Assembly (NCBI GenBank): GCA_965262615.1
Contig: OZ253545.1
Location: forward strand, 1,440,001 to 1,504,000
Direction of reading: 5' to 3'
Origin: Alphaproteobacteria bacterium
Lineage (GTDB): Bacteria; Pseudomonadota; Alphaproteobacteria; GM7ARS4; G965262615
DNA length: 64,000 bases
A program made the translations under genes and the position numbers. Shown piece by piece: positions 1-64,000 of the stretch (position 1 is the stretch's first letter; the number at the start of each line of letters is the position of its first letter). The notes under the pieces were generated by a model. It was not told the origin of the DNA. It did no database searches and worked only from the letters and a program-made list of their open reading frames with translations.

Positions 1-59
1 CTGCAACCTGCGTCCTTGCGCAGGGCATCATCAATGGCTTTGAATTGGCTCTCAAACAT
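1..59 (-). CDS. hsdM: 5' end of probable type I restriction-modification methyltransferase subunit (runs off window)
   Basis: Reverse complement reads MFESQFKAIDDALRKDAGC, matching the MFEQxFKxIDDxLxKDAGC N-terminus typical of HsdM; only 19 codons visible. Confidence 0.6.
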   Translation of the reverse strand, partial: MFESQFKAIDDALRKDAGC

Positions 60-252
60 ATGCTCTTTATTAGCCTATGGGAACCTTTTCCTCAATCGGA
101 TGATACTTCTTTTTATCCGTTACGCTCTTGTTCCTCGCCATCCGTATGGATACGGCTATCAATCCACTGTTGGATGACAGATGTGCGCCAGCCGATGGCG
201 CGTCCGCCTCGCTGAAGGGATTTGGGAAAATTCCCGAGGGTGGCATCTGAGA

Positions 253-295
<43 letters not shown>

Positions 296-298
296 CGA

Positions 299-388
<90 letters not shown>

Positions 389-396
389 AAAATGCC

Positions 397-425
397 TTGA
401 CAACCTAATCAATAGTCAATAGCTT
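397..425 (+). promoter_or_regulatory. Putative sigma70 promoter of the methylase operon
   Basis: TTGACA-N17-TAGCTT. Confidence 0.5.
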
Positions 426-470
426 GTGGATAAAATGTTTATAGGAGCTTGTGGATAGAATGTTTATAGG
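421..470 (+). repeat. 25-bp tandem duplication over the methylase start
   Basis: AGCTTGTGGATA(A/G)AATGTTTATAGG x2. Confidence 0.9.
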
Positions 471-1527
471 GCGTAGAAAGAATCTGAAGGTTATAGATTT
501 GTTTTGCGGTATCGGCGGCTTGTCTCATGGGCTGATTAAAGAGGGGTTGGATGTCGTAGCTGGGATAGACAATGATGATACCTGTAAATTTGGCTATGAA
601 TACAACAACAGGGCAAAATTCATACATAAAGATATTCTTGATGTAAGCGAAAACGAAATCAATCGTTTGTTTGGTGAAAAAGATAAAACAATTCGGGTGT
701 TGGTTGGCTGTGCCCCTTGCCAGCCATTTTCAAAGCTGACTTTTGAAAAAGTTACCAAGAGAAAACTAAAGCCTTTGGAAAGATTTGCTCACTTGATAGA
801 AACAACATTGCCTGACATCGTATCAATGGAAAATGTGAGAGACCTTGATAATGCTGAAAAACATAGTGCTTTCAAAGATTTTTTAGACACCCTTAGAAAC
901 AATGGGTATGAGTATAGCTATGAAATAGTTGATGCATCAGACTATGGCGTTCCACAGAGGCGCAAAAGACTTGTTCTGTTGGCATCTCGCTTCGGCGAAA
1001 TCAAATTAATAGAGAAAACACACGAGAAAAAGAAAGCCACTGTGCGCGATGCCATAAAAAATCTTGAACCAATAAAATCGGGGGAAACGAGCAAATCTGA
1101 CCGACTTCACAGAGCTAGAAAATTGGGCGAGACTAATCTCAAGAGAATCAAATCCACCCCCCATGATGGCGGCGACTCTAGTGGCTGGCATGAAAGTTTG
1201 GTTTTGGAGTGTCACAAACAGGGGAATGGCAAAGATTACAGAACATCGGTTTATGGGCGCATGTGGTGGGATAAGCCCGCTCCTACCATGACAACCTATT
1301 GCGTTAGTTTAGGCAACGGACGCTTCGGACACCCCGAACAAGACCGAGCAATCAGTTTGCGTGAGGCGGCAATTTTTCAAACATTCCCAAAAAACTATTG
1401 CTTTGTTGACCCGAAAAAGCCTATTGTTGTTCAAGATGTTGCCAAATTCATTGGAAATGCAGTTCCAGTGAAACTTGGAGCAGTCATCGGCAGAAGCATC
1501 AAAAAACATGTGAGGAAGTATGTCTGA
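451..1527 (+). CDS. DNA cytosine-5 methyltransferase
   Basis: DLFCGIGG (motif I), PCQPFS (IV), MENV (VI), PQRRKR (VIII), REAAIFQTFP, GNAV. Confidence 0.93.
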   Translation: MDRMFIGRRKNLKVIDLFCGIGGLSHGLIKEGLDVVAGIDNDDTCKFGYEYNNRAKFIHKDILDVSENEINRLFGEKDKTIRVLVGCAPCQPFSKLTFEKVTKRKLKPLERFAHLIETTLPDIVSMENVRDLDNAEKHSAFKDFLDTLRNNGYEYSYEIVDASDYGVPQRRKRLVLLASRFGEIKLIEKTHEKKKATVRDAIKNLEPIKSGETSKSDRLHRARKLGETNLKRIKSTPHDGGDSSGWHESLVLECHKQGNGKDYRTSVYGRMWWDKPAPTMTTYCVSLGNGRFGHPEQDRAISLREAAIFQTFPKNYCFVDPKKPIVVQDVAKFIGNAVPVKLGAVIGRSIKKHVRKYV

Positions 1528-3241
1528 AAGTGATTTTAAATTTGAATTATCATTAAGCATTCTCAATCACTTGGGAAGAAACTTGTATCGCAGTTTTACA
1601 ACTGTGTTGGGCGAGGCTATCTCTAATGCATGGGATGCAGATGCAAAAGAAGTCCATATTCATATAGATAAAAGAAGGGATGTTTTTTTTATTAAGGATG
1701 ACGGCTTTGGAATGACAAAAGAAGATTTTCAAGACAAATTTTTGAAGATTGGATATTCAAAAAGAAATTCGGGAGCGACAACGACAAAAGGGGGCAGACC
1801 AATTATAGGCAGAAAAGGCATTGGAAAATTAGCTCTGTTGTCTTGTGCTGACAGCATTGCTGTGATTTCGAAAGTAAGTGGAGGCGACTATACTGGTGGC
1901 ACTATTGATAATTCTGATTTAGATGACGCTATAAAAGATGACTTAAAAGCAGATAAGTACCTTCTTGGCGGTTGGAACATACGGGACTTCTCTAGGTATA
2001 CAATAAACCACAATCATGGGACTATTATTAGATTCAAAGGCATCAAAGGGGGCATAAGGAGCAGCTTGGAATTTTTGAAAAAAACCATGGCATTGTACTT
2101 TAGGTTCTCTCTTGTAGACCCAAATTTTAAAATTTACATAAATGATACCGAAATCACACTTGGCGAATTGAATAAATTGGCGGAGAAAACACAATTTCTT
2201 TGGAACATTAACAATTTCCAAGACCCGTATATCAGTCAACATTTGAAAAATTTAAAACAGACTGAAGCAATCGACATGGGGAAAGGGGTAGAAGGTTTTA
2301 TTGCTTCAGTGGAAAAACCAAGAAACTTGAGCATAGAAGGCATGGATGAAAAGGTGAGCATTGATCTTTTTGTCAATGGCAGACTTCGCGAGAAAGATGT
2401 TCTGAAAAATGTCACAATCGTGCAAGTAGCAAAAAACTACTTGTATGGACAAATCCATTTTAATGACTTGGATGATGATGAAGATAGATTTACCAGTAGT
2501 CGCGAGAGTATCGTCGCCGATGACCCTATGTATAATCAATTCCTGACAGATTTGGAAAAGAAGATTAGACAAATCGTGAGAAAATGGGATGAATTGAGAG
2601 ATGGAGTAAGGGATGACGGTGACCCCGAAAATGATAGAATTCCTGAAGCTACAAGGAAAGCGAAAGAGCTTGTCAACAAAGTCTCAAAAAGGCACTTTTC
2701 GTCAAAATACTCTGAAAAGGTCGTAACGGCTTTGCAAGAAGAAGCACAATATAATTTGATTTCTTACACGCAGTGTTTTATCTCGGAAAATTTGTTAAGG
2801 AACTATATCAGGGACAATAATCTTGTGCCGATGTCTTGCATGAAGATGCATGATGGGAAAGACTGTAAGAACCATCCAAAAAGCAAAAAAAATAAAAATG
2901 ATTGGTGTCCTTATTGTAGGGGAGTCTATCGTAGAAAAAATTATGCTTCTGAGAAAGAAAAAGCAAAATTATCTTTTGCAATAAGAGCCAATGGGCGAGA
3001 TATTTTGGGATATTTAGACTATGAGGAGTTGGCAGAAATTATTAAATCTGGTGCTGACAGAAAAGCACTAGAATATAGGGTTATTAGAGCCGAAGGAAAA
3101 GGATACAGACTGTGCAGAAATGTTGTCATGCATACATCTCTTTTAACAGAAGAGGCAAAAACTAGATTGACTTCCATTCTTGATAATATTGCAGCGGCAA
3201 TTGATGATTTCGTTGCAAAAATTAAGCCCAAATCAAAATAA
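1520..3241 (+). CDS. GHKL (HSP90/MORC-like) ATPase with C-terminal HEPN-like RxxxxH motif
   Basis: EAISNAWDA, DDGFGM, GRKGIGK and HGTII GHKL motifs; C-terminal RNVVMH; overlaps the methylase stop. Confidence 0.75.
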   Translation: MSESDFKFELSLSILNHLGRNLYRSFTTVLGEAISNAWDADAKEVHIHIDKRRDVFFIKDDGFGMTKEDFQDKFLKIGYSKRNSGATTTKGGRPIIGRKGIGKLALLSCADSIAVISKVSGGDYTGGTIDNSDLDDAIKDDLKADKYLLGGWNIRDFSRYTINHNHGTIIRFKGIKGGIRSSLEFLKKTMALYFRFSLVDPNFKIYINDTEITLGELNKLAEKTQFLWNINNFQDPYISQHLKNLKQTEAIDMGKGVEGFIASVEKPRNLSIEGMDEKVSIDLFVNGRLREKDVLKNVTIVQVAKNYLYGQIHFNDLDDDEDRFTSSRESIVADDPMYNQFLTDLEKKIRQIVRKWDELRDGVRDDGDPENDRIPEATRKAKELVNKVSKRHFSSKYSEKVVTALQEEAQYNLISYTQCFISENLLRNYIRDNNLVPMSCMKMHDGKDCKNHPKSKKNKNDWCPYCRGVYRRKNYASEKEKAKLSFAIRANGRDILGYLDYEELAEIIKSGADRKALEYRVIRAEGKGYRLCRNVVMHTSLLTEEAKTRLTSILDNIAAAIDDFVAKIKPKSK

Positions 3242-3250
3242 CATAGCTCT

Positions 3251-4471
3251 TCACCCCACTGCCCAGAGAAATCCTTGAATAATTATTGCGTTCATGATGT
3301 CAATGAAGAACGCGCCCACCAGAGGCACCACCAGCAACGCCTTGGCGGACACGGCGTATTTCTCACCCACCGCGTGAATGATCGCGAGAGCCGTTGGGGT
3401 TGCTCCCATGCCGAAGCCGCAGTGTCCGCCGGCAATGACCGCCGCATCATAGCCGCCCCCCATCACGCGGTAGGTCACGAAAAATGCGAAGACCGCCATC
3501 ATCACCACCTGAGCGGTTAAAATCACCAGCAGCGGCGTTGCCAATGATGCCAGCTGCCACAGCTTCAATGACATCATCGCCAAGCCCAGAAAGAACGCCA
3601 GTGCAACGCCGCCCAAAACAGCAATCAATTGGGTGTCAAAGCGATACCAGCCAAAATAATCCGCTCCGTTGCGAATGATGACCCCCGCCACAATCGCCCA
3701 AATAAAACTGGGCATGGTGACATCAATCACGCCGCCCTTGCCCACAACCTGACTCATGGCAAACGCCGCCAGCACACACACCAACAATGCCGTGATGTGG
3801 GAAAACAAATGATGGGTGTCATTGTGCTCATCGGACCCACCAGACTTTTGCGGGTTTTGCGTCTGGCTCTTGGTGACGGCGGGCGGCGTGATGCCATGAC
3901 GCTCCATCAACAACCGCACGATGCGCCCGCCCAGCAGTCCGCCCGCAATCAAGCCAAAAGTGGCACAGACAAATGCCACCTCACGCGCCGCACTGAGCCC
4001 ATACGCGTCACGAAAAACCTCCGACCACGCAAAGCCGGTGTCGTGTCCGCCCGACAGCGTGATAGACCCCGCCAGCAAGCCAAGGGGCGCATCCAATCCC
4101 ACCAGCATCGCCATGGTGACCCCAACCGTGTTTTGTGCCAGCAGCAGCAATGTCGCCACCGCTAGAAACAACACAACGCCTCGCCCGCCCTCAATCAGCA
4201 GACGAATGCTGGCGTTCAGCCCCACGCTGGCAAAGGTGGCGATCATGAAAAACGGCAGCAACGCCTCCAAAGAATGACGCAAATCACCTCCAATCAAACC
4301 GCCCTGCCGCCAGCCCGTGCTGTGCGCCAGCAAGGACGCCACCGCAAACACCAAGCCTCCCACCACGGGCGCAGGAATGTTGTTGCGATCCAAAACCGTC
4401 ACTCGCGCATTCACAACGCGTCCGCCATACACAACCGCCGCCGCAAGAACAATAATAAGAACTGGCATCAT
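3251..4471 (-). CDS. gltS: Sodium/glutamate symporter
   Basis: IPAPVVGG, GSITLSGGHDTG, GHCGFGMGATPTA, PLVGAFFID motifs; multi-TM. Confidence 0.9.
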   Translation of the reverse strand: MMPVLIIVLAAAVVYGGRVVNARVTVLDRNNIPAPVVGGLVFAVASLLAHSTGWRQGGLIGGDLRHSLEALLPFFMIATFASVGLNASIRLLIEGGRGVVLFLAVATLLLLAQNTVGVTMAMLVGLDAPLGLLAGSITLSGGHDTGFAWSEVFRDAYGLSAAREVAFVCATFGLIAGGLLGGRIVRLLMERHGITPPAVTKSQTQNPQKSGGSDEHNDTHHLFSHITALLVCVLAAFAMSQVVGKGGVIDVTMPSFIWAIVAGVIIRNGADYFGWYRFDTQLIAVLGGVALAFFLGLAMMSLKLWQLASLATPLLVILTAQVVMMAVFAFFVTYRVMGGGYDAAVIAGGHCGFGMGATPTALAIIHAVGEKYAVSAKALLVVPLVGAFFIDIMNAIIIQGFLWAVG

Positions 4472-4519
4472 GGTTCAATCTCCTGTTGCCGTGAGTGTAA
4501 CAAATGCTTGCCATTAATC

Positions 4520-4549
4520 AAAATGGTTAAACCAAAAATGGTTAAACCA
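4520..4549. repeat. 15-bp intergenic tandem repeat
   Basis: AAAATGGTTAAACCA x2. Confidence 0.85.
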
Positions 4550-4557
4550 GCTGAGAA

Positions 4558-4986
4558 TTAAGGACAGAGGTCTCTTGTGAGCAGATGTTGATGTTTCTTG
4601 TTCTGGTATATGCTCCCTCCGACAATATCCTTATCCGTGAAGTCGGCGTGCAGTTTCCTATCACTTGAGATCAACAGCTTGACCCTAGACACCTGAGCCA
4701 GAGCAATAATGTGGTGGTCATTAGAGCGAAGGTTCGATGATTGCAGTAATTTTTTCATCGCTTGCTCTACTTTGTTTTCAGGGATATATTTAACCCGTGG
4801 TGTTCTTCGGCGAGCTTTGAACCAGTCTTTCATTCCTTCGTGCCCTTCCAATTCCCTTTCCATTTCCTGCGTTGGCGAATAGGCTATTTTTCCACCTTTC
4901 TCTAACCACTTTCTCACAGGCTCCATATCTGGATTTCTCGGATTGAGAAAGTCACTGTATTTGTTTGTGTCCAGAATTAAACACAT
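4558..4986 (-). CDS. PIN-domain protein
   Basis: ILDTN...ERE...NDHHIIALA...LISSD acidic PIN pattern. Confidence 0.75.
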   Translation of the reverse strand: MCLILDTNKYSDFLNPRNPDMEPVRKWLEKGGKIAYSPTQEMERELEGHEGMKDWFKARRRTPRVKYIPENKVEQAMKKLLQSSNLRSNDHHIIALAQVSRVKLLISSDRKLHADFTDKDIVGGSIYQNKKHQHLLTRDLCP

Positions 4987-4989
4987 GAA

Positions 4990-6348
4990 TCAATCCTCCG
5001 CAAAGCCAAGCAGTCTGTCGGATTCTTTGAGAAAAAAATCCCTGTATCCGTCCGGTGCTCCCAAGAAGTTTGCCTGTGCATCAAATGTGATGTTATAAAC
5101 ATCAACACTGTCGTCCAAAGGCTCCAGATAAATGAGTGAAACATCTTCGGGGAGTATGTTTCCTTTCATGATTTCAATGCGGGCGCGATCAATCATGGCA
5201 TCGCTGTGGGTCTCAATGATAAAATTATGATGTTTGTCTTTCATCAGATTTACGAGCAGGGAAGACAATTCCGCCTGACCTCTGGGGTGCAAATGCACCT
5301 CTGGTTGCTGCATCAAAAAGCTCACGGGGCGTGGTGCACTCAACAGACGAGCCAGAATGGGAAGAATCTGGCTGATGCCATAGCCTATATCTATCATATT
5401 CATATTGCCCTCTTGTTTTCTGACTTTGAACTGCAATTGAAACGGGTCCCCCATGGATTCTCCAAGATTTCTGACATCAATGTCCGTGAATAATTCTGAA
5501 GACTGACCAAATTCAACCAATCGTTCTCTGAGTTGCTGCCATTTCTTTGAATCTTTCCGTGACATGTTCCCCAACATCATTGGAACATCAGCACCATCGG
5601 AACTGATGACCTCGCTCAAAGGATCATAGGTGCGCTGTGGCTTGGAACGCATGGGTGCGAAACTATAATTTCTTTTCATATCCTTTCTTCCCATATACAC
5701 GAAGTGTGGATGGATGTTCCTTATTGATTGCAGGATGTTCCTTATTGATTGCAGGAGTTTGCTTTCATTGGAGGACAGTGCTTTCTCTTCTTTCTTCCAT
5801 CTGAGCAAAGAACTCACAGAACCCAAAACTTCAAAGATATTTCTAGGAACAGAACCCCCTGATACATCATTGATACGGAATATTTTCTTGCCATCCGTTT
5901 CAGAAAAGTCAATCGGTTTATCTTTCCGAGCACCTCTAAGGATAATGAATTCGTTGTCGCGACTAGATAATTTCTGTTCCCGAACAACGGGTTCAGAGCC
6001 TTTTTCTTTCTCACTGAGGGTCAAAACATATTCATATTCAATGTTTTCATTCCTGCTTTCAGACTGAAATTCATAGCCCAGCTTAAAGCTTTTCTCTTTA
6101 GGAGCAGGTTTTCTGACAATGTCTGCAAACACACCCATCTGATACGGCGCAGCATTGAAGTCCATGCCTTCTCTCTTTGTAGAACGATCTCTTGCCATTG
6201 CAAAACGAAATAGTGTGTCAAAACAGCCGAGAATGGTGGATTTGCCGGTGCTGTTCTCGCCCACCAGAAAGGTCAGGGGGCGGATGTCAAATTCATGCCT
6301 GCCGGCGAAACAGCGGACATCTTCAATGATTAATTTTCGGATGTTCAT
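4990..6348 (-). CDS. ABC/AAA_21-type ATPase (DUF3696-like C-terminus)
   Basis: Walker A GENSTGKS, DIGYGISQILP signature, QPEVHLHP, IETHS. Confidence 0.85.
   Translation of the reverse strand: MNIRKLIIEDVRCFAGRHEFDIRPLTFLVGENSTGKSTILGCFDTLFRFAMARDRSTKREGMDFNAAPYQMGVFADIVRKPAPKEKSFKLGYEFQSESRNENIEYEYVLTLSEKEKGSEPVVREQKLSSRDNEFIILRGARKDKPIDFSETDGKKIFRINDVSGGSVPRNIFEVLGSVSSLLRWKKEEKALSSNESKLLQSIRNILQSIRNIHPHFVYMGRKDMKRNYSFAPMRSKPQRTYDPLSEVISSDGADVPMMLGNMSRKDSKKWQQLRERLVEFGQSSELFTDIDVRNLGESMGDPFQLQFKVRKQEGNMNMIDIGYGISQILPILARLLSAPRPVSFLMQQPEVHLHPRGQAELSSLLVNLMKDKHHNFIIETHSDAMIDRARIEIMKGNILPEDVSLIYLEPLDDSVDVYNITFDAQANFLGAPDGYRDFFLKESDRLLGFAED
5712..5756. repeat. In-frame 21-bp tandem duplication (LQSIRNI x2) in the ATPase
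   Basis: GGATGTTCCTTATTGATTGCA x2. Confidence 0.9.
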
Positions 6349-6526
6349 ATCCTCACCTCTATGTTCATATTCTCACCTCTATGACGGTCACGAAGTCGTT
6401 ACCCAATGTGTCTGTCACTTTGATGGTGACTTTGCAAGTGTCTGAGTTCCATTCGCGGAATTTCTCTATCGTAAGCCATTGCCACGCTGCCATCATTCAG
6501 CCTATAGATAGCACAAGCTGCAGCCG

Positions 6527-7786
6527 ATGACAAAGGCATCTCCTCATAGTTCAACAGGCACACTATCTGATGTGCGGGTTATTGATTTGACTCGGGTGCT
6601 GGCGGGTCCCACCGCCACTCAAATTCTTGGCGACCTTGGTGCGGATGTCATCAAAATAGAACACCCCACCCGAGGCGATGATTCCCGCCGCATGGGACCG
6701 CCCTACATCAAAGACCGCGACGACAAAGACACCAGCGATAGCACCTACTGGGCAAGCGTCAATCGCAACAAACGCTCTCTTGCCCTTGATATCACCCACC
6801 CCGATGGACAGGACATCCTCCGCTCTCTTGCCGCCAAAGCCGACATTTTCATTGAAAACTTTCGCCCTCTTAATCTCAAAAAATACGGACTGGACTACGA
6901 AACACTATCCAAAATCAATCCCCGATTGATTTATTGTTCCATCACGGGTTTTGGTCAAACAGGCCCCTACGCCACTCGCGGCGGCTATGATTTTCTCGTG
7001 CAAGCCATGGGCGGCTTGATGAGCGTCACCGGTGAGCCGAACGGCACGCCCGTCAAAGTGGGGGTGGGAATCGCCGATATCATCACGGGACTCTACAGCA
7101 CCATCGCCTGCCTCGCCGCCCTTCATAAACGCCAAGAAAGCGGCAAAGGGCAATCCATTGATATGGCGTTGTTTGATTCTCAAATCGCCGCTCTGAGCTA
7201 TGTGGGACAATCATACCTGTCGTCACAGCAATTGCCGGAACGCTTGGGCAATGAGCATCCTCACATTGTTCCCTATCAGATGTTTGCCGCGCGCGATGGA
7301 TTGATCATTCTCGCGGTGGGCAATGATGCCCAATTTGAGCGATTCTGCCAATTTGCTCACTGCACCGAATTGGCAAGCGATTCCCTCTTTGCCACCAATG
7401 ATGGACGGGTGCGCCACCGAGCCCAGCTCACGCCACGCATCGCCGCCATCATTAAAAAACACGATGTCGCTTACTGGGTGGATGGACTCAATGAGGTGCG
7501 TGTGCCCTGTGGCTCCATCAATGACCTAAGCCAAGTCTTTGCAGACGACCAATTGAAGGCGCGCTCTATGGTGCGTGACATGAATCATAGCAAGGGTGGC
7601 ACTCTGCCTGTCATTGCCAGCCCCATGCATCTCAGTGAGCATCCCGTTTCCTATCGCATCGCCCCGCCCCTTCTGGGTGAGCATAGTCACGCCATTCTCA
7701 CCGACCTGCTACAGATGACACAAGACCGCTATAGCCAGTTGCGCAGCGATGGAATTATCACCGACAAAGATGATAATTCCTCATGA
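6527..7786 (+). CDS. Class III CoA-transferase (CaiB/BaiF family)
   Basis: DLTRVLAGP, LGDLGADVIKIE, NRNKRS, ENFRP, SITGFGQTGP, GYD. Confidence 0.93.
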   Translation: MTKASPHSSTGTLSDVRVIDLTRVLAGPTATQILGDLGADVIKIEHPTRGDDSRRMGPPYIKDRDDKDTSDSTYWASVNRNKRSLALDITHPDGQDILRSLAAKADIFIENFRPLNLKKYGLDYETLSKINPRLIYCSITGFGQTGPYATRGGYDFLVQAMGGLMSVTGEPNGTPVKVGVGIADIITGLYSTIACLAALHKRQESGKGQSIDMALFDSQIAALSYVGQSYLSSQQLPERLGNEHPHIVPYQMFAARDGLIILAVGNDAQFERFCQFAHCTELASDSLFATNDGRVRHRAQLTPRIAAIIKKHDVAYWVDGLNEVRVPCGSINDLSQVFADDQLKARSMVRDMNHSKGGTLPVIASPMHLSEHPVSYRIAPPLLGEHSHAILTDLLQMTQDRYSQLRSDGIITDKDDNSS

Positions 7787-7854
7787 TTGTGTCTTGACTT
7801 TTACGCCTTGCCGTAGCATCATACGCCCTCTGTATTGTTGGGAGATAGAAACTC

Positions 7855-8229
7855 ATGTCTTTTTTTCGTTTAATGCTCGTGCCGATTGCGCTGTGTTGGG
7901 TGTGGACACTGTCCATTGGTGACTCGCACGCCCAGTGTATTTCACAAAGCCCAGACAGCGCAGTTTGTGACGAGTATGATGGTTTGCTTGATGACTTTGA
8001 CGATGCTCAAGGAGGCAATGCTGTGGCGGCGGCATTGTCTGGCATCCATATATCCAATCGCGCCCTTCACAAACTGGCTTTCAGTGCGGGGTATTTTGAA
8101 CAGTACGGCGCACTCGCCGTCCAGACAGCCGTGCGCTTTGATGATACTTTCTTCTGGGATGGCGGCATCGGAATCAACATCCCCGATAACGCACTCGGAG
8201 GAAGAGTTGCCATATCAGGTGAATGGTAG
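7855..8229 (+). CDS. Secreted protein with YadA-like C-terminal anchor, no passenger
   Basis: Signal peptide, GNAVAAAL helix, four amphipathic strands, terminal W. Confidence 0.65.
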   Translation: MSFFRLMLVPIALCWVWTLSIGDSHAQCISQSPDSAVCDEYDGLLDDFDDAQGGNAVAAALSGIHISNRALHKLAFSAGYFEQYGALAVQTAVRFDDTFFWDGGIGINIPDNALGGRVAISGEW

Positions 8230-8235
8230 GAAGAT

Positions 8236-8595
8236 ATGACAGTCAACAAAAAAAATCTTCTGTGTGTTCTGTGTCTTGCCCTTGGAATTGCCATGCCGGT
8301 CACCGCACACGCACAGGTCGTCCGTCCTGCTGATAATCGATTCCTCAGAGAGGAACTGGATATTGTGCGCGAAGCCGTTGCCATGTCCATTGCCCTCAAC
8401 CATGCCGATGTCAGCACCAACAAAAAACTCAAACTGTCCTTCGCCACAGGATTCTATGATGATGCCGTCGCCGTTGCGGCAATGGCTGGCTATCGTCCGC
8501 CAAAATTTGATGCCTTCACACTCAGAGCAGGAGTCGCGTACGGTATCGAAAATGAAGAATACGCTGGATCGTTCGGATTCGCAGCCCAATGGTAA
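8236..8595 (+). CDS. Secreted protein with YadA-like C-terminal anchor, no passenger
   Basis: Signal peptide AHA/Q, AVAMSIAL helix, LSFATGFY..AVAVA, terminal W. Confidence 0.65.
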   Translation: MTVNKKNLLCVLCLALGIAMPVTAHAQVVRPADNRFLREELDIVREAVAMSIALNHADVSTNKKLKLSFATGFYDDAVAVAAMAGYRPPKFDAFTLRAGVAYGIENEEYAGSFGFAAQW

Positions 8596-8615
8596 CCCTT
8601 GCAGGAAATAGTCCC

Positions 8616-8948
8616 ATGAAACCACTCTCATCCATCATCATCGCCTGTCTGTTGTTGTTTGCCCCTGACACAAACGCACAAAACGCACAGGTGAGAAGCC
8701 ACATCGCCAACCTTGCCGAAGATGCCGATGATAATACCGTCATCGGACTCGCGTTGGACGGACTGTTTGTTCATCCCGATAAAAAGTATGCCTTGTCTCT
8801 TGATAACGGCAGCTACTCCAAGGGCAACGGCATCGCCATCCAGTTTGGCTACCGATACGATAAAAAATGGTCTGGGGATGGCGGAATTTCCTTCTCGGAA
8901 AAAACGCAAAAACTGGGGGCGCGCATCTCTGTCGGCAGAGAGTGGTAA
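8616..8948 (+). CDS. Secreted protein with YadA-like C-terminal anchor, no passenger
   Basis: Signal peptide, GSYSKGNGIAIQFGYRY, GARISVGREW. Confidence 0.65.
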   Translation: MKPLSSIIIACLLLFAPDTNAQNAQVRSHIANLAEDADDNTVIGLALDGLFVHPDKKYALSLDNGSYSKGNGIAIQFGYRYDKKWSGDGGISFSEKTQKLGARISVGREW

Positions 8949-9454
8949 AAAACGGTCAATCCCGCAGCAAATCATTGATGGATGTCTTGGCGCGCGTCTG
9001 AGCATCCACCTTTTTGACAATCACCGCCGCCGCCAATGACGCGCCGCCCGCCTGCTTGGGTGCTGCCGTCCCCGGCACCACCACCGAATAGGGTGGAACG
9101 AAGCCATAGGTCACCTCTTATGCCTTGTCTCTTGATAACGGCAGCTACTCCAAGGGCAACGGCATCGCCATCCAGTTTGGCTACCGACACGATAAAAAAT
9201 GGTCTGGTGATGGCGGAATTTCCTTCTCGGAAAAAACACAAAAACTGGGTGCGCGCATCTCTGTCGGCAGAGAGTGGTAAGAAACGGTCAATCAATCCCG
9301 CAGCAAATCATTGATGGATGTCTTGGCGCGCGTCTGAGCATCCACCTTTTTGACAATCACCGCCGCCGCCAATGACACGCCGCCCGCCTGCTTGGGTGTT
9401 GCCGTCCCAGACACCACCACCGAATAGGGTGGAACGAAGCCATAGGTCACATCT
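8787..9454. repeat. ~332-bp near-identical tandem duplication spanning the convergent anchor-gene/dapD junction
   Basis: 8787-9118 matches 9119-9454 with a few substitutions and small indels. Confidence 0.9.
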
Positions 9455-10110
9455 CCTGATTCTCGGTCAATAATCTTGGTGGAGGCGCCAATAAAAACGC
9501 CCATAGACAAAACCGAGCCTTCACCAATCACAACCCCTTCGGCAACTTCAGAGCGCGCACCAATAAAACATTCATCCTCAATAATCACCGGTGCCGCTTG
9601 CAAAGGCTCTAACACGCCGCCAATGCCCGCTCCTCCCGAGATATGACAGCGCGCCCCCACTTGGGCACATGAACCCACCGTTGCCCATGTGTCAATCATT
9701 GTGCCTTCGCCCACATGCGCCCCCACATTGACAAATGACGGCATCACAACAACATTCCTGCCAATATACGCCGACTGACGCACCACCGCCCCAGGAACCA
9801 CGCGAATACTTGCCTGCTCCCATTGTGCTTTTTTCCAATGGGCAAATTTCAGTGGCACTTTATCATACGCCATGAAGCCACTCACCACATCATTGCCACG
9901 GAGCATAAAGGACAGCAAAATCGCCTGTTTGAGCCACTGATGCACCTGCCAGCCGTCATCACTCTTGCTGGCAATGCGAAGCCGTCCTTCATCCAGTGCT
10001 TGCAGAGCATCATTCACCGCCTTGATGATGGCGGCGGGGGGATTGTTCTTCCATGTCTCACGGGAGGCGTATGCCTCTTCAATGGTCTTTTGCAGAGGTG
10101 TGTCATTCAT
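9292..10110 (-). CDS. dapD: Tetrahydrodipicolinate N-succinyltransferase
   Basis: [45 protein letters not shown]. Confidence 0.97.
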
Positions 10111-10961
10111 GATTTGATCAGTGTTCCTGCTCCGTGATGGGTGAATGTCTCCAGCAGGATGGCGTGCGGCATGAGTCCATTGACAATCACCGCGGCTTCC
10201 ACGCCTTCTTCAATCGCCTTGATGCATGTTTCTACTTTGGGCAGCATGCCTCCCTGAATGATGCCTTTTTTAATGAGGGCACGCGCCTCGCGAATGGTGA
10301 GTTGCTCCATCAATTGTCCTTTTTCATTGAGTACGCCGCTGACATCGGTCAGCAGCAATAGCCGTGATGCGCCACACACCGCGGCAATCGCTCCCGCCAT
10401 GACATCGGCATTGATGTTATAAGTCTGTTGGTTGTCATCACAGGCGATGGGGGCAATGACGGGAATGATATCCGCCCGCTTGAGCAAATGCAACACCTCT
10501 GGATTGACTTGAGACGGCTCTCCCACAAACCCGATGTCTTGATTATGTTTGGTTTTTTGAGCGCGCACCATGCCGCCATCCTTGCCGGACAGTCCCACCG
10601 CCATGCCTCCTTGTTCCTCAATGGCGGTGACGATTTTCTTGCTGATGCTTCCCAGCACCATCTCAACAATGGAGACGGTATTGGCATCACTGACACGCAA
10701 TCCATCCACAAATTCGGTTTTGACATTCAATCGCTTGAGCATGTCGCCAATCTGAGGCCCTCCGCCATGCACCACATCAACATGAATTCCCACCTGCCGC
10801 AGCAACGAGACATCTTTGGCAAATGTGAGCAACGGCTCTCCCTCTTGCATCGCCGAGCCGCCCAGCTTGACCACAAAAGTCGCCCCCTTGTGACGGCGCA
10901 TATAGGGCAATGCTCCCGCTAAAATCGCCGCCTCCTGATGAGCTTTGATTTCCTTCATCAT
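10107..10961 (-). CDS. argB: Acetylglutamate kinase
   Basis: [29 protein letters not shown]. Confidence 0.96.
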
Positions 10962-12646
10962 CGTCCCTCACGCCCCGCCGCACCCAATGGATGCCGCTTG
11001 AGCAACATGTACTGCTGCAGCATGGACAAAATATTATTCCATGTCCAGTAAATCACCAGCCCCGCAGGAAATGATGCCAAAATCACCGTAAAAATGAACG
11101 GCAAAAAAGCAAACACTTTTGCCTGAATGGCATCCATGGGGGTGGGACTCATCCTCTGATGCAAAACCATCGTCCCGCCCATCACGAGGGGCCAGATGCC
11201 CACATGCAGCCATGACGGCAACTCCCAACTCACCAAGCCAAACAAGGTAAACAGATTGGTGGGATCGGGCGCGGACAAATCAGCAATCCAGCCCCAGAAC
11301 GGAGCTTGGCGCATCTCAATGGACACAAACAACACCTTGTACAGAGCAAAGAAAATGGGTGCTTGCAATAAAATCGGCAAACATCCCGCCGCAGGATTCA
11401 CCTGATGCTTCTTGTACAATGCCATCATTTCCTGATTGAGCTTCATTTTATCATCACCATACCGCTCTTTGAGTTTGAGCAATTGCGGATGCAACTGCCG
11501 CATGGCATTGATTGCCCTGAAGGACTTATCCGCAAGAGGATACATCAAGAGGCGAAAAAAAACCGTCATCACAATGATGGCAATCCCCATGTTGCCAAGT
11601 CCCTCATTGAGCCACAGCAACAAACGCAACAACGGCTGGGTGAGAAAGTAAAACCAGCCAAAATCAATTGCCAATTCAAATTGAGGAATGTCGTTATTTC
11701 GCTCGTAAGACTTCAGCTCATCGAAGTTTTTCGCTCCCACAAAGAGTTGACTCTCGTACTGAGCGCGCCCATCGGGCGGGACAATGACGCTCTGGGCAAT
11801 GAAATCCGCCTGATACTTGTCATTGTGCTGAACAAATCGGGCTCTGATGGCATCCCCCTGCTGGGGAATAAACGCCGCCAGCCAGTATTTATCGGTGATG
11901 CCAAGCCAGCCATCGGTGCTGTCGTATTGCTGGCTGTCTTGCCAGTCACTGTAGCTGACCTCCACCAGCTGCTCATCCAAAAAGGCAACCCCTCCTTCGT
12001 GCAGGATGTAAAACTGCCCCCCTTGCGGCGCACCACTGCGGCTCATGAGACCATAGGGATACAAGACCACCGCCTGCCCACCATTGTTGATGACCGTTTG
12101 CGTCACCGTCAGCATATAGAGGTCATCCATGTGCCACTGTTGCTGAAAAATGATGCCGTCTCCATTATCAAATTGAAGCGTCACGGGATTGTCGGGCGTG
12201 AGCTCATTGTTGTCGGTGAGCCAGACACTGTCTTTGTCGGGCGTGGTGACCGAACCATCGGAGAGCCATCCATAGCGCAGGGAAAAGGCATCGTCTCGTT
12301 CATGAGGAATCAGCAAACGCACCTGAGGGCTATCGTCTGCCAATGATTCTTGATACCGCTGCAGCACGGCATCATCCCAATACGCGCCTCGCAACGAGAG
12401 ACTGCCTCGCAACGCCTCATTGCGCAGCGGCAGACGAGGGGCAGCGCGAGCTTTTTGTCGTTCTTCCTGCTGGGCAATGACACGCTGGGAACTCTGAGGG
12501 ATGGGCGGTGCATCATCGGCGGCGGGCAGAGGAGCATCGGCATCAGGCTCGGGGGGCGGCAATTGAGAGAGGCGTTGCGTCTCAAAAAACATGAGAATCG
12601 CCATAGACAGCACCATGGCTAGCAACAAATTGGCATTATCCTGCAT
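10958..12646 (-). CDS. yidC: Membrane protein insertase
   Basis: DKYWL, IDFGWF, GCLPILLQ, DLSAPDP, PAGLVIYW. Confidence 0.96.
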   Translation of the reverse strand: MQDNANLLLAMVLSMAILMFFETQRLSQLPPPEPDADAPLPAADDAPPIPQSSQRVIAQQEERQKARAAPRLPLRNEALRGSLSLRGAYWDDAVLQRYQESLADDSPQVRLLIPHERDDAFSLRYGWLSDGSVTTPDKDSVWLTDNNELTPDNPVTLQFDNGDGIIFQQQWHMDDLYMLTVTQTVINNGGQAVVLYPYGLMSRSGAPQGGQFYILHEGGVAFLDEQLVEVSYSDWQDSQQYDSTDGWLGITDKYWLAAFIPQQGDAIRARFVQHNDKYQADFIAQSVIVPPDGRAQYESQLFVGAKNFDELKSYERNNDIPQFELAIDFGWFYFLTQPLLRLLLWLNEGLGNMGIAIIVMTVFFRLLMYPLADKSFRAINAMRQLHPQLLKLKERYGDDKMKLNQEMMALYKKHQVNPAAGCLPILLQAPIFFALYKVLFVSIEMRQAPFWGWIADLSAPDPTNLFTLFGLVSWELPSWLHVGIWPLVMGGTMVLHQRMSPTPMDAIQAKVFAFLPFIFTVILASFPAGLVIYWTWNNILSMLQQYMLLKRHPLGAAGREGR

Positions 12647-12648
12647 GG

Positions 12649-12900
12649 CTATTGTTTCTTCTGGGATTTCTTCTGTTTGGGAACAGGGTCATACCCCTGC
12701 CCGCCCCACGGATGACAGCGCGTCACCCGCCGTATCGTGAGCCACATGCCATGTCGCCATCCATGCACACCAATGGCTTGTCTCATGTAGGCAGAACAAG
12801 TGGGCACAAAGCGGCAGTGTCCATGAGTGTGCAGCATGAGGGCGAGAACGCGATAAACCATCAGCAGCCCATCCAACAGCCAAAGCGACAGGGGTTTCAT
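12649..12900 (-). CDS. yidD: Membrane protein insertion efficiency factor
   Basis: [24 protein letters not shown]. Confidence 0.93.
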
Positions 12901-13235
12901 TCAGCAACCTTCGCGCACGCAACACGCAAGTCACGGCACAACAAAGCAAACGGACGGGTCTTTGCCTCACGGCGAGCAATCAGCACCGTGTCTTGACGGA
13001 GCCGCCGCAATTGGTCTTGTTCCAAATTGACCACCGCCCGCAACCGCCGTTTGATGCGATGACGCACCACCGAATTGCCCGTCTTGCGACTGACCGTCAA
13101 TCCATAGCGACTCTCATCGTGTCCTTGAGGCATGGATATCAAAACGAAGGCAGGGGTATAACAGCGCGTGCCGTTTTTTTGCACTCGCACATAGTCATTG
13201 CGCTTGCGTAATCTATGATCTCTGATAAAGTTCAT
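12897..13235 (-). CDS. rnpA: Ribonuclease P protein component
   Basis: [22 protein letters not shown]; synteny. Confidence 0.93.
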
Positions 13236-13366
13236 GCCGACAGGACATGCCGCCCACGAGCTCTGCGGCGCGCCAGCAAACGCCGACCGGCTTTGGTCGC
13301 CATACGAGCACGAAAGCCATGCCGACGCTTGCGCACAAGAACGCTTGGTTGATATGTCCGACGCAT
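13232..13366 (-). CDS. rpmH: 50S ribosomal protein L34 (below ORF-track cutoff)
   Basis: Manual translation [44 protein letters not shown]. Confidence 0.96.
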
Positions 13367-13423
13367 CTCTCTTCTCCTTTAAGGATTCGCCTTGTTTTCT
13401 ACAATGTCATAGGATTTTAGTCA

Positions 13424-14059
13424 ATGCAGCACCATCACATAAAGTCAGACCATGATGCTCATTATCAAGCCATTAATGAGCAAAAACGCATCATTAAACG
13501 CATGAAGCGTGCATTGGTGCTGTTTGTGATTGCCATCACGCTGGGAACGGCGACTTATATCGGTCTTAACACAAAGGAAGAATCTCCTTTAATCTCGCAA
13601 GAGGATGACCTCGCCGCCATCAGAGAATACGCCATAGAGCCCATCTATCGCTTCAGCGATGATGACCAACGCTATCATGTGGTGCGCGCCGACTGGGGAC
13701 GCGTCAGCAAAGACAACAGCGATGAGATTCTTCTCAAAGAAATCAGAGGTGACAGCTATCAAGCCGACAATGCGGTGGCGCGCTTTACGATTGTGGCAAC
13801 AGGAGGCATTCTCAATCGCAAAAGCCAGCGACTCACATTGTTGTCAGGCGTCCAGCTGCAAACTCATAACGGATACGACATTCGCACCGACACGGCTCAG
13901 CTGCTGCTGAACAGACGCACTGCCTCTGGTGATGATGCGGTGACCATTCATCATCCTCGCTCGGTTGCTCAAGCCACTGGTTTTCGCATCACCGATGATG
14001 GCGCAACCATTCAGTTGCGTGGTCCCGCCACCATCACCTTGCTCCCGCAAAAGCCATAG
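13424..14059 (+). CDS. lptC: LPS export protein LptC-like
   Basis: N-terminal TM then beta-jellyroll pattern (GVQLQTHNGYDIRTD, ASGDDAV, ATGFRI). Confidence 0.75.
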   Translation: MQHHHIKSDHDAHYQAINEQKRIIKRMKRALVLFVIAITLGTATYIGLNTKEESPLISQEDDLAAIREYAIEPIYRFSDDDQRYHVVRADWGRVSKDNSDEILLKEIRGDSYQADNAVARFTIVATGGILNRKSQRLTLLSGVQLQTHNGYDIRTDTAQLLLNRRTASGDDAVTIHHPRSVAQATGFRITDDGATIQLRGPATITLLPQKP

Positions 14060-16892
14060 GAGCGGACACAAGAGACGGTGCAACATGAGGAAAGGGAATG
14101 CCTTCCACCAAGTCCAACGCCAGAGCTCGCGTGCCTCGTTCAATGTCCATGCGCACCAATAAATCGGTTTTGCGTCCGTCCATCTCCGCCATGGGCAATC
14201 TGAGCAGAGCCGTTGCGCCATCACCCACAGTGGATTCTTGCGACAGCGCGCCGTAGCGTTCAATCAGACGCAACAACCCCCAACTGCCATGACTGGCATA
14301 CCGCTCTTGTGCCATCCGTTGCTGACGGCGATGAATGGCATCCTCATACCATGCCGTGGAATCGTCTGAGCCGCGCGTTCCCCATGCCAGAGCCAAATCA
14401 ATGCCATCGCCCGCTTGCAAATCCATGCGCGCCGCACCCTCCGAAAGAGACAAGCGATGCATCCCACTGCTCACATACAATGCCTTGAAAAAATGACCAC
14501 TGGGCGAAGCCGTCACCTTGCCGATGTCAAAGCGCAGCTGAAGGGGCAACGAATCAATGGGGGCAATCGCCTGCAGTATATGAAGAGCGTGACGCAAAGA
14601 CAGCAAAAAAACAGCAATGGAGCGATCAAAATCGCCGCCCTGAGCCACATGGTGCATCACATCATCATAGAGCCAATCAATGTCATCGCCCCAGCGAGAG
14701 AAAAAATCATACACATCCAGCAGTGAATGATCCGCCGCCGCCAGAGGCGCAAACGGATATTTGCCCGCTAAACGCTGATTAAACGCAGCCGCAAGTGATT
14801 GATAACGCACCGCCACATCTCTATAGCCCGCAAAATTTTGACACAATGAAAACAATTGATGCTGCCACTGGGAAAATCGTTGATGGACAAAATCCTTTTG
14901 TTCCACCGCGCTAGGTGCAAACGGAAACCACACATTGCACATGGGCTCTTTGCGATACTGCGTACTTTTTTCCACCCAGCCATCAAAATTCGCCATAACA
15001 ATGGCATCGTTCATCAGATTGTCCAGCAGTGCATAGGGTAGCAATTCTCCATCATTTCGCCATCCGTCTTTTTGCACCAATTGAGCATAGGGCGTGACGA
15101 GGGTCACCCACTCATGCAATTGGTTTTTTTGCTGCTGTAGCCATTGTTGCAAATCGGTTGTGCCCAATTGCGCCGCCACCTTCTGATATCCGCCATCACC
15201 CAAAACAAACGAAGACGGCAGACGCAAAACCGCCGAATGCCTCAGGGATTCAGAGGCATATTCCATATGACGATACGCCCAGCTGGTGACCATCCATCCC
15301 AAGAGCGATTCCGATTGCTGGCTGGTGTCCATGCCATAGCTCATCATTTGATGCTGCAGACTTTTTTCAAACGCCAGCAGATGCGACAACTGATGGCTGG
15401 CAACCAAGTGACGGCGTAAAATATTTTTCACCGCATGGTAGTTCTGACGCTGTGCTCCGATGGCAGATTGATCATAAGTCCATGCTCTGCCCACCATGCG
15501 CGCCAGTTCATGATTCATCACCCCATAGGCAAAATTGGATAACACCGATTGCCAGCCTTGAGGCAACGAATTGAGAGGCACGGTAAGATGATGCAGCAAC
15601 TGCCGAGCATCCCGCACCGCCTCATCCAAAAGATGCTGCTGCCAATTCACCTGCAACGATGACACCGCCACCTTTTGCAATGACGGCACGGGATTGTGAT
15701 TCATGTTGATCTGTGCCGTCACATGGAGCAGCTGACTCAATGCCAGCCACGAATCTCGGCTACCATCGGATAAGCGATAACCTCCGGTATCGTTCTCGTG
15801 AAATAATGGCTCTCCCAGCAGTGTCATGGAACGAATTAGTTGAATCTTTCTGGCTTTGTGCGTTTGATTATAGTGGCGTTTCAATTGCTCTTCGGCTGTG
15901 TCTCCCAACAAGGAGATGGCACGCATATTGTCAAAAAACACCTCCATCATGCGCTGTTCCTGATGATGCCATTGCTCACTGTGTGTTGCCCAGTGATCCA
16001 TCAGCTGCCAGTTTCTGTTCATGACGGTGAGCATATGTCGCCATCCCGTCAAAGGCACATGACCAATCTGCTCACCCAGTTCAACCAAAGCATGAGATTG
16101 ATCCGTGAATGATTGCATCACCGGCAGGATGTCATGCCAATGCCCGCCATAAAACGACAAATTCTCCAGCATGGCGGTGGCGCGCTGCATCATGGACTGC
16201 TGTGAGGCGGGATGGGCAAACAATTGTGCCGAGGCAATGCTCACAGACTTGATGGCAAGGGAATCATCCTTGAGCCACAGCGCAGGCAGAGACACAGGAT
16301 GCAAAGAAGACAATAAATGGGCAAGCCCCCGCAAATCACCGCGCAAAAATTGATTCCAATGGCTATGATGGGATTGCAAATTGCGCAATTGATCATAAAA
16401 GTCGGCACTCGCCCGTAGGGCATCATTGAGCGATGCCGTCACAGGGTTTTTTGCCAATTGCTGAACAGTGGCGCGCAGGTGATTTTCAATTGCCAGCGCC
16501 ACCACAGTGAGCAGTGCATGACGAATACGCCCGGTGGTGTCTTGCAGCTCATGACGATACAACCACGATGCCACCACAGGGTAATATCCGGTGAGCAAAT
16601 CCGCCTCCCGATGTGCCAGCGTCAAAGCCGCCGCCAATGCCTGCTGATCACTGCCGTGATGGTTGTCAAGAAACCCATCGCGCAATTGCTCGGCTTGAAT
16701 CGCCAGAGACAACAGATGACGATGACGACTGCCGATATCATCGCGCAACAAAAGACCCGCCGCCAATATGGATGCCACCAGCGCACACCACAAAAACAAG
16801 CCGCGGCGGCGATGAGAGGCAACCACCATCAGAGCAGGATGACGCAACGCCACCGTCAGTGACTTTGGCTTATCACGCTGGGTGGAGGTCAT
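14034..16892 (-). CDS. Large membrane-anchored protein with TssM/IcmF-like C-terminal motifs
   Basis: N-terminal TM; FNQRLAGKYPF, DFF and SWGLLRLIE motifs; ATG overlaps the sctF stop (ATGA). Confidence 0.5.
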   Translation of the reverse strand: MTSTQRDKPKSLTVALRHPALMVVASHRRRGLFLWCALVASILAAGLLLRDDIGSRHRHLLSLAIQAEQLRDGFLDNHHGSDQQALAAALTLAHREADLLTGYYPVVASWLYRHELQDTTGRIRHALLTVVALAIENHLRATVQQLAKNPVTASLNDALRASADFYDQLRNLQSHHSHWNQFLRGDLRGLAHLLSSLHPVSLPALWLKDDSLAIKSVSIASAQLFAHPASQQSMMQRATAMLENLSFYGGHWHDILPVMQSFTDQSHALVELGEQIGHVPLTGWRHMLTVMNRNWQLMDHWATHSEQWHHQEQRMMEVFFDNMRAISLLGDTAEEQLKRHYNQTHKARKIQLIRSMTLLGEPLFHENDTGGYRLSDGSRDSWLALSQLLHVTAQINMNHNPVPSLQKVAVSSLQVNWQQHLLDEAVRDARQLLHHLTVPLNSLPQGWQSVLSNFAYGVMNHELARMVGRAWTYDQSAIGAQRQNYHAVKNILRRHLVASHQLSHLLAFEKSLQHQMMSYGMDTSQQSESLLGWMVTSWAYRHMEYASESLRHSAVLRLPSSFVLGDGGYQKVAAQLGTTDLQQWLQQQKNQLHEWVTLVTPYAQLVQKDGWRNDGELLPYALLDNLMNDAIVMANFDGWVEKSTQYRKEPMCNVWFPFAPSAVEQKDFVHQRFSQWQHQLFSLCQNFAGYRDVAVRYQSLAAAFNQRLAGKYPFAPLAAADHSLLDVYDFFSRWGDDIDWLYDDVMHHVAQGGDFDRSIAVFLLSLRHALHILQAIAPIDSLPLQLRFDIGKVTASPSGHFFKALYVSSGMHRLSLSEGAARMDLQAGDGIDLALAWGTRGSDDSTAWYEDAIHRRQQRMAQERYASHGSWGLLRLIERYGALSQESTVGDGATALLRLPMAEMDGRKTDLLVRMDIERGTRALALDLVEGIPFPHVAPSLVSAPMAFAGAR

Positions 16893-17137
16893 TGAATGTT
16901 TTTGACAATTCCCCGCACGGCATCCGCCACGGCTTTGACAACTGTGCTCTCCATCTCCGTCATGATAGACCACCGTTGCATGGCAACCTCCAGCTTCATG
17001 ATATCGGCGGTGCTGCCGGATTGCGCTGCACTCTGAGCTTCCACGACCTTTGATTCGGCACCACTGACCGCATCGCTCATTGAGGAAAACGCCGAATCCA
17101 CACTTTGTCCCCCTGCTGTATTGACATCATTTGCCAT
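16889..17137 (-). CDS. sctF: T3SS needle subunit (YscF/EscF family)
   Basis: 82 aa; C-terminal helix MQRWSIMTEMESTVVKAVADAVRGIVKNI resembles YscF; follows yscD- and yscE-like genes. Confidence 0.82.
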   Translation of the reverse strand: MANDVNTAGGQSVDSAFSSMSDAVSGAESKVVEAQSAAQSGSTADIMKLEVAMQRWSIMTEMESTVVKAVADAVRGIVKNIQ

Positions 17138-17148
17138 TGTCCGCTCCC

Positions 17149-17394
17149 TTAGTTGAGTCCCTCCGTGCCATGAACCGACTGCCAATACAGACGAACCGTC
17201 TGCAGTGAGGCGATCAGTGCATCTTGCAACAGTGATTGCTGTTGATGCTCGGCAGGCTTCATGCCTGCGGCTAAATCCTTTTTGATGGTCTGAATATGCT
17301 CTTCTAACATGCGCTCCAGTTGCTGTTTGTATGAGCCATCGCCGTCTTGAGTCAAACGCTCTTCAATGTCCAGCATGATGATGGGGTCAGTCAT
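17149..17394 (-). CDS. T3SS needle co-chaperone (YscE/EscE/SsaE family)
   Basis: IEERLTQDGDG...L...GMKPAEHQ...ALIAS...W pattern; lies between sctD and sctF. Confidence 0.75.
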   Translation of the reverse strand: MTDPIIMLDIEERLTQDGDGSYKQQLERMLEEHIQTIKKDLAAGMKPAEHQQQSLLQDALIASLQTVRLYWQSVHGTEGLN

Positions 17395-18685
17395 GATGAT
17401 TCTCCAATTGGGGGGAAAAAATGTAGTCATAGTCATGACCGCCGTGAGTCAATAACAAGCGATCCGACTCAATGGAGGCGAGGGTAAAGCCGTCAGACAA
17501 GGATGCACCCTCCTCAACCATGTGATGATCTCCTAAAATCACAAACGAACGAGGGCCCTTCACCACCGTTTGAATGGTCATGGCAAAGTGCGGAACTGAT
17601 TTCACATGATCATCCAGCACAATATGACCGCCGAACGCCGATGAGAACATCCCTTTGACCCGATTCCAGTGAGTGAAATCATCATCGTTCAACAAGCCGT
17701 AGGAATGAATCGTGCCATCGTCAACACGCAATGATACCGCCAAATTTTCTTTTTTGATGTTGTCACGCACATGAGAGGCAAAATCTTGCACCGTGATGAC
17801 CTGACTGTGAATCACAATCTGCGGCGCAAGGTCGTCACGCAATAAGGCAAGGGTTTTTTCATAATGGCGATAGGAAGACACCACACCCGCTATGCGAAAA
17901 TGCGCGCCGCCATCATCATAGACATCCAGTGCCATGCCGTATGCTTCCAGTCCCGCCCGCAACGATTGTGCCACGCTCGCCGTCACCACGATGGTGGTTT
18001 GAATCCTCCCCTGCCACGCTTTGGTGTATTGACGCAAATGTGCCAGCGTCTGACTTCGGCGCACACTGCCCGACAATTGAATGCCGCCATCCTTCAGCGA
18101 AGTCACCGTGACATAATCCATGTCGTCATTTTTGGCGATAAACTGCTGCAAGGCAATCAGGGGGGTAGGAGCGGGCATGGATGCAACCACCTCTTGTTTG
18201 TCTTCTTGAGGAACGGATGACCAATAAAACGCCGTGCTTGCCGCAAATGTCATCATCATTCCAGCCGCCACAGAAAGCACCGCCGCACCATGGGTATGAC
18301 TGGATTGGCGTTTAACAGGTTTCTCCTCCTTGCCACTGGATGTTGCGGGCGTGTCTGTGGTGGGAGCAGATTCATCCTCAACAGAGGAGGAAGACGCATG
18401 AGACAAATCAGCAAAATTCGTCTCGCTTGTTCCCAAACCGATGCGCACACCGCCCGCCATAAACACACACGGAAATTCCAAAGCGAGCGCCTCGTCTTCC
18501 TGATGCAACACATAACTGCCGTCATCCTGATGCTCCAGTGTGACCGCCGTCACATCATCATCGCTGAGAATAATATCGCAATCGGACTCTCGCCCAATAG
18601 ACAAAGACGACACCGCCATGGAGGCTTGCGCACCCTCATGGTGTCCACTGAGAATTTTAACAATTATTGCTTGTCCATCCGTCAT
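17387..18685 (-). CDS. sctD: T3SS inner-membrane ring protein (YscD family)
   Basis: KILSGHHEGA..IGRESDCDIILSD FHA-like domain, TM, BON-like domains, C-terminal EGASLSDGFTLASI. Confidence 0.85.
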   Translation of the reverse strand: MTDGQAIIVKILSGHHEGAQASMAVSSLSIGRESDCDIILSDDDVTAVTLEHQDDGSYVLHQEDEALALEFPCVFMAGGVRIGLGTSETNFADLSHASSSSVEDESAPTTDTPATSSGKEEKPVKRQSSHTHGAAVLSVAAGMMMTFAASTAFYWSSVPQEDKQEVVASMPAPTPLIALQQFIAKNDDMDYVTVTSLKDGGIQLSGSVRRSQTLAHLRQYTKAWQGRIQTTIVVTASVAQSLRAGLEAYGMALDVYDDGGAHFRIAGVVSSYRHYEKTLALLRDDLAPQIVIHSQVITVQDFASHVRDNIKKENLAVSLRVDDGTIHSYGLLNDDDFTHWNRVKGMFSSAFGGHIVLDDHVKSVPHFAMTIQTVVKGPRSFVILGDHHMVEEGASLSDGFTLASIESDRLLLTHGGHDYDYIFSPQLENHHD

Positions 18686-18771
18686 CAATGACTGCTCCTG
18701 CACGATTTTTATCTCTTTTGGTAACAGCTGGCATGGATATGTCACATACAGACCATGAGCTTCGTCACGCC

Positions 18772-19158
18772 ATGAATCAGTTAGAATTGATCATTGAAAA
18801 TTTCACGGCATTGCGTCAGATCACGCCCATCAGACGCAAAGGGGAGCTGTTTTTATTTCCCATTGATGATTCATTTACCCTGCGATGTTCCACCTATCGC
18901 GATGATGTCATCTTTGAGGCGACCGTTGCTCAAGGGAAAATGGACAGCACATGGCTGCACGACATGATGCGCATCAATCTGGGACGACAAAAAGAAAACA
19001 GCGACCTCATCGGCTATGATGCCAAAGAAGATGCCATCATTTTGTATATGCGCCATCCATTGCGCGAGCTGGATGTGCATCAGTTTGCCCATATTTTTGA
19101 CCAAATGACCATGTCACTACGCTTTTGGCAAAACCTCAAAGAGAGCCACGCCGCTTAA
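18772..19158 (+). CDS. Class I T3SS chaperone (YscB/CesT-like); start may be 18733 or 18739
   Basis: About 130 aa, FPIDD, MRINL, C-terminal amphipathic helix ending FW; immediately precedes the secretin. Confidence 0.65.
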   Translation: MNQLELIIENFTALRQITPIRRKGELFLFPIDDSFTLRCSTYRDDVIFEATVAQGKMDSTWLHDMMRINLGRQKENSDLIGYDAKEDAIILYMRHPLRELDVHQFAHIFDQMTMSLRFWQNLKESHAA

Positions 19159-19176
19159 TGAAAGACGGAGGATGAT

Positions 19177-20760
19177 ATGAGAATTGTCACATTCCTCATC
19201 GCGATGGTGCTGTCATCGGTGACTGTCGTGCATGGCTATGAGCTGCCGTGGAAAAAGGAGTCATTTTCCTATTACGGCAATGGAGAGTCACTCACTCAGG
19301 TGCTCAACAATTTTTCATTGAGCGTGGGAACGCACATCATCGTCAGCGATCAGGTGACAGGAACGCTGCAAGGTGCGTATTTTGCTCCCACAGCGCAGCA
19401 TTTCTTGCATCAATTGAGTGAACGGTACGGTTTGGTGTGGTATTACGATGGCGAGGTGTTGTATGTCTATCATCGCAACCAGTTGCAACAACGCCATCTT
19501 CATTCCGACATGATGACCGCGAGCGAATTGCAAAGACGCATTGAAAATCATCCCGCATGGAATCATCGCTACCAAATCTACACAGATGACACCGATGAGC
19601 AGGTGATTGTCACCGCGCCACCCCGTCTGATGGCGTTGCTGGAGAATTGGCTGGAGCAATGGAAAGAAGAGGAATCCTCAAGTCTTTATGTGAGTCGTAT
19701 TTTTCAGCTGCGCTATGCGTGGGCGACCGACAAAAAATTCAAAAACCGAGATGACACCATCGTGATTCCGGGCGTGGTGACGCTGCTGAAGAAAATCTTT
19801 GCCGGACAAGTCCCGCCGCCAAAAACCGAACAGACACCTCATGACAGAACCGCCAAAGGCGTTCTGGAGAACACGAAAAACCCCACCCAGACACAAACAG
19901 ACCCCAAGCCTATTTTTGACACACGCAATGATGTGCGCATTGAAGCAGATGTGCGTCTCAATGCGATTGTTATTCACGCGCCGCGCTATCAAATGGCGAT
20001 GTATGAAGAACTGATTGCCGAACTGGATGCTCCCGCAGGATTGATTGAAATTGAGGCAATGGTGGTGGATGTTTCCATTGAGAAAAGTGACGAGTTGGGC
20101 ATTTCGTGGCGACTCAGCAATGACCGCCATGCCATTGGCTACGGCACAATTGACAGCTCACTCAGTGTGGGCGAGGTGGTTGCCAATGTGGGTGCCGGGG
20201 TGAATTTTTCCACCCTGGCGGCATCGGGGGCACGGCAATTTTTGAGCCGTATCAGTGCCCTGAAAACGCAAGGCAACGCGCGCGTGATGTCACGCCCGTC
20301 TGTGCTCACCATTGATAATTTTGAGGCGGTGCTGGATTTGCATCAAACCTTTCATGTGCGGGTGGCGGGTCATGAGGCGGTGGAGCTCTATCCCATCACG
20401 GTGGGCACATTGCTCAAGGTGACGCCTCACATTATTGCGTCTCGTAAGGATCGCGGCATTCAGCTGGCGATTGCCATTGAGGATGGCAGTATTCTGCAGC
20501 AAACGGTGGATAACATTCCCATTGTTCGCAACAACACCATCAACACCCAAGCCATTATTGGCGAGCATCAGAGCCTGCTCATTGGCGGACACTATTATGA
20601 GAGCGAGAGCGATCGCGATGAGGGCATTCCCATTTTGCAAGACCTGCCGTTGATTGGCATGCTGTTCAGCCGTGAGCGCACCGAGCGCACCCGCATTGAG
20701 CGTCTTTATTTAATCACGCCGCGCATTATTGCGTTGCCCTCTGCCATGCTTCAGAATTGA
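19177..20760 (+). CDS. sctC: T3SS outer-membrane secretin (YscC/HrcC family)
   Basis: LVWYYDGEVLYVY, LRYAWATD, IPGVVTLL, GTLLKVTP, IEDG, SLLIGG, IPILQDLPLIGMLF. Confidence 0.93.
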   Translation: MRIVTFLIAMVLSSVTVVHGYELPWKKESFSYYGNGESLTQVLNNFSLSVGTHIIVSDQVTGTLQGAYFAPTAQHFLHQLSERYGLVWYYDGEVLYVYHRNQLQQRHLHSDMMTASELQRRIENHPAWNHRYQIYTDDTDEQVIVTAPPRLMALLENWLEQWKEEESSSLYVSRIFQLRYAWATDKKFKNRDDTIVIPGVVTLLKKIFAGQVPPPKTEQTPHDRTAKGVLENTKNPTQTQTDPKPIFDTRNDVRIEADVRLNAIVIHAPRYQMAMYEELIAELDAPAGLIEIEAMVVDVSIEKSDELGISWRLSNDRHAIGYGTIDSSLSVGEVVANVGAGVNFSTLAASGARQFLSRISALKTQGNARVMSRPSVLTIDNFEAVLDLHQTFHVRVAGHEAVELYPITVGTLLKVTPHIIASRKDRGIQLAIAIEDGSILQQTVDNIPIVRNNTINTQAIIGEHQSLLIGGHYYESESDRDEGIPILQDLPLIGMLFSRERTERTRIERLYLITPRIIALPSAMLQN

Positions 20761-20763
20761 TCC

Positions 20764-21534
20764 TCAAAATTGATCTTTGTGCTGACGCAAATGTGCCACC
20801 ACATCAGCGGGTGAGCTGTCCGCCATGTGAAGGGTGCGTTTGAATTCATCATCATCGGCGCGCATGTAGGGGTTGCATTGTTTTTCATCGCCCAATCGTG
20901 CGGGAATAGTGGGTTCGTCATCAAGACGCAGCTGCTGTGCCTGTGCTATGCGGTTTTGCAACGCTGTGTTGTCGCCATCCACTTGCAAGGCAAAGACACC
21001 GTTGGCAAGGGTGTATTCATGACCGCAATAAACAAGAGTCTCGTCAGGCAATGACCGCAGACGCGTCATGGTGAGCCAAAGGTCATCGCCGTCACCCTCA
21101 AACAGTCTGCCGCAGCCAAGCGAGAATAAACTGTCGCCGCAAAACAGTGCGGACGCATCGGCAAAATAATACGCCACATGTCCCATCGTGTGCCCAGGCG
21201 TTGCGATAACTCGGACTTTGCTATCCCCCAGCTGCCAGAGGTCATCGTGCTGGACGGGGTGCTGGACGGTGATTCCCATCGCAGCAAGAGCTTCTTGTTC
21301 GGCAGACGGCGCGACAACTCGCGCGCCGTATTGCTGCACCAATGACGGCACGCCCGCCACATGGTCACCATGCCGATGGGTGATGACAATCCAATGCAAC
21401 GGTTCGTCTTGCAAAGCCTCAATGACGGGCTCGGGCTCGGCGGGGTCAACGATTGCCGTTTGTCCGCTTGCCTCATCGCGCACGAGATAGGCATAATTGT
21501 CACTGAGCATCTTGACGATTGTGATGTCCATCAT
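20764..21534 (-). CDS. gloB: Hydroxyacylglutathione hydrolase
   Basis: DNYAY, THRHGDH, TPGHT, GCGRLFEG, CGHEYT. Confidence 0.95.
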   Translation of the reverse strand: MMDITIVKMLSDNYAYLVRDEASGQTAIVDPAEPEPVIEALQDEPLHWIVITHRHGDHVAGVPSLVQQYGARVVAPSAEQEALAAMGITVQHPVQHDDLWQLGDSKVRVIATPGHTMGHVAYYFADASALFCGDSLFSLGCGRLFEGDGDDLWLTMTRLRSLPDETLVYCGHEYTLANGVFALQVDGDNTALQNRIAQAQQLRLDDEPTIPARLGDEKQCNPYMRADDDEFKRTLHMADSSPADVVAHLRQHKDQF

Positions 21535-21548
21535 GCAGTAATGATGTC

Positions 21549-22151
21549 ATGAATAAGCGATTATTGAAATATGTATTTTTCTTCTGCTTTGGCGTGTTTG
21601 TCATCCAGCCCACAGACGATAGCCGTCCTGTTGTGCTGTCGCCTGATGCCGATATGAAACGCGCCGATGAGACGCGCTTCATTGTGCCTCTTGTTCCCAT
21701 CAAGCCCCTATCTCGTCCTGTTGATGAATCCAGCTTGCGCCAACAAGGCGTTATCACGGCGGAGGCGGGTCGTCTGATTGTGGAACAGGCGTTGGCACAA
21801 GCTCTGCCTGATGATGTGGTGGCGGCACAAAGTCATTATGTTCCCGTTGATAGGGGACGCATTCTCAGAGCCACCCCCAAAGAAGCCATGAAGAATGATG
21901 TGCCACGCGCCCTGGTCGCGCATCGTAGGGTGACGCTGATTTTGACCAAAGAGGGCTCGGGTGAGGTGCTGGGTTTTTATCGTTTGCAAAATGGCGATGC
22001 CTACCTGCCTCCCGATGAGGATGGCTATGGCATTGTCACCGATCGCCTGTCGGCTTTGACCCTGTATGAATATGGCGAGGAGCGTGTGCTTTTTCAAAAC
22101 AACACCAACGATGCCGGCGCGCTGTTTTTCGCAAAAATCTCAAAGGGATAA
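21549..22151 (+). CDS. Hypothetical exported protein
   Basis: 200-aa ORF filling the intergenic space, hydrophobic N-terminus; no family recognised. Confidence 0.6.
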   Translation: MNKRLLKYVFFFCFGVFVIQPTDDSRPVVLSPDADMKRADETRFIVPLVPIKPLSRPVDESSLRQQGVITAEAGRLIVEQALAQALPDDVVAAQSHYVPVDRGRILRATPKEAMKNDVPRALVAHRRVTLILTKEGSGEVLGFYRLQNGDAYLPPDEDGYGIVTDRLSALTLYEYGEERVLFQNNTNDAGALFFAKISKG

Positions 22152-22152
22152 T

Positions 22153-22416
22153 TCAGCGCGCACCACTGATACTTCTTAACTTGATGACTTTTCCATCAAA
22201 GGTGTAAAATAACCTGTAGTGGTCACCCTTTATCGCTGTCGAGAACGGAACAACCCACAAATTATCCTTGCCACTGGCTAATTTGCCAAAATGAGGCTCG
22301 GAGCGAAGAACTAAAATAAGACCTCTCAAAGGTGTTGCAAAATCATCCTTGTGGATTTCCGTTAATCTTTCTACTCGTCTTTTAAATTTCTCTTCTAAAT
22401 GAATTTCATAATTCAT
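22153..22416 (-). CDS. RelE/ParE-like toxin
   Basis: 87 aa, basic; YEIHLEEKFKR, PHFGKL, GDHYRLFY; ATGA-coupled to the antitoxin. Confidence 0.6.
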   Translation of the reverse strand: MNYEIHLEEKFKRRVERLTEIHKDDFATPLRGLILVLRSEPHFGKLASGKDNLWVVPFSTAIKGDHYRLFYTFDGKVIKLRSISGAR

Positions 22417-22982
22417 GCTGCTTCCTCTAAATCTTCTTCTGTCAAATCATCGCTATTCATGACAAAAATAGCCTCATAGGGAATGACATCACCTTGCTTG
22501 AATGCACTCCATGCGGGGTATGTGTGTGATAATGCGGTGACCTCACTTGCGCTCTTGTCTTTGAGCTCCAAAACGATGTCATCAATGAGCATGATTTCAT
22601 CTTTGGTGAAATCACTCATATCTGCTTCTTGCTCATGTTTTATTTTTTTCTGCCCCAACCCGTGATATTTTTCATCTTTGACAGAGCACAAACCCTCCCC
22701 CACCATTTCACTGATGAGAGAATTGATTTTTTGCGGAACGGGACCATTAGGCATGACAAGATACCGATACCATGTAATCGCACTGCGCAATTTCATGAAG
22801 GCAAAGAAATCACAAAAGAACAAAATTTTGTCCAATTTTTTCACGCCAAAAGACGCATCGCTTTCGGACTTTTGCGCGATGTAAAGAATCAGATTTTTCA
22901 TCTTTGCATGGTCGGACTCGTGGCTCTCGCCCACTGACGGTGCTAATATGGCATCCAACAAAGAATTATTTTGCGCGGTCAT
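22413..22982 (-). CDS. Panacea (DUF4065/SocA-like) antitoxin
   Basis: KLDKILFFCDF, NGPVP, LSH...W, IPYE motifs. Confidence 0.85.
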   Translation of the reverse strand: MTAQNNSLLDAILAPSVGESHESDHAKMKNLILYIAQKSESDASFGVKKLDKILFFCDFFAFMKLRSAITWYRYLVMPNGPVPQKINSLISEMVGEGLCSVKDEKYHGLGQKKIKHEQEADMSDFTKDEIMLIDDIVLELKDKSASEVTALSHTYPAWSAFKQGDVIPYEAIFVMNSDDLTEEDLEEAA

Positions 22983-23091
22983 CGTCCATCTCCAGCCCAT
23001 AGATATAAAACACTTTACCATCAAACGCAACAGCGTCACCTGACACCTTTTGACGCACACACATTCATCATTTGGTATCATTTAGGATTAT

Positions 23092-23505
23092 TCAGCGCGC
23101 GTTTTGTATCCTGATGATGTCCTTTTCGTTTTTATTGACCCTTTCGCCAAGCACATGCATTTCGCTCATGTGCACATTGAAACGGTCATCAATGCCGTTG
23201 AGCCTGTTATACATATAACCCATTTGCTGTTCTATGTTGATGAGGCGTTCGCCATGTTCTTCTTGGGTGCGTTTGATGGCAGCCGTATCCTGTTGAATCA
23301 AGGACACATCGCTCTGTATTTTAGCAACATTTGCTTCTATTCTGCTGATATCCTCCCTCATTTCACTGAGATCCATGCGCGGTGCAAAATGCAAAGTGGC
23401 AAGAATCATGGCAAGAAACACAAGACCCAAGGCGACACCGCCGAGAATTGCGTTGTTTCTTTCAATCCAGTTTGCCAATTTACCTGCCACCAACAGCTCA
23501 CTCAT
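23092..23505 (-). CDS. Membrane-anchored coiled-coil protein, paralog A (137 aa)
   Basis: GGAGG RBS, N-terminal TM, heptad repeats. Confidence 0.75.
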   Translation of the reverse strand: MSELLVAGKLANWIERNNAILGGVALGLVFLAMILATLHFAPRMDLSEMREDISRIEANVAKIQSDVSLIQQDTAAIKRTQEEHGERLINIEQQMGYMYNRLNGIDDRFNVHMSEMHVLGERVNKNEKDIIRIQNAR

Positions 23506-23620
23506 AGAATCCCTCCGAATACTTAGTGGTAATTTAATATCTTTGATCGGCAAACGCAATAGCGTCACCTGACACCTTTTGACGCACACACATTCGTCAT
23601 TTGGCATCATTTGGCATTAT

Positions 23621-24013
23621 TCAGCGGGCGTTTTGTATCCTGATAATGTCCTTTTCGTTCTTATTGACCCTTTCGCCAAGCACATGCATTTCACTCATGT
23701 GCACATTGAAACGGTCATCAATGCCGTTGAGCCTGTTATACATATAACCCATTTGCTGTTCTATGTTGATGAGGCGTTCGCCGTGTTGTTCTTGGGTGCG
23801 TCTGATGGCAGCCGTATCCTGTTTAACGGAGGATACATCTTGCCGTATTTGAGCAATATCCTCCCTCATTTCACTGAGATCCATGCGCGGTGCAAAATAC
23901 AAGGTGGCAATGATCATGGAAAGAAACACAAGACCCAAGGCGACACCGCCGAGAATTGCGTTGTTTCTTTCAATCCAGTTTGCCAATTTACCTGCCACCA
24001 AAAACTCACTCAT
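23621..24013 (-). CDS. Membrane-anchored coiled-coil protein, paralog B (130 aa)
   Basis: Near-identical to paralog A apart from a variable stretch one heptad shorter. Confidence 0.75.
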   Translation of the reverse strand: MSEFLVAGKLANWIERNNAILGGVALGLVFLSMIIATLYFAPRMDLSEMREDIAQIRQDVSSVKQDTAAIRRTQEQHGERLINIEQQMGYMYNRLNGIDDRFNVHMSEMHVLGERVNKNEKDIIRIQNAR

Positions 24014-24139
24014 AGAATCCCTCCGAATACTTAGTGGCAATATAATCCTTTTCGCCATCAATCGCAATAGTCACTTGACACCCTTGAATTCGCGCCCATT
24101 TATCTTTTGCGATGGGGGGGATTTTTATAAAACTTTTAG

Positions 24140-24168
24140 TTGTATTTATGTGAGATGTGGTGTATGAT
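24140..24168 (+). promoter_or_regulatory. Putative sigma70 promoter driving the repeat array and nuclease
   Basis: TTGTAT-N17-TATGAT. Confidence 0.55.
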
Positions 24169-24219
24169 GAGTGCCATGACCCACCTTGATTTTTATCGCG
24201 TTTTATCACACCATCACTG

Positions 24220-24368
24220 TGTCGAGACAAGACACCCACTGAGGTTGGGTGTCCCATTGAATACAACACCCAACGGCTTGCCGTCAGTGCGAGCTGCGGC
24301 TGGCTTATGGGAAATAGGTGGGGATGCGACAGTGTCTTGTGCTCGACAACACCCAATCAATGGGTGTT
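24220..24368 (+). ncRNA. Putative structured RNA, copy 1 (unassigned family)
   Basis: Outer stem 24220-24235/24332-24348, internal stem, GCGA-capped hairpin, downstream hairpin. Confidence 0.55.
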
Positions 24369-24493
24369 TCAGCGAAACAGGAGCTGTGCCGTGAAAACAC
24401 AACCTTGGTGGATGATTGTTTGTCTAAGGTGGGGTGCGTGATGAGTGTCATGACCCATCTTGATTTTTGCCGTGTTTTATCACACCATCACTG

Positions 24494-24642
24494 TGCCGAT
24501 ACAGAACACCCACCTCGGTTGGGTGTCTCGCTAAATACAATACCCAGCCGCTTGTCATCAGCGAAAGCTACGGCTTGCCTACGGGAAATAAGCGGGGATA
24601 CTACAGTGTTCTGTTATCGGCAACGCCCAATCAATGGGTGTT
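24494..24642 (+). ncRNA. Putative structured RNA, copy 2
   Basis: Outer stem 24494-24509/24606-24622, GAAA-capped hairpin. Confidence 0.55.
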
Positions 24643-24766
24643 TCAGCGAAACAGGAGCTGTGCCGTGAGAACACAACCTTGGTGGATGATTGTTTGTCTA
24701 AGGTGGGGTGCATGATGATTCTCATGACCCGCCTTGATTTTTGTCGTGTTTTATCACACTATCTTT

Positions 24767-24913
24767 TTACGGAAAGTGGAACGCCCACTAGGGTTGGGTG
24801 TCCCACCAAATACAACACCCAACGGCTTGCCGACAGTGCAAGCTGTCACTGCCTATGGGAAATAGGTGGGGAGACAAAGCGTTTCACTTTCCGTAACACC
24901 CAATCACTGGGTG
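24767..24913 (+). ncRNA. Putative structured RNA, copy 3
   Basis: Outer stem 24767-24784/24879-24896, GCAA-capped hairpin. Confidence 0.55.
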
Positions 24914-24944
24914 CTATCTTGAAGAGTGAAACAGGAGCTTTGTT

Positions 24945-25388
24945 GTGAAAACACAACCTTGGTGGATTGTTTTTTGTTTCGTATTGGTCATCACATCGGC
25001 TCATGGCGATGGCACGGTTATGAAGTATCCTATCTCGGCGCGCGCCATGCGGGTCATTGATGGTGACAGCATCGTCATCTCGGCACACCTTTGGCTCAAT
25101 CTCTATCAAGAAACCGTTTTGCGTCTTGCCCATGTGGATGCTCCCGAACTCAGAGGCAAGTGTCCCGAAGAAAAAGTCAAAGCCGAAGAAGCGTTGCGAT
25201 TCGTCAAACAATGGCTTGAAGGCAGCGACACGCTGACCATTCATGATATCAAACAAGGCAAATTCGGCGGACGGGTCGTGGGACGCATCACCAACGAACG
25301 CAATGAAGACTTAGGACAATTGCTGCTGGCAAGACAACTGGCGCATCCCTACACAGGAGAACGCCGCCGCAGCTGGTGTGTTTCGTGA
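24945..25388 (+). CDS. Thermonuclease (SNase-like) family protein with signal peptide
   Basis: RVIDGDSI, LRLAHVDAPE, KFGGR, LAHPY; AGGAG RBS, GTG start. Confidence 0.88.
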   Translation: MKTQPWWIVFCFVLVITSAHGDGTVMKYPISARAMRVIDGDSIVISAHLWLNLYQETVLRLAHVDAPELRGKCPEEKVKAEEALRFVKQWLEGSDTLTIHDIKQGKFGGRVVGRITNERNEDLGQLLLARQLAHPYTGERRRSWCVS

Positions 25389-25408
25389 AAACATTTAATG
25401 ATGACCAA

Positions 25409-25440
25409 TTCATCATTTCATCATTTCATCATTTCATCAT
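25409..25440. repeat. 8-bp microsatellite at the acs stop
   Basis: TTCATCAT x4. Confidence 0.9.
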
Positions 25441-27377
25441 GATAAGTTTTTGTGTCCTTTAATGAGATCTTCCACCACTGAGGGGTCGGCAAGAGTGGAA
25501 GTATCCCCGAGCTCGTCATATTCATGGGCGGCGATTTTACGCAAAATGCGCCGCATAATCTTGCCGGATCGCGTCTTGGGCAAGCCCGAAGCCCACTGAA
25601 TCACCTCAGGGGCGGCAAAAGCTCCAATGGCTTTACGCACATCCTGCACCAATTGCTGACGCAGCTCGTCATCGCCCTCAACGCCCGCCATGGGGGTGAC
25701 ATAGGCATAAATCGCCTGCCCCTTGACATCATGCGGCGCACCCACAACGGCAGCTTCCGCGATGGAATCATGCGCCACCATCGCCGATTCCACCTCAGCC
25801 GTGCCAATGCGATGACCGGACACATTGATGACATCATCCATCCTGCCGGTAATCCAGTAATAACCATCCTTGTCGCGCCGACAGCCATCACCCGAAAAAT
25901 AGTAGCCCTTGTAGGTGGAAAAATACACCTGCTCAAAGCGGGCATGATCCCGATAAACAGTCCGCATCATACCGGGCCACGGCTCCTTGATACAAAGCCC
26001 GCCGCGACACTCCCCTTCCAGTTCCTTGCCGTCACTATCCACAATGACCGGCTTGACGCCAAAAAACGGCAGTGTCGCCGACCCCGCCTTCAACGGCACA
26101 GCTCCCGCGAGCGGCGTAATCAGAATGCCGCCCGTTTCCGTCTGCCACCATGTGTCCACAATGGGGCAGCGTCCATCGCCCACCGTGTGATAATACCACT
26201 CCCACGCCTCAGGATTGATGGGTTCTCCCACCGACCCCAACAGACGCAATGAACTGCGTTTGCACGATTGCACCCACTTGTCACCCTCACGCATCAAGGC
26301 ACGAATGGCGGTGGGCGCGGTGTAGAAAATGCTCACTTTGTGTTTATCCACCACCTGCCAAAAACGCGAGGCATCAGGATAATTGGGCACGCCCTCAAAC
26401 ATCAGCGTGGTCGCCCCATTGGCAAGAGGCCCATACACAATGTAACTATGACCCGTCACCCATCCCACATCGGCGGTGCACCAGTAGATGTCACCCTCTT
26501 GGTAATCAAAAACATATTTGAAGGTCATGGAGGCATAGAGCAGGTATCCGCCTGTGGTGTGCAAAACGCCTTTGGGCTTGCCGGTAGAACCTGATGTGTA
26601 AAGAATAAACAGCGGGTCTTCGGCATTCATGGGCTCTGGAGGACAGTCGGTGCTGGCGGCATCCACGAGAGTTGTATAATCCACATCGCGCCCCTCTTGC
26701 CAATTGATGTCCCCTCCCGTTCGTTTGAACACAACCACATGTTTGACTTGAGGACACTGCTTGAGAGCCTCATCGGTATTGGCTTTGAGAGGAATAGCCC
26801 GTCCGCCGCGCACCCCCTCATCCGCCGTGATGACATAGTGGGAATCGCAATCGTTAATGCGTCCCGCAAGAGAATCAGGGGCAAAGCCGCCAAACACCAC
26901 CGAATGAATCGCGCCAATACGAGTGCATGCCAGCATCGCCACCGCCGCCTCCACCACCATCGGCATGTAGATGGTCACGCGATCGCCCTTGCTCACGCCC
27001 AACGACTTCAATCCATTGGCAAGACGGCACACCTTTTCATGCAATTGCCGATAGGTGATGTGACAATCATCGCTGGGCTCATCCCCCTCATGAATGATGG
27101 CAATCTCATCGCCTCGTGTCGCCAAGTGGCGATCCACACAATTGGCACAGACATTCAGCACCCCGTCTTCAAACCAACGGACATGCACTGCGTCACCAAA
27201 CGAAAAATCTCGCACTTTTGTAAAGGGCTTCATCCAATCCAGACGCTGCATCGCCTGTTTGCGCCAGAAGTTCTCGGTGTCACCCACAGATTCTTCATAC
27301 AAGGCGGCGCGCTCAGAGCCATTGATGAGAGCCTTTGCTTCCCACTCTTTTTTCACAGGATATGTGTGGTCGTTCAT
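25437..27377 (-). CDS. acs: Acetyl-CoA synthetase
   Basis: [32 protein letters not shown]. Confidence 0.97.
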
Positions 27378-27405
27378 GGTGCTATCCTAGCACAAAAATT
27401 ATCCA

Positions 27406-27678
27406 TCACAAAGTGACTTTATACGCGATGATTCGCACATCGCTAAAAACGCCCGCCACAGAGTAAGGGTCGTGAGAGATGAAAGACTCCGCATCCTCAC
27501 GAGAATCGCAATCAATAATAATGAGACTGCCAATCACATCGCCATTCTCATTGAGCTGAGGCCCTGCGGTGAGAATGCTCGCTCTCCGCGTGTTCAAATG
27601 GGCAAGGTGTTGGTCTCTGATTTGTGAGCGCAACTGCTGTCCCTGCTCGCCGTCACGACAATCAATGATAAAATGCAT
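27406..27678 (-). CDS. YciI family protein
   Basis: R..HLAHL, AGP, GSLII, DPY..AGVF. Confidence 0.85.
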   Translation of the reverse strand: MHFIIDCRDGEQGQQLRSQIRDQHLAHLNTRRASILTAGPQLNENGDVIGSLIIIDCDSREDAESFISHDPYSVAGVFSDVRIIAYKVTL

Positions 27679-27694
27679 GGCTTCCTCCTGCGGG

Positions 27695-38620: not shown

Positions 38621-40234
38621 GCCTTCTAAGCCGCAAAAAACCTCATCCCCCACCATCGCTTCGTCATAGGAACTGCCCAAATGATGGCGATAATAGGCAT
38701 CAATGTCTTTCATATCCTGACGATCCACCGCAAAAGACGCATAGTGAGTTGCCCCCGCCACACTGTCCACCACCTTGCCATCCCTGACCACCAACTGTCC
38801 TTTTTTGAAAACATAGCGCGGCGAGGCAAACATCTGCTCAAAATCGCCTTCCTTGCGATACACGGCAACATCCGCCTGTGCCGTCACGCCCAAGTGTCCC
38901 AAATGGGACAAGCCCAAAATACGAGCAGGCCCCGCGCGCGTCATGATGGCAATCTCATACAAGCTGTATTCGCGCTGCAATGACGGCAGCACCGATGCTT
39001 TGACCGCCGCGGGCGATAGTGTCTGCATGACATCGGCGCGAAAGGAGCGATCCATCAACAAGCGCATCAAATGAGGATAGCAGGTAAAGGGCGCACCGTT
39101 GGGATGGTCGGTGGTGAGAAACACCCGCCATGGGTCATCCACCAACAAAAACAACTCAAGACCAATCAGCCACTGCAGTGCGTTCACAAAATGACGATCC
39201 CGATAGCGAAATGGCACAGCACCGCACCCTCCCTGACACTCAATATCCATGCAAAACGATTTCTTCGGCGAGGCAATGGAGCGCGCCCCATGCTGATGCA
39301 TGATATCCGCCGATATGGTGACCGTCTGTCCAAACATAATCTGCCCCACATCAATGGTGATGTTTTTATTGGCATTGACGGCTTCGGCAATGGGTGCGGC
39401 GGCGGATGAAAAATTTCTGTCTCCTTCATCACCGTATGAATGAAACTGCACATGGGTGAGATGAAGGGGCAATCCCGAGACGGCATCAATGGTTTTAAGG
39501 GTGCTTGCCACATTGCCGGGGATTCCCAAATTACACCCGTGCAAATGCAACGGATGCGGCACGCCCAATTCATGAACGGCGCGCGTGAGAGTCAAAAGCA
39601 CATCGCGCGGCGTGATGTCATAATGGTGATTTTTCTCATCCAAGTCCAAACTGCGCTGATTGAACTTGAAGGCATTGATGCCCCCCGGATTGACCACCTT
39701 GATGGCAAGAGCTTTAGATGACTGCAAAATAAAGGCGACATAATTATTGATTTCTTGCTGCGAAGCTTTACGGCTGATGAGGCGCAACAGGAAGTCATCA
39801 TTTCCCATGACGGCGTAGCATCCCTTGTCCAAAAGGGGGACATCATCCAGCTCGCAATGAGTCTGGCGGGCATTGACGGGAATCATGGCGGGCTCAAAGG
39901 CGGCGGTGAATCCCATTTCCGCATAGCGATAGCCAGTGGCAAAGCTGGTCATGGTGGCTTCGCCACTGCCCAAGCGAAAGGAGGGGGAACGGTCATGACA
40001 ATCCCCACTGTGAAGTTCGGGCAGCAACATGCGAGCAATGTTCAGCTTGCCGCCCGCAATATGACTGTGAATATCAATGCCGCCCGCCATGATTATATGG
40101 TCGGTCACATCAATTTCTTGGTCACACGCGGTGTCATCAACAATGACCCCGTCCGCCATCACCACATCCGCCACCTCACCATTGCGCTGATGGGCGGGGT
40201 CGTAAATCGTTCCACCTTTGAGTTTGATTCTCAT
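38597..40234 (-). CDS. fhcA: Formyltransferase/hydrolase complex subunit A
   Basis: GGIDIHSHI, KVVNPGG, HVQF, TTDHPNG. Confidence 0.95.
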   Translation of the reverse strand: MRIKLKGGTIYDPAHQRNGEVADVVMADGVIVDDTACDQEIDVTDHIIMAGGIDIHSHIAGGKLNIARMLLPELHSGDCHDRSPSFRLGSGEATMTSFATGYRYAEMGFTAAFEPAMIPVNARQTHCELDDVPLLDKGCYAVMGNDDFLLRLISRKASQQEINNYVAFILQSSKALAIKVVNPGGINAFKFNQRSLDLDEKNHHYDITPRDVLLTLTRAVHELGVPHPLHLHGCNLGIPGNVASTLKTIDAVSGLPLHLTHVQFHSYGDEGDRNFSSAAAPIAEAVNANKNITIDVGQIMFGQTVTISADIMHQHGARSIASPKKSFCMDIECQGGCGAVPFRYRDRHFVNALQWLIGLELFLLVDDPWRVFLTTDHPNGAPFTCYPHLMRLLMDRSFRADVMQTLSPAAVKASVLPSLQREYSLYEIAIMTRAGPARILGLSHLGHLGVTAQADVAVYRKEGDFEQMFASPRYVFKKGQLVVRDGKVVDSVAGATHYASFAVDRQDMKDIDAYYRHHLGSSYDEAMVGDEVFCGLEGSGFAKAS

Positions 40235-41433
40235 GGCATCGCCTGCCGCAATTGGCGACAGATTTGCGCCACCGAAGGCACAGAGGATGAACGCATCGCC
40301 TTGAGATGAAGAGAGCTCGCGCCATCGCCGCGCATCACAATGCCCGAGCCCGTCACGCCTGATGTGGCACAGGGCAAATAAACATTTGTTGTGGCATCAC
40401 ACGCCATGCCCTCTCTGCCAAGCACAATGGATGCCACACCGCTCTTTTGTGGCGGCACATGAGTTTCATCCCACTCATCCACCCACACAAGAACATCCAC
40501 CGCCCCATCGGCAAGCAGAGAATCGGTATCATAAAGGTGAGGTTCATGGCGAATGGTGCGTCCGCCGTAGGAGACACGCGACGGATAGCCGCTCTGCCAT
40601 GTGGTCACCTGCACCGCTCCCGCGCCATTGCCGCCACCGCCCAAAGGCAGACAGATGGCACGCTGCGTCAAATTCAAACGATCCACCCATGATGCCACAA
40701 ACTCAAAAGCCATTTCGCCGTCCATCAGTGAGATGCCCCCACCCACCCATATAAAAGTCGCATAGGAAGAGTGCTTGAGAACACGCGTGAACTCACCCAC
40801 GATTGTGTCCTTGCCAAAAACAGAGGCAAGGCGCGGCGGAATGGGTTGTTCTTCATAGTGCATGCGCCATAAGGTCAGAGCATCCATCAATTGCTCCCTC
40901 GTCACCGACCACGAATGGGAATAATCACCAAGCCCCTCACCCAACAAGAGAATGTCACGCTGAGAGACAAAAGAATGAGACGAATTCAAACACATCTCAT
41001 TGAGGCGAGGCGGAATGGCATCAGTTCCATTGGGTGCAATGACAACAATCACATCGGAGCGATTGCGACACTCATGAATCGTGCCTCCATAATAACCCCG
41101 ACTTTGCAACACTCTGGCATTCACCATGACCCCTTCGGAGTGATCCATGATGCCGCCCGTCAGTTCCGCCAGTGCGGTGATTCCTTTGATGCCGGCGACA
41201 TCGGTCGCCAAGCCCGCAAACAACGGGGCATGGGATTGCGCCAACAAATGAGCGGCATGGGTCACCGCCTCATCCCATGACACCACCTTGCCCTTGATGC
41301 GTGGCTCGCTCGTGCCATGATGAGCAAACCCACGCGCCGCCCACGAACACACCGAATCGGCAACGCTCCCTTCATCATCAACAGGCAAACCACCGCAGCC
41401 CAAAGAGCAAAATGGACAATTCACTTCAGTCAT
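40231..41433 (-). CDS. fhcB: Formyltransferase/hydrolase complex subunit B
   Basis: CPFCSLGC, GLATDV, RNRSD, WQSGYP, MRGDG. Confidence 0.88.
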   Translation of the reverse strand: MTEVNCPFCSLGCGGLPVDDEGSVADSVCSWAARGFAHHGTSEPRIKGKVVSWDEAVTHAAHLLAQSHAPLFAGLATDVAGIKGITALAELTGGIMDHSEGVMVNARVLQSRGYYGGTIHECRNRSDVIVVIAPNGTDAIPPRLNEMCLNSSHSFVSQRDILLLGEGLGDYSHSWSVTREQLMDALTLWRMHYEEQPIPPRLASVFGKDTIVGEFTRVLKHSSYATFIWVGGGISLMDGEMAFEFVASWVDRLNLTQRAICLPLGGGGNGAGAVQVTTWQSGYPSRVSYGGRTIRHEPHLYDTDSLLADGAVDVLVWVDEWDETHVPPQKSGVASIVLGREGMACDATTNVYLPCATSGVTGSGIVMRGDGASSLHLKAMRSSSVPSVAQICRQLRQAMP

Positions 41434-41808
41434 TTATGACTCATACTTGATGTAGGCAAAACGAGCATCGGACGGCGTTCCCTCAAGACTTCCCTCGCCA
41501 TCGGGATGCCAGCCGATGACCTCTTCAATTTTTTGGGCAAGGGCAAAATCCTTTTCGGTGATGCCCTTAGCACTGTGGCTTTTCAGCCGCACCTCCACCC
41601 ACGCGTAGGATGCGGTGATGTCTGGATGATGCCACGCCGCCTCCGCCAGATGTCCCACCGTGGTGATGACCATCAGCGTCCCCTTCCAACTGTGAGTCTT
41701 GTAGGTGCGGCGCAACCACCCGTCCTCATAGCGCCAGTGAGGCAATTGTGCCAAACGAGTCGCAATCGCCTCATCCGTGATGACTGTTTCCTTATTCATC
41801 ATGACCAT
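41434..41808 (-). CDS. Pterin-4a-carbinolamine dehydratase
   Basis: GHLAEAAWHHPD, SHSAKGITEKD. Confidence 0.9.
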   Translation of the reverse strand: MVMMNKETVITDEAIATRLAQLPHWRYEDGWLRRTYKTHSWKGTLMVITTVGHLAEAAWHHPDITASYAWVEVRLKSHSAKGITEKDFALAQKIEEVIGWHPDGEGSLEGTPSDARFAYIKYES

Positions 41809-41858
41809 CTCCTTTGTTATTCTTTACCATAAAACACAGCTTCGCTATAGAACATCTT

Positions 41859-42842
41859 ATGCCACTGTCTCACAAGAATAAAGCCCCTCAAAGTGCCCCT
41901 CAAAGCATATGTGTTCATGCGCCGTGTCGGTTGCACTTTGGCTTTTTGTCGTGGGGGGAAAAGAGTCGTCACTTTGGCAGTTTGGGCATGACGCTGGCAC
42001 AGTCGTGCATTCGCGTGACCGCGCGCCGTCACACCCATGATGATCTTGATGATGACATCGCCGCTGTGGTTGCCCTCTATCAGCAACACATGCGCGTCCC
42101 TTCCCTTCACATGCGCTGCCAGCATGACAATGTGGTTCATCAGGGCTTGGGCAGTGGTACGCAATGGCATTTGGCGGTGGGCATGGCGTGTGCCATCATG
42201 GCGGGTGAGAAAACATCACCTCGCCACATCATGTTGCTGGCAAACAGAGGCAAGCGTTCAGGCATTGGCTTGGCTGCCTTTGAGGGTGGCGGTGTCTTGC
42301 TGGATGGCGGCGTTCATCCCGCTCGCCCCAACCCACCGCCGCTGTTGTGTCGTCACGATTTTCCTGATGAGTGGCGGGTGTTGCTCATTCAAGATGACCA
42401 TCACACGGGAATCTTCGGCACAGAGGAAAAAAGTGCCTTTGACAACCTGTCCGCCAGCACGCCACATCAATCGGCAAATTTGTGTAAAGTCACCATGCTG
42501 GAGACTCTGCCCGCATTGCTGGAGCGTGATTTCATCACCTTTAGTCGCGGGGTGCGTCTGTTGCAAACAGCCATGATTGATGCCTTTGCCTCCTCACAAG
42601 GCGGCAGCTATCGCTCGCCAGAAGTGGCAAAAGCATTGACATGGCTCGCGAAAAACGGTGTTGTCGGATTGGGACAAAGCTCCTGGGGCCCCAGTGGCTT
42701 TGCCCTGTTCGCTGACGAAAAAAAGGCTCAAGACATGAAAAAACAATTGCAAAAAAATCACCCCACCCTTATGATGCGCGTGGTGCGCGGGCAAAACCAC
42801 GGTGCAACCATCACAACCGAAGATCATAATTACGGAGAATAA
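41859..42842 (+). CDS. mptG: Beta-ribofuranosylaminobenzene 5'-phosphate synthase
   Basis: RLHFGF, HQGLGSGTQ, RGKRSGIG, GQSSWGP. Confidence 0.9.
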   Translation: MPLSHKNKAPQSAPQSICVHAPCRLHFGFLSWGEKSRHFGSLGMTLAQSCIRVTARRHTHDDLDDDIAAVVALYQQHMRVPSLHMRCQHDNVVHQGLGSGTQWHLAVGMACAIMAGEKTSPRHIMLLANRGKRSGIGLAAFEGGGVLLDGGVHPARPNPPPLLCRHDFPDEWRVLLIQDDHHTGIFGTEEKSAFDNLSASTPHQSANLCKVTMLETLPALLERDFITFSRGVRLLQTAMIDAFASSQGGSYRSPEVAKALTWLAKNGVVGLGQSSWGPSGFALFADEKKAQDMKKQLQKNHPTLMMRVVRGQNHGATITTEDHNYGE

Positions 42843-42844
42843 TC

Positions 42845-43738
42845 ATGACTAAAAAAATTCTGCACATGGTGAGCCCAACAGCCTATGCCAGTCCTTTTGA
42901 TGTCAACATGGCGTATGATGCGGGCTTTGATGCGGTGATGGCTTATGGGCATGTGAGCGATGCCGCTGCGGTGGGTGCCATCACGCAAGATATCATTTTT
43001 TCTCGCTCGGTGAAGGACGCTCGCAACATGGGGCTGTTTATTGGCGGCAAGGATGTGGTGCTGGCATTGGACATGCTGGAAGCCTCCCAAAAAGCCATGG
43101 TGCCGCCGTTTGAAATATCGGTCTTTCCCGACCCCGCCGGATCATTCACAACGGCGGCGGCGATGGTGGCATGCAGTGAGAAAATTCTCAAAGATGAATT
43201 CAAGTGTGATTTCTCAAATCTTGCGGTGAGTATCTATGGCGGCAAGGGCATTGTGGGCGGCGTTGCCGCCATTTTGTGTGCTCAAGCAGGAGCGCGCGTC
43301 ACCATCATCGGCTATGACGGCAAAGAGTCGGTGGCGGAAAAAGCCGCCATCTACAAAGAACGCTTTGGCGTTGAGGTGATGCCCGCCGATGGCAGCTCCG
43401 ATGACAAAAACACCGCACTCCTCACCAATGCCGATGTCATTTTTTGTGCGGCACGAGCAGGCACACAAGTTCTCAGCAAGGAGCAAATGAAACACGCTCA
43501 ATCCATGAAAGTCGCCGCCGATGCCAATGCCGTCCCCCCCGCAGGCATTGAGGGCGTTGACTTCAATGACAACAAAAAACCACTCTTGAACGGCTTTGCC
43601 CTTGGCCCTCTGTCTTTTGGCGATATAAAAATCAAAACCCAGCGCGCCATGCTGCAAGAAATGAGTCAGAGCGAGAAACCTCTTTATCTCAATTTTGATG
43701 CGGCGGCGCGCACCGCACGCGCCATTGTGGGTGTCTGA
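42845..43738 (+). CDS. mtdB: NAD(P)-dependent methylene-H4MPT dehydrogenase
   Basis: SPFDVNMAYDAG, QDIIFSR, DPAGSFTTAAA, NAVPPAG. Confidence 0.92.
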   Translation: MTKKILHMVSPTAYASPFDVNMAYDAGFDAVMAYGHVSDAAAVGAITQDIIFSRSVKDARNMGLFIGGKDVVLALDMLEASQKAMVPPFEISVFPDPAGSFTTAAAMVACSEKILKDEFKCDFSNLAVSIYGGKGIVGGVAAILCAQAGARVTIIGYDGKESVAEKAAIYKERFGVEVMPADGSSDDKNTALLTNADVIFCAARAGTQVLSKEQMKHAQSMKVAADANAVPPAGIEGVDFNDNKKPLLNGFALGPLSFGDIKIKTQRAMLQEMSQSEKPLYLNFDAAARTARAIVGV

Positions 43739-44831
43739 GTGCGTCATTGTCATCGCCGCCAGTGGCAGAATGATTGCCGAAGCCTGTCATCAATCCGGCA
43801 TTGCCTCGTGGGTCATTGAACGCTATCCCAGTGCCGACACCGCCCAATTTGCCGAACGCACCGCTTGTCCCTCACAATGGAATCATCACACCCTGCGCGA
43901 CTGTCTGCATCAGTGGGACCCTCGCCAAGCCATGCCCATCGTCTATGGCAGTCCTCTGGATGACGATGACCAGCTGAGCGACCTCATCGGCAAGCGTCTC
44001 ACTCACGGAACACAACCCGAGAACCTGCACAGCTTACACCATCCGCAAAAGTTTTTTTCCTTGCTGGCACAGCATAGAATTCCCCATCCGCCCGTCAGTT
44101 TCACAAAGCCTCATGAAAGCGGATGGCTCATCAAGGATATGCGCCGCAGTGGCGGAGAGGGAATTCAGCACGACACACCCGCCATGACAGCAACATCCGC
44201 CAGTCAATACTATCAAAAACGCGTGAGCGGTGAAGCCTATGGATTTTCGTTCATCGCTCACACCGATGGCATACACCCCATCGGCTACAATCGCATCATC
44301 ACCCACGATGTGTCACCGTTCCCCATGCGTCTGCGCGCATTGGAAGAGATTGCCTCGTCCACACTGCCCTTGCACACGCGCCAAACCATAGAACACTGGG
44401 CGACATGTCTCTCGCAAGACCAACAATGGCGAGGCATCTGCACGATGGATGTCATGATTCACAATGATGTGGCACTCTTGTTGGAGGTCAATGCCCGTCC
44501 TGGACACAATCTGGATATTCATGGGACGCGCGCCCCTCTCATGCGGTGGCATCGTGAGGCAAGTGAAAATCGTCCTTTTGTGCCGTCACCATTGTCTCCT
44601 CCATCATCTCGGCGCGCCATGATCATCCTCTATGCCGACAACACCCACACCATCACGCGCCCTTATGACATGGCGTTTGTGAAAGACCAGCCCCTCGTGC
44701 CATCGGTGATGGCGCGCGGCGAGCCTCTCTGCACCATTCACGCGGCGCATCCATCCAAACCCTATGAGAAAGCATTAGGATACCTTGACCTCATGATGAA
44801 AAAACTTCACGATGAACCTCTGATGCCATGA
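43731..44831 (+). CDS. ATP-grasp protein (OrfY-like, C1 cofactor biosynthesis)
   Basis: AASGR..A, GGEGI, YYQKRVSG, LLEVNAR, GEPLCT; lies between mtdB and mch. Confidence 0.75.
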   Translation: MSECVIVIAASGRMIAEACHQSGIASWVIERYPSADTAQFAERTACPSQWNHHTLRDCLHQWDPRQAMPIVYGSPLDDDDQLSDLIGKRLTHGTQPENLHSLHHPQKFFSLLAQHRIPHPPVSFTKPHESGWLIKDMRRSGGEGIQHDTPAMTATSASQYYQKRVSGEAYGFSFIAHTDGIHPIGYNRIITHDVSPFPMRLRALEEIASSTLPLHTRQTIEHWATCLSQDQQWRGICTMDVMIHNDVALLLEVNARPGHNLDIHGTRAPLMRWHREASENRPFVPSPLSPPSSRRAMIILYADNTHTITRPYDMAFVKDQPLVPSVMARGEPLCTIHAAHPSKPYEKALGYLDLMMKKLHDEPLMP

Positions 44832-45781
44832 GCACCCAACGCCCCCTCCCCAATGTCTGTGATGCCGTTCGCCCTTTGGTGAATGACCTCGCACAGCGCG
44901 CCGATGAATACGGCGTGTTGGTCAGTAAGGGCGCGAATGGATGCACCATCATTGATTGCGGCATTGAGTGTCACGGCAGCATGCGAACGGGGTTGCGCGT
45001 GGCAGAAATTTGCATGGGCGGCTTGGGACACATCACCCACACCGCCTCGCAACAAGGCTTGGGACTTCATGTGACGGCATCTCATGCCGTCATTGCCTGT
45101 TTGGGCTCGCAGTATGCGGGATGGAATCTCAGCACCAATGGCTATTATGCTCTCGCATCAGGACCCGCGCGCGCTGTGGCACAACGAGAAGAGCTGTTTC
45201 AAGATATTGACTATCAAGCCAGCTCCACCGATGGCACACTGGTGCTGGAAGTCTCCAAGCCGCCGCCCCCAGAACTGGTCAGCAAAGCCGCCAATGATTG
45301 CAACATCAAACCCGAGCAATTAACCTTCATTCTCACGCCCACCACCAGCATTGTGGGCACGGTGCAAATCGTGGCGCGCGTGCTGGAAGTGGCACTGCAT
45401 AAAGCTCATACAGTGAAATTTGATGTGAAGCAAATTATTGATGGTGCGGCGTACGCGCCTCTGCCGCCGCCCGTTCCCGATACCATCGCCGCCATGGGAC
45501 GCGCCAATGATGCCATCATCTACGGCGGCATCGCCCATCTCTTTGTGGACAGCTCCGATAAAGATGCCAAAAATCTCGCCCGAGTCATGCCCAGCAAAAA
45601 TTCACGCCATTACGGCAAGCCATTTGCTCGTATATTTAAACGATTCAAAGGAGATTTCTACGCCATTGATGGCTCCCTGTTTAGCCCTGCCCGTGTGATT
45701 GTCACCAGTCTCAAAAGTGGCAACAGCTTTGAAGCGGGGAGAGTCAATAACAAAATTCTTGCCAGAAGTTTTGGCTACTGA
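44828..45781 (+). CDS. mch: Methenyl-H4MPT cyclohydrolase
   Basis: CLGSQYAGW, SGPARA, ARVLEVALHK, MGRANDAI, LFSPA. Confidence 0.95.
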   Translation: MSTQRPLPNVCDAVRPLVNDLAQRADEYGVLVSKGANGCTIIDCGIECHGSMRTGLRVAEICMGGLGHITHTASQQGLGLHVTASHAVIACLGSQYAGWNLSTNGYYALASGPARAVAQREELFQDIDYQASSTDGTLVLEVSKPPPPELVSKAANDCNIKPEQLTFILTPTTSIVGTVQIVARVLEVALHKAHTVKFDVKQIIDGAAYAPLPPPVPDTIAAMGRANDAIIYGGIAHLFVDSSDKDAKNLARVMPSKNSRHYGKPFARIFKRFKGDFYAIDGSLFSPARVIVTSLKSGNSFEAGRVNNKILARSFGY

Positions 45782-46652
45782 ACCCCTCATTCTCAGCGAC
45801 CGCCCCGATTCATGCGCCGTGCAATTGCAACGAGCCCTGCACAGTGCCATTCCCATCATTCCCCCCATCATTCCATATGACCGCCTTGCCCTGACTCATC
45901 ACGGCATTGAATTAGACGACACACCCATTCAGCCCGCCTTTGTGTTGGCGCGCTTTATTGCCAAAGGCTCACTGGAAGCTATCACTCACAAGCTGTCCCT
46001 GCTTCATGCTCTCAAGGCGCGCGGCGTTCCCGTCATCAATGACCCCACCGCCATTGAAGCCACCGTGGACAAAGGAATGTGTGCGTCATTGCTGCACCAT
46101 CATCGTATTCCCACCCCGCCTCACATCACCACACACAGTTATGAGCGGGCGCGGGCGTTTGTCCAAGAACAAAATCATCGCTGTATTCTCAAGCCTCTGC
46201 TGGGGGCGCGAGGCGAGGATATGCGTCTCATTGACCATGAAGATGACCTTCCGCCCCATGACATGGGCGATGTTTTTCATCTGCAACGATTCATTCCATC
46301 CAGAACCGACGATACCCGCTGCCGTGATTGGCGCGTCTTTGTGATTGACGGCAAGGCAGTCGCCTGCATTGAACGAGAAAATGACGGCTGGCGCGCCAAC
46401 ATCTCGCTGGGAGGAGAGGCGCGCGCCTGCCGTCATGAAGCCGTTGAATCACTGGCACAAAAAGCTCTTGCCTGCACATCGGCTTTTTATGGCGGAGTGG
46501 ATATCATCGTGCCGCATGATGACCCCCATCACCCACTGGTGCTGGAGATCAATTCCATTCCCGCCTGGCGAGGCATTCACGATGCCACCGACATTGCCAT
46601 TCCATCCCTTTTGGCTCATGCCATTGTCACCTCTGCCCATGCGTCACACTAA
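45771..46652 (+). CDS. RimK-family ATP-grasp ligase (Orf5-like); start uncertain
   Basis: GSLEAIT, VDKGM, KPLLG, DWRVFV, LEINSIPAW. Confidence 0.85.
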   Translation: MATEPLILSDRPDSCAVQLQRALHSAIPIIPPIIPYDRLALTHHGIELDDTPIQPAFVLARFIAKGSLEAITHKLSLLHALKARGVPVINDPTAIEATVDKGMCASLLHHHRIPTPPHITTHSYERARAFVQEQNHRCILKPLLGARGEDMRLIDHEDDLPPHDMGDVFHLQRFIPSRTDDTRCRDWRVFVIDGKAVACIERENDGWRANISLGGEARACRHEAVESLAQKALACTSAFYGGVDIIVPHDDPHHPLVLEINSIPAWRGIHDATDIAIPSLLAHAIVTSAHASH

Positions 46653-47517
46653 AGACACCCTGATTAATTTCTACATCAATGCTTGCTGCACCGAACTGGA
46701 GAGCCTCAAGCCCAGCAATGTGCACATCTACAGAGATGGACACGACATGGGACTGCGTGATTTTGTGCGCGCCGCCGAATGCACCGCCCCTGTGTTGCTC
46801 AATGATGAGCTCTCCTGCGGCATCCGCATGGTGCAAGCGGCACAAGCCGTCAAAGATCAATTGGGACACAATGTCAATATTGGCATCATTTTGCTCTGTG
46901 CTCCGTTGCTGCATGTGGCGTTGCATCATGATTCTTCCGCCGTGCGTTCGGCTCTTGCCGATTATCTGCGCACCGATGATGACGGCGAATGCCATGCCAT
47001 CATGCGGGCGATTGCCATTGCCGCCCCATCAGGATTAGGACGCGCCGCACAGCATGATGTGCGCGAGCCACCTCAAGTTCCGTTGCGAGAAGTCATGGCA
47101 TCCGCCGCCCACTACGATTTAATCGCTCATCAATACGCTCATGATTTTGCCGATGTGTTTGACGGCGCACATTTTCTCCATGAACAAAAACGGCTCGGCA
47201 TCTCCCTCACCGAAGCCACTTTGCGCAACTACCTGCGCTTTTTGGCAACCCACATGGACAGTCACATCGTGCGCCAGCACGGCATTCAGGTGGCACACGA
47301 TGTGCAAAACAAAGCAAAACAATTTCAGCGTGACATGAATCACGACTCCCTGCACCAATGGGATCATGAGCTCAAGGAACGCCATATCAATGCCGGCACC
47401 TCCGCCGATATGACGGTCGCCAGTCAATTGTTGTATGATATCATTCACGGTGTTGCTCGCGAGCCTCATTATGATTATTGGATAAAACCTTTACACGCCA
47501 AGAAAAAAAGACTATAA
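46639..47517 (+). CDS. CitG-family protein (Orf7-like)
   Basis: KPSNVH, NIGIILL, DSHIVR, NAGTSAD. Confidence 0.85.
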   Translation: MRHTKDTLINFYINACCTELESLKPSNVHIYRDGHDMGLRDFVRAAECTAPVLLNDELSCGIRMVQAAQAVKDQLGHNVNIGIILLCAPLLHVALHHDSSAVRSALADYLRTDDDGECHAIMRAIAIAAPSGLGRAAQHDVREPPQVPLREVMASAAHYDLIAHQYAHDFADVFDGAHFLHEQKRLGISLTEATLRNYLRFLATHMDSHIVRQHGIQVAHDVQNKAKQFQRDMNHDSLHQWDHELKERHINAGTSADMTVASQLLYDIIHGVAREPHYDYWIKPLHAKKKRL

Positions 47518-47592
47518 TGATGACTTCAATCATCAGACACTCACCCTTTGCGATGGCAGTTTTGGAGGTGTGTCTATTTTCAGGAGAGAGAA

Positions 47593-48102
47593 ATGGCAAA
47601 AATCAGCAAGATGCTTGTCGGGGAAGCCCTCGTGGGAGATGGCAATGAAGTCGCACATATTGACTTGATTATCGGCCCTCGCGGCAGCCCAGCCGAAGAT
47701 GTGTTCGCCCAAGCTTTGGTCAATCAAAAGGAAGGTGTCAACGGTCTTCTCGCCGTTGTCGCGCCCAACCTCATGACAAAGCCCGCAACGGTGATGTTTA
47801 ACAAAGTGACCATCAAAAATGCCACCCAAGCGGTGCAAATGTTTGGTCCTGCTCAAGCCGCTGTGGCAAAAGCCGTCATGGATTGTGTCGAAGAAGGAAC
47901 CATTCCCGACAAAGAAGCCGAAGACTTGTTCGTCAGTGTCGGTGTCTTTATCCATTGGGAAGCCAGTGACGACAAGAAAATCCAAGACTTCAACTATGAA
48001 GCGACCAAACTCGCTATTGAGCGCGCCGTCAGCGGTGAGCCCAAAGTCAAAGAAGTCTTGTCCGAACGCGGTGGTGTTGCACATCCTTTCGCTGCAAACT
48101 GA
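47593..48102 (+). CDS. fae: Formaldehyde-activating enzyme
   Basis: [35 protein letters not shown]. Confidence 0.97.
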
Positions 48103-48123
48103 AATCCATCTCATTGATGGAAT

Positions 48124-48162
48124 AAAAGGCGGAAGAGAGCATCCATCTCTTCCGCCTTTTTT
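48124..48162 (+). terminator. Rho-independent terminator after fae
   Basis: AAAAGGCGGAAGAGA / TCTCTTCCGCCTTTT stem followed by a T run. Confidence 0.88.
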
Positions 48163-48180
48163 GTGCCCTGAGACACACCC

Positions 48181-48708
48181 ATGAACACACAAACTGCACT
48201 GCCTCTCAATATCGCTGTCCTCACCATCTCCGATAGCCGCAACGCCGACACCGACACATCAGGACAGTATCTCAAAAAAGCCGCCACACAATGCGGACAC
48301 AAAATTCTCCATCACGCCATCATCCCCGATGATGAAGAAAAAATCCGCAAGGAATTTCAGCAATGCATTGACAATGACTCCATTGACATCGTCATCTCCA
48401 CCGGCGGCACTGGTGTCACCGCCCGAGATGTCACCGTTGAGGCTTTGCGGGGCTGTCTTGATAAAGAAATTGAAGGCTTTGGCGAGATTTTTCGTGCCAT
48501 CAGTTATGAAAAAATCGGCACATCGGCGTTGCAATCTCGTGCTCTGGCGGGCGTTGCCAATGGCACTTATCTGTTTGCTCTGCCTGGGTCGCCCTCTGCC
48601 TGCCGTGACGCATGGTGTGACATTCTCCAGCACCAACTCTCCATCAGCACCAAGCCGTGCAATCTTGCCGAGCTCATCCCACGCCTCAAACAAAGTCCCC
48701 CCTCATGA
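48181..48708 (+). CDS. moaB: Molybdenum cofactor biosynthesis protein B
   Basis: LTISDSR..DTSG, TGGTG, GFGEIFR, LPGSP, PCN. Confidence 0.93.
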   Translation: MNTQTALPLNIAVLTISDSRNADTDTSGQYLKKAATQCGHKILHHAIIPDDEEKIRKEFQQCIDNDSIDIVISTGGTGVTARDVTVEALRGCLDKEIEGFGEIFRAISYEKIGTSALQSRALAGVANGTYLFALPGSPSACRDAWCDILQHQLSISTKPCNLAELIPRLKQSPPS

Positions 48709-49955
48709 CGGCTCATGATTCCCTCGCACACTTTGCCCTGATTATTCTTGTGGCATTGGCTTGTGGCGCGCTGCTCACCCGCCTCAAACAGCCCGCCATC
48801 TTGGGATACATGCTGGCGGGCTTGCTCCTGGGACCTGCCGGCTTCACCGTGATTGCCGACCGCGAACAAATCGCCTTTCTTGCCGAATTGGGAATCATGA
48901 CCTTGCTCTTTACCATCGGCACTGAACTGCCCGTCACGGTGGTGCGGCGCGTGTGGCGTCCTGCTTTGACCACCTGCCTGTTGCAAACCGTTGTCGCCGG
49001 ACTGTGCATCCTCCCCATCGCCACCATCTTTGCCTGGCAATGGCAGGTGGGACTCTTATGGACATTCATCCTCGCCCTCTCCAGCACCGCGGTGGTGATG
49101 AAAACCCTCATTTCCCTCAATATTATTGAATCGCCGCCCGGCAAGCTCATCAGCGGCATTCTCATTGGGCAGGATATTTTGTTCATTCCCATGATGACCA
49201 TCATCGCCGCTGTCGCCGTCCATGATATCAACATCACCACCGCCTTTCATGTGGTGATGTCGCTGGCATTGCTGGTGGGCATCATTTTTCTGCTGGGACG
49301 GCGCGCCTCCATCAAACTGCCACTGTATTTTATCAAGGATCAAGAATTGCTCATCCTGCGGGCTGTGTTTTTGTGTTTTGGCTCGGCGGCACTGGCAAGC
49401 GTCATTGGACTATCCCCGGCTTATGGCGCATTTCTCTCGGGACTCATTCTTGCCCATAGCTCCGAGAGAGACGCATTGCTGGAAGTCATTCGTCCTGTCA
49501 GCAACCTGCTCATGATGATGTTCTTTATCTCCATCGGCATGCTGATTGATATTAATTTCATCCTCTCTCACATGGGGACTGTCTTTGCGGTGCTGCTGGC
49601 GATTTTGGTTGTGAAAACGCTCGCCACCATTGCCATCGCTCGCTTTGCTGGCGAGCCTCTGCCTCATGCCATCATTGCGGGAGTGCTGCTGGCACAAATC
49701 GGTGAGTTCTCATTTCTGCTGGCACAACAAGGGCTGATGCTCAACCTCATTGGTGCGGCGGCGTATAATCTCATCATTGCGGTCACGGTTCTTTCATTGA
49801 TTGTGACCCCTTTGTGGATTCATATTGCTCGCCGTGTGTTTCGCTTTGCCATGCGGGCACAATCATGGCAGGAATTGCTGCACAAATCCTTTGGCGATTA
49901 TCAGGAAAAATTAAACGCCATCATTGCTCAGCTGCAAAAAAAGCCGCCATCATGA
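48705..49955 (+). CDS. Cation:proton antiporter (CPA2)
   Basis: LGYMLAGLLLGP, LSSTAVV, QD, LAQIGEFSF. Confidence 0.9.
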   Translation: MTAHDSLAHFALIILVALACGALLTRLKQPAILGYMLAGLLLGPAGFTVIADREQIAFLAELGIMTLLFTIGTELPVTVVRRVWRPALTTCLLQTVVAGLCILPIATIFAWQWQVGLLWTFILALSSTAVVMKTLISLNIIESPPGKLISGILIGQDILFIPMMTIIAAVAVHDINITTAFHVVMSLALLVGIIFLLGRRASIKLPLYFIKDQELLILRAVFLCFGSAALASVIGLSPAYGAFLSGLILAHSSERDALLEVIRPVSNLLMMMFFISIGMLIDINFILSHMGTVFAVLLAILVVKTLATIAIARFAGEPLPHAIIAGVLLAQIGEFSFLLAQQGLMLNLIGAAAYNLIIAVTVLSLIVTPLWIHIARRVFRFAMRAQSWQELLHKSFGDYQEKLNAIIAQLQKKPPS

Positions 49956-50548
49956 AGATTATCGCTGGCGTTGATGAATCGGGCAGGGGGCCATTGGCAG
50001 GACCCGTTGTGGCGGCGGCGGTCATTCTCTCCAACAAAACGCCGCCTCTCCCTTTGCGTGATTCAAAAAAATGCTCCCCACAAAAACGCCAGATTCTCTA
50101 TCAGTGGCTGATTCATCGTAGTGGCGCGCAAGCCTATGCCATTCGAGCTGCCTCATCGCGCCATATCGATCATCGCAACATTCGCCAAGCCACGCTGAAT
50201 GCCATGACCAAATGTGTCTTGGCATTATCCTTGAAGCCGCACTGCGTCCTCATTGACGGCATTGATACCCTGCCTCTGCCCTATGACAATCGTGCCATCA
50301 TCGGCGGCGATGACAGCGAACCCGCCATCGCCGCCGCCTCCATTATTGCCAAAGTCATGCGCGATCGCATCATGAGACGCCTTGCACGACGCTATTATCG
50401 CTATGGTTGGAAGAAAAATAAAGGATACAGCACTCCCCACCATAAAGAAGCTCTGCAACTCTATGGCGCAACGCCTCATCATCGCATGACCTTCAAACCA
50501 CTGCGCCAATTATCTCTTGAGCAGAGGCAATCGCAACACCACAGCTAA
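49952..50548 (+). CDS. rnhB: Ribonuclease HII
   Basis: GVDESGRGPLAGPV, DSKK, AASIIAKV, NKGY. Confidence 0.95.
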   Translation: MKIIAGVDESGRGPLAGPVVAAAVILSNKTPPLPLRDSKKCSPQKRQILYQWLIHRSGAQAYAIRAASSRHIDHRNIRQATLNAMTKCVLALSLKPHCVLIDGIDTLPLPYDNRAIIGGDDSEPAIAAASIIAKVMRDRIMRRLARRYYRYGWKKNKGYSTPHHKEALQLYGATPHHRMTFKPLRQLSLEQRQSQHHS

Positions 50549-51871
50549 GCCGCCCCATTCGCTGTCATCCAGCGTGATTTCGCCCTCATAGAGTTGCACG
50601 GCTTCGCGCACAATGGACAATCCCAAGCCACTGCCCGGGGTCATTTCATCCAATCTCTTGCCTCTGGCAAAGACCTCCTCGCGCCGTTCCTTTTGCAATC
50701 CCACGCCATCATCTTCAATCACAATGTGCATCTGTTTGGCAGACAACATGCGCGCCTCAAAGCGCACCCGACTCTTTGCCCATTTACAGGCATTCTCCAA
50801 CAAGTTTCCTAAAATCTCCTCAAGGTCGCCTCGCTCACCGTGAAACTGCAAATCCTGCGGGCGAATATCCACCTCTATTTTTTTATCGTGATAGATTTTA
50901 CTCACCACATTGCACAATCCATCCACCACGGTGCGCACGGATGTCCCCTCGCCCGATGTCTTGCGCCGCGCCACCATGCGCGCTCGCGCCAAATGATGCT
51001 CCACATAGCGTGTCATCAAAGTGCCATTGCGCTCCATGGCCCGCGCCAATTGTCTCGCCGCATCGGCTGGATTCTTTTTGTTGGCTAAAAACTGACGCGC
51101 CTCGCCCATCAAAACAGCCAGCGGCGTTCGCAGTGCATGAGCCAAATTGCCCACATGGTGACGGGCATGATCCACCAAATCACGATTATGATCCAGCAGG
51201 GCGTTAATCTCATCGGCAAGGGGTTGAACTTCAGTGGGAAATTGTCCTTGCAAATGGGTCCGCTTGCCTTCACGAATCAGTGATAAGTCTCTGCCGATAG
51301 AACGCAACGGACGCAAGCCATAACGAACCTGCATAAAAATGCCAACCGCAAGAAACACCGCCAGTAACACAATGGACAAAAATAAAATCACATTAAAACG
51401 GCGAATGTTGCGCTCCAATTCTTGTGACGCTCCTGTGAGAATAAAACGCACCCCCGCATCCAATTCCGACAAGAACACATCGTGACTCACATAGCGCAAC
51501 GATTGGTCATCAAGCACAAGATTGCCCTTACTGCCGAAATCATCGGCGTTGTAGGCGAGATTTTTATCCCACAAAGAGCGTGACCGCAGCAACACCTCGC
51601 CCTCGTTGTTTTCAATCTGCCAGTACCATCCGGAGTAGGGCTCTTGAAATCTCTTGTCACTGGGCGTTCCCTGCAATTCCAGTCTCCCGCCGCGAGTGAT
51701 GGTCGCCCCTGCCAGTAGACCATCCAAATGCACCAACAGCTGATTATCAAACGATTGCTGCACCGCCTCACGAAACGACTGGGATAACAAAAATCCGCCC
51801 CCAGACACCACCACCACCAACAATAACACCCAGCTGATGGTCAGACGAAAAGCCAGCGAATCAATGCGCAT
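50510..51871 (-). CDS. Sensor histidine kinase
   Basis: Two TMs, LAHALRTP, GNLLENACK, EDDG.G, GSGLGL. Confidence 0.93.
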   Translation of the reverse strand: MRIDSLAFRLTISWVLLLVVVVSGGGFLLSQSFREAVQQSFDNQLLVHLDGLLAGATITRGGRLELQGTPSDKRFQEPYSGWYWQIENNEGEVLLRSRSLWDKNLAYNADDFGSKGNLVLDDQSLRYVSHDVFLSELDAGVRFILTGASQELERNIRRFNVILFLSIVLLAVFLAVGIFMQVRYGLRPLRSIGRDLSLIREGKRTHLQGQFPTEVQPLADEINALLDHNRDLVDHARHHVGNLAHALRTPLAVLMGEARQFLANKKNPADAARQLARAMERNGTLMTRYVEHHLARARMVARRKTSGEGTSVRTVVDGLCNVVSKIYHDKKIEVDIRPQDLQFHGERGDLEEILGNLLENACKWAKSRVRFEARMLSAKQMHIVIEDDGVGLQKERREEVFARGKRLDEMTPGSGLGLSIVREAVQLYEGEITLDDSEWGGLAVVLRLPLLKR

Positions 51872-52532
51872 CACTGCCAGCAACAAATCGGTAGCCAAGA
51901 CCCCGTTCGGTCTTAATCACATCATCACCCAATTTGCGCCGCAAACGACCGATAAAAACCTCAATGGTATTGGAATCAAGATCAAAATTCTGATCATATA
52001 TGTGTTCGGTCAATTCCGTCCGAGACACGATTTTGTCATAGTGATGCATGAAATAGGCGAGAATTTTATATTCCTGAGCGGTTAAATCCACCGCACTGCC
52101 CTTCAGAGTGACGCGCGCACTACGGGTATCCAGCAGGATGTCGCCGTAACTGATGGTGGGAGACGCAATGCCCGATGAGCGTCTAATCAATGCCTTGAGG
52201 CGCGCCACCAGTTCTTCTAATTCAAATGGTTTGGCAAGATAGTCATCCGCCCCTGCATCAAATCCTTCCACTTTTTCGCGCCAGCTGTCTCGTGCGGTCA
52301 AAACCAAGACGGGCATGGTGTGTCCGTCATTGCGCCATTTTTTCAAAACGGACAATCCATCCATCATGGGCAATCCCAAATCCAAGACGATGGCATCATA
52401 GGGTTCGCTCTCCCCCAGATAGTGTCCCTCCTCGCCATCGCCGCAGTGGTCTACCACATACCCCGCCGCCGTCAAACCGCTTTTCAATTGAGACGCAAGG
52501 GACTGGTCATCTTCCACCACTAAAATACGCAT
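51861..52532 (-). CDS. OmpR-family response regulator
   Basis: ILVVEDD, LDLGLP, GADDYLAKPF, TERGLGY. Confidence 0.95.
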   Translation of the reverse strand: MRILVVEDDQSLASQLKSGLTAAGYVVDHCGDGEEGHYLGESEPYDAIVLDLGLPMMDGLSVLKKWRNDGHTMPVLVLTARDSWREKVEGFDAGADDYLAKPFELEELVARLKALIRRSSGIASPTISYGDILLDTRSARVTLKGSAVDLTAQEYKILAYFMHHYDKIVSRTELTEHIYDQNFDLDSNTIEVFIGRLRRKLGDDVIKTERGLGYRFVAGSDAH

Positions 52533-52548
52533 CACTGCCTTCCCATCG

Positions 52549-52860
52549 TTATTTTGACCCCACCTGCAAAACCGATGCCGTTCCTGCATCCACATGAACA
52601 TCCATGAGTCTGCCATCATTGTGCAAGATGCGCATGTGATAGATCCATCCGTGCAATCCATCCCGACTGTTTTCAAGGCGCACCGCCATGACTCTGCCTT
52701 GAAACTGTCGCCCGACCGTTTTCAAAATTTCATCAAGCGGCAAGATGCTACCATCCCGCACCGCCTGCAAGGCAGCATCCTGATGCACATCGTCATCAGC
52801 ATGAGATGGCGTGAGCATCGTCATGACGGCAAAAATCATCCATGGAATCATCATCTTCAT
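52549..52860 (-). CDS. PepSY-domain protein
   Basis: Signal peptide, AVRDGSILPL, VDAGTA; upstream of the RR/HK pair. Confidence 0.8.
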   Translation of the reverse strand: MKMMIPWMIFAVMTMLTPSHADDDVHQDAALQAVRDGSILPLDEILKTVGRQFQGRVMAVRLENSRDGLHGWIYHMRILHNDGRLMDVHVDAGTASVLQVGSK

Positions 52861-52862
52861 GG

Positions 52863-53915
52863 CTATGATATATGACTATTCCAGTGATTGAGCAAGCGTC
52901 TCATCAGAGATGAAAACGGAAATTGTTCCTGCTGTTGTGGCAACATCCAAACGGCATGATGCGGCTCTTGGCAATTGCGTCCTTCCATGATGCGCGCCTC
53001 CAACGAAAAATGCGTAAACACATGCTGCACCGTTCCCGCAATCAGCCGCCAGTCATGAGCGGGTGGTGCATGGGCTTGCCATTGGCTCGGCGAGATGGAT
53101 GTCCATTGGGTGTCGCGCCACGGTGTGGACGGCAGCAGCATCGTGCCCGCCAGCAATCCTGTGTCTTTGCGCCGTTCCAATAAAATCGCCCCCTCGTCAT
53201 TGCGACACACAAAAAACAAGCCATACAAATGAGGGCGCGCTCGCTTGGTGGGCAAAACGGGATAATGAGACTGCTCTCCTCTGTCATAAGCACGACAGAT
53301 TGTGCACAAAGGACAGCAATCACACAGTGGCATGTGTGGCTTGCAGATGGTTGCACCGAAATCCATCATTGCTTGCACATAGGCGGCACACTCATTGTGA
53401 GGTGTCAGACGCGCCACCATTCGGTAAAGCCAGCGATCCTGCAAGGGTGTGACGCGATCATGAGCAAACAGGCGCGTCACCACACGGCGCACATTGCCAT
53501 CCACCACCACCGCCCGCCGATTGAACGCAATCGCCATAATCGCCGCCGCCGTGTAGCGACCAATCCCCGGCAGTGCCAGCCATTCTTTTTCGCAACAAGG
53601 AAATCTGCCGTTGCGTTCATGGACAATGATGCGCGCCGTCTCGTGCAAACGATGCGCCCTGCCGTAATATCCCAAGCCCTGCCACAACAACAGCATGTCG
53701 TCGCGTGATGCCGCCGCCAACGCCTGCACCGTGGGAAAGGCGACAATAAAGCGTCTGAAGTAGGGAATCACCACCGTGACCGTGGTCTGTTGCAGCATCA
53801 CCTCACTGAGCCACACATGATAAACAGTGCGGCGACTCTCCCGCCACGGCAGAATCCGAGAATTCCTTCCATACCATCGCAAAATTGCCGATTGGATATA
53901 TTCCACTGATGCCAT
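52863..53915 (-). CDS. mutY: A/G-specific adenine glycosylase
   Basis: SEVMLQQT, WQGLGYY, LPGIGRYTA, VDGNV, Fe-S Cys motif. Confidence 0.95.
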   Translation of the reverse strand: MASVEYIQSAILRWYGRNSRILPWRESRRTVYHVWLSEVMLQQTTVTVVIPYFRRFIVAFPTVQALAAASRDDMLLLWQGLGYYGRAHRLHETARIIVHERNGRFPCCEKEWLALPGIGRYTAAAIMAIAFNRRAVVVDGNVRRVVTRLFAHDRVTPLQDRWLYRMVARLTPHNECAAYVQAMMDFGATICKPHMPLCDCCPLCTICRAYDRGEQSHYPVLPTKRARPHLYGLFFVCRNDEGAILLERRKDTGLLAGTMLLPSTPWRDTQWTSISPSQWQAHAPPAHDWRLIAGTVQHVFTHFSLEARIMEGRNCQEPHHAVWMLPQQQEQFPFSSLMRRLLNHWNSHIS

Positions 53916-53962
53916 AAACAACCATAGCATATTTTGTGGCAACCGTGTTATGATGCGTCATC

Positions 53963-54286
53963 ATGGAAGCAAAAAATCGTCCCGTATCGCGTAGCTTTGC
54001 CGAAGCTCTGCCATCTCTGCGACCACTGGCACAAAGACCAGCATCACCAAAAGCGCGCAGCGAAAAGATCAAAAACAATTGGCAAGACATCATGCAAGAA
54101 GACATGACCAAAACCATGCAGTGTCATGGTATCATCATCAGACGCAAACAATACATCCTGCAGGTGAGCTCGCCCGACATTCATCCACTCATGATGCGCC
54201 ATCACAGTCCCGCAATAGTCAAGAAAATAAATGACTTCTTTGGCGAGACGATGATTGATGGTATAAAGCTCATCACGCTTGATTAA
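53963..54286 (+). CDS. DciA/DUF721-like protein
   Basis: W..I, KINDFFG motif; mutY-X-dsbA-smc synteny. Confidence 0.6.
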   Translation: MEAKNRPVSRSFAEALPSLRPLAQRPASPKARSEKIKNNWQDIMQEDMTKTMQCHGIIIRRKQYILQVSSPDIHPLMMRHHSPAIVKKINDFFGETMIDGIKLITLD

Positions 54287-54313
54287 TTACATCATTCTTC
54301 TTATGATAGTCTT

Positions 54314-54934
54314 ATGACTTCTTTTGTTCTTTCAATTTTTTCTGTTCTGTTCCTGACTCTTGGCGGGTCGCTGCCTGTGTGGGGCGAAATCGCCGACACT
54401 TTGGATGCCATGCAGGAAAAAGCATTGGGCAGCAGCGATGCTCCGGTGACGGTCATTGAGTATGCCTCTTTGACTTGTCCTCATTGTGGTCATTTTCACA
54501 ATGGCATTTTGCCGGAGCTCAAAAAGGAATTCGTTGATTCGGGAAAGGTTCGTTTTATCTATCGCGATTTTCCTTTGGATCATTTTGCGTTGCGGGCGGC
54601 GATGCTGGCTCGCTGTAACAGTCATCGTGACTATTTTGCCTTTTTGGATGTTCTCTACAAAGATCAGCAACGCTGGATTACGGCTCAAGATCCGTTGGTG
54701 GCATTGTTGCGTCTGGCGCGTCTGGCGGGCATCAATGGCGAGGATTTCAAACAGTGCGTGGGCAATAAAGGATTGGAAGATGCCATTTTGCAACAACGCC
54801 TGCAGGCGGCAAAAAAATATCGCCTGCAAGCCACACCGTCCTTCATCATCAATGAAGAGCTCTATACGGGCGAGCTCACCTTTGACGGCATCAAAAGTGC
54901 CATAGAAGAACAGCTGCCAACAGCCGATGGCTAA
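54314..54934 (+). CDS. DsbA-family thiol oxidoreductase
   Basis: EYASLTCPHC, RDFPLD, TPSF. Confidence 0.92.
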   Translation: MTSFVLSIFSVLFLTLGGSLPVWGEIADTLDAMQEKALGSSDAPVTVIEYASLTCPHCGHFHNGILPELKKEFVDSGKVRFIYRDFPLDHFALRAAMLARCNSHRDYFAFLDVLYKDQQRWITAQDPLVALLRLARLAGINGEDFKQCVGNKGLEDAILQQRLQAAKKYRLQATPSFIINEELYTGELTFDGIKSAIEEQLPTADG

Positions 54935-57900
54935 TTCGGTTCGTCTTCTTAAAATCGGCATCAGCGGTTTTAAGACTTTTCCCGACTCTGTTGAAATTCC
55001 ATTGGCGCAAGGTCTCACCGCGATCATCGGACCCAACGGCTGTGGCAAAACCAATCTGTTTGATGCTCTGCGCTTCGTCATGGGCGAGAGCGCGCCCAAA
55101 GCCCTGCGGTGCCATGACATGGATGAAACCATCTTTGCCGGCAATGAGGATAAAGCACGCCGTAACATTGCCGAGGTCACACTGTGGCTGCATGTCTCCA
55201 ATCCAGAAGACTTGCCCTTTCCCGTGAGTGACAACACCCTTGAGATTTCTCGCCGCATTGAACGGGGTGTGGGGTCGCAATGGCGCATCAATGGACGAGA
55301 AGTGCGGGCGCGTGATGTCACATTGCTGCTGGGAGATATGGCAACGGGCGCGCGCTCCAGCATGATTATGGCACAAAACACCATCCATCGCTTTATTGAA
55401 TCGCCTCCTCTGCAAAGACGCAGCTTCTTGGAAGAAGCCGCGGGCATGAGCGGACTCTATGCACGGCGCGATGAAGCCACACGCAAACTCACCAGTGCCA
55501 CCACCCAGATGGAGCGCATCACAGACCTGCTGCACGAACTCAAAAGCCAGCAGCGCAAACTCAAAAAAGATGCCGCACTCGCGCAAACCTATATTGCGCT
55601 GAAAAAACGCGTCAAAGCCATTGAACACGCACTGCTCATTTATGAGCAAACAATGCGCCATCAGCAAAAAACGCAAACCCAACAAGCCCTTGAAGAAAAC
55701 CGACACCAATTGCAACAAAAGGAAGCCTTGCTTGTCATCGCAGAGGGACGGTGGCAACGCCTGCAAAAAATGAACAAACCGCTGCAACAAAAAATGGAAC
55801 ACAACGATGCCCAACGGCAACAGCTCAAAAGTGAGTTCGGTAGCCTCAATGTGGCACAGCATCACCGTCACAATCACCTCGCCATGACGCAAAAACGATT
55901 GCAAGAACTGGAAAAAGACCGCACCACCACCCAAAGTGAACTCACGCGCGCATCCCAACACATTGAGGAATATCAAAGAGAATCATCCCCAGACACAAAA
56001 GCAATCAAAGACCAGTTGCAAAATCAATTGCAAGAAAAAAACCGTCTGTGGCAAGAGAGTCAAAAACGCGTTGCGGAGGCACAGCGTCTCTATGAGCAAG
56101 ACAAACAACGGCACATTCAACACCAAGAGGCACAAAAAGAAGCCCAGCGACTCCAAGCAGACCTCACACACGACGAGCAGCAGCTCGCCGCTCTGCCACC
56201 CACAGCCGAGCACGATGTGGATGAAGTCAAAAAGCAACTGGCGGGGTGGCGGGAAAAAATAGAAGAGACACGCCTTCTTGACGATGACTGGCAACAAAAA
56301 GAACGCACCGCTGAGACGGAAGCTCAACGGCTCAATCAAAAATTGTCTCAATTTCAATCTTTATCGGCGGACTCCATGATTCATCATGTGAGCGTCACGC
56401 CCGATTACGAACACGCTCTGGCGGCGGCACTGGGCTACGATTTGGATGCGTCCCACAAAGGACAAAAAGACCAAGCCTCATGGCATGAGCTACCGCCATT
56501 ACATGGACGCATCACTCTTGCCGATGTCCCGCCACTCAGCGACTATGTGACCGCGCCCGCCTCATTGCAAAGACGCTTGCAACAGGTGGGCGTGTGCAAC
56601 TCGCAAAAAGAGGGACACAAACTTTGGCGTCAATTGACCATCGGACAAAGACTCGTCTCCAAAGATGGCTATTTGTGGCGATGGGATGGATTTGTCGCCC
56701 CGCCCGCCGCCAACACCGAACAGCTGCATATTCTGCAGCGGCAGAAACATCATGAACAGATGCAAAGTGACCATGACGCTCTGTGTCACACCATTCAAGA
56801 CATCAAAAAACAGCGCAAAACCCTCAGCGAACAACGCCAGCAATACATGGACGAAGAACGGCAGTGCCAAAAACACTATGAGACCATCTATGAGCAATCG
56901 GTTCAAATGCAAAAAACCATTGAGCGGCGCGCTGAATTGAATCAGCGCATTGCATCGGTGAAGGAGAAAATTGCCGCCAATCAAAAAATCGCCCGCACCG
57001 CGCAAGAACAAACTCGTCAGCCCATTGATGAAAAACACTTGCGCGAGTGGCAAGACCAAGACAAACAAAGCGGCTTTGAGCGCGACTCCGCACTGCAAGA
57101 ATGGGCACAGTGGCAAGCATCTCATGAAGCCGCGCAAAAACAGCATCAGGCATGGCAGCAAACCATCACCCATTGTGAGCAAACGCTCGCTCAGCTGGAA
57201 CAGCGTCATAAAGAGGCAACCGCTCAACACAATCAGCTGCAACAGGATGAAGAAAAAAGCAATGCCCGCCTCGCTCAGCTAGAGCCTTTGATTGCCGAGG
57301 CGGAGCGAAAATATCACCTATGGCTGCATCAGAAAAAGCGCATGGAGCGGTGGCTCACCCTTCATAAAAATCAATTGGAAAATATCAAAAGCGATATGGA
57401 GCAATTAAATGTGACGATGGCGCGCCACGAGGAACGATTGGCACAAAGCCAAACTCATGACGAGGAAATGCCCACCAATGATGACCAGCCCGCCATCACC
57501 ATCACCACTGATGATGAGCGTCAGGCTCAATGGCAGGAATGTCAGCGAGGTCGGGCTCGGTTGGAGCAAATGGAAAATGACGGCGGCATCAATATGCGGG
57601 CACAGCATGACATGGCGACACTTCGTGAGCGCACCGACCAATTGAAAAAAGAAGCCAAAGATGTGGAGCAAGCCATTGGCACTTTTCGCCAAGCGGTGCG
57701 TGATATCAATCAGCGGGGACGCAAAAAACTCAAAGACACTTTCACGCAAATCAACAAGCACTTTGCCACTATTTTTTCTCAATTGTTTGCGGGCGGTCAT
57801 GCGGCGATGTCTTTTGTGGGTTCGGAAGATCCCCTTGAGGCGGGCATTGATGTGGCGGTGCATCTTGCCAAGAGCAAAAGCAAAAGCCTTTCGCTTTTGT

Positions 57901-58217
57901 CGGGAGGCGAACGCAGCATGACGGCAATGGCTCTTATGTTTGCCATCTTTGCCACCCGCCCTGCTCCCCTGTGCCTGCTGGATGAGGTGGATGATTCGCT
58001 GGACGAGAAAAACATAGAACTATTGTGCAATCTGCTGCGCATCCTCACGCGCGATCATGACACCCGCTTTATCATGGTGACCCATCGTCCTCTCACCATG
58101 AGCTTTATGGACCGCCTCTATGGTGTCACCATGCGGCATCAGGGCATCTCTCATCTCGTGGCTCTTGATATCAAACAGGCTCAAGCACTCGCGCAACGCG
58201 AAAAGAGCGTGGCATGA
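54927..58217 (+). CDS. smc: Chromosome segregation protein SMC
   Basis: GPNGCGKT, coiled coils, hinge WRWDG, LSGGE, LLDEVD. Confidence 0.93.
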   Translation: MANSVRLLKIGISGFKTFPDSVEIPLAQGLTAIIGPNGCGKTNLFDALRFVMGESAPKALRCHDMDETIFAGNEDKARRNIAEVTLWLHVSNPEDLPFPVSDNTLEISRRIERGVGSQWRINGREVRARDVTLLLGDMATGARSSMIMAQNTIHRFIESPPLQRRSFLEEAAGMSGLYARRDEATRKLTSATTQMERITDLLHELKSQQRKLKKDAALAQTYIALKKRVKAIEHALLIYEQTMRHQQKTQTQQALEENRHQLQQKEALLVIAEGRWQRLQKMNKPLQQKMEHNDAQRQQLKSEFGSLNVAQHHRHNHLAMTQKRLQELEKDRTTTQSELTRASQHIEEYQRESSPDTKAIKDQLQNQLQEKNRLWQESQKRVAEAQRLYEQDKQRHIQHQEAQKEAQRLQADLTHDEQQLAALPPTAEHDVDEVKKQLAGWREKIEETRLLDDDWQQKERTAETEAQRLNQKLSQFQSLSADSMIHHVSVTPDYEHALAAALGYDLDASHKGQKDQASWHELPPLHGRITLADVPPLSDYVTAPASLQRRLQQVGVCNSQKEGHKLWRQLTIGQRLVSKDGYLWRWDGFVAPPAANTEQLHILQRQKHHEQMQSDHDALCHTIQDIKKQRKTLSEQRQQYMDEERQCQKHYETIYEQSVQMQKTIERRAELNQRIASVKEKIAANQKIARTAQEQTRQPIDEKHLREWQDQDKQSGFERDSALQEWAQWQASHEAAQKQHQAWQQTITHCEQTLAQLEQRHKEATAQHNQLQQDEEKSNARLAQLEPLIAEAERKYHLWLHQKKRMERWLTLHKNQLENIKSDMEQLNVTMARHEERLAQSQTHDEEMPTNDDQPAITITTDDERQAQWQECQRGRARLEQMENDGGINMRAQHDMATLRERTDQLKKEAKDVEQAIGTFRQAVRDINQRGRKKLKDTFTQINKHFATIFSQLFAGGHAAMSFVGSEDPLEAGIDVAVHLAKSKSKSLSLLSGGERSMTAMALMFAIFATRPAPLCLLDEVDDSLDEKNIELLCNLLRILTRDHDTRFIMVTHRPLTMSFMDRLYGVTMRHQGISHLVALDIKQAQALAQREKSVA

Positions 58218-58483
58218 ATCAACTAAAGCAGCTCAAAAAGGACATTGAAAAGCACAAAAACGCCAAACGCGCCAAGCCATCCTCGCGCGCGACGCCCGCC
58301 TCATTTGCGTTGCGGGCGGGGAGTGATTTTCTCGGCGCGCTCATCACGGGAGGCTTGCTGGGCTACGCCGCCGATTCCTACTGGATGACAAAACCTTGCC
58401 TGATGATTGGAGGATTGTTTCTTGGTTTGCTGTCGGGCGTTCATCTGCTTTTGCAACACGCCGAAAAGATAAGCAAAAAATAG
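58214..58483 (+). CDS. AtpZ/AtpI-family protein
   Basis: Two TMs, LGYAAD...TKP; upstream of atpB. Confidence 0.75.
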   Translation: MNQLKQLKKDIEKHKNAKRAKPSSRATPASFALRAGSDFLGALITGGLLGYAADSYWMTKPCLMIGGLFLGLLSGVHLLLQHAEKISKK

Positions 58484-58501
58484 CGACTCGTGAAGCATTT
58501 G

Positions 58502-58564
58502 ATTATTGACAAACCAATTATTGACAAACCAATTATTGACAAACGCTTGAAATGCACATATTCT
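58502..58564 (+). promoter_or_regulatory. Sigma70 promoter with triplicated 15-bp -35 unit
   Basis: ATTATTGACAAACCA x3 (last partial); final TTGACA-N17-TATTCT. Confidence 0.7.
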
Positions 58565-58571
58565 AACCACC

Positions 58572-59018
58572 ATGGCTATCCAGACGGAACAAAAACCAAC
58601 CGAACATCGCAAGGCGAATGGCTTGTATGATGATGTGGTCGCCCTCAAAGCCGATGTGGTTGCTCTGAAGGTGGATGTTGCCACCATCAAAGAGCAAGGC
58701 AAGAATTTTGCCACCAAGGAAGATATCGCCAAGTTGGAGACCAAAATCGCCAAACTGGAAGCTCAAATCGCCAAACTGGAAGCTCAAATCGCTCAGGCGA
58801 GAGCTGAAAATAATGAAAATAACGCCAAACTGGAAACTAAAATCGCCAAACTGGAGACTCAAATCGCTGAGGTGCGAGCTGAAAATAATGAAAACATCGC
58901 CGAACTGCGAGCTGAAATCGCCCAGGTGAGAAATGATTTTTTGTATGCTGTCAATCGCGCGGCGGCGGGAGTGATTGTGTCCCTTGTGGGCATTCTGGTG
59001 ACACTCATTTTGAAGTGA
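58572..59018 (+). CDS. Coiled-coil repeat protein with C-terminal TM (DUF1640/CCDC90-like)
   Basis: FATKEDI, IAKLE(T/A)(K/Q) heptad repeats, hydrophobic C-terminus. Confidence 0.72.
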   Translation: MAIQTEQKPTEHRKANGLYDDVVALKADVVALKVDVATIKEQGKNFATKEDIAKLETKIAKLEAQIAKLEAQIAQARAENNENNAKLETKIAKLETQIAEVRAENNENIAELRAEIAQVRNDFLYAVNRAAAGVIVSLVGILVTLILK

Positions 59019-59065
59019 CGAAAACCCTAGCCTCTTGGTGAGGCGAAATTATCGCCGCGCGCGAC

Positions 59066-64000: not shown

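What the first reader, a model, noticed from the sequence alone, without database searches (positions are those of the whole stretch)
24155..25388. Triple array of a covarying, pseudoknot-capable structured element in front of a thermonuclease
SEEN: three ~274-bp units follow a TTGTAT-N17-TATGAT promoter. Each encloses a ~95-nt core in a 16-18-bp stem whose sequence differs between copies but stays complementary: TGTCGAGACAAGACAC/GTGTCTTGTGCTCGACA, TGCCGATACAGAACAC/GTGTTCTGTTATCGGCA, and TTACGGAAAGTGGAACGC/GCGTTTCACTTTCCGTAA. Inside are (i) a GTTGGGTGT/A(C/T)ACCCA(A/G)C stem, (ii) a hairpin capped by a different GNRA tetraloop in each copy (GCGA, GAAA, GCAA), (iii) a GGGAA-loop hairpin, and (iv) a loop (CCCAT/CTCGC/CCCAC) that covaries with a downstream tract (GTGGG/GCGGG/GTGGG), i.e. 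a possible pseudoknot. Most deviations are G-U wobbles on the + strand, which points to + strand RNA rather than DNA hairpins. Each unit ends with a hairpin, the AGGAG RBS and the first ~23 nt of the nuclease gene. INFERENCE: this is a multi-copy ncRNA, ribozyme or riboswitch that I cannot assign to a family I know. The long closing stems could be processing stems that release three RNA variants, functionally linked to the SNase-family nuclease or to the divergent TA cassette. Caveat: the nuclease has a signal peptide, which argues against a simple cytoplasmic RNP.
Basis: partly seen in the sequence, partly recalled or inferred. Interest (0 to 1): 0.88.

Follow-up and report, generated by a model that had tools for sequence, protein, structure and literature searches.

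The report
Triplicated sRNA-Xcc1-like leader RNA before nuclease
Three tandem copies of a folded RNA leader sit in front of a secreted nuclease gene; they are divergent members of a known but poorly understood RNA family that seems to control translation of the gene behind it by pairing with its ribosome-binding region.

Summary
In detail: three 274-bp units (24155-24976), each with a 16-18-bp outer stem that differs between copies yet stays paired (9 of 16 pairs changed on both sides). The element can be assigned. All three units hit Rfam sRNA-Xcc1 (RF02221) weakly (16-24 bits, cut-off 53). A covariance model built without them, from 11 other copies in this genome and 9 RF02221 hits elsewhere, finds them at 48-49 bits (E about 2e-8). 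The 1.54-Mb genome holds 22 copies at 12 loci, 7 of them tandem. GTTGGGTGT can also pair with a distal ACACCCAATC, which is the family's P1. In 65 family members from about 50 genomes, the variable P3 loop is complementary to the ribosome-binding region of the next ORF and covaries with it (0 of 10,000 permutations in each of two sets). I found no paper describing this. The layout resembles the phage P1 c4 antisense RNA. In the window, P3 is replaced by an arm that pairs with an upstream duplicate. In unit 3 only, the arm also pairs with 10 nt abutting the nuclease Shine-Dalgarno sequence. This is a new variant of a known kind. Its function is inferred, and no RNA data exist.

The parts
24140..24168 (+). 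promoter-like TTGTAT-N17-TATGAT in front of unit 1
   Evidence: Read. Not listed by the consensus scan (the first hexamer matches only 3 of 6). The corresponding sites of units 2 and 3 are weaker (CGTGAT and CATGAT).
24155..24428 (+). unit 1 of the 274-bp tandem repeat
24429..24702 (+). unit 2
   Evidence: 85% identical to unit 1
24703..24976 (+). unit 3, which runs into the real nuclease gene
   Evidence: 75% identical to unit 2
24220..24235 (+). A1: 5' strand of the outer stem of unit 1 (an upstream duplicate of the arm's target)
   Evidence: A1:A'1 -23.8 kcal/mol
24244..24360 (+). family core of unit 1: P1 (GTTGGGTGT with ACACCCAAT), P2, conserved loop AAUACAA..ACC / GGGAAAUA, inserted GNRA hairpin
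   Evidence: model R1, 48.0 bits, E 2.8e-8; RF02221, 16.5 bits
24332..24348 (+). A'1: variable arm at the P3 position, pairs with A1
24391..24441 (+). 16-codon ORF, a truncated copy of the nuclease N-terminus, with AGGAG in front
24494..24509 (+). A2
   Evidence: -23.8 kcal/mol with A'2; -14.6 and -10.3 in the two cross pairings with unit 1
24518..24634 (+). family core of unit 2
   Evidence: R1, 49.2 bits, E 1.5e-8; RF02221, 21.4 bits
24606..24622 (+). A'2
24665..24715 (+). second 16-codon ORF
24767..24784 (+). A3 (18 nt)
   Evidence: -27.9 kcal/mol with A'3
24793..24907 (+). family core of unit 3
   Evidence: R1, 49.1 bits, E 1.6e-8; RF02221, 23.9 bits
24879..24896 (+). A'3: arm that pairs with A3 and, through GTTTCACTTT, with the stretch just 5' of the nuclease Shine-Dalgarno sequence
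24923..24937 (+). AGAGTGAAAC (24923-24932), complementary to the unit-3 arm, followed directly by the Shine-Dalgarno AGGAG (24933-24937)
   Evidence: a 10-bp helix; 1 of 54 background start regions gives as long a helix. -12.4 kcal/mol.
24945..25388 (+). SNase-like nuclease gene (147 aa, GTG start, N-terminal signal-peptide-like stretch)
   Evidence: Pfam SNase, 19.9 bits, just under the cut-off of 21. 36% identical over 117 aa (E 5e-27) to an SNase (43.7 bits) that lies behind another RF02221-type leader in genome G098.

Best explanation
The array is a three-fold tandem duplication of one mRNA leader module, spanning from the -10 box to about codon 9 of the nuclease gene. Each module is a divergent member of the sRNA-Xcc1 family. 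It has a conserved scaffold and one variable arm. The scaffold is the closing helix P1 plus helix P2, which carries the asymmetric loop (G/A)AAUACAAnACC // GG(G)AAAUA. In the family at large, the arm (the P3 loop) is an antisense segment against the translation-initiation region of the ORF 30-45 nt downstream. The leader is therefore a cis-encoded translational repressor or controller, built like the c4 RNA of phages P1 and P7. In that system an upstream copy of the target (a1b1), the antisense loops and a downstream target at the ribosome-binding site all lie on one transcript. In the window subtype, the local P3 hairpin has been replaced by a 17-18-nt arm (A'). This arm is fully paired with an upstream duplicate (A). 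That pairing is topologically incompatible with, or at best strained against, the family's P1. Unit 3, the only unit next to the real gene, has an arm that can also pair with 10 nt abutting the nuclease Shine-Dalgarno sequence. Inferred working: when the arm is free (A removed by processing, or not transcribed) it masks the nuclease start region. When A holds the arm, the start region is open. Units 1 and 2 are extra modules with their own, largely orthogonal A/A' pairs and 16-codon remnant ORFs. Their structure is still under selection, but their role is open: they may be insulated leader domains, processing sites or released small RNAs. Shown: family membership, the covariation, the arm-to-start-region complementarity and the strand. 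Inferred: transcription, the repression itself, the switch and the processing.
For: Family. All three units hit RF02221 in the same register. Model R1 was built from 20 sequences that exclude the window and its GTTGGGTGT subtype. It finds the three units full-length at 49.2, 49.1 and 48.0 bits; the next best hit in the 64-kb window scores 15.4 bits. R1 also finds the RF02221 hit in all 37 loci tried, at 29-58 bits, and 22 copies in this genome. Across 41 members, P1 has 7 of 9 pairs and P2 has 5 of 5 pairs with changes on both sides. 96.6% of cells are paired, against 35-52% when the partner is slid, and 0 of 500 shuffles reach this (that alignment is fitted to the model).

Cis leader. 14 of 22 own copies have a Shine-Dalgarno-preceded start 25-45 nt after the element, always on the same strand (for the window units the true starts are at +31, +31 and +38).

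Arm to start region. The best contiguous helix between P3 and the next 100 nt scores 17.7 for cognate pairs against 14.85 +/- 0.43 when permuted, with 0 of 10,000 permutations as high (35 elements). With one element per paralogue group (n=28) the result is also 0 of 10,000. An independent set of 30 loci gives 17.65 against 14.89 +/- 0.43, 0 of 10,000. Restricted to -30..+3 of the predicted start, helices of 8 bp or more occur in 12 of 25 cognate pairs against 121 of 600 non-cognate pairs, and in 14 of 29 against 76 of 812. Near-identical leaders carry different matching pairs, for example CTTGTGTC/GACACAAG, CTGTTTGC/GCAAACAG and CTTACGTC/GACGTAAG.

Upstream duplicates. P3 against the 60 nt upstream: 0 of 10,000 in set 1. 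Examples include a 15-bp match at own copy 570659 and a 10-bp match before the other SNase gene, L046.

Window. A-A' has 9 of 16 pairs compensated. Cognate A:A' energies are -23.8, -23.8 and -27.9 kcal/mol, against -3.7 to -14.6 for cross pairs. The unit-3 arm forms a 10-bp helix with the stretch before the Shine-Dalgarno sequence; only 1 of 54 background start regions does as well. The related own copy at 240083 has a 9-bp helix (3 of 54 background). The array is kept without indels in a strain that differs at 46 positions. The c4 mechanism is as described in passages of PMC5320573. Antirepressor-type genes (Bro-N + P22_AR_C, Rha) follow other family members.
Against: There are no transcript data: no RNA run was listed. 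The plus-strand promoter is below the scan's threshold. The Rfam cut-off is not met (23.9 bits against 53). Nothing in this genome reaches it either; the best own copy scores 41.2. The arms of units 1 and 2 show only background-level complementarity to the start regions behind them (7 bp; 24-26 of 54 background regions do as well). The same holds for the related copy at 827953 (6 bp; 35 of 54). A:A' (-24 to -28 kcal/mol) is far stronger than arm:start region (-12.4 kcal/mol). A is also transcribed first. So without processing the arm would stay locked and the leader would simply be 'on'. The minimum-energy fold of the whole 815-nt array keeps only unit 3's A-A' (18 of 18). In units 1 and 2 it pairs across units instead (0 of 16 each). 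The RCCA tail that follows P1 in 18 of 28 same-class members, which recalls an RNase P substrate, is absent here and in the 8 other copies of this genome that were in the set. About half of the family members show no clear arm-to-start-region helix. The upstream-duplicate signal is weak in set 2 (673 of 10,000). No RF01695 (c4) hit exists at any locus, so the c4 likeness is one of design only.
Confidence: 0.6

Rival explanations
1. Only unit 3 works as a leader. Units 1 and 2 are decaying by-products of two rounds of tandem duplication, and the array as such has no function.
For: The ORFs of units 1 and 2 are truncated copies of the nuclease N-terminus. Their arms do not match the start regions behind them. 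Their promoter-like sites are weaker than unit 1's. Tandem copies, several followed by ORFs of 7-17 codons, are common in this genome (10 of 22 elements have another within 700 nt). This could reflect a high duplication rate.
Against: Units 1 and 2 differ at 4 positions of A, and all 4 are compensated in A'. Overall, 9 of 16 pairs are compensated across the three units, and the conserved family loops are intact in all three. The array has no indels in a strain with 46 differences. No other copy of these arms exists in the genome that could have donated them by conversion.
Confidence: 0.2
2. The units are three independent genes for trans-acting small RNAs. Each would be released as a species of roughly 100-130 nt, and their different arms would address different mRNAs. 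This is how sRNA-Xcc1 has been described, and it would resemble the five tandem homologues in Xylella.
For: The X. campestris prototype is a discrete 88-nt RNA by RACE and gives a single band of about 100 nt on Northern blots (PMC2996969, passages). X. fastidiosa Temecula1 has five homologues spaced about 381-386 bp apart, all detected as transcripts (PMC12189769, passages). The arms differ between units.
Against: In the genome, the arms have only chance-level matches elsewhere: one or two 13-mers per arm, where I estimate about 0.5 by chance. The best partner of each arm is its own upstream A. Across the family the variable loop matches the ORF directly behind it. No terminator-like site follows any unit on the plus strand.
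Confidence: 0.12
3. The conserved core is a sensor, a riboswitch-like aptamer or a protein-binding site. A-A', P1 and the hairpin after P1 would be its expression platform, and the tandem copies would sharpen the response.
For: The loop strands (G/A)AAUACAAnACC and GG(G)AAAUA are nearly invariant from this genome to members of other classes. There are three mutually exclusive pairings of GTTGGGTGT-type strands: the local hairpin, the distal P1 and the hairpin after P1. A hairpin overlapping the 3' strand of P1 recurs in other members (my reading).
Against: The genes behind the family share no metabolic theme: nucleases, antirepressors, a methylase, lipoproteins and unknowns. This argues against a metabolite ligand. 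No ligand or protein can be named.
Confidence: 0.1
4. It is a DNA-level element: a MITE or REP-like mobile repeat, a cruciform, or a folded single-strand recombination site such as an integron attC (GTTGGGT fits GTTRRRY).
For: There are 22 copies in 1.54 Mb. Inverted repeats of 16-18 bp flank a core of about 95 bp. In Xanthomonas the family sits in integron cassettes (bioRxiv 10.1101/2025.06.18.660453, passages).
Against: The outer inverted repeats differ between copies instead of being conserved ends. I saw no target-site duplication. The 9 G-U cells would be A-C mismatches on the other strand. Orientation and distance to a start codon are fixed. GTTGGGT precedes ACCCAAC, the reverse of the attC order (recalled). 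The variable loop covaries with an mRNA feature.
Confidence: 0.03

Closest known systems
sRNA-Xcc1 (Rfam RF02221; Xanthomonas campestris, integron cassette)
   Same: A closing helix P1 of 9-10 bp. Helix P2 with the conserved asymmetric loop AAUACAA..ACC / GG(G)AAUA. Position directly upstream of an ORF on mobile or accessory DNA. Multi-copy, and tandem in some genomes.
   Different: The score is far below the family cut-off (16-24 bits against 53). There is a 33-37-nt GNRA-capped hairpin where the model has a 4-nt loop. The local P3 hairpin is replaced by an arm that pairs with the 5' leader over 16-18 bp and crosses P1. The RCCA-type tail is lacking. The literature I could read treats sRNA-Xcc1 as a trans-acting small RNA; I read it as a cis leader.
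c4 antisense RNA of phages P1 and P7 (immI operon; Rfam RF01695)
   Same: On one transcript: a structured RNA whose variable loops are complementary to a target at the ribosome-binding site of the next ORF. Changes in the loops and targets set the specificity. The genes behind it are of the antirepressor type in many members. Large multi-copy families exist in some genomes (PMC5320573, passages). An extra upstream copy of the target (a1b1) is recalled from the P1 literature, not read here.
   Different: No sequence or profile match. The family has one variable loop rather than two. RNase P processing is untested. The gene here is a secreted nuclease, not an antirepressor.
sXF1-5, five tandem sRNA-Xcc1 homologues in a genomic island of Xylella fastidiosa Temecula1
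   Same: A tight tandem array of family members (spacing about 381-386 bp there, 274-275 bp here) (PMC12189769, passages and table).
   Different: Those copies score above the Rfam cut-off by the authors' Bakta/Infernal annotation. They are described there as vesicle-borne trans-acting small RNAs. I did not see their sequences, and the paper's supplements were closed.
Tandem riboswitches and other translational leaders that mask the Shine-Dalgarno sequence by a long-range helix
   Same: A structured 5' leader, alternative helices, pairing with the start region, and repeated modules in series.
   Different: No ligand is known. The downstream genes share no pathway. The pairing segment is hypervariable and gene-specific, unlike a riboswitch expression platform.

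Membership tests
Rfam RF02221 sRNA-Xcc1 | covariance-model score at or above the gathering cut-off (53 bits) | tested here: not met
   23.9, 21.4 and 16.5 bits. Nothing appears at this locus at the gathering threshold. The best copy anywhere in this genome scores 41.2 bits.
Rfam RF02221 sRNA-Xcc1 | homology shown through an intermediate profile that does not contain the window sequences | tested here: met
   R1 (seed: 11 other own copies plus 9 RF02221 hits of other genomes) gives 48-49 bits, E about 2e-8, full length, for all three units. The same model gives 29-58 bits for RF02221 hits, including ones above the cut-off.
Rfam RF02221 sRNA-Xcc1 | closing helix P1 and helix P2 with the conserved internal loop AAUACAA..ACC / GGAAAUA | tested here: met
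   All pairs are standard in the three units. P1 has 10 pairs and P2 has 5 pairs, both 100% paired. Family covariation is shown.
Rfam RF02221 sRNA-Xcc1 | local P3 hairpin between P2 and the 3' strand of P1 | tested here: not met
   That segment is A', which pairs with A upstream of P1. In the Rfam alignment its posterior probabilities fall to 3-5.
Rfam RF02221 sRNA-Xcc1 | variable loop complementary to the start region of the next ORF (a feature proposed here, not part of Rfam's definition) | tested here: inconclusive
   Unit 3: 10 bp, 1 of 54 background regions as long. Units 1 and 2: background level.
c4 antisense RNA (RF01695) | match to the family model | tested here: not met
   No RF01695 hit at E up to 10 in 24000-25100, nor at E up to 0.01 in 20 family loci.
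c4 antisense RNA (RF01695) | antisense loop, downstream target at the ribosome-binding site and an upstream duplicate of the target on one transcript | tested here: met
   Unit 3: A3 / A'3 / AGAGTGAAAC next to AGGAG. Family level. That they lie on one transcript is inferred.
c4 antisense RNA (RF01695) | 5' maturation by RNase P at the base of P1 | not testable with these tools
   An RCCA follows P1 in 18 of 28 same-class members, but in none of the 8 own-genome copies in the set nor, by reading, in the window units.
MITE / REP-type mobile repeat | terminal inverted repeats conserved between copies, plus target-site duplications | tested here: not met
   The outer repeats differ at 9 of 16 positions between the three units. 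I saw no flanking direct repeats. The element has a fixed orientation to start codons.
riboswitch | conserved aptamer with a defined ligand and a coherent set of regulated genes | tested here: inconclusive
   A conserved core is present. The regulated genes are heterogeneous. A ligand is not testable here.

The most novel reading that the evidence does not exclude
sRNA-Xcc1 elements are not ordinary trans-acting small RNAs. They are a widespread, programmable class of c4-like cis-antisense leaders on phages, integron cassettes and islands. A fixed scaffold presents a hypervariable loop that is matched, gene by gene, to the ribosome-binding region behind it, often with an upstream decoy copy. 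The window shows an extreme form: three modules in series, with 16-18-bp self-decoys of largely orthogonal sequence, controlling a secreted nuclease in a reduced genome.
Probability: 0.45. Interest if true: 0.75.

Novelty: new variant of a known kind. Interest (0 to 1): 0.58.

Why it matters
sRNA-Xcc1 is annotated automatically in many genomes and phages, and is discussed as a virulence-linked trans-acting small RNA. Its mode of action has not been shown in any paper I could read. Covariation between its variable loop and the ribosome-binding region directly behind it would change that picture. It would recast the family as a modular translational lock carried by mobile genes such as antirepressors, nucleases, methylases and lipoproteins. 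It would also link the family in design to the classic P1 c4 immunity RNA, and it gives simple compensatory-mutation experiments to run. The window adds a natural three-module array whose long, mutually distinct stems show strong compensatory evolution. That makes it a useful test case for how repeated structured RNA domains avoid mis-pairing, and for what the upstream decoy copies do.

Tried and rejected
The Rfam gathering scan of the whole window found only a tRNA at 299-385.

BLAST of the array against 40 relatives found nothing. The genome is the only one of its family and genus among those held.

An exact-pattern scan for the window subtype (a degenerate 26-mer) found 0 matches in genome contigs. 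It found 2 in metagenome contigs (L048, L049). On reading, both are chance matches in AT-rich DNA without the family fold.

RNA evidence: no RNA holder was listed, so expression could not be assessed. Contigs of runs X1, X2 and X4 cover the stretch only in pieces.

Trans targets of the three arms were sought genome-wide. Only one or two 13-mers per arm turned up, about the chance level.

RNAduplex energies as the complementarity measure were noisy, because large internal loops are allowed. They gave 1 of 5000 and 6 of 5000 permutations. I replaced them with contiguous helices.

The MAFFT alignment A2 of 23 hits was not in structural register, and RNAalifold found almost no structure on it. Alignment A3 misaligned the copy at 240083. 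I used neither for counts.

I considered an integron attC reading (GTTGGGT = GTTRRRY) and dropped it. The motif order is reversed and the unit is far too long (my reading; the consensus is recalled).

I considered SymE as the downstream gene in the other-class leaders. Pfam gave no hit for L050, L060, L066 or L053, so I make no such claim.

Chen et al. 2011 (PMC3256417), the main sRNA-Xcc1 paper, is not held, and I know it only from its title. It may contain data on targets or structure that bear on my claim of novelty. Supplements, for example those of the Xylella paper, were closed and not requested. My statement that the complementarity of P3 and the start region is not in print rests on searches. 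One search listed no paper containing sRNA-Xcc1 among its top 25. It also rests on passages read.

The tallies include the unpublished genome G043. Without it, 24 of 150 genomes have a hit. No other claim rests on G043, and its locus L042 was not analysed.
Full report
WHAT IS THERE. Tandem Repeats Finder reports a 274-bp period, 2.6 copies, at 24159-24872. Aligned as 24155-24428, 24429-24702 and 24703-24990, the three units are 86% identical per column. Pairwise they are 85% (units 1 and 2) and 75% (units 2 and 3) identical. Each unit runs from the -10 region of a promoter-like site, through about 190 nt of structured sequence, to an AGGAG and the first codons of the gene at 24945-25388. In units 1 and 2 these codons form 16-codon ORFs, VKTQPWWMIVCLRWGA* and VRTQPWWMIVCLRWGA*. 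The gene encodes a 147-aa SNase-like protein (Pfam SNase 19.9 bits, cut-off 21). A contig of run X5 spans 24100-25393 with 46 differences and no gaps. So the triple array is real and is kept in a diverged strain.

The outer stem is confirmed. It has 16 aligned pairs, 9 of them changed on both sides, and 97.9% of cells are paired. When the partner is slid by 1-3 columns, pairing over the whole structure falls to 33-45%. Units 1 and 2 differ at four positions of the 5' strand, and all four are compensated. The GTTGGGTGT / ACACCCAAC hairpin, the GNRA-capped hairpin and the CCCAT/GTGGG tract are all present. Nine of 123 cells are G-U, so the plus strand is the one that folds.

FAMILY. At the gathering threshold Rfam finds nothing here. 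At relaxed threshold all three units hit sRNA-Xcc1 (RF02221) in the same register, at 23.9, 21.4 and 16.5 bits against a cut-off of 53. The alignment shows an insertion of 36-37 nt where the model has a 4-nt loop. The genome holding the window is a single 1.54-Mb contig. It gives 18 sub-threshold RF02221 hits, the best at 41.2 bits.

I built a covariance model, R1, from 11 other copies of this genome and 9 RF02221 hits from other genomes. It contains no window sequence and none of the GTTGGGTGT subtype. R1 finds the three units full-length at 49.2, 49.1 and 48.0 bits (E 1.5-2.8e-8), with every modelled pair standard. The next hit in the window scores 15.4 bits. R1 finds 22 copies in the genome. 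It also finds the RF02221 hit in all 37 loci tried, at 29-58 bits, including ones that score 60-76 bits with Rfam's own model.

On 41 members aligned to R1, P1 has 7 of 9 pairs and P2 has 5 of 5 pairs with changes on both sides. 96.6% of cells are paired, and 0 of 500 shuffles reach this (the alignment is fitted to the model).

GGTTGGGTGT pairs with the distal ACACCCAATC as P1. Inside the array the local and the distal pairing are both 100% paired without double changes. Only the family comparison decides between them. The copy at 240083 keeps the distal pairing and lacks the local partner.

RF02221 is widespread. It has hits at E<=1e-3 in 25 of 151 sampled genomes of the class, 5 of them above the cut-off (this tally includes the unpublished genome G043). 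It has hits at E<=1e-4 in 35 of 151 genomes of the phylum, 24 of them above the cut-off.

HOW THE FAMILY SEEMS TO WORK. Reading the hits with their flanks showed that the P3 loop is complementary to the Shine-Dalgarno or start region of the ORF that follows. I tested this by comparing cognate with non-cognate pairs.

Set 1 has 35 elements. The best contiguous helix scores 17.7 against 14.85 +/- 0.43 for permuted pairs, with 0 of 10,000 permutations as high. With one element per paralogue group (n=28) the result is also 0 of 10,000.

Set 2 has the 30 loci, chosen before I looked at them. It gives 17.65 against 14.89 +/- 0.43, again 0 of 10,000.

I then restricted the target to -30..+3 of a heuristically called start. 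No start was called for 11 of 36 elements in set 1 and for 1 of 30 in set 2. Helices of 8 bp or more occur in 12 of 25 cognate pairs against 121 of 600 non-cognate pairs (set 1), and in 14 of 29 against 76 of 812 (set 2).

Closely related leaders with the same flanks carry different, matching pairs. Examples are CTTGTGTC/GACACAAG, CTGTTTGC/GCAAACAG, CTTACGTC/GACGTAAG, CTACTTGC/GCAAGTAG and GTCGTATTGC/GTAATACGAC. This is covariation, not shared descent. About half of the members show no clear helix.

In set 1 the P3 segment is also complementary to the 60 nt upstream (0 of 10,000). The signal is weak in set 2 (673 of 10,000).

The genes behind the elements include SNase, Bro-N + P22 antirepressor C-terminal domain, Rha, PD-(D/E)XK and GmrSD-type nucleases, a DNA methylase, an HTH protein, a Sel1 protein and lipoproteins.

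The design puts an antisense loop, a target at the ribosome-binding site and an upstream duplicate of the target on one transcript, with antirepressor genes behind. This is the design of the c4 RNA of phages P1 and P7, as described in passages of PMC5320573. The a1b1 upstream copy is recalled from the P1 literature. There is no profile match to c4.

The papers I could read treat sRNA-Xcc1 as a trans-acting small RNA. [quoted passage not shown] The main 2011 paper is not held.

THE WINDOW SUBTYPE. Five copies have a long outer A-A' helix: the three units, 827953 and 240083. In the three units and 827953 the P3 position holds no local hairpin; the copy at 240083 keeps one. The arm A' pairs with a segment A that lies 8 nt upstream of P1. 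The order is A, P1-5', A', P1-3', so A-A' crosses P1. With 1 nt between A' and P1-3', the two helices are mutually exclusive or strongly strained (my reasoning).

Cognate A:A' duplexes are -23.8, -23.8 and -27.9 kcal/mol. Cross pairs are -3.7 to -14.6 kcal/mol. So the stems are largely orthogonal.

Only unit 3, the one next to the real gene, has an arm that also matches the start region. GTTTCACTTT pairs with AGAGTGAAAC (24923-24932), which abuts AGGAG (24933-24937). Only 1 of 54 background start regions does as well, and the duplex is -12.4 kcal/mol. The copy at 240083 has a 9-bp match (3 of 54). Units 1 and 2 and the copy at 827953 are at background level.

Another genome, G098, has an RF02221-type leader (48 bits) in front of an SNase that is 36% identical to the window's. 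That leader has a 10-bp upstream duplicate of its P3. The pairing of this leader type with this kind of nuclease therefore recurs.

OWN-GENOME CONTEXT. The 22 copies lie at 12 loci, 7 of which hold two or three copies 67-321 nt apart. Fourteen of 22 have a Shine-Dalgarno-preceded start 25-45 nt behind the element. Seven of these ORFs are only 7-17 codons long.

WHAT SPEAKS AGAINST MY READING. There is no RNA evidence. The promoter is sub-threshold. A:A' is much stronger than arm:start region, so unprocessed RNA would simply leave the start region open. The global fold of the 815-nt array does not keep units 1 and 2 insulated. The Rfam cut-off is not met. The RCCA tail seen after P1 in 18 of 28 same-class members is missing here. 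The arms of units 1 and 2 have no evident target, in cis or in trans.

VERDICT. The element is a structured plus-strand RNA leader and a divergent, triplicated member of the sRNA-Xcc1 kind. It is neither a new class nor a ribozyme. The interest lies in two things. One is the family-wide covariation of the loop with the ribosome-binding region and its c4-like design. The other is this lineage's long self-decoy stems and tandem modules.

Noticed in passing
window 22153-23081 (-): A 222-aa protein with a SocA/Panacea antitoxin domain (55.6 bits) is followed by an overlapping 87-aa ORF with no Pfam hit. Two coiled-coil-like ORFs (23092-23610 and 23621-24067, both on the minus strand) lie between it and the array.
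   Followed up: partly
window 25409-25440: A perfect 8-nt repeat, TTCATCAT x4, lies about 20 nt after the nuclease stop codon, between the convergent nuclease and acetyl-CoA synthetase genes.
   Followed up: no
window 17387-20760: Type III secretion genes (a YscD-like inner-membrane ring protein and a secretin) lie about 3.5 kb upstream of the array, in a 1.54-Mb genome that also carries many Sel1-repeat genes. This suggests a host-associated lifestyle.
   Followed up: no
loci L019-L047 (set 1), directly after P1: In 18 of 28 same-class family members, the 3' strand of P1 is followed by (A/G)CCA, like a tRNA acceptor end. This would fit RNase P processing, as known for c4 RNA. It holds for only 3 of 30 of the phylum-level set and for none of the 8 own-genome copies in the set.
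   Followed up: partly
G000:C1 570659, 570866, 1348790, 1348954, 1392568; window 24391 and 24665: Seven of the 14 family copies that have a start codon behind them drive ORFs of only 7-17 codons. These often end at or just before the next tandem copy. They could be remnants of duplications or coupling ORFs like icd in P1.
   Followed up: partly
window 24348/24349 and 24622 (runs X1, X2): Contigs of two runs end with an alternative arm sequence that looks like a hybrid of the arms of units 1 and 2 (loose ends). This suggests arm polymorphism or recombination between units among strains.
   Followed up: no
L021 (G017:C1:749745-751817): Three RF02221 hits above the cut-off lie exactly 994 bp apart, each with a 104-aa ORF behind it. 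The P3 loop and its target differ in matching fashion between repeats (TCTTTTGTTAG/CTAACAAAAGG against TCTTGTTTTAG/CTAAAACAGGG).
   Followed up: partly
L055 2372-2494 (-) and 2791-2857 (+): Two TwoAYGGAY RNA hits just above that family's cut-off lie about 0.8-1.3 kb from an sRNA-Xcc1 element in genome G238.
   Followed up: no
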